Assembly (NCBI GenBank): GCA_013151865.1
Contig: JAADHN010000141.1
Location: 7,812-71,811, forward strand
Direction of reading: 5' to 3'
Length of the DNA: 64,000 nt
From: Kiritimatiellota bacterium
GTDB lineage: Bacteria > Verrucomicrobiota > Lentisphaeria > Oligosphaerales > JAADHN01
Shown here: in pieces, positions 1 through 64,000 of the stretch
Position numbering within the stretch: the stretch's first letter is position 1
How the letters are laid out: every line of letters starts with the position of its first letter
The notes under the pieces: generated by a model
The model's database searches: none
Seen by the model: only the letters and a program-made list of their open reading frames with translations
Told to the model about the DNA's origin: nothing
Position numbers and translations under genes: made by a program

Positions 1-1
1 C

Positions 2-1117
2 CGAGCGGGAAGTGGGACGACGGTTGTAGATATAACTGAACCCGTCGATACTGGTGACGAGGCGCCGGAGGGCGGGGTCCGCTCGCCCCGCCTGGACCCG
101 GGCCTGCTCCGCCTCGGTCAGGGGAATGAGCTTGACGTAGGCGACGCCCGCGGCCTGGCACTTGCTGCTGTCGCGTTGCGCGATACGGAGGGTCCGTCCG
201 GTGAGATCCGCGGTCTTGAAGAACACTTCTTCGATCGCCCCGGAAACGCGGGCGCGCGGCACGAATGCCGGATCATTGTCGAGGCGCAGCAGCACGCGTT
301 TCGTCAGGCCGGACGGGGCCGGGATGCCCACGAAAACCGCGTGCCAGCCTTTGACGCCGAGCGGCAGACTGATTTCCGGTGCACCGGTTTCCGGCGAAGC
401 CCAGACCATGGTCCCGTCGTGTCCGCCGCTCTCGTACGGGATCAACTTCCATTTGCCCTTGGTCGCGCGGCGGGCGAGGGCGGTCCGGGGTTCGACCCGA
501 CTCATGTCCCGCAGCACGACGGCGTCCGCGCTCCGCGCCCATTCGATGGCGGCAAAGCCGCCGTCGGCCTCCGCAGGGCGCAAAGAGATGTCGTCGAACT
601 CCAGCGCGCCGGAACGGAATTTGCCCGCCACAGTGACCCAAATCTGATCGATGGGATACTCGGTGCGCGGCGTCAGGAGCAGGGCAAAACGACGCCAGTC
701 GTACGTGCCGGACGGGATGTCGACCCAAGTCTGCGTGGCTTCGGCATACGGGCGATCCTTGTAGAGGATGTGAAAGTAGAACCGGGCGAAGTCTCGTTCC
801 CCGGGCGCCTCGGTCACGCCGTTGGCCCGGAACCAACCGGTGGCGCGGTAGAGTCGGGTGGACGGCGCCGCAATCGTCTGCCGCCAGCAGTACTGTTTAC
901 CGTCACCGGGGATGCGGCCCGAGCGCCGCCCGTTCCGTGGCGCTTCCGTGGTCGTGAGCGCCGCGGCGAAACCGGACGCTTTGGTCCAGTGGAGCGGGAC
1001 CCCGTGCTCGTCAGATGCTTCGAACCCACCGTTTCGCACGAGATTGGGGGCGTTCGCGGCAAATACGGAGGCTCCCAGGAGGCATGACGCCAGAAAGCAA
1101 CGAGTCTCCATGCGCAT
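2..1117 (-). CDS. Secreted carbohydrate-binding / putative glycoside hydrolase (N-terminal part; runs off the window edge)
   Basis: Read by hand (not in the ORF track because it has no stop in the window). GGAGG RBS, ATG at 1117, MRMETRCFLASCLLGASVFAANAPNLVRNGGFE (signal peptide plus CBM4/9-like NLVxNGGFE ... FDDISL); frame open to the window edge. Confidence 0.7.
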   Translation of the reverse strand, partial: MRMETRCFLASCLLGASVFAANAPNLVRNGGFEASDEHGVPLHWTKASGFAAALTTTEAPRNGRRSGRIPGDGKQYCWRQTIAAPSTRLYRATGWFRANGVTEAPGERDFARFYFHILYKDRPYAEATQTWVDIPSGTYDWRRFALLLTPRTEYPIDQIWVTVAGKFRSGALEFDDISLRPAEADGGFAAIEWARSADAVVLRDMSRVEPRTALARRATKGKWKLIPYESGGHDGTMVWASPETGAPEISLPLGVKGWHAVFVGIPAPSGLTKRVLLRLDNDPAFVPRARVSGAIEEVFFKTADLTGRTLRIAQRDSSKCQAAGVAYVKLIPLTEAEQARVQAGRADPALRRLVTSIDGFSYIYNRRPTSRS

Positions 1118-1244
1118 ATCCTCCGCACGAGTCGACGAATCGGCGCAGCACCCGCTCTATCTTGGGCGCTCCCCGAGAGAGAAACCCTTTCGAAAAACCG
1201 CCGTGGCGCCGGCGTATTTCTTCCCCGAGGTCGGCAAACCGGCT

Positions 1245-2798
1245 TTACTCGGCCGCAGTTTTCCCGAACGAAACGTTGTGCACGTACTGGCCGAGGCGCA
1301 CCCCGGCGGCCTTTGCGGTCGGCAACAGGCGGCCGTTGAGTCGGATGTTTTCGAACCGGACGCCGTCCACCGTGTGCTCGGCATCCCAGCCCTGGAGCGA
1401 AGAGGGCGGCATGCGCGGGGCCGTCACCGCGATATTCCGGAAAACCACGTTCCGCACATTGCCCCGTTCGGGGTCTTTCGAATAGGAATTGCCGCGGATA
1501 ACGATGACTGCCAGTTGCGGCAGGTACGCTTCGTGCGGGTCGGCTCGGTAGTGTTCGCCCCGCTTCCGCTGCATCTTCGGGCGCGGCGCGGCATCATCCA
1601 TTTCGACCCGGATGTCCTGGAACACGACATTGCGGATCGTGGCGCGGTCGCCGTGCTGGATGTCCATGGCGATGTGCGTGGCCCGCACGATATCGCAGTC
1701 CTGGAACCGGATGTCCGCGAATTCCGGCGCACAGGTCTCGGCCCCGATCTCGAGGTTGCGGCCCCAGTCGCACCACAGAGTGCAGCCGGTTACGAGGATG
1801 TCCCGCACGGGGCGGCCGTCGTACCCGCCTTTCCATTTCAGGCCTTTGAGCACGATCGCGTCGTCGTACGAGCGCACGAAGCAGTCGCGGACCGTGACGT
1901 TTTGGCTGTTGCAGATGTCGATGCCATCGGCGTTGTAGCGCCACAGCCCGATCAATTTGACGTTGGAGATGGTTGCGTCCCGGCAGCCGAACAGGCTGCA
2001 GCACCAGACGTCCGGGTCGCGCATGATAATGCCGTTGATCGCGATGTTGCGGCAGTCCGTGAACCGGATGGCGCCGCCGCCCTTGCCGCGCGGGTAGGGG
2101 CCGACATCGAGAATGCCGCGGCCTCGGACCTGGATGTTGTTGGCCTTGGCGGCGTGGATGCTGCCGTATACCACGGCCCCGGCGGCGATATAGACACCCT
2201 CGTTATCTTTGAGGACGATTCGTCCGGGTTTGTGGACGCCCGGACCGAAATAGCGGAGGCCGGGGGTGTCCGGGGTCGGAACGTCGGTCTCAGGAGGACT
2301 GGGGAAGAGATGCAGGGCGTGGTGTGGGCCGTTCACCTGGACGATCACGGGCCGGGGCCGCTTCAGTTCGAACGTGATCCGGTCGTCCCGGGTTTTCGGT
2401 CGAATCCCCAGGGAGTACGGCCGCACCGTGACCGATTCGATCTTGCGCATCGAGCGGACCTCGACGCGCACCGGTCCGGTCATGTCCCAGTACGCGAGCC
2501 CTGCCGTCTCCGTTTGGTCCAGCGGGCGCTGATAGCCGGGCCATACCTGGTTGAACGGCACGGCCGAGACGCGGCATGCGTACACCGGCACGGGAATGCC
2601 GTTGACCTCGACTCGGTAATCCTCGGAGAGTTTTTCGCCGGCCGGTGCGGGCGCCACGGTCACCGTCCCTTGGGGCGCCCGGTCGGGGGCGCTCGATCCC
2701 GGAGTACGCATCGTTTCATCTCCCCCTGATTGACACCCGACCAGCCAGACGGTCAGCAAACTCCCGGCAATGTTTTGTTTCGCTCCCGACAGTTGCAT
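1245..2798 (-). CDS. Lipoprotein, GH28-like / pectin-lyase-fold beta-helix polysaccharidase
   Basis: ATG 2798 after GAGGGGA; lipobox LVGC; motifs RGRGILD, NADGIDI, SYDDAIVLK typical of GH28-type beta-helix enzymes. Confidence 0.75.
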   Translation of the reverse strand: MQLSGAKQNIAGSLLTVWLVGCQSGGDETMRTPGSSAPDRAPQGTVTVAPAPAGEKLSEDYRVEVNGIPVPVYACRVSAVPFNQVWPGYQRPLDQTETAGLAYWDMTGPVRVEVRSMRKIESVTVRPYSLGIRPKTRDDRITFELKRPRPVIVQVNGPHHALHLFPSPPETDVPTPDTPGLRYFGPGVHKPGRIVLKDNEGVYIAAGAVVYGSIHAAKANNIQVRGRGILDVGPYPRGKGGGAIRFTDCRNIAINGIIMRDPDVWCCSLFGCRDATISNVKLIGLWRYNADGIDICNSQNVTVRDCFVRSYDDAIVLKGLKWKGGYDGRPVRDILVTGCTLWCDWGRNLEIGAETCAPEFADIRFQDCDIVRATHIAMDIQHGDRATIRNVVFQDIRVEMDDAAPRPKMQRKRGEHYRADPHEAYLPQLAVIVIRGNSYSKDPERGNVRNVVFRNIAVTAPRMPPSSLQGWDAEHTVDGVRFENIRLNGRLLPTAKAAGVRLGQYVHNVSFGKTAAE

Positions 2799-2978
2799 TG
2801 AAATCCCCTCGTTGGTGAGAATCGGCCAGGCTGGGCAATCCTGCGGAATGTCGCCGAATTGCTCGGATGGGTCTTGCGGAGGCCGGGCGTTCGCCCGCGC
2901 TCCGGATTGTTTCGAGACGGGCAATCCATCCGATCATCAGTAACTTACCGCGGGGAAGCGCATTCTCCCACGGCGGTG

Positions 2979-3035
2979 TGTCAAAGTGGAAACGGCGTCC
3001 CGCCGTTTTGCGGACTGCGCAGCGGGACACCGCGT
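2979..3035. repeat. 57-bp palindromic REP-like repeat, copy 1
   Basis: tgtcaaagtggaaacggcgtcccgccgttttgcggactgcgcagcgggacaccgcgt; 54/57 identical to 4572-4628; internal imperfect inverted repeat cggcgtcccgccg/cagcgggacaccg. Confidence 0.85.
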
Positions 3036-3124
3036 CCAGTTCATCGGCGTGTCCATTCGCGGTTCGCGTCAGTCCCTGCGTCCATGCCGATGGGAGCATC
3101 GGCGGTCCCGGGATGGCGCCGGAC

Positions 3125-4297
3125 TCAGTACTCCAAGCCCAACAGCCACATAGGCAGTGTATTCCCCGCGGGGAGGTCGATATTGTCCCGGACGACGACG
3201 TCGGCGGCTTTCCGATCCTTGCGCCGGCCGCCGACTTCCACCGCCTTCCCGTCGATCAGGAAATCATACGCCCGTTCATCATCCGAAGCGTGCAGGGAAT
3301 GTCCGGATTCGACCGAGGCCGCGGCGACGTATGCTTCGCGCACTGTGCCCCGGTTCTCACCGAAGAGCGCATAGACCGACGGGTCATGCAACAGGATCTT
3401 CGCGCCGACGGAATGCATCTTGGTATCATTCCGCTTCCGCACGATACGAATCAGGCGGACTCGTTCCATGGCCTCCAGTAATTGATAGAGTTTTTCCTTG
3501 CTGAGGGCCCATTCCGAACAGAGGGAGTTCACCTGGAGCACCGGCACCGGAGAGATGGCCAGATACCCCACGACGGCGTTCATCAACCGCAAATGGTTCT
3601 CGGACAGTCGCGGGACAAGAAATGGAACGTCGGATTCGATAGACTTCCGCACCGTGTTCAGTAGTCGAGCCGCATAATCGTCGCGCGTTTCCAGAAAAAA
3701 AGGGCGGAACCCGAAGCGCAAGTAATCGTTGAAGTGCCGCAATACGTTGACTTCTCGAAGGAGTTTTCCGATCTCATCTTCGTCGAATGAATACGGGCTG
3801 ATCTTGGGCACATCTCGTTGGCATTCCAATATCAAGTATTCACGAAACGACAGCAGTGGCATCTGACGGACTACAAAACGTCTGGACAGGTCCGCATTTC
3901 CCAATTGCAGCCCGGCGGAGCTGGAACCGCCGGCCACGACGAATCGGGAGGGAAACGAGTCGTAAATGGCTTTGAGATGAACCGACCAGCCCGCGGCATA
4001 GTGGACTTCATCGACGAAAACCCCCTCGTAGCCTTGCATGAACGCGGCCTCGACAAGATCGAACAGGGGCACGGCAGACACGATCGGGTTGTCCGCGGAA
4101 AAGTAAAGGTAATGGCCTTGCCTGGCCTGCGTGAGCATCCACGTGGTCTTCCCGGTGCCGCGCGGCCCGGTGAGGAGAATGCCGCGACTGTCCAGGTTCA
4201 AGTTTGCACTCCAGTCCCGCAATTGTGACGGGAGGTGCACGGCGAGTCGTGCCTGGATTGGCTTGATCCTGTCGAGGGTGTCACGCAACACAGTCAT
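3125..4297 (-). CDS. AAA+ ATPase (AAA_14 / DUF4143-like)
   Basis: GGAGG RBS, ATG 4297; Walker A GPRGTGKT, Walker B VFVDEVH, GGSSS, LSRR..MPLLSFREYL; C-terminal DFLIDG..EVGG. Confidence 0.85.
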   Translation of the reverse strand: MTVLRDTLDRIKPIQARLAVHLPSQLRDWSANLNLDSRGILLTGPRGTGKTTWMLTQARQGHYLYFSADNPIVSAVPLFDLVEAAFMQGYEGVFVDEVHYAAGWSVHLKAIYDSFPSRFVVAGGSSSAGLQLGNADLSRRFVVRQMPLLSFREYLILECQRDVPKISPYSFDEDEIGKLLREVNVLRHFNDYLRFGFRPFFLETRDDYAARLLNTVRKSIESDVPFLVPRLSENHLRLMNAVVGYLAISPVPVLQVNSLCSEWALSKEKLYQLLEAMERVRLIRIVRKRNDTKMHSVGAKILLHDPSVYALFGENRGTVREAYVAAASVESGHSLHASDDERAYDFLIDGKAVEVGGRRKDRKAADVVVRDNIDLPAGNTLPMWLLGLEY

Positions 4298-4344
4298 AGA
4301 TCGGACCTCCACAAGAACCGCAGCAAGCAATTACGGTCGATGCG

Positions 4345-4373
4345 CAGAACCAATATACATCAATATGGTTCTG
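4345..4373 (-). promoter_or_regulatory. Palindromic operator overlapping the putative promoter of the AAA ATPase
   Basis: cagaacca-N13-tggttctg. On the minus strand, TTGTAC-N16-TATATT (with TG before the -10) overlaps it. Confidence 0.4.
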
Positions 4374-4571
4374 GTACAAGACCGTTTCGCCTTGTTTTGC
4401 ATGCACGACGAAAACGAGGCTACAGCCATGCCGTCTGCTGTGCGGGCTCACCGGCAGAATCTCCCGTGTTCCTCCGCCCGTCCGCGTCAATCGGTTTTCA
4501 TCCGTTGTTTCATTGAAAACAGGGGGCGCTCCCAGGGGAGGACGTCTTGCGCGGAAGGTGGCGCACGAGGA

Positions 4572-4628
4572 TGTCAAAGCAGAAACGGCGTCCCGCCGTT
4601 TTGCGGACTGCGCGGCGGGACACCGCGT
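4572..4628. repeat. 57-bp palindromic REP-like repeat, copy 2
   Basis: tgtcaaagcagaaacggcgtcccgccgttttgcggactgcgcggcgggacaccgcgt; same orientation as copy 1. Confidence 0.85.
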
Positions 4629-4763
4629 GTACTGCGGACTCAGTCGCCGCTCCACTGGGACGAACCCGAGGGGAGCGGGACCGACTGCAATCATCGCTCC
4701 TTCACGGGCGGCCTCTCTGTCTCTCAAGTCCGAGACAGTCTGCAATGGGTCTTCGTCGGTGTT

Positions 4764-7184
4764 TCACTCGACTACGATCTCGCTCAGCAGAGTCCAGCCG
4801 CGGCTGGGGCGGACGTTCAGGCGCAGCCAGCGGACCGTCGCGGGCGCGTCCGGTGCGAGACGATAACTCACCGGGACGATCTTTCTCTGGCCGTTACCGT
4901 CCGAGGCCGGCCGGCGGCGCATGGCGTCCAAGCGCCGCCAGTCGATTCGGTCGGTCGAGCCTTCGCACACGACTTCGACCGGTGCGTGGATGCCGTATTG
5001 GCCCCCGCCCAAGCTCCAGACCGTCGCCTTTCGAATCGGCCGTGCGATTCCCAGATCGATCGTAATGGTCCGCGGGGCCGCGTCGTACCAGCCGGTCAAA
5101 CTGCGTGGCGAGAATCGTCGTGCGATCAGACCGTCCGTCAACCGTTCGCCGTCGTCTGCGTAGCGTTCTTTGCCGTCGGGGGTCGGGGCCGGACGAAACG
5201 TGTAGCTCGCCGACGGGGCGATGTTCCTCCCGTCGGCGTAGATTCGGACTTCCGAGACCATCAGCCAGCCGACGGCCCGGAGAAACACGGTTGCGAACTT
5301 CGCAGAGACCGAAGTTGCGGGTACAAACACGACGCGTCCCGTCGCGGCATCGTCCCCGTGTGTTCGCTCGATCCGTACCGGGCTGCCCTCGACAGTCCGT
5401 GCATTCCGAGGCGGCGGGCCGGTGCCCGCACGTCGGGGCGGCCGGCGCAGGTTCTGCTCGAGCAGGAGGAGCGGGGCTGCGGGCCAGCGGATTCCGGCAT
5501 ACCCGCCGCCCTCGAGCACGACTTCGACACGTTGGATGCGGGCGGGGCGGTCGAGTTCGAACGTGATCGCCACGTCCCGGCCGTGCCAACCGACGGTCTT
5601 TCCCGATGCGTAGCCGTCTTCGGGCACGATGCCGTCGGTCAACTCCCGTCCGGAGTCCCCGTACATTGTCGGAAACGGCGGATCGATTCGGTAGGGGCGT
5701 CCGCGGGCGAGATGGTCTACCACTCTGCCATCGCTCGGTGCAGCGTCGATGCGGAGTTCGCAGACTCCGTTACGCGGTGCAACGGGTGTTGTTCCATCGC
5801 CGGTCAGGAACCGCAGGCGCAAGGCGGAGACTTTTTCGCGAACGGGAACGGTCGTCAAGTTCCAGTCAGCACCGGGGGCACGACTCGATCCGAAAGCCCA
5901 GCCCGCCGTTCGCCAGGGCTCTCCGGGGTCGTCCCGCACATCCACAACGGTCTGCCCGGACCAAGGCGGAACATTCTTGCCGGCAATCGGGAACGCCGCG
6001 TCCACTGCGTTCACCCACTGTGCGGTCGGGAACTCCGCAACTGCCTTGGAAACGGCCTTTCGGGGGACTGCCCAGTTGCCGTCAGCGAGTGCGGGAGCCG
6101 GCGCCTCGTCCACGCGCCACTCCGGGCGCGGGTCGGGGTCCGGGACCGGGTCGCCTCGGACGAACCGGGCCATGGCACGGACCATCTGCTGTTGCCAGGC
6201 GCGGTCCGAGCGAGACAGGCGTTCCAGGTTGTCTCGGCCCAGGTACCAAGCCGTGACGCCCGCTTGATATCCGTAACGGTCGGGTGCGCCGTCGGCCAGG
6301 TAACGCAGAAAATAGAAACGGGCCCGGGGATCGTCCGCCGCCATGGGCAATTCCAGCTCGATGCCCATTCCTTGCGTTGCAGCCAATTGCGCGGCGAACG
6401 CCAGTCGGTCCCGGCGCACTTCGCCCTGGTGTTTCGAAAAAAACGCATAGTTGGGCTGGAGCACTGCGGCGTCGAAACCGAGTTTCCGCCAGTTCTCCCA
6501 TCCCCGTGCCCGAAACCAGGGAATCCAGAGAAATCGGCGAGCAACGGAGTGTATCTCGGCGGCCGCGGTTCGTACAAGCGGTTCGTCCGTCGCCGGGACC
6601 GTTTCGTGAATCCAGTAGAAGCCCCACAGGGTAAGATGCCGGAAGCGTGCGGTGCGGAACCGATGCACTGCTTCGCGGACGTACCAACGCAGGACGTTGG
6701 GGATTCCGTTCGCTGTGCCCAGGTCCTCGGAATGCCCGGAGCCGGTCACGTCTCCAAAATCGGCAACGGTCCGATTGGGGCGCGGGATCCCCAAAATGAT
6801 TCGCCGCGGAGACGGCGGCGGGCCGAGGGTCCTGGCGGCAACGTCCACGGCGTCGTCGAGCGCGGCCAGGTCCCTGCCCGGAGCGAACCAGCGCTGCAGC
6901 AGCCAATCCCAGTCGTCCTTCGTCGTGGCCCCCGTCGTGGTCAACCGCCCCGCGGGCGTGCGGAGTGCCAGGAACAGAAACGCGTCGAACATCCAGCGTT
7001 GGGGCCGACCGCCGGCCATGTCCGCGACGTACGGCGCCAAGTCTCGGCTCGAACGCCGGGGTTTGTCGTACACCAGGACGCAGTGGTGGAAGCCGACCTG
7101 CTCCGGAGACGGATACCCGGCGGTCGCCGCCATGGCAACGGCGAACAAGCCTGCCCCAAGCCACTTGGTCCATGCTTTTTTCAC
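4764..7184 (-). CDS. Secreted DUF4855-domain protein with C-terminal F5/8-like (discoidin) domains
   Basis: Signal peptide; FDAFLFL, GFYWIHE, WIPWFRARGWENWRKLGFDAAVLQPNY, GMGIELE motifs; repeated ELTDG/RLTDG..GW..ITxxL..SE modules. Confidence 0.8.
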   Translation of the reverse strand: MKKAWTKWLGAGLFAVAMAATAGYPSPEQVGFHHCVLVYDKPRRSSRDLAPYVADMAGGRPQRWMFDAFLFLALRTPAGRLTTTGATTKDDWDWLLQRWFAPGRDLAALDDAVDVAARTLGPPPSPRRIILGIPRPNRTVADFGDVTGSGHSEDLGTANGIPNVLRWYVREAVHRFRTARFRHLTLWGFYWIHETVPATDEPLVRTAAAEIHSVARRFLWIPWFRARGWENWRKLGFDAAVLQPNYAFFSKHQGEVRRDRLAFAAQLAATQGMGIELELPMAADDPRARFYFLRYLADGAPDRYGYQAGVTAWYLGRDNLERLSRSDRAWQQQMVRAMARFVRGDPVPDPDPRPEWRVDEAPAPALADGNWAVPRKAVSKAVAEFPTAQWVNAVDAAFPIAGKNVPPWSGQTVVDVRDDPGEPWRTAGWAFGSSRAPGADWNLTTVPVREKVSALRLRFLTGDGTTPVAPRNGVCELRIDAAPSDGRVVDHLARGRPYRIDPPFPTMYGDSGRELTDGIVPEDGYASGKTVGWHGRDVAITFELDRPARIQRVEVVLEGGGYAGIRWPAAPLLLLEQNLRRPPRRAGTGPPPRNARTVEGSPVRIERTHGDDAATGRVVFVPATSVSAKFATVFLRAVGWLMVSEVRIYADGRNIAPSASYTFRPAPTPDGKERYADDGERLTDGLIARRFSPRSLTGWYDAAPRTITIDLGIARPIRKATVWSLGGGQYGIHAPVEVVCEGSTDRIDWRRLDAMRRRPASDGNGQRKIVPVSYRLAPDAPATVRWLRLNVRPSRGWTLLSEIVVE

Positions 7185-7453
7185 ACATTCTCCCCATAAT
7201 CAGGAAGGCATCCAAGAACGGTTGACCCAATTGTGGTTGGGGCGCCTGCCATGATCAGGATCATCCACAAATTACCGCCGAGGGTCCGCCTCCGCCAAGG
7301 CGGCGGACTCGATACCTGTTCCGACGGTCGCCAGAGACGAGACCGTGCGAAATCCTCGCGTGCCACTTGCACACACGAACCGGGCTTGTACCATAGGCCG
7401 TAGGACCGGCGTGTCGAGAGTTTCCCGTGCGGACCCGTAACGGAGATCCTCGG

Positions 7454-10048
7454 ATGAGTTCCCTATTCCTGCATCAGGATTGGCCCGTGTTGCGTTCGTA
7501 TGGGCCGCGACGCCTGAGTCGGATTGCTCTGCCCCTCGGCGGGATCGGCACCGGCACCGTCTCTCTGGGCGGGCGAGGCGACCTACGCGACTGGGAGCTG
7601 GCGAATCGTCCGGCCAAGGGGTTCGCCCCCACCCGCTGTTTCTTCATGCTCTACGCCCGGCCCGACCAAGCTTCACCGGTGACGCGCGTGCTCGAAGGGC
7701 CGGTCCCCGTCGAGCAGTACGAAGGCGCCGTCGGCGCCGTCGCTCCCAATCACGGCCTGCCCCGCTTTCGCACCGCGACGTTTCATGCCGCCTATCCGTT
7801 TGGTCAGGTTGTTCTCGAAGATGCCGTCGTCCCGCTCGATGTCCGCCTGGAAGCCTTCAACCCGTTGATTCCGGGCGACCCGGACCGGAGCGGCATTCCC
7901 GCGGCAATCCTTCGGTTCGTTCTGCGCAATCCGAGCCGTGTTCCGGTGGAAGCCGCCGTTGCCGGCGCCATCCGCAACTTCATCGGCACGGACGGCAAGA
8001 GCGGACAGCCCAACCGGAACCGGAACGAGTTTCGCACGGGAGAACCCAAGGCGGGGATTGCCGGGCTTTTTCTCTATTCCGAAGGCGTACCGGCCGCCGC
8101 GGAACAATGGGGGACCATAGCCCTGTCCCTGCTCTGCGCACCGGATATCGAGATCAGCTCGCGACCGATGTGGCACGAAATCGGTTGGGGCCGGGAATTG
8201 CTGGATTTGTGGGAGGATTTTGCCGAGGACGGCGCCGTGGCCGATCCGAAGGGAACGGCCGTCGCAGGCGCCGCATCCCCGCCGGACAACGTCGCACCGT
8301 GCGGCGCCCTGGCCGGGCGCACCGTGGTCCGGCCGGGCGAGACTCGTGCTTTGACGTTTCTGGCGACCTGGCACTTTCCCAATCGCCGGACGTGGACCCC
8401 GCAAAAGACGAGCACGGTCTCCTGCAATTGTGGTGATTGCAAGAAAGATCCCGATTGCATCGGCAACTACTACACCACGCAATACCGGGACGCCTGGGAC
8501 GTGGCGGAAAGGACCGCCGCCGCCCTTCCGGAACTGGAGGCGGCGACCTCGGCCTTTGTCCGCGCCTTCTGCGAATCCGACCTGCCTGAGGTCGTCAAAG
8601 AGGCGGCCTTGTTCAATCTCAGCACGCTGCGGACGCAAACCTGTTTCCGCACGGCCGACGGGCGTTTTTATGGATGGGAAGGCTGCCACGACCACGACGG
8701 CTGCTGCCCCGGTTCCTGCACGCATGTATGGAATTACGAGCAGGCCACCGCCTTTCTCTTTCCCAGCCTGGCCCGCAGCATGCGTGAAGTCGAGTTCCGG
8801 CACGCCACGGCCGACACGGGCCACATGAATTTCCGTGTGTCCCTGCCCCTGGACCGCGCAAAGCAGCGCGGCTTGGCCGCGGCCGACGGCCAGATGGGCT
8901 GCATCATGAAACTCTATCGCGATTGGCAACTCTCGGGAGACGGCACTTTTCTGCGCGACCTGTGGCCCAACGCGCGTCGCGCGCTGGAGTTCTGCTGGGT
9001 TCCCGGGGGTTGGGACGCGGATGCCGACGGGGTGATGGAGGGATGCCAGCACAATACCATGGACGTCGAGTATTACGGCCCCAACCCGCAAATGCAGGGA
9101 TGGTACCTTGGCGCGCTTCGGGCCGCGGAGGAAATGGCGCGGCACGTGGGCGACGCGGAGTTCGCACGGCGCTGCCGTGATCTGTTCGAACGCGGCAGTC
9201 GTTGGATGGACGAACACCTCTTCAACGGCCGGTATTACGAGCACCGGGTCCGGCCCATTGCCGACCCGGCGGACATTGCCCCCGGACTGCGCAGCAGCAT
9301 GGGGGCCTCCGATTCGGCGCACCCGGACTTCCAGCTCGGGACGGGCTGTCTCGTGGATCAACTGGTCGGGCAGTATACCGCGCACGTCTGCGGTCTCGGC
9401 TATCTCCACGATCCCGGGCACGTGCGCACGACCCTTCGCAGCATTCTGCGGTACAACTGGCGGAGGCGTTTGGGCGACCACATGAATCCCATGCGGAGTT
9501 TCGCGCTCGACGGAGAGTCCGGCCTCCTTATGGCGTCGTACCCTCGGGGAGATCGCCCGAAGTTTCCGTTTCCGTATTTCGCCGAGGTCATGACCGGGTT
9601 CGAGTACACCGCTGCGGTAGGCATGATTTTCGAAGCCATGGAACGTCCGGCCCTGCGCTGTATCCGGGCCGTTCGCGCCCGGTACGACGGGCGCAAGCGG
9701 AACCCGTTCGACGAGGCGGAGTGCGGTCACCACTACGCTCGGGCCATGGCTTCCTGGGCGGCGGTGGTCGCCTGGACGGGGTTTCGGTATTCCGCCGTGC
9801 AAGGGGCCCTCACGTTTGCGCCTCGGGTCGGTCGATGGTTTTGGGCCGGCGGCGGGGCTTGGGGCACGTGCGAAATCCGCGAAGCCCCCAGAGGTTTCCG
9901 GGTGGACCTGCAGGTGCTCGGGGGCCGTCTGCCTGTGAAGCGTCTCGCACTCCGTGGAGTGGGCGACGCGCTTCTCCAACGCCGGCGCACGTTCGGCCCC
10001 GGACAATCCCTGACACGTCTCGTTTGTGCGCCCGGGCAGCACTCGTGA
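7454..10048 (+). CDS. GH116 family glycoside hydrolase (GBA2-like beta-glucosidase)
   Basis: LPLGGIGTGTVSLGGRGDLRDWE, GWEGC..GCCPGSCTHVWNY, AADGQMG, EGCQHNTMDVE, EVMTGFEY, EAECGHHYARAMASW. Confidence 0.9.
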   Translation: MSSLFLHQDWPVLRSYGPRRLSRIALPLGGIGTGTVSLGGRGDLRDWELANRPAKGFAPTRCFFMLYARPDQASPVTRVLEGPVPVEQYEGAVGAVAPNHGLPRFRTATFHAAYPFGQVVLEDAVVPLDVRLEAFNPLIPGDPDRSGIPAAILRFVLRNPSRVPVEAAVAGAIRNFIGTDGKSGQPNRNRNEFRTGEPKAGIAGLFLYSEGVPAAAEQWGTIALSLLCAPDIEISSRPMWHEIGWGRELLDLWEDFAEDGAVADPKGTAVAGAASPPDNVAPCGALAGRTVVRPGETRALTFLATWHFPNRRTWTPQKTSTVSCNCGDCKKDPDCIGNYYTTQYRDAWDVAERTAAALPELEAATSAFVRAFCESDLPEVVKEAALFNLSTLRTQTCFRTADGRFYGWEGCHDHDGCCPGSCTHVWNYEQATAFLFPSLARSMREVEFRHATADTGHMNFRVSLPLDRAKQRGLAAADGQMGCIMKLYRDWQLSGDGTFLRDLWPNARRALEFCWVPGGWDADADGVMEGCQHNTMDVEYYGPNPQMQGWYLGALRAAEEMARHVGDAEFARRCRDLFERGSRWMDEHLFNGRYYEHRVRPIADPADIAPGLRSSMGASDSAHPDFQLGTGCLVDQLVGQYTAHVCGLGYLHDPGHVRTTLRSILRYNWRRRLGDHMNPMRSFALDGESGLLMASYPRGDRPKFPFPYFAEVMTGFEYTAAVGMIFEAMERPALRCIRAVRARYDGRKRNPFDEAECGHHYARAMASWAAVVAWTGFRYSAVQGALTFAPRVGRWFWAGGGAWGTCEIREAPRGFRVDLQVLGGRLPVKRLALRGVGDALLQRRRTFGPGQSLTRLVCAPGQHS

Positions 10049-10177
10049 GAGCCGTTCCCCGCATCTCCGCCCAACGGGTGCCGGTGCGGATGCGAGGTGC
10101 GACGTTTGCCGCACCTCGTGGGGAGCGGTCGCCGTGGCTCCGCACGCGACCGTTCGGGCACTCGATCCTCTTGACAC

Positions 10178-10205
10178 TTGACAGTCGCAGGACCGTCAGT
10201 AGTGT
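10178..10205 (+). promoter_or_regulatory. Putative sigma70 promoter
   Basis: TTGACA-N16-TAGTGT (a second TTGACA at 10171) about 55 bp upstream of the GTG at 10259. Confidence 0.5.
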
Positions 10206-10258
10206 CTCGGTGTCCGGGGCAATGCTCGGCAATCGGATCGACTCGGAGGCGACCGACA

Positions 10259-10537
10259 GTGAAAGGATTCTGGCTCAGGTTGCGGGCAGTTTTCTCGACC
10301 GCTCCCGTCGTGATCCTGATCGAGGCGGGAAAGGTCAGACCGACTCGCTGAAGCCTCTCGACGGGACTGTTGAATGATTTCGGCGAGGCTGCTGACGCCG
10401 CGGGGATCGATTGCGGACTCATCACTGTCGCCCGGGCAGGGCAGGGGACCGTGCTGCGCTTTTCGGGGGCCTTCGACGCCGGTACGAAACAGCGCTTTCG
10501 GAATATTTGGTTTGCCCAGCCTGTGCGCAAGATATGA
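10259..10537 (+). pseudogene. DUF3634-like small protein interrupted by an in-frame TGA (pseudogene, sequencing error or readthrough)
   Basis: GGAGG RBS, GTG start; MKGFWLRLRAVFSTAPVVILIEAGKVRPTR*SLSTGLLNDFGEAADAAGIDCGLITVARAGQGTVLRFSGAFDAGTKQRFRNIWFAQPVRKI*. The C-terminal LRFSG..KQRFRNIW resembles DUF3634. TGA at 10349-10351. Confidence 0.6.
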
Positions 10538-10665
10538 AATCCCACCGAGCCACGGGCGGGGAGTCTTGCGGGGGTCGGTGCACTTTTCAAGGACAGATTT
10601 GCCGAATCGGTTGCCGTCGGGGGCTGCGGCCATTTCGGATTCGGGAACCCCGGGAGAAACCGTTC

Positions 10666-13600
10666 GTGACCCATTGCTGTGTTCATCGCCGGTCGCTGGT
10701 TTCGGTTTCCGTCCTGACCGCGATGGCCGCTGCCGGGGCGGTCGTCTCGAGTCGGTTGGACATCCCCATCGGTTCGCGAAAGAACGCTGACGCACCGTAC
10801 ATTTTCCGCAGTGAGGGGGCCCAGGCGCGGCCCGATGCCCGTTTCGTGGACACGGGCGCCCGGCTCACGTACGTATTTCGCACCACGGGCCTGCGCCGTC
10901 TGGTCTTCATCCTGCGTCTGGCCAACAATTTTCGGGTCCAGATCTCGAGCGACGGACGCCGTTGGCAGGAACGATTGAACGCCATGCGGCTCTTCGGACG
11001 CGACCGGCACGACGGCACGCTCGCGACATATCGCCTGGACGCTTCGTCGCTGCTGCCCGCCGACCGCCTGTTTCTGCGTTTTCTCGATGCCTCGCCCCTG
11101 GATGGTTGGGGTGCGTACGTGGCCGGCATTCGCATCGAATCGGACGCGCCGGCAAATCACGACTGGGTATGGCGGTTGCCGGTTCGGGCAATCCGCGGGG
11201 CCATTCCGAAATGGGCTGTCCTGGGCCCTTTTCCCGCACCGAAGAGCGATGCGTTGTTGGCTTCCGCCCGTGCGGCCGTGGAGGATGCGGCGGCCCTGCA
11301 TCCGCCTGCGGGCGGCGCATGGCGTTTTCTTCGCAGCACGGGCCCGGGGCGCATCGACCTGCTCGAGGTGCGGCCCCCGTTGAAGCCTTCGGAGCACAGC
11401 GCTGTGTTCGCGCACGTTTTCATCCATGCCCCGAAAGTGCTCGACGCCCGTCTTCTGCTCGGCAGCGACGACGGTATTGCCGTCTGGTTGAACGGCGCGA
11501 TGATTCTGTCTCGCGAGGTCCGCCGAGGCTGGCGGGACGCCCAGGAAGAGATTCCGGTGCGATTGGGGCCCGGTTGGAATCGTCTCCTGCTGGAAATCGC
11601 CAACGGAGAAGGCGACTGGGGTTTTTCGGCGCGACTCCTGGACCGTTCGGGCCTGCGTCCGCTCGATGTTCGATTCCAGGCCCGGAATCCGTTGCCGGAC
11701 GCCCATCCGTTCCCCGTTCCTCGCGTCCCGCCGGAAGTTCTCCTGCTCGCCGCCGTCGTCGCGCCGGCGGCCGCTGCCGTGGACGGCGAGTGTCTCCGGA
11801 TCCCGTTGCGCGTGACGCTTCGCAATGCCGGGGGTGAACTGGACAACGGCCCCGGCCTGGCGCTGGGGAATGAAAACGGGAGCCTGGCCGAATGGCCCGT
11901 CACGCGCGTCCCGCCGGGTCTTCACGAACTTGTTCTCCCGCTTTCTCGCGTTGTGTGGGAGCGGCACCTTCTGGCGGCCGGAAGTCGGCTGTTCGTGACT
12001 TTCGACAAACAGCGTATTCCCCTGGTGATTCCCGCGTTACAGCGCTTGCTGGGGGATGCTGCGGACGGTTTGGCCAAGCGAAAAGCTCCAAACGTCCCGG
12101 AGACTGTCGTTGCCGACCTGCGCACGCTCAGCGAGTCGGCGCGCCACTGGAATGCCTTCGACACGGCGGCGTCCGAACAACGGGAGCGTCCGAAACGGTG
12201 GATTCAAGCTGCGCTGGGCGGAGGCTGGGACCGGATCCACGCTGCTGCGCAAGCACTGCGGGCGGTCCCCGTGCCCCCGAACTGGACCACAACCTTTCAG
12301 TGCGCCGCCCCGTACGACGGGCGCATCGACCTCCAGGCCGACGCCGTGATGATCTACGGACTTGCGAACACCGCAAAGCGGACGACCCCGTGGCGCCGGC
12401 ACGGCTACCGCACGCAGCTGATGACCGGGATTGCCTGGGGCGGGTACCAGGACTATTTGTACGGACGCTTCGACGGCAAACAGCATTTGGACGACGCACA
12501 GACGGACCGGCGCGGCAACCGCATTTCCCATGGGGGCGATGTTTACTACATGGTCCCGACGAAAAGTTACACCGACTATCTCTGCCGTTTCGTAGAGCAG
12601 TCGTTCGGCCTGCCCTTGGACGGCATCTGCCTCGAAGAACCGGAGTTCTGGATGCGCGGCGGCTGGAGCCCCGCCTTCCGCCGTGAGTGGCAGGCGTTTT
12701 ACCGAGAGCCGTGGCAACCGCCGGACAGTTCATACGAAGCCTGCTGGCGTTCCGGGAAACTCCGCAAGGAGTTGTATCGGCGCTGTCTTGTGGCGGTGTG
12801 CGATTTTGTCAAGAAAAACCGTCCGAAATGGAGTTGCACCGTTGCAACGCACTCCCTGATCCACTATTCCAACATTGGGATTGCCAGCCCCGAGTCGGCG
12901 CTGGCCACCGTCGATGCCTGCGATACGATCATTGCCCAGGTCTGGACCGATACGATTCTTTACCCCTGCACGTACGACGGGCGCCGCACGGTCCGCCCGT
13001 TCGCCATGGCTTATCTCGAATTCGCCCAAATGCTTGGAATGATCAGTCCGACCGGCAAGTCCCTGGCTTTTCTGGCGGACCCCGTATCCGACAACCCAAA
13101 TCGGCGCTGGGACATTTACCGAACTTGCTACGAACATACCCTTGTCGCCGGACTCCAGTGCGGTACGGTCACCCGTTTCGAAGTGATGCCCTGGCCGGAC
13201 CGTGTGTTTACACGGACGTATCGGAACGGGAACGACACGGACGGCGAAACAACGACCCTGATTCCCGAGGGGTATGCCACATCATTGCTGGCGACGGTCA
13301 ACGCCCTGCGCCGAATGCCGCCCGCCGCCTCGAGCCCTTGGATCGGTGTGGGCGTGTCGGACAGCCTCATGTTCCAGCGCGGCACGGTGCGTGGTCGGTC
13401 GGGGGGTTTCGACGAACTCTACGGGGTGACGCTCCCCTTGATTCAGCACGGCGTGTTGCCCGCATTCGTGCAACTGGAGCACTTGGCCCCCCCCGTCAAC
13501 GCCCCCATTCCCGGCGGTCTCCGCGTCTTGCTGCTGACCTACGACGGCCAGAAACCGCCCGCCGTCGCCGTCCACGAGAAACTCGCCGCGTGGGTCCGCG

Positions 13601-14340
13601 CCGGGGGGATTCTGGTCTTTTTCAGCGACGGAAAAGATCCCTTTGCCCGGGTCCGGGAGTGGTGGAACGACGCCGGGGCAACCGCCGCCCTGCCGCGGGA
13701 CGATCTGTTTCGGAAGCTCGGGGTCGGCGCGCAACCCGCGGCCGGTTGGCACGGCATCGGCAAGGGCTGGTTTTATTACGAGTCCCGCTCGCCGGCAAGG
13801 TTTGCCGGCAAGGGCGGAGGTCCCGAGCTTGTCGGCGTCGTGCGTGGGGCCTGCGCGAGAATGTCCGGAATGACGTTCCCTGCGGCAAGGAATTGGGTTG
13901 CCGTCGAACGCGGTCCCTATCTCGCCGCCTCGTGCTGGGGAAATGCCGGCGTGGGTCCCGAGTTTCGGCGTCCCGGCCTGTTCCTGAATCTGTTCGACGA
14001 TGAACTCGACCTCGTGGAGATTGCTCGGTGCGCCCCCGGTCGAAGCGGTCTCTGGCTCGATACGGCCAAAGCCCGCGAAGTTCCCGGCGTGCTCCTGAGC
14101 GCCTCGCGGGTCACCGGTTGGCGCCGCGTTTCCAATCGCGCCTCGTACGTCTCGCGCGGGCCGACGGGCGTTCGGGCGGTGACTTGGGTGCGCCTGCCTC
14201 GCGAGCCTGCAAAGATCAGCGCGCGTGCGCAAAACGGCTGCCCGGTGCCCGTCGAGCAGAAATGGTTCCCGACGGTTCGCGCTGTCAAGCTCGGGCACGA
14301 GAATCGGCCGGACGGTGTGTGGATCGATTTGGCTTGGTGA
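10666..14340 (+). CDS. Large secreted multidomain putative glycoside hydrolase (PA14-like domain, TIM barrel, class-I GATase-like domain)
   Basis: GTG 10666 after GGAGA, then a signal peptide; GSDDGIAVWLNG..LGPGWNRLLLEI (PA14-like); ICLEEPEFW; LLLTYDGQKP..LAAWVRAGGILV. Confidence 0.65.
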   Translation: MTHCCVHRRSLVSVSVLTAMAAAGAVVSSRLDIPIGSRKNADAPYIFRSEGAQARPDARFVDTGARLTYVFRTTGLRRLVFILRLANNFRVQISSDGRRWQERLNAMRLFGRDRHDGTLATYRLDASSLLPADRLFLRFLDASPLDGWGAYVAGIRIESDAPANHDWVWRLPVRAIRGAIPKWAVLGPFPAPKSDALLASARAAVEDAAALHPPAGGAWRFLRSTGPGRIDLLEVRPPLKPSEHSAVFAHVFIHAPKVLDARLLLGSDDGIAVWLNGAMILSREVRRGWRDAQEEIPVRLGPGWNRLLLEIANGEGDWGFSARLLDRSGLRPLDVRFQARNPLPDAHPFPVPRVPPEVLLLAAVVAPAAAAVDGECLRIPLRVTLRNAGGELDNGPGLALGNENGSLAEWPVTRVPPGLHELVLPLSRVVWERHLLAAGSRLFVTFDKQRIPLVIPALQRLLGDAADGLAKRKAPNVPETVVADLRTLSESARHWNAFDTAASEQRERPKRWIQAALGGGWDRIHAAAQALRAVPVPPNWTTTFQCAAPYDGRIDLQADAVMIYGLANTAKRTTPWRRHGYRTQLMTGIAWGGYQDYLYGRFDGKQHLDDAQTDRRGNRISHGGDVYYMVPTKSYTDYLCRFVEQSFGLPLDGICLEEPEFWMRGGWSPAFRREWQAFYREPWQPPDSSYEACWRSGKLRKELYRRCLVAVCDFVKKNRPKWSCTVATHSLIHYSNIGIASPESALATVDACDTIIAQVWTDTILYPCTYDGRRTVRPFAMAYLEFAQMLGMISPTGKSLAFLADPVSDNPNRRWDIYRTCYEHTLVAGLQCGTVTRFEVMPWPDRVFTRTYRNGNDTDGETTTLIPEGYATSLLATVNALRRMPPAASSPWIGVGVSDSLMFQRGTVRGRSGGFDELYGVTLPLIQHGVLPAFVQLEHLAPPVNAPIPGGLRVLLLTYDGQKPPAVAVHEKLAAWVRAGGILVFFSDGKDPFARVREWWNDAGATAALPRDDLFRKLGVGAQPAAGWHGIGKGWFYYESRSPARFAGKGGGPELVGVVRGACARMSGMTFPAARNWVAVERGPYLAASCWGNAGVGPEFRRPGLFLNLFDDELDLVEIARCAPGRSGLWLDTAKAREVPGVLLSASRVTGWRRVSNRASYVSRGPTGVRAVTWVRLPREPAKISARAQNGCPVPVEQKWFPTVRAVKLGHENRPDGVWIDLAW

Positions 14341-14538
14341 GACCCGGTTCGGCTGCGGGGACTGGTGCGAGCAGAAGGGGCGAGACCGCCCATGGCCCCG
14401 CCTGTCGGGCTCGGAATTATCGAGAGGGGCGACCGCGTGACGCGTTGACTGAAACCCGGGGCGCCGCCCCGACCGCATCGGGCCCAAACGGGTCCTTTGT
14501 CCGGGGTCTTTTACCGCCCCTCCCGCTTTGCGCCTGCC

Positions 14539-17307
14539 TCAGGGCGCCGTGCGACCCTGCGCAATCCAATCAAGCGTAAACCGGGCAAACTCAATGCGGC
14601 GGTAGTTGTCGGCTTCGTACAAGAGGCCGATGCTCTTGTCCGACAGCACGGTGAGGCACGAATAGGCATAGAATCCGAACTGTACGACCCGCGCAGCAGC
14701 CCACGTCTTGCCTTCGTCGTAGCTGAGGCGTACGGTCCCATTGATGCGTGCCGTCTCGTGCGCGGGGTTCGCAAACAAGATGCAGTTTTCCCGGTCGGTT
14801 GGCGGGTCGCCGTAGCGCAGAATGGTTGCCTGACAGCGGGAATCCACGAGTTCGGAGGCCTTTTCGAGGGGGGACCAGGTTTCACCTCCGTCGCGACTGA
14901 CCGCGACGACGCGGCAACCGACCTTCTCCGCGGCCCGGGCGTTGAGCAGCACGCTGCCGTCGGCCAGTTCGACGTACTGGACCTCGTTGGCATAGAGTCC
15001 CTCGGGGTTGGGCGCCAGTTTGCCGCGGCGCCACGTCGCGCCGCCGTCGTCGCTGAAGGCGGCGTATTGCCGCCATTTGCCGAAAGGCCCCTGGCGGTAT
15101 GGAAACAGGACGCGTCCTCTGTGCCGACCCCGGCGCAGTACGATCCCGACACCGGGCCCGGCGCCCACATCGGTGGCTTTCGTGGGCCGCTTGACCATGC
15201 GGGTGATGTCCCGGGGCGCCGACCATGTGACGCCGTCGTCGTCGCTGTGGACCAGGAACTGCCGGCAAATCGGTTTGCTCTCGTCGTAGCCGGCGACGAC
15301 CTTGTTCGAGTGAGCGCCCTCGGGGAACCGCTCGTAGACCAGCAGGACGCGTCCGGTGTCCGGCAACACGACGGCGCAGGGGTCGTTGAGGCAATTGCGT
15401 CCATCCTCCGCCACGACTTGGAGCGGCCCCCAGGTGCGGCCGCCGTCGGTACTGCGTTTGAGCACGATGTCGTTCTGCGCGTGGTCGTTCATGGCGGCGC
15501 GGCCTTCGCAGAAGGCAAGGAGCACGCCTTTTTTCGTCGTCACGACGGCCGGGATGCGATAGACGGGATAGCCGTCCCGTCCGTTGATGAAAACCGCGGT
15601 TTTCTCGGGGCCGGGTTCTTCGGCCAGGGCGTCCAGTTCCTCGATACGGAAGCGCACACAGGCGATCCAGGGCGGTTCACCGGGAGTCCAGTGGCCGTAA
15701 GTGGTCGCCACGATGGTCCCGTCCGGCAGGCGTTCGAGGGCGGGATAGGCGCAATCCCACGCGTGGTGGTTGTCCATGAGCCGGACACGGTACTGGCCTT
15801 CACGGCCCTGGACAATGTCGTCGTAGGCGCCGACCCATCCCACCCAGTCCCCCTGTGTGGGGCTTTCCCGGGTGGTGTCGCGGAACGAGATGAAAAGCCG
15901 TCCGTCCGGCAGGTACACCGCTTGGTGCCGGTCGCCGGTGAGCGCGCCGGGCAATTCGTGCGGCTTGGACCAGGTCTTGCCTTCGTCGTTGCTGAACGCG
16001 ACGAACGAGTTGTATTGGCGGCTGTTTTCTCGGAGCAACATCGCGATCTGGTTGCCGTCGGGCGAACGGACAAGACCGGGTTCGCACAGGTGCGCGACCG
16101 GGTGTCGGACCAGTACACGGGGGTCGCTCCAGGTCAGACCGCCGTCACGGCTGACGATGCCGTACACGTTCCAACCGGGCGGGACTTTTTCTCTCAGGCG
16201 ACGTCCGATGAACCGGCCGTCGTCGTGGCAGACCGCCAAGTACGAATCGTCTTTCAGGCGAATCATGTCCGCCATGGCCACAACGCCGCCGAAGTCGCCG
16301 ATGGGCTCGAGTTCGGTCCAGGTGCCGCCGTCGTCGTCGGACCGGGCGGCGCGGACGGGATAGAGCCCCGAGAACATGATGAGTCGCTTTGTTCCGTCAG
16401 GAGCGACGATGCGGTAAATGGTCGGCACTTCTTTGGACGTTTCCCAACTCTTCGGGGTCGGCAGGCGTGGCCCCCAGGTCAGTCCGCCGTCTTTGCTGCG
16501 CTTGAGGACCACGGCCCCCTTGCCATGGCCTTTGGGATACACGGCCACGATGGTCTTGCCGTCTTCAAGGAGCACTGTCGTGGGATGCCCGAGGTATTGT
16601 CCCGGCTCCCGGTCGACCGCGATGTGCCGCCAGGGCCGGCCCGCCAAGTCGACGATCGGAATGCTGTATCCCTTGGGCTGTTTCGACGTTTCTGCCATGG
16701 TTTCCGCCTCCACTGTGAATTTCCGGAGTTGGACGACGGCCCGCCGGGGTCGAAAACCGACCCGACCGGCGAATCGCTCTGTCCCCGCCGCCGTAAAAAC
16801 CGGCCGCCCATCGATCTGAAACGAGATGCTGCCCTTGCGCCGAATGACGTCGAAATCGAACCAGGTATCCTCCGGGATGAGGCGATCGCTCGATCCCAGG
16901 TCTCGGAGTCCGGTTCGAAACAGGCGGCCGGAAACGAACGTCTTGCCGTTCGCGCCCGCAAAGCCGAAATGGTTCTTGCCGAGAACAAAAGACGCCGCAC
17001 TGCGGTTCAGGCGTCGGATGCGCAGGCGTGCGTGCACACGGAAATCGCCGGGACCGATGGCGCGGTCCGCGAACAGCAGATTTCCGGCGCCCCGTCCCTC
17101 GAGCCACGCCGAGCCCGGGTCCGTCTCCCGGATCGTCTTCCAGGGATGCCCGGACCATTCCGCGTGGACCGCACGCCCATTGCGGACCACCACACGAACC
17201 TGCGGACCTTCGGGGCCGCCCGGGGCAGCCGCGACCGCCGCAAACAAGGGGGCGCAACAGAGAAGGCCCCCGAACGACCGGAGCCGTTGTTCATACTGTA
17301 CTCTCAC
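14539..17307 (-). CDS. Secreted sialidase-fold (GH33/BNR) protein with two propeller domains
   Basis: Multiple Asp-boxes (SKDGGLTW, SDDDGGTW, SRDGGLTW, STDGGRTW, SYDEGKTW); YRIP motif in the second domain; signal peptide. Confidence 0.85.
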   Translation of the reverse strand: MRVQYEQRLRSFGGLLCCAPLFAAVAAAPGGPEGPQVRVVVRNGRAVHAEWSGHPWKTIRETDPGSAWLEGRGAGNLLFADRAIGPGDFRVHARLRIRRLNRSAASFVLGKNHFGFAGANGKTFVSGRLFRTGLRDLGSSDRLIPEDTWFDFDVIRRKGSISFQIDGRPVFTAAGTERFAGRVGFRPRRAVVQLRKFTVEAETMAETSKQPKGYSIPIVDLAGRPWRHIAVDREPGQYLGHPTTVLLEDGKTIVAVYPKGHGKGAVVLKRSKDGGLTWGPRLPTPKSWETSKEVPTIYRIVAPDGTKRLIMFSGLYPVRAARSDDDGGTWTELEPIGDFGGVVAMADMIRLKDDSYLAVCHDDGRFIGRRLREKVPPGWNVYGIVSRDGGLTWSDPRVLVRHPVAHLCEPGLVRSPDGNQIAMLLRENSRQYNSFVAFSNDEGKTWSKPHELPGALTGDRHQAVYLPDGRLFISFRDTTRESPTQGDWVGWVGAYDDIVQGREGQYRVRLMDNHHAWDCAYPALERLPDGTIVATTYGHWTPGEPPWIACVRFRIEELDALAEEPGPEKTAVFINGRDGYPVYRIPAVVTTKKGVLLAFCEGRAAMNDHAQNDIVLKRSTDGGRTWGPLQVVAEDGRNCLNDPCAVVLPDTGRVLLVYERFPEGAHSNKVVAGYDESKPICRQFLVHSDDDGVTWSAPRDITRMVKRPTKATDVGAGPGVGIVLRRGRHRGRVLFPYRQGPFGKWRQYAAFSDDGGATWRRGKLAPNPEGLYANEVQYVELADGSVLLNARAAEKVGCRVVAVSRDGGETWSPLEKASELVDSRCQATILRYGDPPTDRENCILFANPAHETARINGTVRLSYDEGKTWAAARVVQFGFYAYSCLTVLSDKSIGLLYEADNYRRIEFARFTLDWIAQGRTAP

Positions 17308-17928
17308 ACTTCAGCCTTTCCCCGCGGCTCACCCCGTCGGCCGATGAGCCGAAGGATGCACGTACTCTACCGCCATTGCCTCTTGCGGCCATGCGGGGCA
17401 AACTCCGGTCCGGCACTGCGTTCGCCCAGGACTTCATCGTTGCCCGTGGCCGACATCCGAGTTTATGTTTGAATGCGGGGGACGATGTGCGTCAAATACG
17501 CAGTGTTGCGAAGGGCCCGGCGGAGCTTCGCCGGGTACTTCCACTCCCATTTCACCAATCCCTCCTCACACAGAATCCGATGTCGTTTTCAGGGCGTTTT
17601 GAATGCGTTGCCAGAATTCCCGAGGCGATTCCGTACCGGCCCGCTCGCCGAGCATGGCATCGAGCAGGTCCAGCCACGGCTCGTCTTCGGGCGCGGGGCG
17701 AACGCGGGCATCGTCGCCGCACCCGATTGCCGTGACGCGCACTTTGCGCGCCACGGGTCCGGGAATCGCACCAAGCAATTCCAGTGCGGCGGCGTCCACG
17801 CGCTCTCGGGGAGTGACCGACCGGCTGAGGCCCCCGGGGCAAGATAAAGCAACTGCCCAGCCCCGGAGATCGGAAGTCAGTTCGACAACTCGAGACCTGC
17901 CAACACATTTTCGGTTTTGACATCCTTT

Positions 17929-19809
17929 TCACCGACTCGGTGTTGCGGAGTCCGCACGGACCCAGAACGGGCGCGCCGGTTCCTTGAACGGTCCGGCCCG
18001 CAGGGCGCGAATCTGGGCGTCATCCAGGGAACCCAACCAGTAGAGGGCGACTCCGTTTCCGGGGAATTTGCGTTGGCAGAATGCAATGAGTTTGGCGACA
18101 ATCTCCCCGTCCCGCGGCCCCACTGCTCCGTTCGGTAACCGCTCGTAGTTTCCGCACAGGACCACCAGGGCTGAAGGGCGGTGCAGGAGCTTGCGGATGG
18201 CGTCGTACTTGTGCCAGGCCAACTGCGTGCCGTAGTCCATGCTGTAGAGGACGTCGATCCAGCCTTCCCGGGCCCAGCGGAAGCCGTCGCGTCCCTGGAT
18301 CCCGGGTCGCTCGTCTGGCAGAGAAGGATGCCCGTCGATGCTGATGATGATGTTTGGGCGGATCGCACGTGCGCCGTCCGACACCCGGCGCACGATGTCC
18401 GCAATGGCGTCGTTTTGGAACTGGACGATACGAGCGTTGGGCCAGCCGTTGGCCCGGGGCTTCTTGAGGTCCTCGAGCAGGTCCGCGCCGAACCGTTTGC
18501 GATAGGCTTCCAGGGCGGTCCGACTTTTCGAGACGCCTTTCGTACGGATGTAATCCAGGTTGATGCCGTCGACATCGTAGCGCCGGACGACTTCGAGCAT
18601 GAGTTCGACGATAAACTTGCGGAAAGCGGGGTTATGGGCTTCGCACGCGCCTTTCGGGGTGCCGGGCTCGATAAAGGAGGCCAACGGCTGCCAGTTCCTG
18701 TCGCCGTAACACACACAGAACCAGGGATGCACTTCGATGCCGCGGGCATGACACAGGCGGACCAGGTTTGCGAGCCCATCGAACTCCTCCCCCTCCCTCT
18801 CAAGGGTCTTCTCGAGGCCGGTTTCGACCGGCGTCAGTTTGCTTGGCCACCGGGCGCCGCGACCGTGCCATACACAGGGGATGAAGACATTGAAACCGGC
18901 CCGGGCCAGCTTGTCCACGGCGGCCTGGGCCCCTTGGCGCGTGGCCCAGCCATAGCTTTCATCGAGCAACGCGCGGCTCTCCAGCACGCGGCCGTCCGCG
19001 TCCCGCTTCGGTGTCCAGGGCTGTTTCAGGACCTCGTTGAGCCAAGCGAAACGGCGCGCTTCAATTTCCCGCCACTTCGGTTCCTCGGCTCGGAAAACGT
19101 CCCGGACCTCCCGCGTATCGAGCACCCGGTCCAGAATCTGTATTGCGTCGAACACCCCGTCCGCCGAACGCCCGGCAGCCATGGGAGTGCCCCGGTCCGA
19201 GCCGAGGAAGATGGGAGTGCTCAACGACGGCACAGTCTTGCACGCCCGCCGGGGCGTGACGCCGATGCGACGGCCGTTGATGTAAAAGGCCGCGGTCAGG
19301 CGATCCCCGAATTCCCAGGTCACGGCAAAGTGGGTCCACTCGCCTCTCCGGTAGTCGATCACGTCGGACACGTGACAGTAAAGCTGGTTCTCGAAGACCA
19401 GGTAGGTGCGGTTAGCTCCCGCCGGTTCCCACCACCCGGCGCTCAGGGTGCAGTAACCGCTCTTGCCGTCGTTCCACCCCCAGGAAAAGAACGTATGCGA
19501 ACGACCGGGCCGGTTGGCGTCCGGCCAGTCGGACTTGAACCAGAACATCAGGGTACCCCGGCGAGGCAGGAGGTTGCCTTCGGCGGCGATAGTCGCATAT
19601 CGTCCCGGCCCCACCCGGAGCCCCTGCCCCCATTTCCCCGGGGCTGGGACCGCACCGTGCAGTGTGACCGCCGGGTTGCCAGCGGCGAAATCCGCCTGCC
19701 TCGGTAGGTTGAAATTGTCCAGATACAGCGTGTGCGGCGTACAAACTGGCTCGCCGATCGAGACCACACCCCAGAGCAGGAAGACCGCGAGACTCCGAAA
19801 CAGCAACAT
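17929..19809 (-). CDS. LamG-domain plus GHL10 (DUF187-type) glycoside hydrolase
   Basis: ATG 19809 after GGAGG; signal peptide; EWTHFAVTW..FYING (LamG); HARGIEVHPWF, YDVDGINLDYIR, GWIDVLYSMDY. Confidence 0.8.
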   Translation of the reverse strand: MLLFRSLAVFLLWGVVSIGEPVCTPHTLYLDNFNLPRQADFAAGNPAVTLHGAVPAPGKWGQGLRVGPGRYATIAAEGNLLPRRGTLMFWFKSDWPDANRPGRSHTFFSWGWNDGKSGYCTLSAGWWEPAGANRTYLVFENQLYCHVSDVIDYRRGEWTHFAVTWEFGDRLTAAFYINGRRIGVTPRRACKTVPSLSTPIFLGSDRGTPMAAGRSADGVFDAIQILDRVLDTREVRDVFRAEEPKWREIEARRFAWLNEVLKQPWTPKRDADGRVLESRALLDESYGWATRQGAQAAVDKLARAGFNVFIPCVWHGRGARWPSKLTPVETGLEKTLEREGEEFDGLANLVRLCHARGIEVHPWFCVCYGDRNWQPLASFIEPGTPKGACEAHNPAFRKFIVELMLEVVRRYDVDGINLDYIRTKGVSKSRTALEAYRKRFGADLLEDLKKPRANGWPNARIVQFQNDAIADIVRRVSDGARAIRPNIIISIDGHPSLPDERPGIQGRDGFRWAREGWIDVLYSMDYGTQLAWHKYDAIRKLLHRPSALVVLCGNYERLPNGAVGPRDGEIVAKLIAFCQRKFPGNGVALYWLGSLDDAQIRALRAGPFKEPARPFWVRADSATPSR

Positions 19810-19891
19810 GACAGCCTCCAGAATCCGTGACCGTCTTTCTCGAGATGGGTGGTCTCTTCTCTGCGGGGCAGGGGCCGGAACAGACCCCCCG

Positions 19892-20863
19892 TCACGCCTG
19901 CCCGGAGGGACGGGAGCCCGGCGGCGACTCCGAGTCCCACTCGCGGTCGACCACATACCAGGGCCGCCGGCGGACTTCATCGAAGACACGCTGGACGTAA
20001 AGTCCGAGAATGCCGAGGCAGACGAGTTGGACCCCGCCGAAGAAGGAGATCGCGATAATGGTACTGGCCCAGCCCGGAATGGCCGTATGGGTCACCAGCT
20101 TCTGGATCAACACATTTGCGGTCAGGCCGCCCGCGCACACCAAGCTCAGCACACCAAGCAGCAGACTCACCTTGAGCGGCAGATCGGTGAAATAGAAGAT
20201 CCCATCCATGGCCAGGGAGAGGAGCCGGAACCAATTCTGTTTGGGCGCCCCGGCGAAGCGGGGATCCCGGTCGTAGTCGACACAGACCGACGGCAGGCCG
20301 ATCCAGGCCCGAAGTCCGGGGAAATACCGGTTACGCTCCGGCAGCGACAGGAGTATGCGCACCGCTCGCCGGGAGAGGCAGCAGAAGTTGCCGGCCTGCC
20401 GGGGGATGGCGTAGGGGATCAACAGGCCCTGAACCCAATAGAACCCGGCAAATGCGAGGCGCTTCAACGGTCCCACGGCCCGGGACTTTTTCCGAGTGTA
20501 GACCACATCGGCGCCGTCCCGGCACAGGCGATACAGTTCCGGGATCATTTCCGGCGGGTCCTGAAGGTCGCCGTCCAAAAGGAGGACCGCCCGTCCTCGG
20601 CTGTTTTCGAGGCAGGCCTGGACTGCGTTCTGCAGGCCGAAGTTGCGGCTGAGTTCGATGACCCGGAGTTCGGCGATCCTGCTGCGGAGGGCCAGGAGAC
20701 GGTCGCGCGTGCCGTCGGTGCAGCCGTCGAGAACGAGCAAGAGTTCCCAATGCACCCCGAGCGGGGCCACCGCCGCCGAGATCCGGGACACCAGTTCTTC
20801 GACCGTGTCCTCCTCGTTGTAGACCGGCGCCGTGACCGTGAGGTCAATTTCCTCCGTGTGCAT
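19892..20863 (-). CDS. GT2 polyprenyl-phosphate glycosyltransferase (GtrB/DPM-like)
   Basis: APVYNEE, DGCTDGT, LSRNFGLQ, DGDLQDPPE, two C-terminal TM helices, RRRPWYVV. Confidence 0.9.
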   Translation of the reverse strand: MHTEEIDLTVTAPVYNEEDTVEELVSRISAAVAPLGVHWELLLVLDGCTDGTRDRLLALRSRIAELRVIELSRNFGLQNAVQACLENSRGRAVLLLDGDLQDPPEMIPELYRLCRDGADVVYTRKKSRAVGPLKRLAFAGFYWVQGLLIPYAIPRQAGNFCCLSRRAVRILLSLPERNRYFPGLRAWIGLPSVCVDYDRDPRFAGAPKQNWFRLLSLAMDGIFYFTDLPLKVSLLLGVLSLVCAGGLTANVLIQKLVTHTAIPGWASTIIAISFFGGVQLVCLGILGLYVQRVFDEVRRRPWYVVDREWDSESPPGSRPSGQA

Positions 20864-22709
20864 GACGTGCCTCTCCCGATGCTCTTCCCGTGTCCTTGCG
20901 TTCCCCGGAGGCCGCACCGGGGGCAATTCTCTCGAGCATGGCCAGGGCTTGCGCGTTTCCGGGGAAGTCCCGCAGGATCCAGCGATAGATTCGAGCGGCA
21001 TTGCGCGGTTCCCCGCGTTTTTCGTACCATTCGGCCAGCAGACGTCGGACCGCGACACGCTCGGCGTCCCGGGCCAAAGCCCGCAACAGTTCGGTCCGGG
21101 CCTTTTCCAAGGCTCCTTCCCCGAGGTGGACTGCGGCGAGATTGGCCCAGGCCATGGCGTCTTTGGGAGAGAGTTCGACGGCTTTTCGGAAATTCTCAAG
21201 CGCTTCATCCCGCCGGCCGAGCCGAGCATAGGCGACGCCCTTTGCCAGATAAACCCCGCCGTTGTCCGGCACCAGTTTCTGGAGTTCGTCGAGCGTACCG
21301 AACACCCGTTCCCAGTCGCGGGAATCGACCTCGCCCGCAACTCCCGGCGCCAGGGCCTTCCTCATGTGGGGCAGGGCGAGCGCCGCCGCGACCACGTTGT
21401 TCTCGACACGCCGGCACTTGGGGCCGTTTTGGACGCTCAGTACGAACAGGGTGAGGTTGTCTTTCCAAAGCCGGGAGCGCTGCCAGGCGCCGGCTGTCCA
21501 CAGGCACAGCACCCCGAGGCCGAGGGCCGCGGCCATGCGCCGATGCACCACTTTTCGCTGCAACGCATCCCCCAGGAACAGGAGCCAACCGGCCAGCGGC
21601 AGATACAGGAAACGCTCCGCCATGTATTGCATCATGGGGACGAGGTTCGAAACGGGCAACAGAAACAGCCCGGTCCAGGCCAATCCCAGGCCGATGCCGG
21701 CGCCGCGTCGCGTCGCCAGGGCGCGTCCGCTCCCCCACAGCAGGGCGAGGACCAGGATCACGCCTGCCGCGACCCCCGGCGCCCAAAGAGGATTGCCGCC
21801 TTTCATGTAGATATAGTCGATGAAAAACGGCGGGACCCCCATCAACAGTCGAGCATACCTGGCTGCCACCGGGAGCATGTCCACCAAGGTTTGAGCCATG
21901 GTGCCCGAGAGCGGCGCCGCTTGCCGGGTTTGGCCCATGACCCCGTGCCGATGGAGGAGGAACAGGGCGGTCGCGGCGGCGAAGGGAAGGCTCGCCGCCG
22001 CGGCTCGCCGCCAGGTGGTCCCACGCCGCCAAAGGAGGAGGGGCGCAAACAGGAAGAACGGTGCGGCCGATACCTTGGAATACACCGCCAAAATATAGAA
22101 GACCAGCGACAACGGGTAGCCCCCCCGTCGTCGAGGCCATGACAGAAGGCACAACGTGGCCGCCAGTGTGAACACGGCAGCCATGATGTCGTCCAAGCCT
22201 TTGGCCCAGCAGACGACTTCGCTGACCACGGGGTGCAACACATAACCCAACCCCACGATCAGCGGGATCACGCTCCTCTCGGCCATCGGTCGTTCCCCGT
22301 CCTCCTGCCCTCCGATCCTGAGCAGTTTGCCGGCCACCGCGCAGAGCAGGACGGCGGCCAGACCATGCCACAGCACGTTGTTGAGGTGAAAAATCCATGC
22401 TTTCGGGCGGCCGGTCCGCCCGGCGAACACGAGGAAGGCGTACACCATCGTCCGCAACGGACGAAACACCTTCAGTTCCGCAGGGTTCGCGCTTTGGGCG
22501 TCCAGGCGCAGGAACATCGCGGGGACATTCCGCAGCGAACGGATGCTTTCAAGCCGCTCGATGAAATCCCGGTCGTCCCACACGAACTCGTATCGCACCG
22601 TGTGTCCCCAGAAGGCGAGCGCCACCAGAAAGATCAGCACATAACTGTAAGGTGGGTGGAGAAGTCGCGCCGCCGGCGCGGTAGAGGGGGGGGCGTCAGA
22701 GGCTGCCAT
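20844..22709 (-). CDS. TMTC-like membrane glycosyltransferase (GT-C fold) with C-terminal TPR repeats
   Basis: EFVWDD after the first TM, FRPL, FHLNNVLWH, LHPVVSEVVCW, AERFLYLP, LWKDNLTLF, followed by TPRs. Confidence 0.8.
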   Translation of the reverse strand: MAASDAPPSTAPAARLLHPPYSYVLIFLVALAFWGHTVRYEFVWDDRDFIERLESIRSLRNVPAMFLRLDAQSANPAELKVFRPLRTMVYAFLVFAGRTGRPKAWIFHLNNVLWHGLAAVLLCAVAGKLLRIGGQEDGERPMAERSVIPLIVGLGYVLHPVVSEVVCWAKGLDDIMAAVFTLAATLCLLSWPRRRGGYPLSLVFYILAVYSKVSAAPFFLFAPLLLWRRGTTWRRAAAASLPFAAATALFLLHRHGVMGQTRQAAPLSGTMAQTLVDMLPVAARYARLLMGVPPFFIDYIYMKGGNPLWAPGVAAGVILVLALLWGSGRALATRRGAGIGLGLAWTGLFLLPVSNLVPMMQYMAERFLYLPLAGWLLFLGDALQRKVVHRRMAAALGLGVLCLWTAGAWQRSRLWKDNLTLFVLSVQNGPKCRRVENNVVAAALALPHMRKALAPGVAGEVDSRDWERVFGTLDELQKLVPDNGGVYLAKGVAYARLGRRDEALENFRKAVELSPKDAMAWANLAAVHLGEGALEKARTELLRALARDAERVAVRRLLAEWYEKRGEPRNAARIYRWILRDFPGNAQALAMLERIAPGAASGERKDTGRASGEARHAHGGN

Positions 22710-22830
22710 GGGTTGCCTTTCGGTCAAGAAAGAAATGAACCGCTGGGCGGCGGTCTTGGTCCGGCGCTGCGTTGAACCGAACCGAAACCGCCGCATTCCA
22801 TCCCTGTACAGGGCCGGGCGCGCCTCCTTT

Positions 22831-23223
22831 TCACCCGTCCCCATGCGAATTCGCGAGAGATCCCCTCTCGACCACGATCACTGGGTTGCCCTCAGGATCG
22901 AGGTAGAACAAGGCCGGGCGCCCACTCGGGAGGCGTGCCTTTCGCTGCGTGTGTATCCCGTGCCGTGCCAGACGTCGGTCAAAGGCGGCCAAATCTTCGG
23001 TTTCAAGGCAGACCCCGACGCTCCCGCGTGTTTTTTCCGTCGTTTTCTCGGCGGCGGGATCTTGTTCGAGCGCGACGATCAAGCGGCTTTCCGGGCATTC
23101 GAATTCGACCCAGAAGCTGCTGTCCACCACCGGGGTACCGAGTCCGATTACGTCGCGGTAGAACTGCCGGCACTTCTCGAGGTCCGCCACGCGGACGACG
23201 GCGCCGTAGAAGCGACCGTTCAT
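22831..23223 (-). CDS. VOC / glyoxalase family protein
   Basis: VRVADLEKCRQFYRDVIGL ... LFYLDPEGNPV; start codon uncertain (23223 or 23250). Confidence 0.8.
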   Translation of the reverse strand: MNGRFYGAVVRVADLEKCRQFYRDVIGLGTPVVDSSFWVEFECPESRLIVALEQDPAAEKTTEKTRGSVGVCLETEDLAAFDRRLARHGIHTQRKARLPSGRPALFYLDPEGNPVIVVERGSLANSHGDG

Positions 23224-23435
23224 CTTTGTCTGGCCGGTGTTTCGTCGCATGGCCGGTGCTCCGGGTGCGCACTGAAAGGGGAGGGAAAAGCCCACCTCCG
23301 GCAGGCACTGTCCCCGTGTTGGTTTGGGGCTGGATCCGCCGGTTCCGGTCCCGGCCGATTCCAAGACGCACTGTAAGAGTACGTCGGCCTGAAGGCAAAT
23401 CGGACAAACGGGGCGGCCCGTCTGCCGCGGGGTTC

Positions 23436-24263
23436 TCAGACCGCGCCGAACACGGACGTCCGGACGAACATGCGAAATACGGCCAGCACGGCGAAAGACA
23501 CCAGGATCATGAACAGGGAAATGGCCAGGGCCATCTCGAGGCGACCGATCGAGATTTCCAGGTAAATGGCCGTGGGCAGGACCTCGGTCCGCCCACGGAC
23601 TGCGCCGGCCACGATCATGATCGGTCCGAAGACGCCGAAGGCCCGCGCCCAACTTAACACCGCACCGGCAGCGATGCCGGGCCCGGCGGCCGGAACGGCG
23701 GCTCGCCAAAAGGCGCCGAACTGGGTACAGCCGAGGGTTTCCGCCACCAGCTCGAGCCGAGGGTCGGTCGAGTCGAAAGCGGCCTTGATCGTGCGCAGGG
23801 CATACCCGGCACAGATGAAGAACTGGGCCAGGACAATGCCGGCCGGCTGGTAGATCATGCGGTCCGCCAGCCATGCCGCAACAATCCCGACGACCCGCAG
23901 TACGACAAACTGGCTGGTCTGTAGGTCCGCCGACAGTCGGAATGCCACCAGCAGGCTGATGCCCGCCACCAGCGGGGGCAAGACGATCGACGCGTCGATG
24001 AGCGTGTCGAAGAACATCTTTCCCGGCAGAGGGTAACGGCTGAGAGCGTATCCGGCGGGTACGGCGACTGCCGTGGCCAGCAGCGCGGCGGCGAAAGACG
24101 TCCCCAAGCTCAGCAGGGCCGCCCGGCGCAGGTGAGGCGCGGCGAACGCCTCTTTCATCGAAGGAATGTCGGCGTAAATGAAATCGGCTAGGAGCAGGAA
24201 CAGGATCGCTCCCACGAAAAGGAACAGGATCGCGGTGGCAACCCATCGAAACGGGCTGGTCAT
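23436..24263 (-). CDS. modB: Molybdate/tungstate ABC transporter permease
   Basis: IVLPPLVAGISLL, ELVAETLG (EAA-like loop), WARAFGVFG; overlaps the modA stop by 4 nt. Confidence 0.8.
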   Translation of the reverse strand: MTSPFRWVATAILFLFVGAILFLLLADFIYADIPSMKEAFAAPHLRRAALLSLGTSFAAALLATAVAVPAGYALSRYPLPGKMFFDTLIDASIVLPPLVAGISLLVAFRLSADLQTSQFVVLRVVGIVAAWLADRMIYQPAGIVLAQFFICAGYALRTIKAAFDSTDPRLELVAETLGCTQFGAFWRAAVPAAGPGIAAGAVLSWARAFGVFGPIMIVAGAVRGRTEVLPTAIYLEISIGRLEMALAISLFMILVSFAVLAVFRMFVRTSVFGAV

Positions 24264-25852
24264 CGAGGGGCCTCCACCTGGTAATGATGGCGCCGGAGGA
24301 TGTCGGCGGCTTGTGCAGAACCGAGGAAACCGAGCAGTTTGCGGGCTTCATCGGGTACGGAGCTGGTTTTGAGCAGAGCCACACGGACAGGGACGATCAC
24401 GTTCTTGGCGGGAGGGATACGGACGATCTCACACGAATCGAGGTACATGGCGCCGACCGCCCGCCAGACAATCACGGCGTCCACGGTACCCAGCTTGACG
24501 GCTACGGCCAATTCGTTGGCGGTCATGGTGGAGAGAACGAGGTTTTTTTTCAGGGCGTCCGAAGCCATCCCGTTCCGTTTCAGTATCTTCGCTGTGAGAC
24601 GTCCGATGGCGCAGGCTTTCTCGTCGCCCAGCCCGACCCGGACGCCGGGTCGAGCGAGGTCGGGGACGCCTCGAATCTGCTTGGGGTTCCCCTGCTTCAC
24701 CAGGATGGCCGGTTCGAAGCGACAGAACGGGCGGTCCTCGGCGACCAGTCCTTTCTTGCGGGCCATGGCCACGTAGTCGGCATCGCCCGGGATGTAAACG
24801 TCGCCTTTGCGGGTCAATTCGATCTGACTGAGCAAGACATTGCTGCCCGAATAGTTGGCATCCGTTCGGATGCCGGTTTGTTTCGTAAACAGTTCCAGGA
24901 TGGCCGCCACCGGCTTGCGCAGTCCGGCCCCGCAGTGCACCAACAGGGCAGGGCCGCCTCCGGTTGCGGGTCGGGGCGGCGTCTCCCCGGGAGCCGGCCG
25001 GTTCGGGTCGGCCGGAGAAAACCCGAACTGTGCGAACACCGCACGGCCTTTCTCGGAGAGAACAAATGCAGCGAATTCCTCAGCCGCTTTCCGCTGTCGC
25101 GAGCATTTGAGCAGGGCCATCATCACGCGGACGTAGTCCATTTCGATCCGTCCGTATGTGGCGGAGGTCACGGCGTCCACGTCGCGCTGCGGCCGGAATT
25201 CGGGCTCGATGGGGACGACATCCAGTTTGTCCCGCCGCAGCCAAGCCACGGCGCTCCACACGATTGCCGCGTCCGCCGTGCCCAGCACCACGGCATTGGC
25301 GGCGGCGCCGCCGCCCCGGGTCCGGGAGACGATGTTGCGGGTGATCGTATCGCTGATTCCGGCCCGTCGAAAAATCACTTTGCAGATGTGTCCCGTCGTC
25401 GAATACTGGGCATGCGTCAAGATGAGACGCACCCCGGGCCGCGTGAGATCGCGGACGCCGCGGATGTTCTTCGGGTTCCCTTTGGGGACCACGATGACCG
25501 GGCCCATCGACGCGAGGGTCCAAACGCGATCGGCCAGTCCTTCTCTCATGATTGCGGCGCCGAAAGGAGTGTGGCAGACGTACAAGTCGCCTTTGCGGGT
25601 GGTGCGAATCTTGATCAGCAATTCGCCGGAACCGGCATAGTCGATCAAGACGGGGCGTCCGGTCTCGGCGGTGTATTCCGCGGCGATTTTCTCCATCGCC
25701 GGTCGCATGGTGCCCCCGACATAGCACAGAAGCGGCTTTGCCTTGCCGGACGCGCCCCCCCCGAATTGTTTCCGGCATCCCGCCGCGGTCAGCAGCAGGA
25801 CGGCGACAACGCTCCGAACCGAAAAAAGGACCATTGGCGAACGGGATTTCAT
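24260..25852 (-). CDS. modA: Molybdate-binding lipoprotein with two tandem substrate-binding domains
   Basis: Lipobox AAGC; two repeats (YVGGTMRP..YAGSGELL..VPKGNPKNI and HCGAGLRKP..YSGSNVLL..KQGNPKQI) joined by a Pro-rich linker. Confidence 0.8.
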   Translation of the reverse strand: MKSRSPMVLFSVRSVVAVLLLTAAGCRKQFGGGASGKAKPLLCYVGGTMRPAMEKIAAEYTAETGRPVLIDYAGSGELLIKIRTTRKGDLYVCHTPFGAAIMREGLADRVWTLASMGPVIVVPKGNPKNIRGVRDLTRPGVRLILTHAQYSTTGHICKVIFRRAGISDTITRNIVSRTRGGGAAANAVVLGTADAAIVWSAVAWLRRDKLDVVPIEPEFRPQRDVDAVTSATYGRIEMDYVRVMMALLKCSRQRKAAEEFAAFVLSEKGRAVFAQFGFSPADPNRPAPGETPPRPATGGGPALLVHCGAGLRKPVAAILELFTKQTGIRTDANYSGSNVLLSQIELTRKGDVYIPGDADYVAMARKKGLVAEDRPFCRFEPAILVKQGNPKQIRGVPDLARPGVRVGLGDEKACAIGRLTAKILKRNGMASDALKKNLVLSTMTANELAVAVKLGTVDAVIVWRAVGAMYLDSCEIVRIPPAKNVIVPVRVALLKTSSVPDEARKLLGFLGSAQAADILRRHHYQVEAPR

Positions 25853-25957
25853 GATGTCTCCTTTGGTTCCGCGGACGGGAGTCCGGGGACGGCTGAAAAC
25901 GGACTTCTCCCGAGTCGGGGCGCGGGCGCGTCGGCAACCGATTCGACCGCCGGGAGG

Positions 25958-26916
25958 TCAGTGCCCGTCGGCCCCTGTACTCGGCTCACGGTTTCCCGGC
26001 GCTTCGGCATGAGCCGCGGACCGGGCCATATAGTCGTCGAGTCGCTCGATGTCAAACTCCTCGATGAGTTCGTCGCATGTCGCTTCCTCGGTTTCACTGG
26101 AGATGAGTACGGCCCCCAAGAACCCGGGATCGAAGATTCGCACTTCGGGACCGTATTTTCGTTTCATCGCCGTCAGTTTTGGCCGGTTGAAATCGAGGTG
26201 CACCACGGCGCAATCGAGGTTGACGACGGCGGTCACGTAATCGAAATAGTTGGTGGTCGTCGCCACGAGCGTCCCGGTCGGGCACAAGATGCCGCTGGGC
26301 GCTCCGGCGACTGCGGTCACCAGGTGGGTCCGGCAGGAATAGGCCCAGTAATTCTGCATCAGACCGCCATGGTACATTGAGGCGAAGAGGATGATGTCCG
26401 GGCGGGAACTCACGTATTTCCGGCGGATGCCATCGAAATTCAGATCGAAGCAAATAGCGCCGGCCACCGTGCCGAAATCGCACTTGAAGAGGGGGGCGCG
26501 GCGTCCGGAAAGAATGCCCGCTTCGGTGTTCTCCGTTGTCACCGGGTAGTTCTTATCATAGTAGCCCATGGACTGTCCCCGGCGGTCGAACAGCTCGATC
26601 GAGTTGCGCCACGTGCCGTCCTCGAGCTGCCGCACGGCCGGATAGGCCACGTAACAACCATGTTCCCGCGCCACTTGCGCAAAAAAGTCGCCGACTCGGT
26701 GGCCGCGGAAGCGGTAGAATTCCCGGCTCTTTTCCCCGCTGTGGCCCGAGAACCGGTCGCAGCATTCGGGCGCCAGGATCAGATCGGGACGCTCCGGCAG
26801 CACTTTGTCGAACTCCTCGCGCCAGTGATCGACCATTCGCTCGACGGCCCGGAGTCCCACCGGCGGGTCGCCACCGGACGCGAGCCGATGGTGCTGATCT
26901 TCACGTAATTGGCCAT
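25958..26916 (-). pseudogene. Carbon-nitrogen hydrolase (nitrilase superfamily) with an apparent frameshift near 26868
   Basis: GGAGAG RBS and MANYVKISTIGSRPVA in one frame; body (DPPVGLRAVERMVDHW..APECCD..YYDKNYP..AICFDLNF, E-K-C triad) in another frame. Confidence 0.7.
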
Positions 26917-27368
26917 ATTTCTCTCCGCGTGCCTGCCGTGTCGGTCCGCTGCCGAGGGCCGATCCTTTTCCGCGGGTGATGTCGCACCGCGAGGGGGGGC
27001 CGATCCGGAGCGGACTCGGGGAAACGACGCTGTTGCAATGGCAAACGAGGATCTCTCGGTTCGGGCCGGGGGCAAGTTCCGTCCAGTCGAAGGAGCCGAC
27101 AAGCGGTCTTGCCGAGGGACACATCCAGCGTGCGACACCACATGTCGGAGCGGAGTGCAGCAGACAGTCGAGGCATATCATGCACCAATCAACACGGCAA
27201 TGTATCACGCGCCCGCACAAAGTCTCGCCCTTCGATGGGCTCGAAGCTGCGCCGCGGCGTGCAAAAGGGCCCTGTCTCGACAACCGGCGAGACGCCCGGC
27301 GGGGTCGGGACAAACGCACGGAGGGCGTGCGTCGGTCCGGTGCGGTTCGCTTTTCACTATCAGCGCAT

Positions 27369-30300
27369 TCACCGTGGGCCCAGGCACACGACGGTTCCGT
27401 TCATGCACGAGACAAGGAGTCTGCCGCGGGCTGCGGCAAGGCCGTTCCAGACGGGCGGGGCGGCCAGCTTTGTCTCGCTCACCGTTTTGCCGGTCGCCGG
27501 GTCCAAGGATCGAACCAGCCCGCCGCCGCGTCCTTCGAACACCGCAATTGATTCCGCATCGCCTCGTCCGAGGCGGTCGGGCATTCCTGCCAGGAACAGA
27601 CGATTCCCCGCCTTGATCAGCGCACGGGGCCGCAGATCGAGTCGGACGTGCCATTTCCATCGGGCCCGGTAGTCCAGGCGCGGGGCGCCTTTGTGCACGG
27701 TGTGGAAATCGGGGGGCGGATCAGGGACCGCGGTCAACGGGCGGTTCGGCCCGCGAAAGATTTCGTACCCCTGATACCCGTTGACACGGCTGATTCCGAA
27801 CACCGCGGCGTCATCGAAAGTCAGAAGCAGGCCGAAGACCGCCACGGGTTCGCAGCCGAATCTGGGCGTGGGGTTTTTTCGGTTGACGATCCAGGAATAT
27901 GCCACCGGGATACGACCGAAGTCGCCCGTGCCCAGGACCCAGTGCGAGCGATGCACGTCGGCCCCATCCAGCAAGCTCGACGTGGAAAACAGGTGCCGCC
28001 CCCGCCCGCTTCTCCGGCGGAGCCGGGTGTCGTACCGCTGCCAGCGCAGGAAGAGGTCCGCGCCGTTGCTCACCAGCACGTCCGACGTGACCCCGCCCGC
28101 CATGGAAAAAGCATCCGCTTTGTCCGGCGCCAAAAGGGTGCGCGCGTCGACTGCATTCTGGGTGAGTTTGTATGGCCGGACTTGGTCTGCCTCCTCCTTG
28201 GACACGCCGGGACCGGTAAAATGTTTCCCGGCCGCGACCGTTCGATACCGGATCGCGCCGCTGCGGGCGTCCAAACCGTAGAGCAAGATCCCGCCGTCCA
28301 AGTACGAAGAGCGCCCCACGGCAAAGTACGCCGTGCCGTTCTGCACCAGCACGCTGCCGTGAACGGGCCGGACCGACTCGACGCGTTCGAGAGCGACGGT
28401 TCGCAGGTCCGACGGTGCGGCAAGAAAGCGCCAGATCAGGCGTCCATCATCCAGTCGTACACAGTAGACCGAGCCATCGGCGCACCCGAAGATCGCGGTC
28501 CCGGCGTAAAGGGTCGGGGGCGAGTCCACCCGTCCTCCGGTTCGGAATGTCCAGCGCACGGCCCCGGTGTCCGCATCCAGCGCAATGACCCTCTGGGCGT
28601 CGACGTCGCTGACCACCACTGTACCTGCGGCTGCCACCGGTGCACTGAGTCGGCCGCCCGCATTCACTATCCAGACCGTTTTCAATCGGTCCGAGACAGG
28701 CGTTGTTGCGTTGCCGCTGCGCAACGGGTCGTGCCGATAGGTGGGCCAGTCTTCGGGGCGCCCCTTGTCCGTCGTCGCGCTTCCGGACGCACTTCCGCGC
28801 TCCAGGCGTTCGACAGGAGACGGTCGGAGTCCCTTGCGGGTTTGAGCGGACAATGCCCAGGCGCCGTACAACTTGGCTTCCATGTAGCACCCGCAACAGT
28901 GGGGCGGGGCGTAAATCAGGCCGTTGCACGGCAGTATCCCGTATTGACATGTGCCGCGGACCCAGTTGTTGCGAGAATCATCGGTCCCGAGGAGGTCCAC
29001 GAACTCGAACCCGCGCTTGCCGGCGATGATAAAGCGCGACGTGGCCTTTTCCCGGTAACAGCGGTGATGGTGTCCGAGGGTCTGAAGTCCCCCCAAGATA
29101 CTCTGGGCCTTCGCCTTTCGACCGGTGCGAAGTTCGCGGCCAACGGCAAAATCCGGCCCCGTCCACACCAAACCGTCGATGACAAAGACGTCGCAAGGCG
29201 AGCGAAACCCGGCTCGGATGGGGGCCCGCCAAAGTTCGCGCCCGTCCGCGGCGTCCAAGGCGGTCACTTTCTTGCCGTCGGCCCAGAGCACCACATTCCG
29301 GTGAAGCACGAGTGTCGAGGGTGTGGTCAGGATGGGGCCGTGGCGTCGCCCGACCCCGGCGTGTGGCGTCCGCCATTTCTCAACGCCGGTACGCCGGTCC
29401 AGACAGACCACGCCGTTGCCCAGTTGGAAACAGACGCGCTCGGGGTCCATGGCCGAGGTAAGCGGCGTCGGGCCGGTCTCTCCCGGCTTGCCGGACCATT
29501 CCCAAAGTCGCGTTGCGGAGTCCGCATTGAATGCGATCAAACTCCGCCGGTAGTCCGCCGCCGCTTTCCCGTCCGCCGCACTCCGCCGCCCGCGCCTGCG
29601 GGCATGGAACACGGACTGAGCCGCGAACGGCGAGCCCACGACCACCAAGAGTGTGTTACGGTCCCAGAGAATCTCCTCGGCGCCCCGGGTGGCCGGGTAG
29701 GTGCGGACCAAGCGTCCGGACGCGCCGTCCAGAGCGCTTACCGGCGCCCCGAGTGCCAGGGGCACGTACACATTGCCGCCGCCGGCCACGAGCAGTCGGG
29801 CCAGCTCCACCGGTCCCGAACGGAACGGCCCCCGCCAATCCGCCCAGGAATCGATCGCGTGTTCCCACAGCAGTTTTCCGTTAAAAGCGTCCCGGGCCGT
29901 CACCCGCCAGCGCGCCGGGACCTTCAAGGACGCCGAGGGTGCGTTGTCCTGTACCGTATAGATGCGTGCGGCGTCCGCAACCATGGCGCTGACGCTGTTC
30001 AGTGCGTGGTGGTTCCGGGTCCAGAGCGGGGCCGCCAGCCATTGCATGGCGCGCGGCGGCCCGACTTGTTCGTCCCGGGCCACGGCGTTTCCGGCGGCAT
30101 CATGCAGATAGTGGGTCCATGTATCGATGTTTTCCGGGCGCTTTTTCCGTTCTTGTCGCCCATCCGTTTCCCACCAAACCACGCCGCCGGGTCTCAGTAC
30201 GCGCAAAGCTTCCGTGCGTTCCATCGCGTGCCCGGCCCGGACAACCAACAGCGTGACGGCGTTGTCGACCACCGGCACTGTGTTCCCGCGCCATACAGCG

Positions 30301-30614
30301 ACCGTGACGGCCCCGTTCTGGGGCTCCGTCGCCTTGCGCGCGGCCGCGACCGTTCCCCGGTCTCGGTCCAGGCCGAAGACCAGGAAGCGTCCTTGACGCA
30401 CGGGTTCGGCCAGGATTCCCGCCTCCCGGCAACCGATCACGACCACCAAGCCGCCGTGGGCGCCGGTGGCATCCAGCAATTGCCCAAAGGGCACGGTCCC
30501 CGCGCCCGCAGCGTCCGGACGAGAAAACAGCAGGAACAGCACCAGCCAAAATGCCGGTCGTATCGCACGCGGCGGTTGAGACGAGGTATCACGCCCTTTC
30601 CCGCGGAGAATCAT
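27369..30614 (-). CDS. PQQ-like beta-propeller repeat protein with an N-terminal methyltransferase-like domain
   Basis: Signal peptide; ALRVLRPGG; WTHYLHDA.GN; repeated ALDAxxGxxxW; DWPTYRHDPLRSG; GHHHRCY and PPHCCGC motifs. Confidence 0.8.
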   Translation of the reverse strand: MILRGKGRDTSSQPPRAIRPAFWLVLFLLFSRPDAAGAGTVPFGQLLDATGAHGGLVVVIGCREAGILAEPVRQGRFLVFGLDRDRGTVAAARKATEPQNGAVTVAVWRGNTVPVVDNAVTLLVVRAGHAMERTEALRVLRPGGVVWWETDGRQERKKRPENIDTWTHYLHDAAGNAVARDEQVGPPRAMQWLAAPLWTRNHHALNSVSAMVADAARIYTVQDNAPSASLKVPARWRVTARDAFNGKLLWEHAIDSWADWRGPFRSGPVELARLLVAGGGNVYVPLALGAPVSALDGASGRLVRTYPATRGAEEILWDRNTLLVVVGSPFAAQSVFHARRRGRRSAADGKAAADYRRSLIAFNADSATRLWEWSGKPGETGPTPLTSAMDPERVCFQLGNGVVCLDRRTGVEKWRTPHAGVGRRHGPILTTPSTLVLHRNVVLWADGKKVTALDAADGRELWRAPIRAGFRSPCDVFVIDGLVWTGPDFAVGRELRTGRKAKAQSILGGLQTLGHHHRCYREKATSRFIIAGKRGFEFVDLLGTDDSRNNWVRGTCQYGILPCNGLIYAPPHCCGCYMEAKLYGAWALSAQTRKGLRPSPVERLERGSASGSATTDKGRPEDWPTYRHDPLRSGNATTPVSDRLKTVWIVNAGGRLSAPVAAAGTVVVSDVDAQRVIALDADTGAVRWTFRTGGRVDSPPTLYAGTAIFGCADGSVYCVRLDDGRLIWRFLAAPSDLRTVALERVESVRPVHGSVLVQNGTAYFAVGRSSYLDGGILLYGLDARSGAIRYRTVAAGKHFTGPGVSKEEADQVRPYKLTQNAVDARTLLAPDKADAFSMAGGVTSDVLVSNGADLFLRWQRYDTRLRRRSGRGRHLFSTSSLLDGADVHRSHWVLGTGDFGRIPVAYSWIVNRKNPTPRFGCEPVAVFGLLLTFDDAAVFGISRVNGYQGYEIFRGPNRPLTAVPDPPPDFHTVHKGAPRLDYRARWKWHVRLDLRPRALIKAGNRLFLAGMPDRLGRGDAESIAVFEGRGGGLVRSLDPATGKTVSETKLAAPPVWNGLAAARGRLLVSCMNGTVVCLGPR

Positions 30615-30730
30615 GTTGCGTCCCTCACACTAACCGGGGCGGCGATCATGTCCCCGGGCCTGGTTCCGATCCGGCGAACGGGCGTGAAGCCCTCCGGCAC
30701 TCGTGGAACGTCAAGAGGCGCATGGCCGAA

Positions 30731-32932
30731 TCACCGTCCGTACAAGCGGACCCAGTCGATTTCGACGGTATCGCCGGGGCGGCCGACATCCAGGCGCAGG
30801 AGGCCCAAACGTCCGCTCCACTTTCCCCGTGGCTTGCGCGAGACCTGGTAAGTGTGCCACTGGCCGTCATTCAACAGTTTGAACCGGAATGCCTTGTCCG
30901 CAGACAGGGCGGGTTCCTTCTTTGTACTCCAAAAAACCTCGCAGGACGTGGCACGGTCCGATTCGGCGCCGGTCACCCTGAGCCGCACCGCGAGGCAGCG
31001 GAGGTCTTCCACGGCCACGTCCACATCGCCGACCAGGAATTGGGGATCTTCGGTGACGACTTCCGCGCGCAACAGCCCGTCCCGCACGCCGAATTCCCGG
31101 ACGCCGCCGCTCGTCCAGCCCTGCGTCGTGTCGGTGTCGAATTCCCATCGTTTCAGGACTGACGCGGCGGGCAGCGGCTGATCGGTTTTCCACCACGTTG
31201 AGCGCGGGTACAGGGGCGGCGGCACGTCCGGTTTCTTGGCGGTCTCCGCGGCGGCCTTCCGTTCCGCGGGCGTCAATACGCTGAAGGCGGCGATCTTCTC
31301 CGGAGGAGGCACATAGTCCACGTGCTTGCGGGGCGCCTTCGAAAAGACCTCCCGCACCGTATCGAGGAAGTCGAACCGCCATTCCCGGTCCGGTTCGAGG
31401 AAACTGCCTTCGCCCCATTCGTTCCATGCTTCGATGATCGCCATGTTCAGACGCTTATCGAGATACTTGCGGCTGTTTTCGCACATCACCCGGAATTTCT
31501 CCGGTGTCTTGCCGGTGATGACCGCGGCGCGACTGCCGTGTCGGGGCCGCGAGTCCCAGTTGGTGCCGATGGGCAGGAGGTACGGCAATTTCAGAGAACG
31601 GGAGATGCTCTCCCACATGGTTTCGTAATGCCGGACCATGATTTCGTACGGCAGGCTGCTGCCGGCGTGCCACTCGTACGGCGCATCGAAGTCCGCGCCG
31701 TAATAGCCGTACCCCGATACGGCGTCGAAGCCCATCGCCGCGATGTCGCGTCCCGAACGCACCGATACCAGGTACAGTGGGGGGACACCGCGTTTTTCGA
31801 GCGCGGCGTTCATTTGTTGGAGGACCTTTCGAAACCCCTCCGGGCCGCCGTTGGCCCGGGCCAGGGCGCGTGGGTCCCAAATCATCAGCACGGGGCGGCC
31901 GTCGACCGTGAGGTAGTTCGGCAGCTTGAAATAGCGCTCGGCCATGTACTCGACCATTTCGACCAGGACCGTTGGCCGGAAATCGAGGCCTGCGGCAGTC
32001 AGGCCGTTGAAGGTCCGGGCGTCGTTGAATTCCCATCGTACCCGTTCGTCCACGCGGCCTTCCGCGTCCAGGAACCGAATGAAATCCACCTCCACCCGGG
32101 CGCCCGGCGGTCCGGCGGTGGGGTCGAGCCGCAGGCTGTTGATTCGCCCGGTCCATGAGTCCACGGCGGCCAAATCGAGGATGTACTCGTGGAACGTGTT
32201 GTCCGGAATAATCTTGAACGGAATGCTGTTGCGTTCGCTGGTCCGGCCCTTGTCGTTGCTCCAGAACAATTGGGCGTGTTCGCCCCGGTCCACTTTCATG
32301 CGGATCACGGCTTTGGCGATGCGGGCGGCGTCCATGCGCACCACGCAGGCAAACGCCGGATCGTTGCTCGTGACCCGTGCCTCGAGTGCACCGTCTTTCA
32401 CGGCCGTGGCGGCCAGTCCCATCATCGGATACCAACGGCGCGTTTTCCAGTCCAGACCGTGATTGCACCAGTGGATGCAGAATTTCATTTGCGAGGCGTA
32501 GCGGGCCTTGAGAAAACCGCGCTCGAGCGTGCGCAGCAGGCGGTGTTCGCCCGCGTTCCAGTACCAGTCGAAGGCGAAGAACGAGACGCCGTGTTCCAGG
32601 GCCCATTTGATGTGCCAGTCATTGACCTCGGGCAGGGAGTCGTCGTAGAACCCGAGAAGCGGCCGTGGTTGCGGGCGGCGCGCGATTAGGCGCCATTCGC
32701 TTTCTTCGTCGTGGGTGGGATATGGATAATCGCCGCGCCCTTTGTCCCGGTACCAACCGGGGAAGATATACGCCCCGAGCGTCACATCCGTGGCAATCGG
32801 TTTCGGCGGCGGCGGATAGCCCCCCCGCCAGACCCGTACTTCACCCGCGCTTGCGGGCAGCAGCGCAAAGGCGGTCATGAGGACGAGGCGCGAAAAGGCG
32901 ACGCCCCCAAGTGTTCGAACACGATCTTTCAT
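30731..32932 (-). CDS. GH99-like / WbsX-family glycoside hydrolase with inserted and C-terminal CBM-like domains
   Basis: AYIFPGW, PLLGFYDD, FDWYW, FCIHWCNH, WDSRPR, AWNEWGEGSFLEP; two LRLD(P/V)..VEVDFIRF/IDWVRL modules. Confidence 0.75.
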   Translation of the reverse strand: MKDRVRTLGGVAFSRLVLMTAFALLPASAGEVRVWRGGYPPPPKPIATDVTLGAYIFPGWYRDKGRGDYPYPTHDEESEWRLIARRPQPRPLLGFYDDSLPEVNDWHIKWALEHGVSFFAFDWYWNAGEHRLLRTLERGFLKARYASQMKFCIHWCNHGLDWKTRRWYPMMGLAATAVKDGALEARVTSNDPAFACVVRMDAARIAKAVIRMKVDRGEHAQLFWSNDKGRTSERNSIPFKIIPDNTFHEYILDLAAVDSWTGRINSLRLDPTAGPPGARVEVDFIRFLDAEGRVDERVRWEFNDARTFNGLTAAGLDFRPTVLVEMVEYMAERYFKLPNYLTVDGRPVLMIWDPRALARANGGPEGFRKVLQQMNAALEKRGVPPLYLVSVRSGRDIAAMGFDAVSGYGYYGADFDAPYEWHAGSSLPYEIMVRHYETMWESISRSLKLPYLLPIGTNWDSRPRHGSRAAVITGKTPEKFRVMCENSRKYLDKRLNMAIIEAWNEWGEGSFLEPDREWRFDFLDTVREVFSKAPRKHVDYVPPPEKIAAFSVLTPAERKAAAETAKKPDVPPPLYPRSTWWKTDQPLPAASVLKRWEFDTDTTQGWTSGGVREFGVRDGLLRAEVVTEDPQFLVGDVDVAVEDLRCLAVRLRVTGAESDRATSCEVFWSTKKEPALSADKAFRFKLLNDGQWHTYQVSRKPRGKWSGRLGLLRLDVGRPGDTVEIDWVRLYGR

Positions 32933-33350
32933 AGGGCAATTCCCGTTTCGGTGTGAGGACGCCCCCCCCGCCGGCCGACACGGACGGCGGGAGACACGCC
33001 AAACATACACCGGAAAACAATCGGTGGATGGAGAGGTGTCGCACGAATCGGCCGTGCCTGGAGAGCGAGCGTCTCCGCGAGGCGATCTCCCGTGATTCAC
33101 ACCCTCCTCGCGCCTTCGGTCAAGGCACACGCGAAACGCGGTGCTTTCCGCCGCACATACCGTCGCCAAGGAATCGACCAAGCGGAAGGAACCGGTGGGA
33201 TGCTGCACGGCGGCGAGGTCCGGCAGTGCGGGTCGTCTCGGCCCGGAACAATATGTTTTTCCGATAGAAGTTTCGGCAATTTCGTCCCGGGACGGTCCGC
33301 ACCGCTGGGCGCCCGCGCCGGCGCCCCGCGTCGGAGTTTGCGACCCGACC

Positions 33351-34529
33351 TCACCCTCCCAGCTCCACACAGCGCCGGCGATAGTGCAGGTAGTTCTCGT
33401 ACGGGACTTCCTCGGGCACGCCGTGGTCGCAGGTGGGGATGTAGCCTCCGCGTTCCCGCATCGCCGGCAGGATGCGTTCCACCAAGCGGTCGATGTCCGC
33501 CTTGGACTGCGCCAAGATCCGTTTGTCGATCCCGCCCGAGATGACCATGTTGGGAAACTCGCGCCCGGTCCGGACGACGTCGCAGCCTGCGGCCACCTCG
33601 AACGGACTCATGACGTCCATGCCGATTTCCCGGTAGACGGGTATGACGGGATCGGCGAAACCGTCGGTATCGATTTGGACGTAAAGGTGACGGCGACGGT
33701 CGATCTGGCGCGATCGAACGTTGCGGATCAATTGTTGGTAATACGGCAGGAGGTATTCGCGCATCATGTCGGGACTGATCAGCGGACCGTGGTTGTAGCA
33801 GATGTCCTCGGCAAAGAAGATTTGATCGAGGGTCACGAACTGCTGGTGCCGGGCGATGACGGTGTCGGCCAGCTCGAACCAGGCGCGCATGCAATCGCGG
33901 ATCAGCTCAGGCTGGTCGTGGAAGGAATAGAGCACGTCTTCGGGGCCGATCAGGCTGCGCAGGTACATATACCCGCCGATCAGGCGCTGGGTAATAATCA
34001 TGCCCCGGGCCGCCGCGGTCTTCGCGGTTTCCATCCGTTGATCGAGGTCCGCGAAGCGTTCGGGCCGGGTCGGATCCAGGCGCCACTTCACGTTTTCTTC
34101 CCAGGTCTTGACGTCCCGGACCGGATGGGCGATGTATTCCGGCATGAATCCGCTGCGCCGTCCCTTGAAAAACAATACGTGTCGGCCCGCGGCGTCCTGG
34201 ACCACTTCGCATTCGCCGCGATCCTCGATCACTCTGTCCTCGAAGGCCGGGACCAGGGCGGCTTCGCACCAGCCGAGTCCCGTCAGGGCGTGTTCGCCCG
34301 GCGGGTCGTACTGGAACAGTTCGGCCAAAGGCACGTCCCTGGGCATGCCCTGTTCGTACCAGCGTTCCAGGCAGTAATACCCGAATTCCCGGCGATACAG
34401 AGGGGCGCCCGGGACTCGCTCGTAGGCGGCCCGCAATCTCCGGGCGCCTTCGGACATTCGCTCCGGGGGCGCCGGCGCGTGCACACCGTCGGCAGCAGGG
34501 GCGGATTCAGGACTCGCCGATGCGACCAT
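33351..34529 (-). CDS. Uroporphyrinogen decarboxylase (URO-D/MtaA-like) family protein
   Basis: EDICYNHGPLISP, DTDG, PFEVAAG, GGIDK, GGYIPTCDHGVP. Confidence 0.8.
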   Translation of the reverse strand: MVASASPESAPAADGVHAPAPPERMSEGARRLRAAYERVPGAPLYRREFGYYCLERWYEQGMPRDVPLAELFQYDPPGEHALTGLGWCEAALVPAFEDRVIEDRGECEVVQDAAGRHVLFFKGRRSGFMPEYIAHPVRDVKTWEENVKWRLDPTRPERFADLDQRMETAKTAAARGMIITQRLIGGYMYLRSLIGPEDVLYSFHDQPELIRDCMRAWFELADTVIARHQQFVTLDQIFFAEDICYNHGPLISPDMMREYLLPYYQQLIRNVRSRQIDRRRHLYVQIDTDGFADPVIPVYREIGMDVMSPFEVAAGCDVVRTGREFPNMVISGGIDKRILAQSKADIDRLVERILPAMRERGGYIPTCDHGVPEEVPYENYLHYRRRCVELGG

Positions 34530-35090
34530 GTCTACCGGTCTCCGTTTTCAGGGGTTGACCGAGGGGTTTCCGGAGTCCGTCGTCCGGAATGGCGGTACAG
34601 TAGACGGGAGGGACCGATTGTCTACTCGGCGTCGTCCGGTCGTATGTGAACGTGAACGAAATGGACCGGGAGGGTCGTCCGCTTTGCCCGTTTGGCCGGA
34701 ACTCGCGGTCAATGCGACGCGGGCGCCGATTGCCGTGGCGTGCAGCAGCCCGTGCACCCGGCCCGACTTTGGCCGAACGCCTTCCAAGGCAAAAACGTGG
34801 TCTTATCGAACGCCTGCACCGGACGCGCCGCCAAGCAAGAAGCGATTTGTGAAGTCTTTTGCGTTTGCCGCAAATGCATTCATTTCGCATTACGCTGCAG
34901 ACGGATCGTGTTATCTTAAGCTGAGCAGTTGATTGCGGTGCAGAATGAATGGACGTACCGCGAGCCGATCCGGCTTTTGCCGGGCTCCACGCATTCGGGG
35001 CGGCGATCTTTCCTCCTGTGTTTCCGGGCGGATGAAGGGAGAAGCGTCGCTGGAAATGGCGGAGAGTGCGGATGCGAATCGGAGAGAGAC

Positions 35091-37904
35091 ATGAGCAACA
35101 ACTCCCGGAGATCGTGTTCCCGTTCCAAGCAGATGTCGGCCGGTAGTTGGATGGTCCTCTCTCTTTTTCTGCTCTTGTGCACCGGCCGACCGGCACTGGC
35201 GTGGTCGCAAGTGCGGTTGGACATTGCCGCCGCCCCGGAAGGTTTGCTTTGGGCAAGCGGCTTGCTTGCCGAAAAGTTGTCCATCCCGCTTGGGAATCTC
35301 GGGGCCCGGCCGGCTGCCTCGGAGGGTCCCGGTTCTCTGCTGCAAGTGAGCTGGCCTGCGGCGGCTGACTGGGGGGGCGTTCAGGACCGCCTCGGCCAAT
35401 TGGAGCCTGGGACGCTGGGTACAGAGGGGTTCGCGCTGGTGCGGTCGGGCGAGGATTACCTGATCGTGGGGAATACTCCCATCGGCGCCATGTATGGCGT
35501 GGTCGAATTGCTTCAACGCCTGGGGGACGGACGCCCTCCGTCGGCCCGCCAAGCGGCGGAAATACAGACGCCGCGCCTGCGTATTCGCGGCGAAGCGCAG
35601 AGCTTGCCTTTTTGGTTGGGAACCACGATGTACGCGGGCAACTGGTCCGGCTACGGCAAGCAGGAGAACACGGCAGACTGGTATTGGTTCGACAAGGCCT
35701 ACTGGCGTCGCCTGTTCCGCCGGCTTGCCATGGGAAGGGAGAACGCCCTGTTGTACTGGCATCCGCATCCGTTCGCCGCTTTTGTTTCCTTGCCCGCCTA
35801 CCCGGCGGCCAACTATTTTCCCCCGAGCCTGCAGGTTGCCTACCAGCGTCAGTTCCACTGGATCCTGCGGACGGGGCTGGAATACGGCGTACATATTTAC
35901 CTGTTGACCTGGAACATCTGCGTACTGCCCAGGTTCGCCGAAGCTCACCCGGATGTGCAGGAATTCGGCTCGGATACTCCCATGGTGCGCAAGTACACGG
36001 CGTACGCAGTGAAACGGCTGTTCAATGAGTTTCCTGAATTGGGTTTTGCCACGATGGCTGCGGAGACGCCGCCGGGGTGCGTGGATTTCGTGTTGAAAGC
36101 TCTGGTTGCCCCTCTCAACAGTCTGAAACGAAAGCCGCGTTTCATCTTTTGGACCTGGTGCACGTATCCCGACGAGGCAAAGCGAGTGGTGGACGCGTAT
36201 CAAGGTCCTTCGGAGGTGATGCATTACTTGCAGTACGAGCAGCTTTTCATCGATAAGGTGGATCCGCGTGTAGCCAAGACCGCTGAGACCACGGGGCGTG
36301 AGGTGGTTTGCATCGGCGGGCTCGGCGCCGATACGGGCTGGCAATACTGGTGCGATTTGCCGTTCTTGCACAACCTGATAGCGGATTTGCCGGCCAAGCA
36401 ATCCTGCGGTGTGTTCTTCCAGGGACTGGACTCCTTCGAATTCCTGGCCGCGCGCCCCCTGGCGCACGACGCATTGGGGAAGTTCCTCTGGCGTCCGGAA
36501 GTCCCCTTCGATCCTTCGTTTTGGAAAACGAAACTCTCCCGGCGGTACGCTTCGCAGCCATTGGGCGAAAACTTGTGGCGCGCGATGTGCGCGGGATCGG
36601 GAATCACCCCGCGCTTTGTCCAGTTGGTCCATTCGCAGACCGACCACTACGTGCCCCAACTCGGCCTGCCCCTGGTGAATTTCCTGGAGCAACCCACCTT
36701 GAACACCTATGTGTTCGAGAATCACGACACCGTGGGCCGGGACGGTTTACTCCACCCGAACATGGGTTTGAGCTGGCCGAACCCGGACTGGGGCCGCGAA
36801 CTCCAGGGCGTGAAAGCCTATGTTGACGCCGCGAAAACGGGTCGCCGGAGCAAAGGCGAGACGCCTTTGGAGGTGGCGGCCGACCTGCAACATCGGGCCG
36901 ACACGACAGCGAAGGCCCTGCGCGTTTGCACTGAGAACCTGAAAACCGGCCACGTGCAAAAGGTCGAGGAGGCGCGTGCCATCTGCAACTTGCTCAACAT
37001 GAACGTCTGGCTCGGCCGATACTATGCGGCCAAAATTCGTGCCGCCGTTGCTTGGGAAATGTGGCGTCGACGAATCGCGCCCGAACGCAATCGCAAAGGT
37101 TGTCTTGCCGCGCTGGATCGGTCTCTGGCGGCCTGGCGGGAATTGTGCCGTTGGAACCGGCGTTTGCACCTGGGGACGTTCGGCTTCTGGCGCTCCGAGG
37201 TGAACGTCGAGCCGCCCTGGAATCACTGGGACATCTGGCGCGGCTACGTTCTGACAAAAGGCAATTTCTGCACACAACTGCCCTTTTTCGAAAGAGAGCG
37301 CGGGTTGGTGGCCGGGCAACTGGCAGGCGCGCCGGAAACAGCCCGGCTGCCCCTGTGGCGCGATTTGGCGCCGCCGCCGAGAATCGTCCGTGTCGTCGCC
37401 GCGTGCGAATTCGAGCATGGCTTGCCCGACTTCCTGGTTCCGGGGCCCGAGGCGCTGGTACAAGCGGTGAAAAGACCCGGAACAGTAATATCCGGCAAAT
37501 ATTCCCTACTGCTGGAAACTCGCGGCAATCCCAAAAACTGGACGCTCCTGGCGAGCTTCAATGCGCGCCGGTTGCCTCTGCAGCGCGGCCGTCACTACCG
37601 GCTGGAGTTCGATTACGGCGTACTGGCGACGGGGGCCCCGGAAAACCGCCTCGGCGTGGGGGCGCATTCATCGGCAGGCTGGCAACACGATATCGGCACC
37701 AACCGATTCATCAAACTCAGAAAGGGGGCCCGCGGTCATTGGTTCATCGATTTCACGCCCAAGAAATTCGACGACTACCAGGTGTTCTGGTCCATCGAAA
37801 AAGGCGGTGCGGTCGTCTTGGACGCTGTTCGTTTGCTGGAGACGGCGCCCCCTGTCACAGGGAAGCCGCCCGCCAAGCGCGGGGCGGGAGGCGCGCCCTG
37901 GTGA
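35091..37904 (+). CDS. Secreted putative glycoside hydrolase (GH20/67/115-type N-terminal domain)
   Basis: GGAGAG RBS; signal peptide; EGFALV..IVGNTPIGAMYGVVEL; NALLYWHPHPF; C-terminal CBM-like domain. Confidence 0.6.
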   Translation: MSNNSRRSCSRSKQMSAGSWMVLSLFLLLCTGRPALAWSQVRLDIAAAPEGLLWASGLLAEKLSIPLGNLGARPAASEGPGSLLQVSWPAAADWGGVQDRLGQLEPGTLGTEGFALVRSGEDYLIVGNTPIGAMYGVVELLQRLGDGRPPSARQAAEIQTPRLRIRGEAQSLPFWLGTTMYAGNWSGYGKQENTADWYWFDKAYWRRLFRRLAMGRENALLYWHPHPFAAFVSLPAYPAANYFPPSLQVAYQRQFHWILRTGLEYGVHIYLLTWNICVLPRFAEAHPDVQEFGSDTPMVRKYTAYAVKRLFNEFPELGFATMAAETPPGCVDFVLKALVAPLNSLKRKPRFIFWTWCTYPDEAKRVVDAYQGPSEVMHYLQYEQLFIDKVDPRVAKTAETTGREVVCIGGLGADTGWQYWCDLPFLHNLIADLPAKQSCGVFFQGLDSFEFLAARPLAHDALGKFLWRPEVPFDPSFWKTKLSRRYASQPLGENLWRAMCAGSGITPRFVQLVHSQTDHYVPQLGLPLVNFLEQPTLNTYVFENHDTVGRDGLLHPNMGLSWPNPDWGRELQGVKAYVDAAKTGRRSKGETPLEVAADLQHRADTTAKALRVCTENLKTGHVQKVEEARAICNLLNMNVWLGRYYAAKIRAAVAWEMWRRRIAPERNRKGCLAALDRSLAAWRELCRWNRRLHLGTFGFWRSEVNVEPPWNHWDIWRGYVLTKGNFCTQLPFFERERGLVAGQLAGAPETARLPLWRDLAPPPRIVRVVAACEFEHGLPDFLVPGPEALVQAVKRPGTVISGKYSLLLETRGNPKNWTLLASFNARRLPLQRGRHYRLEFDYGVLATGAPENRLGVGAHSSAGWQHDIGTNRFIKLRKGARGHWFIDFTPKKFDDYQVFWSIEKGGAVVLDAVRLLETAPPVTGKPPAKRGAGGAPW

Positions 37905-38022
37905 AAGGGGGGCGATGTTCCCCACAGGCCCCGAGGTCGCGAAGAGGGGCCACGGCCAGGCATGCCGATTTCCGGCAGAATTCCGCCGCTCGTGCCGGGC
38001 GGGGTCTCGAGTCGAGGGTCAT

Positions 38023-38256
38023 AGTAAGAGCCCGTCCGTAAAGGGTGCGGACGCTTTCGGGCGATCTTTCGCCGTTTCGGCCGCCCGTCGAGCGGGATTG
38101 CCGCTCAGGGCAGCATCGCCTGCCTGTGCGGGGCACGCAGACAGACCGGGTCCCGCTCGGCGGTAACGAAATTTCACCCAATAATTTCACCCAATATCGT
38201 GTACGCGCGCGGCCACGCACCCTCATTTGTGGATGCCAGTAAGGGCCTGTCCGAAA
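38023..38256. repeat. Nested palindromic MITE/REP-like element
   Basis: 16/19 direct repeats at 38023-38041 and 38238-38256; inverted arms agggtgcg/cgcaccct; central cctgcctgtgcggggcacgcagacag hairpin; 13-bp tandem duplication at 38170-38195. Confidence 0.5.
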
Positions 38257-38330
38257 CGCGAACGGCCCCGGGGCCCAGGCCCCGCATTTCGTGTATTCCA
38301 TGCCAATAAGAAAGAAGAAAGGGAGACCGC

Positions 38331-40715
38331 ATGAAAAAAGTCTATTTCTCCATGACCACGCATCCCAACATGAACTACGACCGCTCACTGCGGTCGGTCA
38401 TCTGGGAGCAGTTTCCCAAGCTCTATCGACTCTACCTCAACTACCTGCGCGACAATCCGCCGCTCAAGAGCCACATGCAACTGCCGCCGCAAACACTGCT
38501 GTCGCTCAAACAGTGCGCGCCGGACGTCATTGAATTGGCGCAGGCCATCCGTGCCGAAGGCCGCTTGAAGTTCATGGGGACGTTCTTCAGCGAATCGATC
38601 GCCCAATGCCAGGACGACATGAGCGTGCTCGATGCGGCCGAATTGGGTTGCGGCATTGCCGCTGCGGAACTCGATGCCGAGCTGGAGGGCTTCTTCCTAC
38701 AGGAGATCGCCTACACGCCGCAATTGCCGTACGTCATCGAGAAACTCGGCGTGCAATGGACCATCATTCGGGATTGGGAGGACAGCCTGCAACCATTCTG
38801 GGCCGAGGGCCTGGACGGCACGCGCTGCGTGGCGGTCCCCCTGCTGGAACACGCCCAGCACCAGCGTATTCGCAAAAACCCCGATTCGATTCCCGACAAT
38901 GCGTTGCTCATCACCCACTGCGACATGGAAATCCCGTTCGCCATCAAGCGCCTGCACGACCTGGAGACCTATCTCCGCGAGGAATGCGGATTCGATACCG
39001 AGTGGTGTTTCGTCAGCGACTACATCGAGAAAGTCGGGGTCCACGCGCACAAGCGTCCAACCCCGTGCACCAACAAACCCGAGGACCCGCCCGCCTCGCC
39101 CAGCTTTTCGCGGTGGTGCAGCGACCACCTGAGCATGCGGGTGCACGAGGCGACCCTCTCGGCCATGGAGGCGCGGCGCACGGCGTGCCTGGCCACTTTC
39201 GGTCGGGATACCCCGTCTTCGTCCGCAGTTCCCGAGATTCCCGCGTCGAGACCCCACACCACGTGGGAGGTGGAGAACCCGTGGACGTATCCAGAACTTG
39301 TCGAACAGTTCGGAGGGACCGACGCACCGTTCCGACGTATGGCGATGCTCATCGCCTGGGGCTGCAACTCCGACGGTCGCGGATGGTATCCCCTGCTCGA
39401 ACGCCGCTTGGAGCGCCTGGACAGTTTTCGCGAAGCGGAACTCATTGCCGGGGCCCTGACCCGTTCGATTCTCGATCCCGCCGGTGCACCCGGACCGGGA
39501 CTGGCGGCCGTGAATGCCCACGGCGTGCCGGCCGTCGCGTGGCACACTCTGCTCGCCCCCGAGCCGCTCGCCCTGCTCGACTCGGCCGGTCGGGACACCG
39601 TGCAATTGCTTCGCCGCAACGGGGTCGAATGGGAGCATCACGTGCGAGTCGATGTCCCGCCGTACTCGGCGTGCGGACTCCGCAAGAGGCGAAGCCGTCG
39701 GTCCCCGGCGCAGGAGACGACCGGCAACGCCGTCGCCAACGGCAGCCTCACCGTGGAGTTCGCGGACGGCACGCTGACCATCTCGCGGCCGGCTCGACCC
39801 GACATGACCCTCCGTCTCGATCCTTTCCGAATCCATGTCAAATGTCTGGACACCGAATTGCGGACTCCGCAACCCGAGGGGGATTGGCGCGTCACCACCG
39901 TTTCGGGCGAGTTCCCGCGCCTGATCGCCCGCCGCCAGATCGATTATCATATTCATTTTCAAGCCGAGTATACCCTCGACGGCGACCGCGTGTTCGCGGA
40001 CTGGCGGTTCTATTTCACGTACCCAACCCTGGTGGACAGTCTCGACGATTTCGATGCGGGCGGTCCCAAAACGGACTTTACGCCCGGCGGTCTGTGTGCC
40101 TCTCTGGCCACCGGGATCCCGGGCGATGTGTGGTACGACGTACCGTTCGGCGTGATCCGCCACCCGAATTCCGAAGAATCGTTTGTTCCGCCGCTGACAC
40201 ACGCTTTCGTCGTCGGCGAGACCGGCGGGGCGGCCATGGTTTCGCAGAGCGGCTCCCAGTCCTTCAAAGTGCATGGCGCGGATGGGCGCGTGGGCATCTG
40301 CATGGGCAAGTCCAACACCAGCGGGGGGCGCCGCAAACTCTTGCACTGGGCTGGGGACGACATTGGCGACTACGGTTCCGACACCGAATGGTACAAGGAG
40401 TTTTTCGAGGGGGAGCTGCACCATCGGTTCGTGGTGCTGACATTCGACGGGGATTGGCGGGACCGGGCTTTGCCTAATGTCTGCCGTGCGTTGGGTCGGG
40501 GGCCCGAAATGCTTGATTGTATCGAGCTGCGCCTGGACGAGGCCTGCCTGGCGGAAATCACCCCTGCGAACATTCGTCTCGCCGGACTCGAACCCGACAC
40601 GGGTCGCATCGTACTCTGCGAAATGTGCGGGCGCGAGACCGCGTACCGCCTGCGAATCGGCAACATCGAACGTCGCGGTCGGATCAGTCCGTTCGGGATC
40701 GTCGAGGTCCGTTGA
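38331..40715 (+). CDS. GH57/GH38-like glycoside hydrolase, no signal peptide seen
   Basis: THPNMNY, EGRLKFMGT, GFFLQE (like the GH57 GFWLPE nucleophile motif); C-terminal WYDVPFG (like GH38 YEIPFG). Confidence 0.6.
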   Translation: MKKVYFSMTTHPNMNYDRSLRSVIWEQFPKLYRLYLNYLRDNPPLKSHMQLPPQTLLSLKQCAPDVIELAQAIRAEGRLKFMGTFFSESIAQCQDDMSVLDAAELGCGIAAAELDAELEGFFLQEIAYTPQLPYVIEKLGVQWTIIRDWEDSLQPFWAEGLDGTRCVAVPLLEHAQHQRIRKNPDSIPDNALLITHCDMEIPFAIKRLHDLETYLREECGFDTEWCFVSDYIEKVGVHAHKRPTPCTNKPEDPPASPSFSRWCSDHLSMRVHEATLSAMEARRTACLATFGRDTPSSSAVPEIPASRPHTTWEVENPWTYPELVEQFGGTDAPFRRMAMLIAWGCNSDGRGWYPLLERRLERLDSFREAELIAGALTRSILDPAGAPGPGLAAVNAHGVPAVAWHTLLAPEPLALLDSAGRDTVQLLRRNGVEWEHHVRVDVPPYSACGLRKRRSRRSPAQETTGNAVANGSLTVEFADGTLTISRPARPDMTLRLDPFRIHVKCLDTELRTPQPEGDWRVTTVSGEFPRLIARRQIDYHIHFQAEYTLDGDRVFADWRFYFTYPTLVDSLDDFDAGGPKTDFTPGGLCASLATGIPGDVWYDVPFGVIRHPNSEESFVPPLTHAFVVGETGGAAMVSQSGSQSFKVHGADGRVGICMGKSNTSGGRRKLLHWAGDDIGDYGSDTEWYKEFFEGELHHRFVVLTFDGDWRDRALPNVCRALGRGPEMLDCIELRLDEACLAEITPANIRLAGLEPDTGRIVLCEMCGRETAYRLRIGNIERRGRISPFGIVEVR

Positions 40716-40895
40716 CGTCGCTCAGGGGAGCGGAAATCCGCCGGGCCCCAAGGCGCGAAGTTCCGTGATCGTCGCCGGGGTGCGCGGTCGCGCCTGGCAC
40801 AAGGCGCCTCCGGGTTTCCCTGTACGCCAACCCGAAGACCCGTTTGGCTGTTGCGTCTTCGAGGTTGTTCGGCGCCGTCTTGCGGGTTGCCCTTG

Positions 40896-40959
40896 TCTCA
40901 TTTATGAGAACGCAGGATCGGCCCTCCGATGGGCCCTGCAGTCTGGCACAGCAAATGCT
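40896..40959 (+). promoter_or_regulatory. Sigma54 promoter with an upstream palindromic activator site
   Basis: TGGCACAGCAAATGCT at 40944-40959 (GG-N10-GC); perfect palindrome TCTCAT-tt-ATGAGA at 40896-40909. Confidence 0.55.
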
Positions 40960-41034
40960 CACTGTTCCGTGTGCCCGCCGGAGTTGTTCCGTGCCCGGGG
41001 TACTCGGCCCCGTGAAAGACAGTGAGGCGACGCC

Positions 41035-41334
41035 ATGTTGACCTATTTGCCGCGGTTTCTGCCCATTCTCACTCAGGGGCCGCCTTTGGTCATTCCGCTT
41101 TGGCAGGTGCTGCTCTTGATGTTGATTTCGTGCACAGCCCTTTGGCTCGAGCGTCCCCGGTTGGTTTTGGCCTTTCTGTATGTCTTCATGGTGCACTGGG
41201 TTTTTGTCGAAAACAGTGTGGTGAGCATCCAGGCCATGACCCTCCACAGTCTGTTCATTAGTCTGGCATTCGTGTTGACGGGTTTCGTGGGAGTTTCCGC
41301 GCTGGTCTACCAGTCACTGACCCACCGCTCGTGA
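41035..41334 (+). CDS. Small integral membrane hypothetical protein (about 3 TM)
   Basis: GAGG RBS; 99 aa, strongly hydrophobic. Confidence 0.7.
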   Translation: MLTYLPRFLPILTQGPPLVIPLWQVLLLMLISCTALWLERPRLVLAFLYVFMVHWVFVENSVVSIQAMTLHSLFISLAFVLTGFVGVSALVYQSLTHRS

Positions 41335-41683
41335 GCGCCCCTTGGCCCGGCCTGAATAATGCATGAGCCACCTGCTGGCATGACGCATCTCACACATCTC
41401 AAAAACGTTGCTGTCCCCCTCCCACCGACTGAGGTCGTGTTGAAGCACCGCCTCGGTCGGCGTTTGACGCAATGACTTGAATCCATATAAGCTGCGTCCT
41501 CTCGCGACGAAGTTCATAACTCAATCAAGCCAGCGCGCCCATGGCGCCGCGCCCTCTGCTTCCCGCTCACCCCCGAGTGTTTTTGCTGTCAAGAAGGAGG
41601 TTGGAGGCCCCCCGCCTCCGCCGGTTGGCCGGTCGGCGGTATTGTCTTGGGAGCGGCTCGTGTCTTTTTTTTTGTCTCGTTCC

Positions 41684-41716
41684 TTGCATTTTTCCGGAAT
41701 GATAATAGTTTGTATT
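41684..41716 (+). promoter_or_regulatory. Putative promoter with an overlapping Fur/Per box
   Basis: TTGCAT(41684)-N16-TAGTTT; AATGATAATAGTTTGTATT (41698-41716) matches AATGATAATCATTATCATT at 14/19; upstream of the fur-family gene. Confidence 0.55.
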
Positions 41717-41721
41717 CCTAG

Positions 41722-41874
41722 TTTGAACGATTCATGCTGCCGACAGTGTTGTGTCGATGCACGCTGGACGGAAAACGGTTGCGGACGATGCTGCGACAGA
41801 ACTCGATTCCCGGCGCTTGCGCCGGAAGCGCGGCGATGCGCCCCAGTCTCCTGGCGACGCGTGAATAGTCCCGG
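41722..41874. mobile_element. MITE with IS1380-like terminal inverted repeats, copy 1
   Basis: Ends tttgaacgattcatg / cgtgaatagtcccgg; about 109/124 identical (manual count) to the reverse complement of 52309-52432. Confidence 0.7.
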
Positions 41875-41927
41875 GCAGTCATGGCGACTTTTGCGAAGCA
41901 GTGCCGGTGCAATCAACAGGAAACGAC

Positions 41928-42425
41928 ATGCTCGAAGGCCGAAACTTTCGCCTCACCGAGCGCCGCCGGGTCATTCTCGAGGCGCTTCGGGGCAGCACGG
42001 ATCATCCGACCGTGGACGATGTTTACATCCGTGCCCGGTCTCGTTTGCCTCGGATCAGTTTGGCTACGGTTTACCGTAATCTGGAGGAGATGGCCGCCAA
42101 CGGTCTGGTCCGCAAACTGGCCCCGGAAGAGGGCGCGAGACGATACGACGGGCAAATGGCCCCGCATTTCCATGTTCGCTGCACGGGCTGCGGCGCCGTG
42201 GCCGACATTCCGTGCACTGCGGAACTCGGGCGGCTGGTGCGGGAGTTGGAGACCGGGTGCGAGACGGATTTCAGCATTGGCAAAGTCCGGGTCGAGTGGC
42301 TCGGGAAGTGTCCTCGTTGCCGAGGGGCCTCGGCAGCGGATGGCGGCGCTTCATCCGGCAGGAGCGTTGTCCCCAAGAATGAGAAGCCGGGTGTCACAGG
42401 AGTGAAAGAAAAAGGAGACCGCTGA
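41928..42425 (+). CDS. Fur-family transcriptional regulator (probably PerR)
   Basis: RLTERR, DHPTVDDVY, ISLATVYRNL, RYDG..HFHVRCTGCG, CPRC. Confidence 0.9.
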   Translation: MLEGRNFRLTERRRVILEALRGSTDHPTVDDVYIRARSRLPRISLATVYRNLEEMAANGLVRKLAPEEGARRYDGQMAPHFHVRCTGCGAVADIPCTAELGRLVRELETGCETDFSIGKVRVEWLGKCPRCRGASAADGGASSGRSVVPKNEKPGVTGVKEKGDR

Positions 42426-42427
42426 AA

Positions 42428-43000
42428 ATGGAACTGAAGGGAAGCCAGACGGAGAAGAACCTTTTGACGGCGTTTGCGGGGGAATCCCAGGCTCGCAACC
42501 GGTACACGTTCGCGGCCAGCCGGGCCCGCAAGGAAGGATTTGTCCAGATTGCGGACATCTTCGAAGAGACCGCGAATCAGGAACGTGAGCATGCCAAGCG
42601 TCTGTTCAAGTTTCTCCAGGGCGGTGAAGTCGAGATTACGGGGTCGTTTCCGGCCGGGATCATCGGCACGACACTCGAGAACCTGCAAGCCTCCGCCGGG
42701 GGCGAGCATTTCGAGTGGACCGAGATGTACCCATCGTTTGCCGAAATGGCTCGCCAGGAAGGTTTCGGCGGGATCGCCATGGTATTCGAGGCCATCGCGG
42801 TTGCCGAGAAGCAACACGAGAAGCGGTATGTTGAATTGGCGGCCAATATCGAGAACGGTCGCGTCTTCAAGCGCCAGGGGAAAGCGGGTTGGCGCTGCCG
42901 GAATTGCGGTTACGTGCATGAAGGTCCCGAAGCGCCGGCCATTTGCCCTGCCTGTGCGCACCCCCAAGCGTATTTCGAGTTGTTGGGTGAGAACTGGTAA
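42428..43000 (+). CDS. rbr: Rubrerythrin
   Basis: LKGSQTEKNLLTAFAGESQARNRY, EREHAKR, EKQHEKRY, WRCRNCGY..CPACAHP. Confidence 0.95.
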   Translation: MELKGSQTEKNLLTAFAGESQARNRYTFAASRARKEGFVQIADIFEETANQEREHAKRLFKFLQGGEVEITGSFPAGIIGTTLENLQASAGGEHFEWTEMYPSFAEMARQEGFGGIAMVFEAIAVAEKQHEKRYVELAANIENGRVFKRQGKAGWRCRNCGYVHEGPEAPAICPACAHPQAYFELLGENW

Positions 43001-43091
43001 AGAGAGACCGAGGGCTTGCCCCCCGTGTCTGCTTTGACAGGGATGGGGGATGTCGCGAAAACCGGCGGAAAAGTTGGAAAGGACGGGAAGC

Positions 43092-43427
43092 ATGAAAAAG
43101 TGGAAATGCGGCGGTTGCGGTTTTGTTTGGGACGGGGAGACCGCGCCGGCGGCGTGTCCGAAATGCGGTGCCCCGGCGGAGAAGTTCGAGGCGATGGACG
43201 AGGCTGCGGCCAACTTGGTCGAGCGCTCGCGACATACGAATTCGCTGCACGCTCGGTTGATTGCGTTGTCGCGTGATGTCGAGGCCGTGTGCAAAGACGG
43301 CATCGCCGACGCTTTGGATCCCGGTTGCGTCGACGTGTTCGAGAAGTCCCTGGCCCACGCTTACGAGGTGATGAAGATGGCCATGACCGAGATGGCCGTT
43401 CACGTGGGCAAAGGCAAGTGGGGTTGA
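43092..43427 (+). CDS. Rubredoxin-like domain protein with a helical C-terminus
   Basis: MKKWKCGGCGFVWDGETAPAACPKCGAPAEKF, then SRHTN..GI.D.LDPGC..HVGKGKWG. Confidence 0.85.
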   Translation: MKKWKCGGCGFVWDGETAPAACPKCGAPAEKFEAMDEAAANLVERSRHTNSLHARLIALSRDVEAVCKDGIADALDPGCVDVFEKSLAHAYEVMKMAMTEMAVHVGKGKWG

Positions 43428-43646
43428 CTCGGGCCGTTTGGGTGGTGGATTCCGCTGCGTTCATTCGTCTTGCGGGGATTGTTCCCGAGGTTTCCCAGCC
43501 GCCGGCCTACGGGAAGGCCCTGGAAGCCGTGCAAGAGATCCTCGCCCATTGAGGGCGCGGGACCGGCCGCTGCACGAAGAATCGACCGGTCGGGCGTCCC
43601 TTCAGCGTCCGGGGGCGCGTCGACTTCAATACCGAGGAGACCGAGA

Positions 43647-44171
43647 ATGCGAATCGACGACAGAATGCAGGCAGCCTTCAACGACCAGATCAATGCGGAG
43701 TTGTATTCCGCGTACTTGTATTACGCCATGGCGGCGTACTTCGAGGGTATTGATTTGGCCGGGATGGCGAATTGGATGAAGATACAGGCGCAGGAAGAAC
43801 TGATGCATGTGGCGAAGTTTTTCGACTTCGTCAACGCACGTGACGGCCGCGTGGTGCTCGCAGCGGTCGCCGAGCCCCCCGCGGAATGGGCCTCCGCGCA
43901 AGCGGCCTTTGCGGCGGCGTACGAGCATGAGCAGATCGTGACGGGTCGGATTGACGACCTGGTGACCCTTGCGGAAGAACTCAAAGATCGGGCGAGCCTG
44001 GCGTTCTTGCAGTGGTTCGTTGCCGAGCAAGTCGAGGAGGAGGCGTCGGTCAAGCGAATCGCCGACCAACTCGCGCTGCTCGAAGGGGCGCCCCATGGCC
44101 TGTTCATGATCGATCGGGAACTGGCGAGTCGAACCGTGCCGGCGTCCCCCGCCGGATCGAGCCCGGCCTGA
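43647..44171 (+). CDS. ftnA: Non-heme ferritin
   Basis: NDQINAELYSAYLY, QAQEELMH, EHE, FLQWFVAEQVEEE ferroxidase motifs; AGGAG RBS. Confidence 0.92.
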   Translation: MRIDDRMQAAFNDQINAELYSAYLYYAMAAYFEGIDLAGMANWMKIQAQEELMHVAKFFDFVNARDGRVVLAAVAEPPAEWASAQAAFAAAYEHEQIVTGRIDDLVTLAEELKDRASLAFLQWFVAEQVEEEASVKRIADQLALLEGAPHGLFMIDRELASRTVPASPAGSSPA

Positions 44172-44231
44172 AGATCGCCCGGTCTTCGCTCGAGGTGTGT
44201 GATATTCATGTTTCCCTGAGGGTCCCTCGCG

Positions 44232-45789
44232 ATGAGCAGTCCCGGACACATCAGCGTTCACGAGTCTCTCTGCATCGAGGACTCGCCTCCGCCGTGCGGA
44301 ATTGTCATCTTCGGAGCTTCTGGCGACCTTGCCCACCGGAAACTGATACCGTCGTTATTCAGCCTCTTTCGGCGCGAACTGTTGCCGTCCGAGTTTTTTG
44401 TGTTGGGGGCGGCTCGCAGTCCGTTGACGCCGAATGGGTTTCGGGACCGGGTCGCCTCCGAATTGAAGCAGTTCTTTCCGGACGCTCCCAGCCGGCAAAC
44501 GACGACCTTTGCAGGGCGGCTTGATTACCTTTCCGGGGACTATGTGGACCCGGATTTCATTGAGGCGTTGGCCGCCAGGCTCGGGGTCTTGGACGGGCGG
44601 TACGGCACTGATGGGAACGTGGTTTTTTATCTCTCGGTTCCGCCTTTCCTCTACGCCGACGTGGTGGCCAACATCGCCCGGCGCGGGCTCGTGAGTTCGG
44701 GGGCGGGTGCGGCAGCCGGCTGGCGGCGTGTGGTTGTCGAGAAGCCTTTCGGTCGCGACCTCGGGAGTGCCATGGCTCTCGACGAAGCGCTTGGCCGCCA
44801 CCTGACCGAGGAACAGATTTACCGGATCGACCACTATCTCGGCAAAGAGACCGTGCAGAACATCCTGATGCTGCGTTTTGCCAACGCCGTTTTCGAGCCG
44901 ATCTGGAACCGGAGATACGTGGACCACGTGGAGATCACTGCTGCGGAGTCCGTCGGGGTCGAGCGCCGGGCCGGTTATTACGAGTCGGCCGGCTGTCTCC
45001 GGGATATGTTTCAGGAACCATATGCTCCAGCTCCTGACGCTTGTGGCCATGGAACCGCCCACATCCTTCGATGCCGACCGCATCCGGGACGAGAAGGGCA
45101 AGTTGCTGCGGGCGGTGCGTCCATTCGACCCTGAGTCAGTCCGCCGCCGGGCCGTGCGGGGTCAATACGCGGCGGGTGAGATCGAAGGTACGTCCGTGAA
45201 GGGGTACCGGGAGGAGACAGGCGTCGACCCCGAATCCACCACCGAGACGTACGCGGCGCTGCGGCTGGCGATCGATAATTGGCGTTGGCAGGGCGTCCCG
45301 TTTTACCTGCGTTCCGGCAAGCGACTCAAGCGGCGAGTCACGGAGATCGCCATCACATTCCGGAACGTCCCTCATTCCATTTTTCGGCCGTTGCGGCCCG
45401 AGGACCTCCCGCCGAACCTGCTGGTGCTCAACGTGCAGCCGGAGGAAGGCATTTCACTGCGAATTCAGGCCAAACGTCCCGGCCCCAAGCTGTGCATGGG
45501 ACGGCTCACGATGGAGTTCCGCTATCGAGAAGTTTTTGGGGCCGCTCCCCCCGAGGCCTACGAGCGACTGCTGCTGGACTGCATGCTGGGCGACCAGACC
45601 CTGTTCGCCCGACACGACAACATCCGGTTGGCCTGGTCGCTTCTGGCGCCGATCCTCGATGAGTGGCAGGGGCGGGAGACGGCTTCCTCCGGTCCGTCGG
45701 CGTTGCGGCTGTATCCTGCAGGGAGCTGGGGGCCGACCGCCGCGGACGCGCTTCCCGGGACGGATGGGGTCCAGTGGCGGACGCCGTAA
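44232..45789 (+). pseudogene. zwf: Glucose-6-phosphate 1-dehydrogenase with a +1 frameshift at about 45015
   Basis: [31 protein letters not shown]; the conserved RDMFQNHMLQ is split (atg ttt cag G aac cat atg); then NWRWQGVPFYLRSGK and AYERLLLD. Confidence 0.9.
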
Positions 45790-46082
45790 GTACCGGAGTT
45801 TTCAGGTGTTGCTTCTCCGGCAATACGTCCGGGCATTTACCGGCGGGCGCAGGCTGGGCCGTGGGCGCGCCGAAAAGGGTGCTCCGGGCGCACAGTCAAC
45901 CCGCGAGATGGTGTGTCTGCGGCGTTGTTTGGGTTCGCTTTTCGGGTATAGTATCCCCGCCCTGATGAAACTTGTCCGGCAACGATTCGGATTCTGCAGG
46001 ATCGCACACCGTTGCTCTGAGGTCATTCGCTTCTGCTGTCCCCGGTAAACCGCTTCGAGAAGAGACGAAAAGGAGCTGGAAA

Positions 46083-46250
46083 ATGGCAATGGCAAAGTAC
46101 GAGTGCACTCTCTGCGGGTATATCTATGATCCGGAAAAGGGCGATCCGGACAACGGAGTTCCGCCGGGCACGACCTTCGACGACATTCCGGACGATTGGA
46201 CGTGTCCCGAATGCGGCGCCGGCAAAGAAGACTTCGAGAAGATCGACTGA
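46083..46250 (+). CDS. Rubredoxin
   Basis: [47 protein letters not shown]; AGGAG RBS; start at 46083 or 46089. Confidence 0.95.
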
Positions 46251-46476
46251 CTGCCGCCGCCCATAGTCGCGGCTTGTCGGCAGTCGCGAAGCAGACTGGA
46301 ACGTGACGAGTGCCCGCGAGTCGTGCGAGGAAACCTTCTTCTGGCGATTTCGCGATGCCGCAGCTTCTGCTCTCCTTGCCCGACGCCGGGCGCCGTGTTC
46401 CGTTGGGTTCGCGCCGGGGCAGCGGTCGGCTGCCGTCCCGGGAGAATCGAACCTGCAAAAGCGGAGATACATCGTC

Positions 46477-47826
46477 ATGCATCGCAGCATGGTCCGGCTC
46501 GTGGTCATGTCTTCCATTCTCGCGTTTGCGGGGACCGTTCTGTCGGAGGGGCTCCGGGGTGCGGGACGGCTTTCCGACTTTTCCCTGGCGGACAGCTTGC
46601 ACGGATTGGATCTGCCCGTCGACGTAACAGGCTTCCTGGATGTGCGCGGCGGACGGCGGATTTGGGACGATCATTACGAGGAGGCGCAGTCCCTGGGCGA
46701 GACTCGCCTTCAACTCGAGATCGAGGGTGAACTCGGTCCGGCCACTGCCCAAATCACGTCCGACTTCCTGTACGACGGCGTCTACGACCCGCACACGATC
46801 CACCTGGAGAAGGGACTCGGTTGGATCGACCTGCGCGAGGCGCACGTGACCTTTTCGCCCCTGGATTTCATGGACATACGGCTCGGTCGCCAGATCCTCA
46901 CCTGGGGGACGGGCGACATGATCTTTATCAACGATCTTTTCCCGAAAGACTGGAATGCGTTTTTCATTGGTCGGGATGAAGAATACCTCAAGGCCCCTTC
47001 CGACGCGGTCAAGGTGTCGGTTTTCTCCGACTTGGCCAATTTGAACGTGGTTTACATGCCCCGATTCGACTCGGACCGGTATGTGGACAACCGCCGGCTT
47101 TCCTACTGGAACCCGGTGTTGGGGCGAAGGTTCGGGGGCGACCTGTCGGTGGCGCTGGACAAACCGGACGCTTGGCTGGACGATTCCGAAATCGCTTTGC
47201 GTCTTTACCGGAACCTTGGCTCGACGGAGGCGGCGCTATATGCGTATCGGGGTTTTTGGAAAAACCCGCTCGGGTTCGATCCGATTGTCGGCCGGTCGAC
47301 TTTCCCCGATTTGCTGGTCTGGGGCGCGAGCCTCCGGGGCAACGTCGGGGTCGGCATCGGGAATGTTGAGGCGGGCTACTACGATTCGCGGGACGACCGG
47401 TCGGGAGAGGGTGTATTCGTACCCAACAGTCAGTTTCGGCTTCTGGTTGGGTACGAGCAGGAGCTGGCCAGAGATTTCACCGGCGCCGTGCAGTACTATC
47501 TCGAACACATGATGGATCACGGCAACTACGCCCGGGCCCTTCGAAATGCATCGCCGGGCGCCCCCGAAGCCGATCGCGACCGGCACGTGGTCACGGTGCG
47601 TCTGACCAAGCTCCTGATGAACCAGAATCTCCAATTGTCGCTGTTTGCGTATTATTCTCCTTCGGACAACGACGCTTACCTGCGGCCGCGAGCGCACTAC
47701 AAGGTGAGCGATACTTGGTCGGTCGAGGTGGGCGGCAACATTTTCGTCGGCGACGAACCGCACACTTTCTTCGATCAGTTCAACCGGGATTCGAACGTTT
47801 ACGTCGGGGCCCGGTACAGCTTCTGA
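46477..47826 (+). CDS. Outer-membrane beta-barrel protein (DUF1302-like)
   Basis: Signal peptide; LREAH..DIRLGRQILTWGTGD; amphipathic strands; C-terminal YVGARYSF. Confidence 0.75.
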   Translation: MHRSMVRLVVMSSILAFAGTVLSEGLRGAGRLSDFSLADSLHGLDLPVDVTGFLDVRGGRRIWDDHYEEAQSLGETRLQLEIEGELGPATAQITSDFLYDGVYDPHTIHLEKGLGWIDLREAHVTFSPLDFMDIRLGRQILTWGTGDMIFINDLFPKDWNAFFIGRDEEYLKAPSDAVKVSVFSDLANLNVVYMPRFDSDRYVDNRRLSYWNPVLGRRFGGDLSVALDKPDAWLDDSEIALRLYRNLGSTEAALYAYRGFWKNPLGFDPIVGRSTFPDLLVWGASLRGNVGVGIGNVEAGYYDSRDDRSGEGVFVPNSQFRLLVGYEQELARDFTGAVQYYLEHMMDHGNYARALRNASPGAPEADRDRHVVTVRLTKLLMNQNLQLSLFAYYSPSDNDAYLRPRAHYKVSDTWSVEVGGNIFVGDEPHTFFDQFNRDSNVYVGARYSF

Positions 47827-47927
47827 CAGCTTGCGGCGGCACCCGTCGGGCCCGGTCGGTTCGAGGGAAGGGAGAAACGGGCGCCGGTCCGGCAAGTCCG
47901 GGTTTGATGGAAAAGGAGGCCCCGCCG

Positions 47928-49028
47928 ATGGTGAGATCAGTTTTGCATGACATTCTGGCGACCGGCGTCGAGGAAGGCGCCTCCGACTGGCATATCCGCG
48001 AGGGGCGTCCGGTCGGCCTCCGGATCGATCAGCGGCTCGTCGAGCTTGATTTCATCACCGACAGCGACTTTCTACAGCAAGCGGTGCGTCAGATCCTGAC
48101 GCCGAGCAAGGTTCAGGCCTACGAAGTGACCGGAGATGCGGATTTCGCCTTTGAAGAGGAGGACGTGGGCCGTTTTCGTGCGAACCTGCATCGACAGCGT
48201 GGAATGATGGCCTTGACGCTACGATTTGTGAAGGGCACGGTCCCGCCGCTGGCCGAGCTGGGTTTGCCCGAAATGATCCTGCGGGTCGCCGAGCGGCCTC
48301 GGGGCATCATCATCGTGACCGGAACGACCGGGTCCGGGAAATCCACCACGTTGGCCTGCATGATCGAGCACATGAATGCCACGTTGAATCGTCACATCGT
48401 CACCATCGAAGATCCGATCGAGTACTCTTTCGAGGACGACCAGTGCATCATTGAGCAGCGCGAGGTCGGCCTGGACACCGAGTCTTTCACCTCGGCCCTG
48501 GTCCACGTGCTGCGTCAGGATCCGGACGTAATCGTGATTGGAGAAATGCGGGATCGGATCACGTTCGAGACCGCTGTGACTGCGGCCGAGACGGGTCATC
48601 TCGTCATGACCACATTGCACACGCAGACAGCGGCCCAATCCCTGATTCGCCTTCTCGACCTCTATCCCGAGGAAGAACGGGAGGCTGTTCGCCGAACATT
48701 GGCAGTGAGTCTATGCGGGATCATCTGCCAGCGGCTCGTGCCCAAGGCCATCGGCAAGGGCGTGGTTCCGGCGGTCGAAATCATGATCAACACGCCGATC
48801 GTCTCGAAGTTGATTTCCGAGGACCGTCTCGGGAAACTCACTTCGGCCATCGAAGGGGGTGAGGAAGACGGAATGCTCTCCTTCAACCGGTGCCTGCTCG
48901 ATCTCATCAATCGGGGAGAGATCAGCGAGGAGGCCGCCCTGGCCGCTTCCAGCAATCCGCAGGCCCTGCAAATGAATCTGAAGGGGATCTTCCTCAGCAC
49001 GGATTCCGGCGGCATTATCGGCGACTGA
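47928..49028 (+). CDS. pilT: PilT/PilU-family type IV pilus ATPase
   Basis: ASDWH, GRFRAN, GTTGSGKSTT, TIEDPIEY, QREVGLD, LRQDPDVIVIGEMRD, AETGHLVMTTLH. Confidence 0.88.
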   Translation: MVRSVLHDILATGVEEGASDWHIREGRPVGLRIDQRLVELDFITDSDFLQQAVRQILTPSKVQAYEVTGDADFAFEEEDVGRFRANLHRQRGMMALTLRFVKGTVPPLAELGLPEMILRVAERPRGIIIVTGTTGSGKSTTLACMIEHMNATLNRHIVTIEDPIEYSFEDDQCIIEQREVGLDTESFTSALVHVLRQDPDVIVIGEMRDRITFETAVTAAETGHLVMTTLHTQTAAQSLIRLLDLYPEEEREAVRRTLAVSLCGIICQRLVPKAIGKGVVPAVEIMINTPIVSKLISEDRLGKLTSAIEGGEEDGMLSFNRCLLDLINRGEISEEAALAASSNPQALQMNLKGIFLSTDSGGIIGD

Positions 49029-49106
49029 GATTTCGGGCGAGCGCCGTTTTCGATCCGTTCCTCACCGCGGCCCCGCCGTCAGGTTCGGTGGGCTGCCGGC
49101 AATCCG

Positions 49107-49146
49107 AAAAAAGACGGGCGCGGAGGGCCGAAGCCGTCCGCGCCCG
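49107..49146 (-). terminator. Rho-independent terminator downstream of ppdK
   Basis: Hairpin cgggcgcggagggc-cgaa-gccgtccgcgcccg with an A6 run on the plus strand (U-tract on minus). Confidence 0.65.
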
Positions 49147-49190
49147 AATACTCGCCATTCCGCCCCGACCAAGCGGCGCGGCATTCCCGA

Positions 49191-51956
49191 TTATTCTCCG
49201 AGCTTCTCCTCGGCCACGGCCTGGGCCGCGGCAAGCCGTGCAATCGGCACTCTGTACGGAGAGCAGCTCACATAGTCCAACCCGATCCGGTGGCAGAACT
49301 TGACCGACTCGGGTTCGCCGCCGTGCTCACCGCAGATGCCGACTTTGAGGTTCGGGCAGGTCTTGCGCCCCAACTCGACCCCCATTTGGACCAGCTTGCC
49401 CACGCCTTCCTGATCGAGCACCTGGAACGGGTCTTTTTCGTAGATGCCCATTTTGACATACTCGCCCAGGAACTTCCCGGCGTCGTCCCGGCTGAAACCG
49501 CAGCCCATCTGGGTCAAGTCGTTCGTGCCGAAACTGAAGAACTCCGCGTACTCGGCGATCCGGTCGGCGGTGATTGCGGCCCGAGGGATCTCGATCATGG
49601 TCCCGATTTTGTACGGGATCTCATCCTTGTCCACGCTCTGCTCCTCGAACACCTTTTGAATGACCTGTTCGGCGCGTTCCCGCGAGATCTTCAGTTCCTC
49701 GGCCTTGCCCACCAGCGGGATCATGATTTCGGGTTCCACGTCGACGCCGCTTCGCTTGACATTGACGGCGGCCTCGATGATGGCCCGAACCTGCATGTCG
49801 GAAACTTCCGGATAGGTGAGACCGAGACGGCACCCCCGGTGTCCGAGCATGGGATTGAATTCGTGCAGCGCCTCGACAGTCGCCCTGATCGTTTCCACCG
49901 GCACTTCCATGGTCTCGGCCATTTCCTGCTGCCCCGCCTCGTCATGCGGCAAGAATTCGTGCAGGGGCGGGTCCAGGAGGCGGATAGTGCAGGGGCGCCC
50001 GTCGAGCGCGCGGAAAATGCCCTCGAAATCCTGACGCTGCAGCGGCAGGAGTTCGGAAAGGGCTTGGTTGTACTGGGTGAGGACGTCCTGGTTCTGTTCC
50101 CGGATCGCCGCGGCTTCCTTTTCGTCCTCGACGGCGGCGATCCGGTTCTTGACCTCCTTGACTTTTTCGGCCACCAGAATCAAGCGGCGGAAGCTGACGA
50201 TGCGGTCGCCTTCGAAGAACATGTGTTCAGTACGAGTCAGGCCGATGCCCTCGGCCCCGAATCCGACGGCGACTTCGGTATCCTGGGGTGTATCGCTGTT
50301 TGTTCGCACTCCCAGTCGCCGGTACTTGTCCGCCAGTTCCATGAGCTTTCCGAACGGTCCGGTCAGTTTCGCATCGACCGTAGGCAGTTTGCCCAGGTAC
50401 ACCGCGCCGGTGGAGCCGTTCAGGCTGATCCAGTCCCCCTTCTTGACCACGACGTCACCGGCGCGGAATTCGCCTTTGCCGTAGTCCATCGCGATGCCGC
50501 CCGCACCAGCCACGCAGCACTTGCCCCAGCCGCGGGCCACCACGGCTGCATGCGAGGTCATGCCGCCGCGCGCTGTCAGGATGCCTTCGGCCGCGTGCAT
50601 GCCGCCCACATCTTCCGGGCTGGTCTCGATACGACAAAGGATAACGGGTTCCCCGCGGGCGTTCCATTCTTCGGCTTCCTCGGCCGTGAACACCACTTGA
50701 CCGGAGGCCGCTCCGGGACTGGCCGGCAATCCTTGGGCGATCACGTCCACGGTTTTTTCCGCCTCCGGGTCGAACCTGGGGTGAAGGAGCTGATCGAGGT
50801 CGTTCGGGGGCACGCGGAGCAAGGCTTCCGGCTCGGTAATCAGTCCTTCGGCCAGCATATCCACGGCGATTCGGACGGCGGCCTGGCCGGTGCGTTTCCC
50901 TGTCCGCGTTTGGAGCATGAACAGTTTTTTCTGCTCGATGGTGAACTCGATGTCCTGCATGTCCCGGTAGTGTTCCTCAAGCCGTTTACGAATTCCGAGG
51001 AGTTCCTCGTAGGCTTCCGGGAGCAGATCGTTGAGCCGCTCGATCGGTTCCGGGGTCCGAATACCGGCGACCACGTCTTCGCCCTGGGCGTTCATCAGGA
51101 ATTCGCCGAAGAACCTGTTCTCGCCCGTACCCGGGTGCCGCGTGAACGCCACTCCGGTCCCGCAGTCGGCGCCCATATTGCCGAAGACCATGGTCTGGAC
51201 GTTTACGGCCGTCCCGATCAGGTTGCGGATTTCATTGATCTCCCGGTATCGAACGGCACGCGGGTTGTTCCATGAACCGAACACCGCGGCGATCCCGCGC
51301 CAGAGCTGGTCTTTCGGATCCTGCGGGAAGTCGTGCCCGGTGTATTCTTTGTAAGTTGCCTTGCACGCTTCCACCACTTCGGCCATTTCCTCGGCCGTGA
51401 GGTCCGTATCGAGTCCGCGACCGTACTTCTCCTTGACTTCGTCCATGGCCCGGTGCAGCGGGTTGTACTCGTGTCCGGATTCGTCTTCGGCCCGGATGCC
51501 CATAACCACGTCGCCGAACATCTGGATAAACCGCCGGTAGGCGTCTAAAGCAAACCTGCGGTTGCCGGTCAATCCCGCCAGCGCTTCGAGCGTCTCGTCA
51601 TTCAAGCCCAAGTTCAGGACCGTGTCCATCATTCCCGGCATCGACACCGCCGCTCCGGAGCGCACCGAGACCAGCAGGGGGTTCGGCCCCTTTCCGAACG
51701 TTTTCCCCGTCAGCTCCTCAAGGCGCGTCAAGTTCGTTTCGACTTCCGGGCGAAGGAGTTCAAACAGCTTTTCCTCGCTCAGATCGTAATACGCTTTGCA
51801 CGCCTCCGTCGAGATCGTAAAACCGGGAGGGACCGGTATGCCGATGGACGCCATCTCGGCCAGGTTTGCGCCTTTGCCGCCCAGCAGCGGCTTCATCGAA
51901 GTGTTGCCTTCCGCAGAACCGCCGCCAAAGAAATACACGAATTTTGTGCCTGCCAT
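49191..51956 (-). CDS. ppdK: Pyruvate, phosphate dikinase
   Basis: LLGGKGANLAEM, LLVSVRSGAAVSMPGMMDTVLNLG, GGMTSHAAVVARG, EFNPMLGHRGCR, FSFGTNDLTQ, GICGEHGG. Confidence 0.97.
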   Translation of the reverse strand: MAGTKFVYFFGGGSAEGNTSMKPLLGGKGANLAEMASIGIPVPPGFTISTEACKAYYDLSEEKLFELLRPEVETNLTRLEELTGKTFGKGPNPLLVSVRSGAAVSMPGMMDTVLNLGLNDETLEALAGLTGNRRFALDAYRRFIQMFGDVVMGIRAEDESGHEYNPLHRAMDEVKEKYGRGLDTDLTAEEMAEVVEACKATYKEYTGHDFPQDPKDQLWRGIAAVFGSWNNPRAVRYREINEIRNLIGTAVNVQTMVFGNMGADCGTGVAFTRHPGTGENRFFGEFLMNAQGEDVVAGIRTPEPIERLNDLLPEAYEELLGIRKRLEEHYRDMQDIEFTIEQKKLFMLQTRTGKRTGQAAVRIAVDMLAEGLITEPEALLRVPPNDLDQLLHPRFDPEAEKTVDVIAQGLPASPGAASGQVVFTAEEAEEWNARGEPVILCRIETSPEDVGGMHAAEGILTARGGMTSHAAVVARGWGKCCVAGAGGIAMDYGKGEFRAGDVVVKKGDWISLNGSTGAVYLGKLPTVDAKLTGPFGKLMELADKYRRLGVRTNSDTPQDTEVAVGFGAEGIGLTRTEHMFFEGDRIVSFRRLILVAEKVKEVKNRIAAVEDEKEAAAIREQNQDVLTQYNQALSELLPLQRQDFEGIFRALDGRPCTIRLLDPPLHEFLPHDEAGQQEMAETMEVPVETIRATVEALHEFNPMLGHRGCRLGLTYPEVSDMQVRAIIEAAVNVKRSGVDVEPEIMIPLVGKAEELKISRERAEQVIQKVFEEQSVDKDEIPYKIGTMIEIPRAAITADRIAEYAEFFSFGTNDLTQMGCGFSRDDAGKFLGEYVKMGIYEKDPFQVLDQEGVGKLVQMGVELGRKTCPNLKVGICGEHGGEPESVKFCHRIGLDYVSCSPYRVPIARLAAAQAVAEEKLGE

Positions 51957-52253
51957 TTTTGTTTTCCTTGTGTTGATTCGGCCGAAGGGATACCCCAAAA
52001 AAGCGTGATCGGCCGTTTTCGCGCGATGATCGACGGCGGGTGTTCGGACGCACGGCCCCGCTTCGACCTTTCTCGACCCCGATGTCGCCACGGACCGTCT
52101 CGGATTTGCCCGGACGATACCATGGAGGCTCGGAATTCGGCTGCGTCACCGACGATTCCGAAACAATCGGCAACCGTGCCGTTCCGGGAGAGGACGGTGC
52201 TCGGTTGAGCGGGGTCCGCGAGGCATCGCGACACCGGTTGCACCGGCGGTTAA

Positions 52254-52428
52254 CCTGAACTATTTACGTGCCACCCGCACCGCGCCCTGCACGACGTGCG
52301 GCGGCGAAGCGCATGGCCGCTCTTCCGGCGCAAGCGCCGGGAAACGAGTTTTGTCGCAGCATCGTCCGCAACCGTTTTCCGTCCAGTGTGAATCGACACA
52401 ATACTGTCGACTTCATGAACAGTTCAGG
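52254..52428. mobile_element. MITE with IS1380-like terminal inverted repeats, copy 2 (inverted relative to copy 1)
   Basis: TIRs cctgaactatttacg / catgaacagttcagg; flanks ttaa and ttag (possible 4-bp target duplication). Confidence 0.75.
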
Positions 52429-52527
52429 TTAGTGTCGGCGAACCTTTTCCCGAACCTGAGCTTTGCGCCGCTCGACATATCGCTTGCGTCGCCGCCGTTT
52501 TTCCCGCTTGTTGTACTGCTTGCCCAA
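52429..52527 (-). CDS. 32-aa extremely basic small protein
   Basis: AGGAGAG RBS, TTG start; MGKQYNKREKRRRRKRYVERRKAQVREKVRRH*; below the ORF-track size cut-off. Confidence 0.7.
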   Translation of the reverse strand: MGKQYNKREKRRRRKRYVERRKAQVREKVRRH

Positions 52528-53088
52528 TATTGCTCTCCTGCTTGACACCGTGTGCCTCGAAAGCGTCCGAACGGTCTTGCCGGGGTTGTGTGCCCGGCCT
52601 GTGTCACAGCCGCTTTCGGGACAATCGGCAACGACTCAATGAAAGACCAAGACCCCGCCGTGCGCGGCCGGGGCCTGAAACGCGAACACTGCCGGAATAT
52701 AACCGCTGGCGCGAGGTTGTCGAGGGCAGGGTCGGCGATTGCACGAGCTGAACCGGGACCGGAGGGCCGTTCCTTGCATTGGGGCGTGTTCGGGATATGG
52801 TCTGCCGCTTTCCATGTGCCTGTCCGGTCTTTGACGGGCTGCTTCCGTTGTTGCGCGCGGTCCGTCCGCCGTCCGATTCCCTCGGTCGGCGCCGACCACC
52901 CGAGTATATTTGTGACACCGTAGATGCAAGGCGGTTCCGTGTGTTCTTCTTGCGAGTGAGATGGAGTGAGGAAGCTCTCTCTTGGGGCTGGTTGAACGCC
53001 GGGTCGCTGGCAACAATCGGCAGGGCAGCACGCAACATGCTGCCCCCGCAAGATCGAACGCCCGGACAATTCCGGGACGCTCCGCATC

Positions 53089-54099
53089 ATGCAATCTGTC
53101 GACCCACATGAAAAGGCCTCCACCGTTCCCGGTCCGGCCCGACCGCGATCATGGCGTCGGCGCGTCCGTTTTGCCGCGCTCTGTCTGCTCGGTGCGGTTC
53201 TGGCGCTGATGCTCGCGATTCAAGCGGTGAAGTGGCACATGGATCGCCACTTCTACGACGACTACGACCCCGACCTGCCGTGCGAACTTCGCATCCGCGC
53301 CCGGGAAACGCGGCCTGCCTATCGTCGGATCGACTTCACGTTTGTCGGTGTAAAGAACACCTCCGTTCCGGCGCTTTTGGCCCTGCCGCGCCTTGAGCGG
53401 CCGCCGCCTTATCCGTGCATCGTTTTCCTGCATGGGATCGGCCAGAAAAAGGAATTCCTCGACGTGATCGCGTCCCGGTTCACCGAGCGGGGGTTCGCCA
53501 TGACCTGTTTCGACCAGTACACCCGCGGCGAGCGTCGGTTGCCCCGAGACACACCGTACGCCGAGCAGGCTCGGGCGTTCCGGCGGCGGGCCGCCCTGAC
53601 CGTGATCGAAACCCGCCGTCTGGTGGATAGTCTTCGGGACAGGGACGACATCGACCCGCGGCGTTTCTATCTGGTTGGGGCGAGCTATGGCGCCATTACG
53701 GGCGCAGTGGCCGCCGCGTTCGACTCGCGGTTTCGCGCCGTGGTCCTGTGTTACGGCGGCGGCAGTTTTCGGAAGCTCTTGCCGAGTCGGGAGGCCAGAA
53801 GAGTCCTCGGCGCGGCGGCCGTTCCCGTGGCCTGGCTCGGGGCGTGGTGGTTGGCCCCGGCCGACCCCGTACGCTACGTGGGGCGGATTGCGCCCCGGCC
53901 GATCCTGTTCCAGAACGGCAGGCACGATGGGTTGATTCCGACGGAAGCCGCTCGGGCGCTGTACGATGCGGCTCGTCTCCCCAAATCAATCACCTGGTAC
54001 GATTCGGACCATGTCGGACTCGACCGCGAACACACGGTGCGTGTTCTTCAGGAAGTGGCTCGATGGCTTCTCGAGCAGGACGCACCCTTCAGGCAATGA
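53089..54099 (+). CDS. Membrane-anchored alpha/beta hydrolase (esterase)
   Basis: N-terminal TM; FLHGIG, GASYG nucleophile elbow, GRHDGLIP, DSDH. Confidence 0.85.
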   Translation: MQSVDPHEKASTVPGPARPRSWRRRVRFAALCLLGAVLALMLAIQAVKWHMDRHFYDDYDPDLPCELRIRARETRPAYRRIDFTFVGVKNTSVPALLALPRLERPPPYPCIVFLHGIGQKKEFLDVIASRFTERGFAMTCFDQYTRGERRLPRDTPYAEQARAFRRRAALTVIETRRLVDSLRDRDDIDPRRFYLVGASYGAITGAVAAAFDSRFRAVVLCYGGGSFRKLLPSREARRVLGAAAVPVAWLGAWWLAPADPVRYVGRIAPRPILFQNGRHDGLIPTEAARALYDAARLPKSITWYDSDHVGLDREHTVRVLQEVARWLLEQDAPFRQ

Positions 54100-54129
54100 A
54101 GCCGGAGAGAAGTTTCGCGGTCCGGTCGG

Positions 54130-54942
54130 TCACATCTGTTCGAGGACCTGATCGAGGGCGCCCGTGACTACCGGACCATGCAACGGCGAATCGTGGTTTC
54201 CGCCCGGTATCTCCAGGTAGGCGAATCGTGAAGTGCGCGCCAGCCGTTCGGCCAGGCGCCGGGACTGCTCCACCGGGATGGTTCGATCTCCAGAGCCGTG
54301 GACAACCACCAAGGGCATCTGCAATCGTGGAGCGTTGGCGAGGGCCGAATGGGCCCGGTAAACCTGCGGATTCGCCGCCGGTGTCCCGCGGTACGCCGTC
54401 TCGATGGCGTCGGCGATTTCGCCCAAGACCGGGGTCTTCGCCTGGTTCGAGCGACACCATCGGTGGTACGAACTCAGGTCCGCAGCGGGACACAGGGCCA
54501 CCACTCCATGGGTAAGTCCCGGGTGCAGGCCGGCGAAGATGAGGCTGCCCGTCCCGCCCATCGATCCGGAAAAGAACAGAAAACGCCGGGCCTCGAACCC
54601 TGTGCGGGCGTATTCGAGCAGATGTCTGAGGTCATGCGCCGCCCGCGGCCCCATCCATGCATTGTCACGCAGATTCGGCGCCAGTATTCCCAGACCGCGG
54701 CCCCGAAAGGCCGGCACCCAATCTGCGCGAAGGTCGATCCGCGTGAAGAGCTGGTCCCCGTGCGAGCCATGACCGTGCAAACATACGATCCACGTGTCCC
54801 CCCGTCCAGGGAGGGCGAGCGACCAGTCGACGCGCCCATCGAGGCGACTCCGGTACTCGAGGCGCACCGTGCCGGAGACCGCCCAAGGCGCATGTTCGCA
54901 CTGCCGCGCCAGGATCTCGATTCCCTTTTCCGTTCCGGGCAT
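54130..54942 (-). CDS. Alpha/beta hydrolase (S9/esterase-like)
   Basis: LHGHGS, SGSMGG, HGSGDRTIP, GGNH. Confidence 0.8.
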   Translation of the reverse strand: MPGTEKGIEILARQCEHAPWAVSGTVRLEYRSRLDGRVDWSLALPGRGDTWIVCLHGHGSHGDQLFTRIDLRADWVPAFRGRGLGILAPNLRDNAWMGPRAAHDLRHLLEYARTGFEARRFLFFSGSMGGTGSLIFAGLHPGLTHGVVALCPAADLSSYHRWCRSNQAKTPVLGEIADAIETAYRGTPAANPQVYRAHSALANAPRLQMPLVVVHGSGDRTIPVEQSRRLAERLARTSRFAYLEIPGGNHDSPLHGPVVTGALDQVLEQM

Positions 54943-55039
54943 GAATTGCGTTCCCTGTCTCCCGAGTTGCCTGGATTGCGGCGGCGGAATGGAGGTCCGG
55001 CCTTTTTCCCGTGCGCCTCCGCAACCGGGCCCGGCAGAG

Positions 55040-55927
55040 TCAGTGCGCGTCGGCAAAGCAGTCGCGGAAGAAAGCCACCACTTGGGGCAGGGCTTTTCGC
55101 ACGCAGGCGAACGTGTGCCCCTGCCCGGGGAGCACCCGGTAGGTGTGGGGAATCCGCAGCGCGTCGAGCCGGCGATGAAAGTTGCGGTTCATCCGGAGAT
55201 CGAAGGCTCGGTCGCCGGTGACCAGGAGGATACGCATTCCGCGCAGGCGCTCGGCCCCAAGGATCGGATTGAATTGCCGCGGCTGCGCCCCCAGGACAGG
55301 GGGTACGGCATGGTTCCATCTCTCCGGAAGGTCGGGGTTGGGCCAGTCCAACAGACCGATCATGGACGCCACGCCGCGGAATTGTTGACGGTGGCGCTCG
55401 GCATAGCGCATGCAGCCGAACCCCCCCATGGACCAGCCTGCCAGACCCCGCAGAGCGGGTTTGCCGCCGACCGGGAAGCGCTGCTCGGCGTCCGAAAGGG
55501 TCCGTGCCACCAGGGTCTCGTAGCGACTCGATGCCGAGATGGGGCTGTCTGCCCACCACCCCATCCGGCCCTCCGGCATCAGCGTGGCAAAAGGGGCTGC
55601 GCTCAGGATCTTGCGGGTCTGTGCGTCGTCGAAGAGCGTTCGGCTGTTCCGTCCGGCTCCGTGGAGCAGGACGACCACCGGGCGGCGAGTCTTGCCGGGG
55701 GCGTTGGGCAGGAACAGGGTGTACCGTGCGTCCGCCTCCTCTGGGGCGTCGGGCAAGCGGCATTCCCACACGCGCTCCCCGATCTGTCGCATTCCCGCAT
55801 CCTCCCGGGGTTGCGCCGCGGGCGCCGGCAGCACCGCAGCGGCAATGAGGCCGGCGACAATCCCGCGGCGTGTTCGATCCGGGCGAGCGTCCGAAACGGA
55901 TCGGTCGTCGTCGCCGGACCGTCTCAT
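55040..55927 (-). CDS. Exported putative esterase (alpha/beta fold)
   Basis: TRRGIVAGLIAAA signal (possibly Tat); VVLLHGAG, GWSMGG, GDRAFD, GQGH. Confidence 0.8.
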   Translation of the reverse strand: MRRSGDDDRSVSDARPDRTRRGIVAGLIAAAVLPAPAAQPREDAGMRQIGERVWECRLPDAPEEADARYTLFLPNAPGKTRRPVVVLLHGAGRNSRTLFDDAQTRKILSAAPFATLMPEGRMGWWADSPISASSRYETLVARTLSDAEQRFPVGGKPALRGLAGWSMGGFGCMRYAERHRQQFRGVASMIGLLDWPNPDLPERWNHAVPPVLGAQPRQFNPILGAERLRGMRILLVTGDRAFDLRMNRNFHRRLDALRIPHTYRVLPGQGHTFACVRKALPQVVAFFRDCFADAH

Positions 55928-55959
55928 GAGCGGCCTCGTTTCCGTCTGTTTGGAGGATT

Positions 55960-57336
55960 TCACCGGCAAGAACATTCGGAGGAGAGCAGGCGCGGCTCGG
56001 CGTCGTCGATCCAGCCGGCCGGGCGTTGTCCGCGTCCTTGACGTCCCAGGTCGCCCAGCTCGGCGCGGGCGCGTTCCGCCATTTCCATCAGCCGCGCCGC
56101 CACGTCGGGGTGGGTCTCCGCCACGTCGGTCGTTTCGCTGATGTCGGCGCGCAGGTCGAAGAGCCGGGCCTCGGACGGTGCCGTGTCGCCGCGCAGGTTT
56201 ACGAGTTTGTTCTCCAGCGGCAGGTACAGCTTCCACTTGCCGGCTCGGACGGCCTGCAACTGGGACATGAAATAGTAAAAGAACCCCGTCCGGTCGTACG
56301 CCGACACGGCGTTTTCTTCGCCGAAAAGCAGGCCCCGAATATCGTGGCCGTCGATGGCGCGGTCCTGGGGCAGGGGGGCGCCTGCCAAGGCGGCGAAAGT
56401 GGGCAGGCAGTCCATGGTGCTGCAGACCTCGTCGTTGACGGCGCCCGCCGGGATGTGCCCCGGCCAGCGTACGATGCACGGCATACGCATGCCGCCCTCC
56501 GAGGTGTCGTACCCCCAGCCTTTGAGTGGCGCGTTGCTGCCTTGGATCGGATCGCGACGCACAGCTCCGTTGTCCGAGGTGTTGACCACAATGGTGTCTT
56601 CGTCCAGTCCCAGGCGTTGGAGGGCCTCGAGGATCTGGCCGGTGGACCAGTCCAGTTCCTCGATGCTGTCGCCATAGGGGCCGTTGGCGGAGCGCCCCTG
56701 GAACGCCGGGCTGGCAAAAGGGCGGGCCGTGCTTCCGGGCATGGCGTGCGGGAGATAAATAAAAAACGGCTCGTCGCGGTGTTCCGTCATGAACCGAACG
56801 GTCTCTTCGGTATAGCGTTTGGTCAGGTAGTCGCGATCCACGGGGGCTTCGATGACCGTTTCGTTGCGCATCAACGGCAAGGGTGGGTATTGCGGACGGC
56901 TGGGGTGTTGGGTCATGTCGTCGCTGTAGGGAATGCCGAAGAAATAGTCGAAGCCGTGGCGTGTGGGCAGAAACGGGGGTTGATCGCCCAAGTGCCACTT
57001 CCCGATGCATGCAGTGGCGTACTCGGCGTCTTTCAGCAGTTTGGCCACGGTGATTTCGGCGGGGTTCAATCCCTTATGATCCACGGCCCGCAACACCGGC
57101 GTGCCGGCGCCGCTGACGTGCATGCTCACCCGACGCGGATACCCGCCGGTCATCAGACTGGCCCGGGAGGGGGTGCAAACGCCGCTGGTGCTGTAGAAAC
57201 TGGTGAAACGCATGCCTTCGGCGGCCATCCGGTCGGTGTGGGGTGTCTTGTGGACCGTGGACCCGAAACAGCCCCAGTCGCCATATCCAAGGTTGTCCGC
57301 GAAAATCACGATGATGTTCGGCTTTGTTCGTGCCAT
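55960..57336 (-). CDS. Arylsulfatase-family (S1) sulfatase
   Basis: PNIIVIFADNLGYGD, CTPSRASLMTG, GKWHLG, TSDNG, EGGMRMP. Confidence 0.92.
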   Translation of the reverse strand: MARTKPNIIVIFADNLGYGDWGCFGSTVHKTPHTDRMAAEGMRFTSFYSTSGVCTPSRASLMTGGYPRRVSMHVSGAGTPVLRAVDHKGLNPAEITVAKLLKDAEYATACIGKWHLGDQPPFLPTRHGFDYFFGIPYSDDMTQHPSRPQYPPLPLMRNETVIEAPVDRDYLTKRYTEETVRFMTEHRDEPFFIYLPHAMPGSTARPFASPAFQGRSANGPYGDSIEELDWSTGQILEALQRLGLDEDTIVVNTSDNGAVRRDPIQGSNAPLKGWGYDTSEGGMRMPCIVRWPGHIPAGAVNDEVCSTMDCLPTFAALAGAPLPQDRAIDGHDIRGLLFGEENAVSAYDRTGFFYYFMSQLQAVRAGKWKLYLPLENKLVNLRGDTAPSEARLFDLRADISETTDVAETHPDVAARLMEMAERARAELGDLGRQGRGQRPAGWIDDAEPRLLSSECSCR

Positions 57337-57796
57337 AACGGGTTTCCTTTTGGAAAGAAGGGGCTGTTGGGGAGACCGGCCGGAGCCTTAATCCGGCGCG
57401 TGTGCGGCCGCGACCCGCGGGGCGTTCACCGGAAAAAAGAAAGATACCGTCCAGCGGGTGGAGATGCAAAACGTGTGGGACAAGGTGATGGTCGAGAGAG
57501 GGCGCGTTCGCTTCACGGGCGGCATGGAACACGGCAAGTTCAGGCCCGTTGCGGAGGTCCCGACGGCTGCGGGCCCCGGCGCGCGCCGAACTCTGACTTC
57601 CCCCTGAGACCGCCGGTCTCACCGGCGGCATCGTGGGGTGGTTGGACAGCATTCGCGAGCGAACACCGGTCGAGAACATTCGCACCGATTTCGGCGCCGC
57701 ACACAACCGGGGGACGGGGGCGCGTGGCCTGATGAATTTGCGGGCGAGCCGTTGCGGGCCGCTGCAACCTGCGTGTCCGGTCCGGTCCGCAAAAGC

Positions 57797-59233
57797 TCAA
57801 AAGGAAAGCAGACACTGCCAGATGTAGGTGTAGGCCAGTGCATCCACATCTTCCCAGACCCGCTGGAGGAGGCCTTCGTCCCCCGTGACTCCCGGAAGTT
57901 CGGCGCGCTTTTCCGACCACGGAACACAGACGCCCGGGGCGCGCGATCCGACGGCGGCGGGCGGGGTCTCGGCAGTCGCTGCTTGGCCGTCTGCAGCGGA
58001 ACACACAGGCGGCGCGGTCGGGGTGTAGGCAGGGCCGTTGTAACCGCCGAATTCTCGACCCGCTTCGGTCATGGCCTGAATGTTTTCGATACGCGCCGCG
58101 TTCTGAACGATGGCGGACGCGTCGAGGATATAGCCGCCGTCCCGTCCCACGCCCTCGATGACCTTCCGGCAGTACTCCCGCACTTCTTGCGGTGCGCCCA
58201 GCGCCAGCAGCACATTCGGAATGCCGCCGCTCAGGCAGAACTTGTGCCCGATTTTCCGGTGCGTCTCGAAGATATCCGCTTGATCCACATGGTACACAAT
58301 GCTTTGGTCCGGGAGTTCGGCGAATCTGTCGAGATGCCGGTTCCAGTCACCCTCGGCATAGAAAAGGACCTGGTGTCCCCGGGCCCACAGCTCCTCGATG
58401 ACGGGTTTGGTCGTGGCCCAGTAGAACCGGTCGAATGTTTCCGGGGTGACGAACGGGACGCAGCCACGGTGCATCCAGAACCCGACCGGCACCGTACAGG
58501 CGGGATCCGCGCTGGTGTGGGCCACGTGCACGAGATGCGGGGCGAGTGCCTCGCAGGCGGCCATGACCTTGTCGGGTCGTTCCATGACGTCCATGGTCAG
58601 ACCGATGTACCCCCGCAGCTTGTCCGCAATGATATCGAACGGGGCCTTGAGGATGCCTGCAATGGCGGACACGGTGCCGGTTTCTGTGCGGAGACGTTCG
58701 ATCTGAGGGCCGAACGCATTGAAGTACGACAGCATGGCCATGCCGCCCTTGAGAAAGGACAGGTTGTTGCGGAACGTGACCGGTTCGCCGAGGGGCGCGA
58801 CGTCCGCCGAAACGCGCGGCAGCCAGACATTGAAGAGGTAGCCGGTGGGATCGTCGATGAGTTGGTCGTATTCTTCGGGCTTCATCCAGGCTTGTTCCGG
58901 CGGCGGCTCGCGGTATTGAAACCCCATGTCCGGCGGGACCTCGATCCCGGGAACCCCGTAGTATTTGAGCCCGATGGCTTCGGTCAGCCCAGTCCAGACA
59001 TACACCATGTTGGCCACGACTGCATCCCAGTCGAAGTCCGCAGCGCACCGCCGGACGGCGTCGAAAGCTTTCTCGTAGTCGTGCGTCACTTCCTGGCACG
59101 TGTATCCACAGTACTTGGCTGTGAACTCGGCCACGAACGGGCGGATCGGGACGCAGTCGGGTTTTTCGTTTCGTAGTGCCGTTGCGTACCGTTTCAGGCG
59201 TTCCCGGTACAGTTCCTCGGGGGATTGCGTCAT
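57797..59233 (-). CDS. Uroporphyrinogen decarboxylase-family protein
   Basis: EKPDCVP, MKPEEYD, APFD..D.LRG, FYWATTK, YAEG, CLSGGIP, GGYILD. Confidence 0.8.
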   Translation of the reverse strand: MTQSPEELYRERLKRYATALRNEKPDCVPIRPFVAEFTAKYCGYTCQEVTHDYEKAFDAVRRCAADFDWDAVVANMVYVWTGLTEAIGLKYYGVPGIEVPPDMGFQYREPPPEQAWMKPEEYDQLIDDPTGYLFNVWLPRVSADVAPLGEPVTFRNNLSFLKGGMAMLSYFNAFGPQIERLRTETGTVSAIAGILKAPFDIIADKLRGYIGLTMDVMERPDKVMAACEALAPHLVHVAHTSADPACTVPVGFWMHRGCVPFVTPETFDRFYWATTKPVIEELWARGHQVLFYAEGDWNRHLDRFAELPDQSIVYHVDQADIFETHRKIGHKFCLSGGIPNVLLALGAPQEVREYCRKVIEGVGRDGGYILDASAIVQNAARIENIQAMTEAGREFGGYNGPAYTPTAPPVCSAADGQAATAETPPAAVGSRAPGVCVPWSEKRAELPGVTGDEGLLQRVWEDVDALAYTYIWQCLLSF

Positions 59234-59506
59234 GGGTCCAAACCTCCCATTGTCTCGACAACGGTCCATTTCCGACTATTCGCCGTGTGCCGGGATTTTC
59301 AAGCTGCAGTGGAAAGGGCAACAACGCGCCGACAGAGATCGGCAGGTCGGCTCGACCGGGCGGTCCGCGCAGGCAGGCCCTGCAATCCTTTTTCTCGCGG
59401 CCATGTCGACTCCGATTTGACGCCGGGACATTTGCGGGGACTGTAATCGGCAATATGTTAGGGATTGTTCTTCATTCCGCTTGTCGTTGCGATGTTCCTT
59501 TCGGAT

Positions 59507-59584
59507 GGTGGCTGTAGCTCAGGTGGTTAGAGCGTCTGGTTGTGGCCCAGAAGGCCGTGGGTTCGAGTCCCATCAGCCACCCCA
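59507..59584 (+). tRNA. tRNA-His (GUG)
   Basis: G-1 plus GTGGCTG/CAGCCAC acceptor stem, anticodon loop TTGTGGC, GGTTCGAGTCC T-arm, encoded CCA. Confidence 0.95.
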
Positions 59585-59683
59585 TCTCCCCTCTTGCCTC
59601 TGTCCTCGGGCAGTTGGCCTGCATCATGCATGAGTCGTCTTCCGCGCATGAAGTTGCCGGCGTACTTCCGCTCCTGTCCTGCC

Positions 59684-60679
59684 TTATCTGCACCACAGAT
59701 CACGGTATTTTTCCATGGCCCGGACGCCGGCCTCGATGTTTTCGACGGGCGTGCCGGGGTACACCCCCCAAACCAGACTCAGGCCGCCTTGGGGCGAGCC
59801 CAAGGTTTCGATGCACACGCGGATGTGCGCGTCCACCTCGGCCGGCGTGCCGAAGACCGTGATCTTCTGTCGGTCGATATCGAGTGAAATGTGCACCCGC
59901 CCTTTGGCGAGACGGGCGAGATTGTCGAGTCCGTTGACCAGATCTTGGGGGTTCAGGTCCGTCACTCCCACTTCGATCAGATCGGGAATGACGTCGACGA
60001 TGTAACCGTCGGTATGGAACTTGACGGAGCCCTCCCGTTCCCGGGCCACACTGAAGATTCGACGGAAGCCCGGCTTGACCAATTCCCGCCAAGCCGCCGG
60101 AGAAATGGGCAGTCGCTCCTGGAGTCCCAAGTCGTCCCCGCCGGCCAGATGTGTCGCGCCCAGCTCGAAATGGGCTTGCACGATCCGCCGCCAGTAGTCG
60201 GTCACGGTATCCCGAAGTTCGAATAGCCTCGGGTCTTGGTCCGCCACGTCCATCATGAAGTTCTCGAATCCGCGCAGATAGCTGAGACGCAGAAAGAGGA
60301 ACCCATGCTCCAGTCCGGCCGCGGCAAGAGGACGGCCGTCGGCTTTCCGGGCCTCGGCGTCGCGCCGGATCGCCTGGATCAGCGGTTCGGGCGACGGTGG
60401 GCGCCACGCATCGAGCTTGTCCCAGGAGTCCAGCGGGTGCTCGACGACCTGACCATCGAGGCCCATGCCCGGGAAGTGCCAGAGGCATCCCCAAGCGTCC
60501 CGGGCCTTGTGTTCCTTGGCTCGCGGCGAATTCCGCCCTTCCTTCCCGCCCAACGGGACGTGGGGACATTCGCGCCGCAGTTTTTCCAGGCGCGTCTCAT
60601 ACCGCTCCCAAATGGTGAAATTGATTCCCACTCCGCATCGGACCACGGGGTCGAGGCCGCGCTGTTTTTCGTCCGACAT
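59684..60679 (-). CDS. Uroporphyrinogen decarboxylase-family protein
   Basis: DAWGCLW..VEHPL, YLRGFENFMMD, DDLGLQ..ISP, FHTDG, DIDRQ, GTPVENIEA; alternative start at 60730. Confidence 0.8.
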   Translation of the reverse strand: MSDEKQRGLDPVVRCGVGINFTIWERYETRLEKLRRECPHVPLGGKEGRNSPRAKEHKARDAWGCLWHFPGMGLDGQVVEHPLDSWDKLDAWRPPSPEPLIQAIRRDAEARKADGRPLAAAGLEHGFLFLRLSYLRGFENFMMDVADQDPRLFELRDTVTDYWRRIVQAHFELGATHLAGGDDLGLQERLPISPAAWRELVKPGFRRIFSVAREREGSVKFHTDGYIVDVIPDLIEVGVTDLNPQDLVNGLDNLARLAKGRVHISLDIDRQKITVFGTPAEVDAHIRVCIETLGSPQGGLSLVWGVYPGTPVENIEAGVRAMEKYRDLWCR

Positions 60680-60744
60680 GATGCCCTGTGTCTCCTGTGC
60701 TGCAGGAACCGTTTGCCGGGACCTGGTCATGGCCCCGGAGACCG

Positions 60745-61818
60745 TCAGACTTCCACTTCCCGGCCCGTTTCATAACTGCGGTACAGTCCGTTCAGGATGC
60801 GCATGACGATGAGACTCTCCTCCGGCGGCACCGGGGAAGGCTGTCCTTTCAAAGCGGCCAGAGCGAATTCGAGCAATTCGGTATGGTGGCCGTCCACTCG
60901 GTCGTCCGGGAACGACAGTTTGGTATCCGTGAGGCATCCGGCTTCCTCACCGTGAATGGTGAGTTCCGGCCATTCCGCCCCGGCCTCCGTCCCACAGAGG
61001 ACGATGCGCTGGTACTCACGCTCTTTGATGTTCAGCAACCACGAACACTCGAGCGAAAGGGCCGCACCGTTGGCGAAACGGACAAACCCGGCGGCAAAGT
61101 CCTCGACGCTCATTCGCTCCCGGTCCCATTCGCCCCATCCACCGCGAATGTCCGTTCGCTTGCCCAGCTTGCAGGGGGTAATCCCCGTCACGGTCACGGG
61201 ATCGGGAAAGCCCATGAAATGAAGCGCCAGGTCCAGGATGTGGACACCGATATCGATGCACGGCCCGCCTCCGGACTCCGACTTGGTGATGAAACTGGGG
61301 CGCACCGGCAGGTTGCGGCGCCGCAGAAAATGGGCGCGGCAATAATAAACGTCGCCGAGGGCCTCAGTATCGAGATAGGCCCTCAGATTCTGACTCGAGC
61401 GCAGGAATCGTTGATGCTGGGCGGTCATTAGGATTTTGCCGGACTCGTCTCGGGCGGCGATCATTCGGCGGATTTCGTTCGGGGTCGGCGCCAGCGGCTT
61501 TTCGCAGATCACATGTTTTCCCGCTCTGAGGGCGTTGATGCTGATCTCTGCATGAGCGCCGTTGGGCACGCAGACGTCCACGGCATCGATGTCCGCTTTC
61601 TTCAGCATATCCTCATGAGTCGAGTACCACTGGTCCGGGGGGATTTCGAATTCGGTCCCACGCCGTTCGAGGGCTTCCGGCAGGATATCGCAGATCGCGG
61701 AGACCTCGCATTGCGGGTAAAGTCGGTCCCAGCCCGTAAGATGCACGTGGGAAATGCCTCCGCACCCCACCAACCCCACTTTCAGACGCGGCTGAGACTT
61801 CGGACGCTGTTTCGCCAT
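60745..61818 (-). CDS. Gfo/Idh/MocA family oxidoreductase
   Basis: VGLVGCGGI, VPNGAH, GKHVICEKP, GGGPCIDIGVHILD, VED. Confidence 0.9.
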   Translation of the reverse strand: MAKQRPKSQPRLKVGLVGCGGISHVHLTGWDRLYPQCEVSAICDILPEALERRGTEFEIPPDQWYSTHEDMLKKADIDAVDVCVPNGAHAEISINALRAGKHVICEKPLAPTPNEIRRMIAARDESGKILMTAQHQRFLRSSQNLRAYLDTEALGDVYYCRAHFLRRRNLPVRPSFITKSESGGGPCIDIGVHILDLALHFMGFPDPVTVTGITPCKLGKRTDIRGGWGEWDRERMSVEDFAAGFVRFANGAALSLECSWLLNIKEREYQRIVLCGTEAGAEWPELTIHGEEAGCLTDTKLSFPDDRVDGHHTELLEFALAALKGQPSPVPPEESLIVMRILNGLYRSYETGREVEV

Positions 61819-62290
61819 GGTCGCAGACTCCTTGTTCTTCGGTTGCCCCCAAGACCGACGCGAGCAGGCCGGACAAACCGTACCAACGCCTCGTGCTCCC
61901 AAACGATCGGACGACCCGCGTTCCCGCCATCATCAATGCGGTTCACGTCCCTTCTTCGGACGGAACTCAGGGGGAGCCATGCAGGGACAAACACAGGACC
62001 TTACGAATATAGGTGTATTCGTGATCCACGTCGAGCCGTCGGAACTTGCCTCGCCGGCGTCGGGAGCCGGTGCGTGCCCGGCACGCGGTGCTTCGCTGAG
62101 CGAGTTTCCCTTGGTTTCGGGTCGACAACTTCCCCGAGTGTCGGCATGTTACGGCAAGGTTTTCGCAAAAAGACTAACGACTTCACGCACAGGCTGCCGG
62201 CCGTCGTCCGCGCAGGAGCGGACCCGACCGGCAAGTGCCCGAGGGCCGACGCTTCTGAAGCGAGGGTCGGAAAAGCATAGGAATTCGAAG

Positions 62291-64000
62291 ATGACATTGA
62301 ACGGGAAGATCGCACCTGCCGCCACGCCGGTTGCCCCCGAGCGCCTGCGTCAGAACGGCCCCTGGGGGGACATGCTCCGAGACTACGCTCAAACCTGGAT
62401 GATGCACGTCAATGAGGACTTGCTCCTGGACGGTTTCCGCAACCGTCCGGGCCTCCAGGCCTGGATCGGGGAACACATCGGCAAATTCATGCTCGGCGCG
62501 TTGCCTGCCGCGGCCATGCTGGGCTTCGGGGAACTGCGTGCCAAAGTGGGACGGCTTGCCCGCGGCCTGATCGTCTCCCAAGAGCCCGACGGCTACCTCG
62601 GCACGTACGTCGGGCACCGCTTCCAAGGGCCCTCGCCCGACAACCCGCGGGATGTCTGGGATATCTGGATTCACAAATACTGCATCCTCGCCCTGCTCGC
62701 CTATTGGGCCGCCACGGGCGAGCAGACCGCGCTTGACGCCGCCGCGCGCGCCGGCGACCGCCTGAGGGAAGAATTCGGCCCCGGCAGACGGGACATCAAT
62801 GCCACGGATCGGCATTGCGGTCTGGCCAGCGGTTCTGTCCTGGAACCCATCGTCGGCCTCTATCGAGCCACGGGCGAGGAACGCTTTCTCGAATTCGCCG
62901 ACCATATCGTCACCGGTTGGGAAACGGGCGACCGCCCGGGCATCGTCGGCAAACTGCGCGCCCGTGAAGACATTGCCACCATCGGCAACGGCAAGGCGTA
63001 CGAAATGATGAGCTGCTTCGTGGGCCTGCTCGAATACGCCCGCATGACCGGACATCGGGAGTTCATCGACATGGTTCTGGACGCCCGCAATCAGCTCGCA
63101 GACACTCAACGTTATCCCACCGGGGGCATGAGCAGCGGCGAATTCTTCCTCCGCCCCGGCATGCTGCCGGAGTCCGCGGACATCGAGACCTGCGTCACTT
63201 TTACCTGGATGCAGCTCAATCTGCGTCTCTATGAACTCTGCGGCGACGAACGCGCCCTGGACTTGGTCGAGGAAGCCGGATGGAACCAGTTGCTCCCCGC
63301 CTTCAGTCCGACCGCCGACACTCTGTCGTACTTCCTGAGTATGACCGGTCCCAAACGTTTTTTTCGCAAATGGATCCATGGTACCGACGGCAGTGCGTAC
63401 GAAACCGCGCCCATCACCTGCTGCCACAATAACGGACATCGCGGTCTGACGCTTCTGCCCCAGTTCGCCTGTGCGCGCACTTCCGACGACGCCGTTGCCG
63501 TCAACTTCTACAGCGAGGGCCGTTGGGAGATCGAACTGGCCGACGGGCGACGCGTCCGCGTCGAGCAATGCACCGATTGCCCCCACAGCGGCAACGTGCG
63601 CATCGAGGCCACCACCTCGGACCAGAGCGCCTGCGAACTCCGCCTGCGGGTCCCGTACTGGGTGGAAAGCATGACCGTCAACGGACAGCCCGTCGACGCG
63701 GGTGCACGCCGTGTGACCGTGCCCGTGCAGGGGCGTGGCCTTTTCACGCTCGATATGCCCATGCGTCCCCGCATTGTCTTTTCGGGGTTCGGGGCGCGCG
63801 GCAAGGCGTCGGTGGCCCGCGGCCCCATCATCTATGCCCTGGACCAACCGCCGCCTGGTCTCGAGCTGGACCAGGTGGCACTGGACCTCGGCTGCGGCGA
63901 CATCACGGCACGCATCCGGGAAGAAAAGCAGGACGGCTGGACCATTCTCCGTGTGCCCGTTGCCGCCATCCCGGCAACGTCTGTGTCCGCCGGTCTTCCC
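62291..64000 (+). CDS. GH127/GH146-type beta-L-arabinofuranosidase-like glycoside hydrolase (truncated by the window end)
   Basis: Read by hand: MTLNGKI..WIGEHIGKF..QEPDGYLGTY..WDIWIHKY..GKAYEMMS..TGG..E..IETCVTFTW..TCCHNNG..RGPIIYA; frame open to 64000. Confidence 0.85.
   Translation, partial: MTLNGKIAPAATPVAPERLRQNGPWGDMLRDYAQTWMMHVNEDLLLDGFRNRPGLQAWIGEHIGKFMLGALPAAAMLGFGELRAKVGRLARGLIVSQEPDGYLGTYVGHRFQGPSPDNPRDVWDIWIHKYCILALLAYWAATGEQTALDAAARAGDRLREEFGPGRRDINATDRHCGLASGSVLEPIVGLYRATGEERFLEFADHIVTGWETGDRPGIVGKLRAREDIATIGNGKAYEMMSCFVGLLEYARMTGHREFIDMVLDARNQLADTQRYPTGGMSSGEFFLRPGMLPESADIETCVTFTWMQLNLRLYELCGDERALDLVEEAGWNQLLPAFSPTADTLSYFLSMTGPKRFFRKWIHGTDGSAYETAPITCCHNNGHRGLTLLPQFACARTSDDAVAVNFYSEGRWEIELADGRRVRVEQCTDCPHSGNVRIEATTSDQSACELRLRVPYWVESMTVNGQPVDAGARRVTVPVQGRGLFTLDMPMRPRIVFSGFGARGKASVARGPIIYALDQPPPGLELDQVALDLGCGDITARIREEKQDGWTILRVPVAAIPATSVSAGLP

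Follow-up and report, generated by a model that had tools for sequence, protein, structure and literature searches.

Family X, a widespread family of tiny basic helical proteins in Verrucomicrobiota and a candidate for an unnamed ribosomal protein

Introduction

Does a 32-codon, unannotated reading frame in a Kiritimatiellota bacterium encode a protein, and if so, to which cellular machinery might that protein belong? The question arises from a locus in a stretch of 64,000 nucleotides of contig JAADHN010000141.1, which is called the window here. A first-pass annotation of this DNA had described an Arg/Lys-rich reading frame with a ribosome-binding site, a candidate promoter and a MITE next to its stop codon, had compared the product with the small ribosomal proteins bS22/mS38, bTHX and eL41, and had read it as a lineage-specific ribosomal or nucleoid protein. 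It had named a homologue search across relatives and a dN/dS measurement as checks, and a lack of homologues with codon-level conservation as the outcome that would speak against the claim. We refer to the protein and its homologues as family X.

Results

The reading frame is a gene under purifying selection

The following features of the window are used below.

52429..52527, minus strand: gene of the 32-aa Arg/Lys-rich helical protein (family X), with a TTG start and a TAA stop.
52533..52539, minus strand: Shine-Dalgarno (SD) site AGGAGAG, 5 nt before the TTG, read from the sequence.
52696..52723, minus strand: predicted sigma-70-type promoter TCGACA-N16-TATATT, giving a leader of about 160 nt here and of 40-105 nt in relatives.
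52251..52431, no strand: MITE-like repeat of 181 bp bounded by 14-nt inverted repeats, one of which overlaps the stop codon, from the sequence and genome comparison.
49191..51956, minus strand: ppdK (pyruvate phosphate dikinase), the downstream neighbour in the organism's own order only; the start at 51956 is inferred from relatives.

Translation bore out the frame as first described, from its TTG to its TAA: 17 of the 32 residues are Lys (6) or Arg (11), that is, 53%. An in-frame GTG at 52548 would lengthen the protein to 39 aa and is a possible start, but the homologues begin at the TTG column, with 172 ATG, 2 TTG and 2 GTG starts among 176. A search of the order with the single protein matched 47 of 61 genomes at E<=1, and all 30 order-level loci that were fetched carry a reading frame with a common start column and a stop after 30-35 codons. 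Among 176 distinct homologous coding sequences, in-frame stops were absent, versus 26-139 in the five other frames, and column entropy was highest at third codon positions (1.63 vs 1.07 and 0.95). The proposed dN/dS measurement, made on 42 disjoint pairs, gave 0.14 in frame, while three control frames gave 1.5-2.0. Homologues with codon-level conservation thus exist, and the reading frame is a real gene under purifying selection. For an Akkermansia-type homologue, all four RNA runs examined (of 23 listed) cover the gene as contigs, and in one run a 393-nt contig covers just the gene and its leader; the contigs carry neither level nor strand information, two of the runs look like DNA, and these contigs are not counted as support.

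The MITE was found next to the TAA as described, its terminal repeat overlapping the stop codon. The inverted repeats of this element lie at 52251-52264 and 52418-52431, with TA at both ends, and the element folds strongly (z -5.1). Partial copies of it, 73-94% identical, recur at about 30 further sites in the genome; three copies, of 181, 279 and 354 bp, keep both terminal repeats. The element is a local insertion which is no part of family X and leaves the protein length normal. A short motif around ACAATCGGCA occurs three times in the intergenic DNA that flanks the gene on either side (52141-52174, 52599-52632 and 53012-53022 of the window) and is possibly a regulator site or another repeat. 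At 44232-45789 of the window, a glucose-6-phosphate dehydrogenase-like gene appears to be divided between two frames of 300 aa and 303 aa that overlap; judged by the translations alone, this suggests a frameshift near 45000-45100.

Family X has its own conserved promoter in Lentisphaeria

The AGGAGAG claimed as a ribosome-binding site is present at 52539-52533, and an SD-like 4-mer stands upstream of 49 of 50 homologues from the same class. The candidate promoter TCGACA-N16-TATATT also held up, being the sole such site in 51900-53200, where 0.1 is expected from shuffled sequences. Sigma-70-type promoters were found within 200 nt upstream at 24 of 28 order-level loci (2.6 expected), at 20 of 27 loci elsewhere in the class (5.9 expected) and at 11 of 45 loci in other Verrucomicrobiota (1.9 expected). 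Family X has its own conserved promoter in Lentisphaeria; in the second phylum described below, such sites occur at chance level (6 of 28 loci, 5.3 expected). Conserved structure was sought in the leader and none was found (z -1.5).

Some members without an SD site (L433-L453, L173-L180) show a TGCTACA/GCTATA-like -10 box about 15-20 nt before the ATG, so near to it as to point to very short leaders; 19 of 99 SD-less loci have a -10-like box in that bin. Tails longer than 40 aa were found in 48 of the 95 members that lack an SD-like site and in 2 of the 95 that have one, a comparison confounded by lineage: the association of tail length with SD absence tracks lineage and is no independent test.

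Family X occurs in most of Verrucomicrobiota and in a second phylum

The organism falls in the class Lentisphaeria of Verrucomicrobiota, since proteins of two genomes of its order are also encoded, unchanged, by two records named Lentisphaerae. A profile of 74 sequences was run on a sample of 301 Verrucomicrobiota genomes at least 90% complete. At E<=0.2 it matched 231 of them, nearly all once; of 18 lower-scoring or weak matches that were inspected, 16 were true and 2 false. The 231 also contain one more match that is likely false and some 18 further weak ones outside the inspected set. A broader profile, applied to 80 genomes (70 negatives and 10 weak), yielded 15 more true members. The total comes to about 243 of the 301 genomes and 96 of 100 in the organism's own class, and Akkermansia is among the carriers; in another family sample, family X was present in 14 of 14 genomes. 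It was not found in about a fifth of the 301-genome sample. In family f27 it was found in 0 of 21 genomes, inspected weak matches there having proved false, and it was not found in two Verrucomicrobiota genomes of 0.9 Mb.

Family X also occurs in a second phylum (the Calditrichia/KSB1-type phylum, that of genome G349), where 29 of 61 genomes gave a match below E 1e-4; a close homologue is labelled Calditrichia. In a tree built from uL18, uS5, uL30, uL15 and SecY for 58 of these 61 genomes, one long, fully supported branch splits the genomes, and family X is present in 29 of 31 on one side of it and in 0 of 27 on the other. The distribution is known for the two phyla sampled, Verrucomicrobiota and the Calditrichia/KSB1-type phylum. 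The proposed homologue search has found members to be widespread and well outside the organism's own lineage, reaching into the Calditrichia/KSB1-type phylum.

A single-sequence phmmer search over 1.84 billion representatives gave no match, the query being too short and biased, and profile searches retrieved 575 and 143 proteins. Among the matches listed, all are unnamed or 'hypothetical' bar one unrelated label, and one source labels the Akkermansia member 'Histone'. Apparent fusions of family X in family f46 turned out to be the C-terminus of Ffh. Searches of Pfam, NCBIfam, PDB, Rfam and plasmids returned no meaningful match, and a search of the openly accessible literature returned no description of the family. 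The gene had been called unannotated; Pfam and NCBIfam give no match, and sources name its members 'hypothetical protein'. Family X is likely a new, unnamed protein family of a kind already known, the tiny lineage-specific ribosomal-like proteins.

A conserved N-terminal core is followed by an optional tail

Alignments of family X are free of gaps. Among 88 non-redundant members, K10 is invariant and R20 (98%), R14 (95%), Q4 (93%), R13 (88%; 88 to 95% across sets) and Y17 (75%) are conserved to different degrees. AlphaFold2 predicts one helix, residues 7-31, with a mean pLDDT of 88, in agreement with the single helix that had been thought probable. On a helical wheel of this predicted helix, K10, R13, Y17, R20 and R24 lie between 200 and 280 degrees, an arc of 80 degrees. 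The conserved core comprises residues 1-24, and the chain is free beyond residue 25: lengths range from 29 to about 200 residues, many Verrucomicrobiia members have long K/A/P-rich tails, and the tail is optional, 125 of 176 members having 40 aa or fewer.

Family X is a stand-alone gene

The genes next to family X were compared at 139 loci. They include ppdK (42), NYN_YacP (23) and lpxA (21); another 93 neighbours belong to dozens of families unrelated to one another. At the 42 ppdK loci, nearly all from the organism's own order, ppdK lies directly downstream on the same strand; other orders of the class have lpxA, dapA, ispF or other genes at that position, neighbours in the second phylum are unrelated, and no neighbour is common to the loci across classes. 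Because the neighbours vary, ppdK is only a clade-level neighbour. None of the loci examined places family X in an r-protein operon. Genes related to translation (tsf, rimO-like, spoU, obg, ffh and yacP) do occur next to it, amid many unrelated ones. The NYN_YacP gene also follows family X at L150, L153 and L171, but of five X-positive genomes tested, two, each a single contig, yielded no NYN_YacP, and in the other three it is located away from family X; it is therefore no obligatory partner. Family X is a stand-alone gene.

Known small ribosomal proteins do not account for family X

None of the three proteins with which the product had been compared is family X: the genome has a separate bS22, bTHX is unmatched, and no PDB chain, eL41 included, matched. 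The likeness to bS22/mS38 (PF08213) lies in a length of about 30 aa, a highly basic composition, a helical form and a gene that gene callers miss, but profile similarity between the two is no better than with shuffles. Identity with bS22 was rejected on the lack of a Pfam match and on the following gene, found on another contig of the same genome.

G000:C40:4614-4694, minus strand: bS22, 29 aa, locus L306, PF08213 over cut-off.

In the order, bS22 is found in 55 of 61 genomes at E<=1, 30 of them over cut-off, and genes similar to L306 also occur in two Verrucomicrobiia; the accessible part of one report lists bS22 only for mycobacteria, Bacteroidetes and Borrelia, and states that the Borrelia protein went unannotated until cryo-EM (10.1101/2023.04.16.537070). 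The organism's genome also has bS21.

Family X and bTHX (PF17070) share an MGK start, a length of about 30 aa and a patchy distribution, but the Gly-Asp and Gly-Lys-Ile pattern of bTHX is missing from family X and an anchored comparison gave a z of 0.5. Identity with bTHX was rejected, a PF17070 match with the Gly-rich pattern being absent. No bTHX exceeded the cut-off in any of the 301 Verrucomicrobiota genomes, while bTHX genes of 30-37 aa were found in 13 of 61 second-phylum genomes (L192, L193, L296-L305), where they are confined to the branch without family X (12 of its 27 genomes on the tree). Co-occurrence was not seen: none of the 29 X-positive second-phylum genomes has a credible bTHX, nor do the two coincide in Verrucomicrobiota. 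Displacement of bTHX by family X was nevertheless rejected. The exclusion reduces to one deep split in the tree, and the prediction of bTHX in X-negative Verrucomicrobiota failed.

Two further candidates were set aside. No uL30 over cut-off was found in the 301 Verrucomicrobiota genomes, and in the organism's own genome uS5 adjoins uL15 with uL30 missing between them (G000:C138, about 30300); uL30 is present in 61 of 61 second-phylum genomes, where family X also occurs, so family X is no simple uL30 stand-in. An ESM Atlas lead linking family X to DUF6800 scored 0.87-0.88, and the family model (PF20607) had no match over cut-off in five genomes, two of them X-positive. Like family X, bL38 of Bacteroidota and bL37 of mycobacteria are small and lineage-restricted. 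The accessible accounts of bL38 have it first found by cryo-EM and place its gene in a bL28-bL33 operon, whereas family X lies in no such operon.

Family X resembles cyanobacterial bS24 in anatomy

The protein bS24/cS24 (Ssr3189, Asl3888; COG5794, PF30515) was named in the Synechocystis ribosome in 2026; in the accessible part of that report, its N-terminus forms a single helix next to the anti-Shine-Dalgarno, at the junction between head and body of the 30S subunit, and its unconserved tail is not resolved (10.64898/2026.07.03.736309). According to the accessible part of a second report, bS24 binds RNA, has its first 23 residues conserved, is encoded outside r-protein operons with variable synteny, was found in 67 of the 75 reference genomes and can be deleted without loss of viability; the same text reports homologues to be absent from bacteria outside cyanobacteria (PMC13640635), the protein being reported only from cyanobacteria and algae. 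A Nostoc member was grouped with 30S proteins, as given in the accessible part of PMC11797042. Family X and bS24 are alike in having a conserved basic N-terminal helix (about 23 residues from Met1 in bS24, predicted in family X) followed by an unconserved tail, and in being stand-alone genes whose synteny varies and which most genomes of their phylum, though not every one, carry.

For sequence comparison, bS24 members were taken from a metagenome motif scan in which 106 of 117 loci were full-length; the identity of this set rests on K9/R14/N15/R20, length and cyanobacterial names, including that of an 88-aa Trichormus azollae protein. A Met-anchored, one-gap comparison of family X with bS24 gave a z of 2.8 (8 of 1500 shuffles), in a test chosen after a local one had failed, with four families compared and three matching positions fixed by the scan motif. 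In that comparison bS22 gave 0.6, bTHX 0.5 and the two X subfamilies, the positive control, 8.9. With the enlarged family X set, z was 2.0-2.3 (29-39 of 1500) and the register was unchanged; overall, bS22 and bTHX gave 0.5-0.8. The register pairs K3/K3, N6/N6, K7/K8, E9/E10, K10/K11, R13/R14 and Y17/Y18 (X/bS24). By contrast, the near-invariant Q4 and R14 of family X face R4 and N15 of bS24, and the invariant K9 of bS24 faces a variable column; of the bS24 invariants K9/R14/N15, R14 pairs with R13 of family X, and K9 and N15 are not kept. The tails differ too, being often acidic or Gly-rich in the fetched bS24 members and K/A-rich or absent in family X.

The local composition-matched profile score was z -1.2, HMM cross-scores between the two families were no better than shuffles, hhalign gave a probability of 2.8% (P 0.016; 0.3% for the Calditrichia-type subfamily), and a bS24 profile search of the organism's genome did not find the family X gene. 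Sequence support for kinship is weak. Family X matches bS24 in anatomy, and membership of bS24 is not established because K9 and N15 are not kept. When the bS24 profile was run against PDB, the best matches were plant eL29 chains (positions 11-27, E 0.1-0.8, non-significant).

Discussion

The reading that we favour, by analogy, is that family X is probably an unnamed lineage-specific ribosomal protein that binds the ribosome: as far as the accessible reports on bS22 and bS24 go, bacterial stand-alone basic helices of 30-50 residues that are spread patchily over a phylum in this way have turned out more than once to be ribosomal. That the spacing is fixed and residues are invariant in both phyla argues for a shaped binding site, and the charge of the protein suggests that its partner is RNA. 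That partner would be a structured RNA with a conserved pocket, presumably rRNA, and the predicted helix would be laid into a fixed groove of it. The most likely subunit would be the small one, as with cyanobacterial bS24, and the site may be the 30S head-body junction near the anti-Shine-Dalgarno, where the protein might adjust subunit stability or initiation, and some lineages could do without it. About half of the weight that we give to a ribosomal protein goes to a bS24 homologue at the bS24 site, which on its own we hold only tentatively. That family X is the non-cyanobacterial counterpart of bS24 is accordingly a possible but doubtful proposal. It would imply, with the same hesitation, a single ancient protein of the 30S platform that survives patchily in cyanobacteria, in Verrucomicrobiota and in the Calditrichia/KSB1-type lineage, and such a history, which we think somewhat unlikely, would run against the published cyanobacterial origin of bS24.

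A basic, one-faced predicted helix would suit any RNA groove, and family X might instead bind another conserved RNA or RNA-protein machine, such as RNA polymerase, SRP, RNase P, tmRNA or the ribosome-associated nuclease Rae1/YacP, and not be a stoichiometric ribosomal protein. The NYN_YacP gene that follows it at 23 loci, and at the three others named above, would fit the last of these, but its absence from two of the five X-positive genomes, its separate position in the other three and the lack of any neighbour common to the classes speak against it, and we regard another RNA machine as an unlikely partner overall. PVC bacteria have condensed nucleoids and basic histone-like proteins, and a histone-like or protamine-like nucleoid protein condensing DNA by charge would accord with the 53% K/R, with the long K/A/P-rich tails of many Verrucomicrobiia members and with the 'Histone' label in Akkermansia. 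Yet the tail, K/A-rich where present, is optional, and Q4, K10, R14 and R20 are kept in exact spacing across two phyla; non-specific charge neutralisation needs no fixed positions, so that of the first-pass proposal the ribosomal part remains, by inference, the best reading and the nucleoid part has become improbable.

Length and charge would also admit an ancient bS22 paralogue or a bTHX replacement in one of those pockets. An ESM Atlas cluster in which 26% of the members are PF08213 proteins scores 0.82-0.88, taken here as a lead only, and family X and bTHX never co-occur; set against this are the separate bS22 of the organism, found also at E<=1 in 55 of 61 relatives, profile comparisons with both proteins that do no better than shuffles, and an exclusion that amounts to a single deep split, with X-negative Verrucomicrobiota also lacking bTHX. 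We give such an origin a slim chance. Slimmer still is that of a leader peptide or small regulator of pyruvate phosphate dikinase, as the same-strand position directly upstream of ppdK at 42 loci might suggest: synteny largely refutes it, for the protein is equally conserved where lpxA, dapA, ispF or the unrelated genes of the second phylum stand in that place, and the leader has no conserved structure.

If family X is indeed ribosomal, inventories would lack a near-universal ribosome component of an entire phylum, one to which the gut symbiont Akkermansia belongs. The accessible part of a 2023 survey places the Verrucomicrobiota ribosome among ten priority structures to solve (PMC10039652), and family X provides a named sequence to look for in its map. 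The link to bS24, if true, would mean that a protein first described in 2026 ranges more widely than cyanobacteria. Were family X the counterpart of bS24, its lysine-rich tail would have grown in lineages with an SD-less gene, which may offer a handle on the evolution of SD-independent initiation. Even if it is not ribosomal, family X is a core gene with a profile ready and hosts that can be cultivated.
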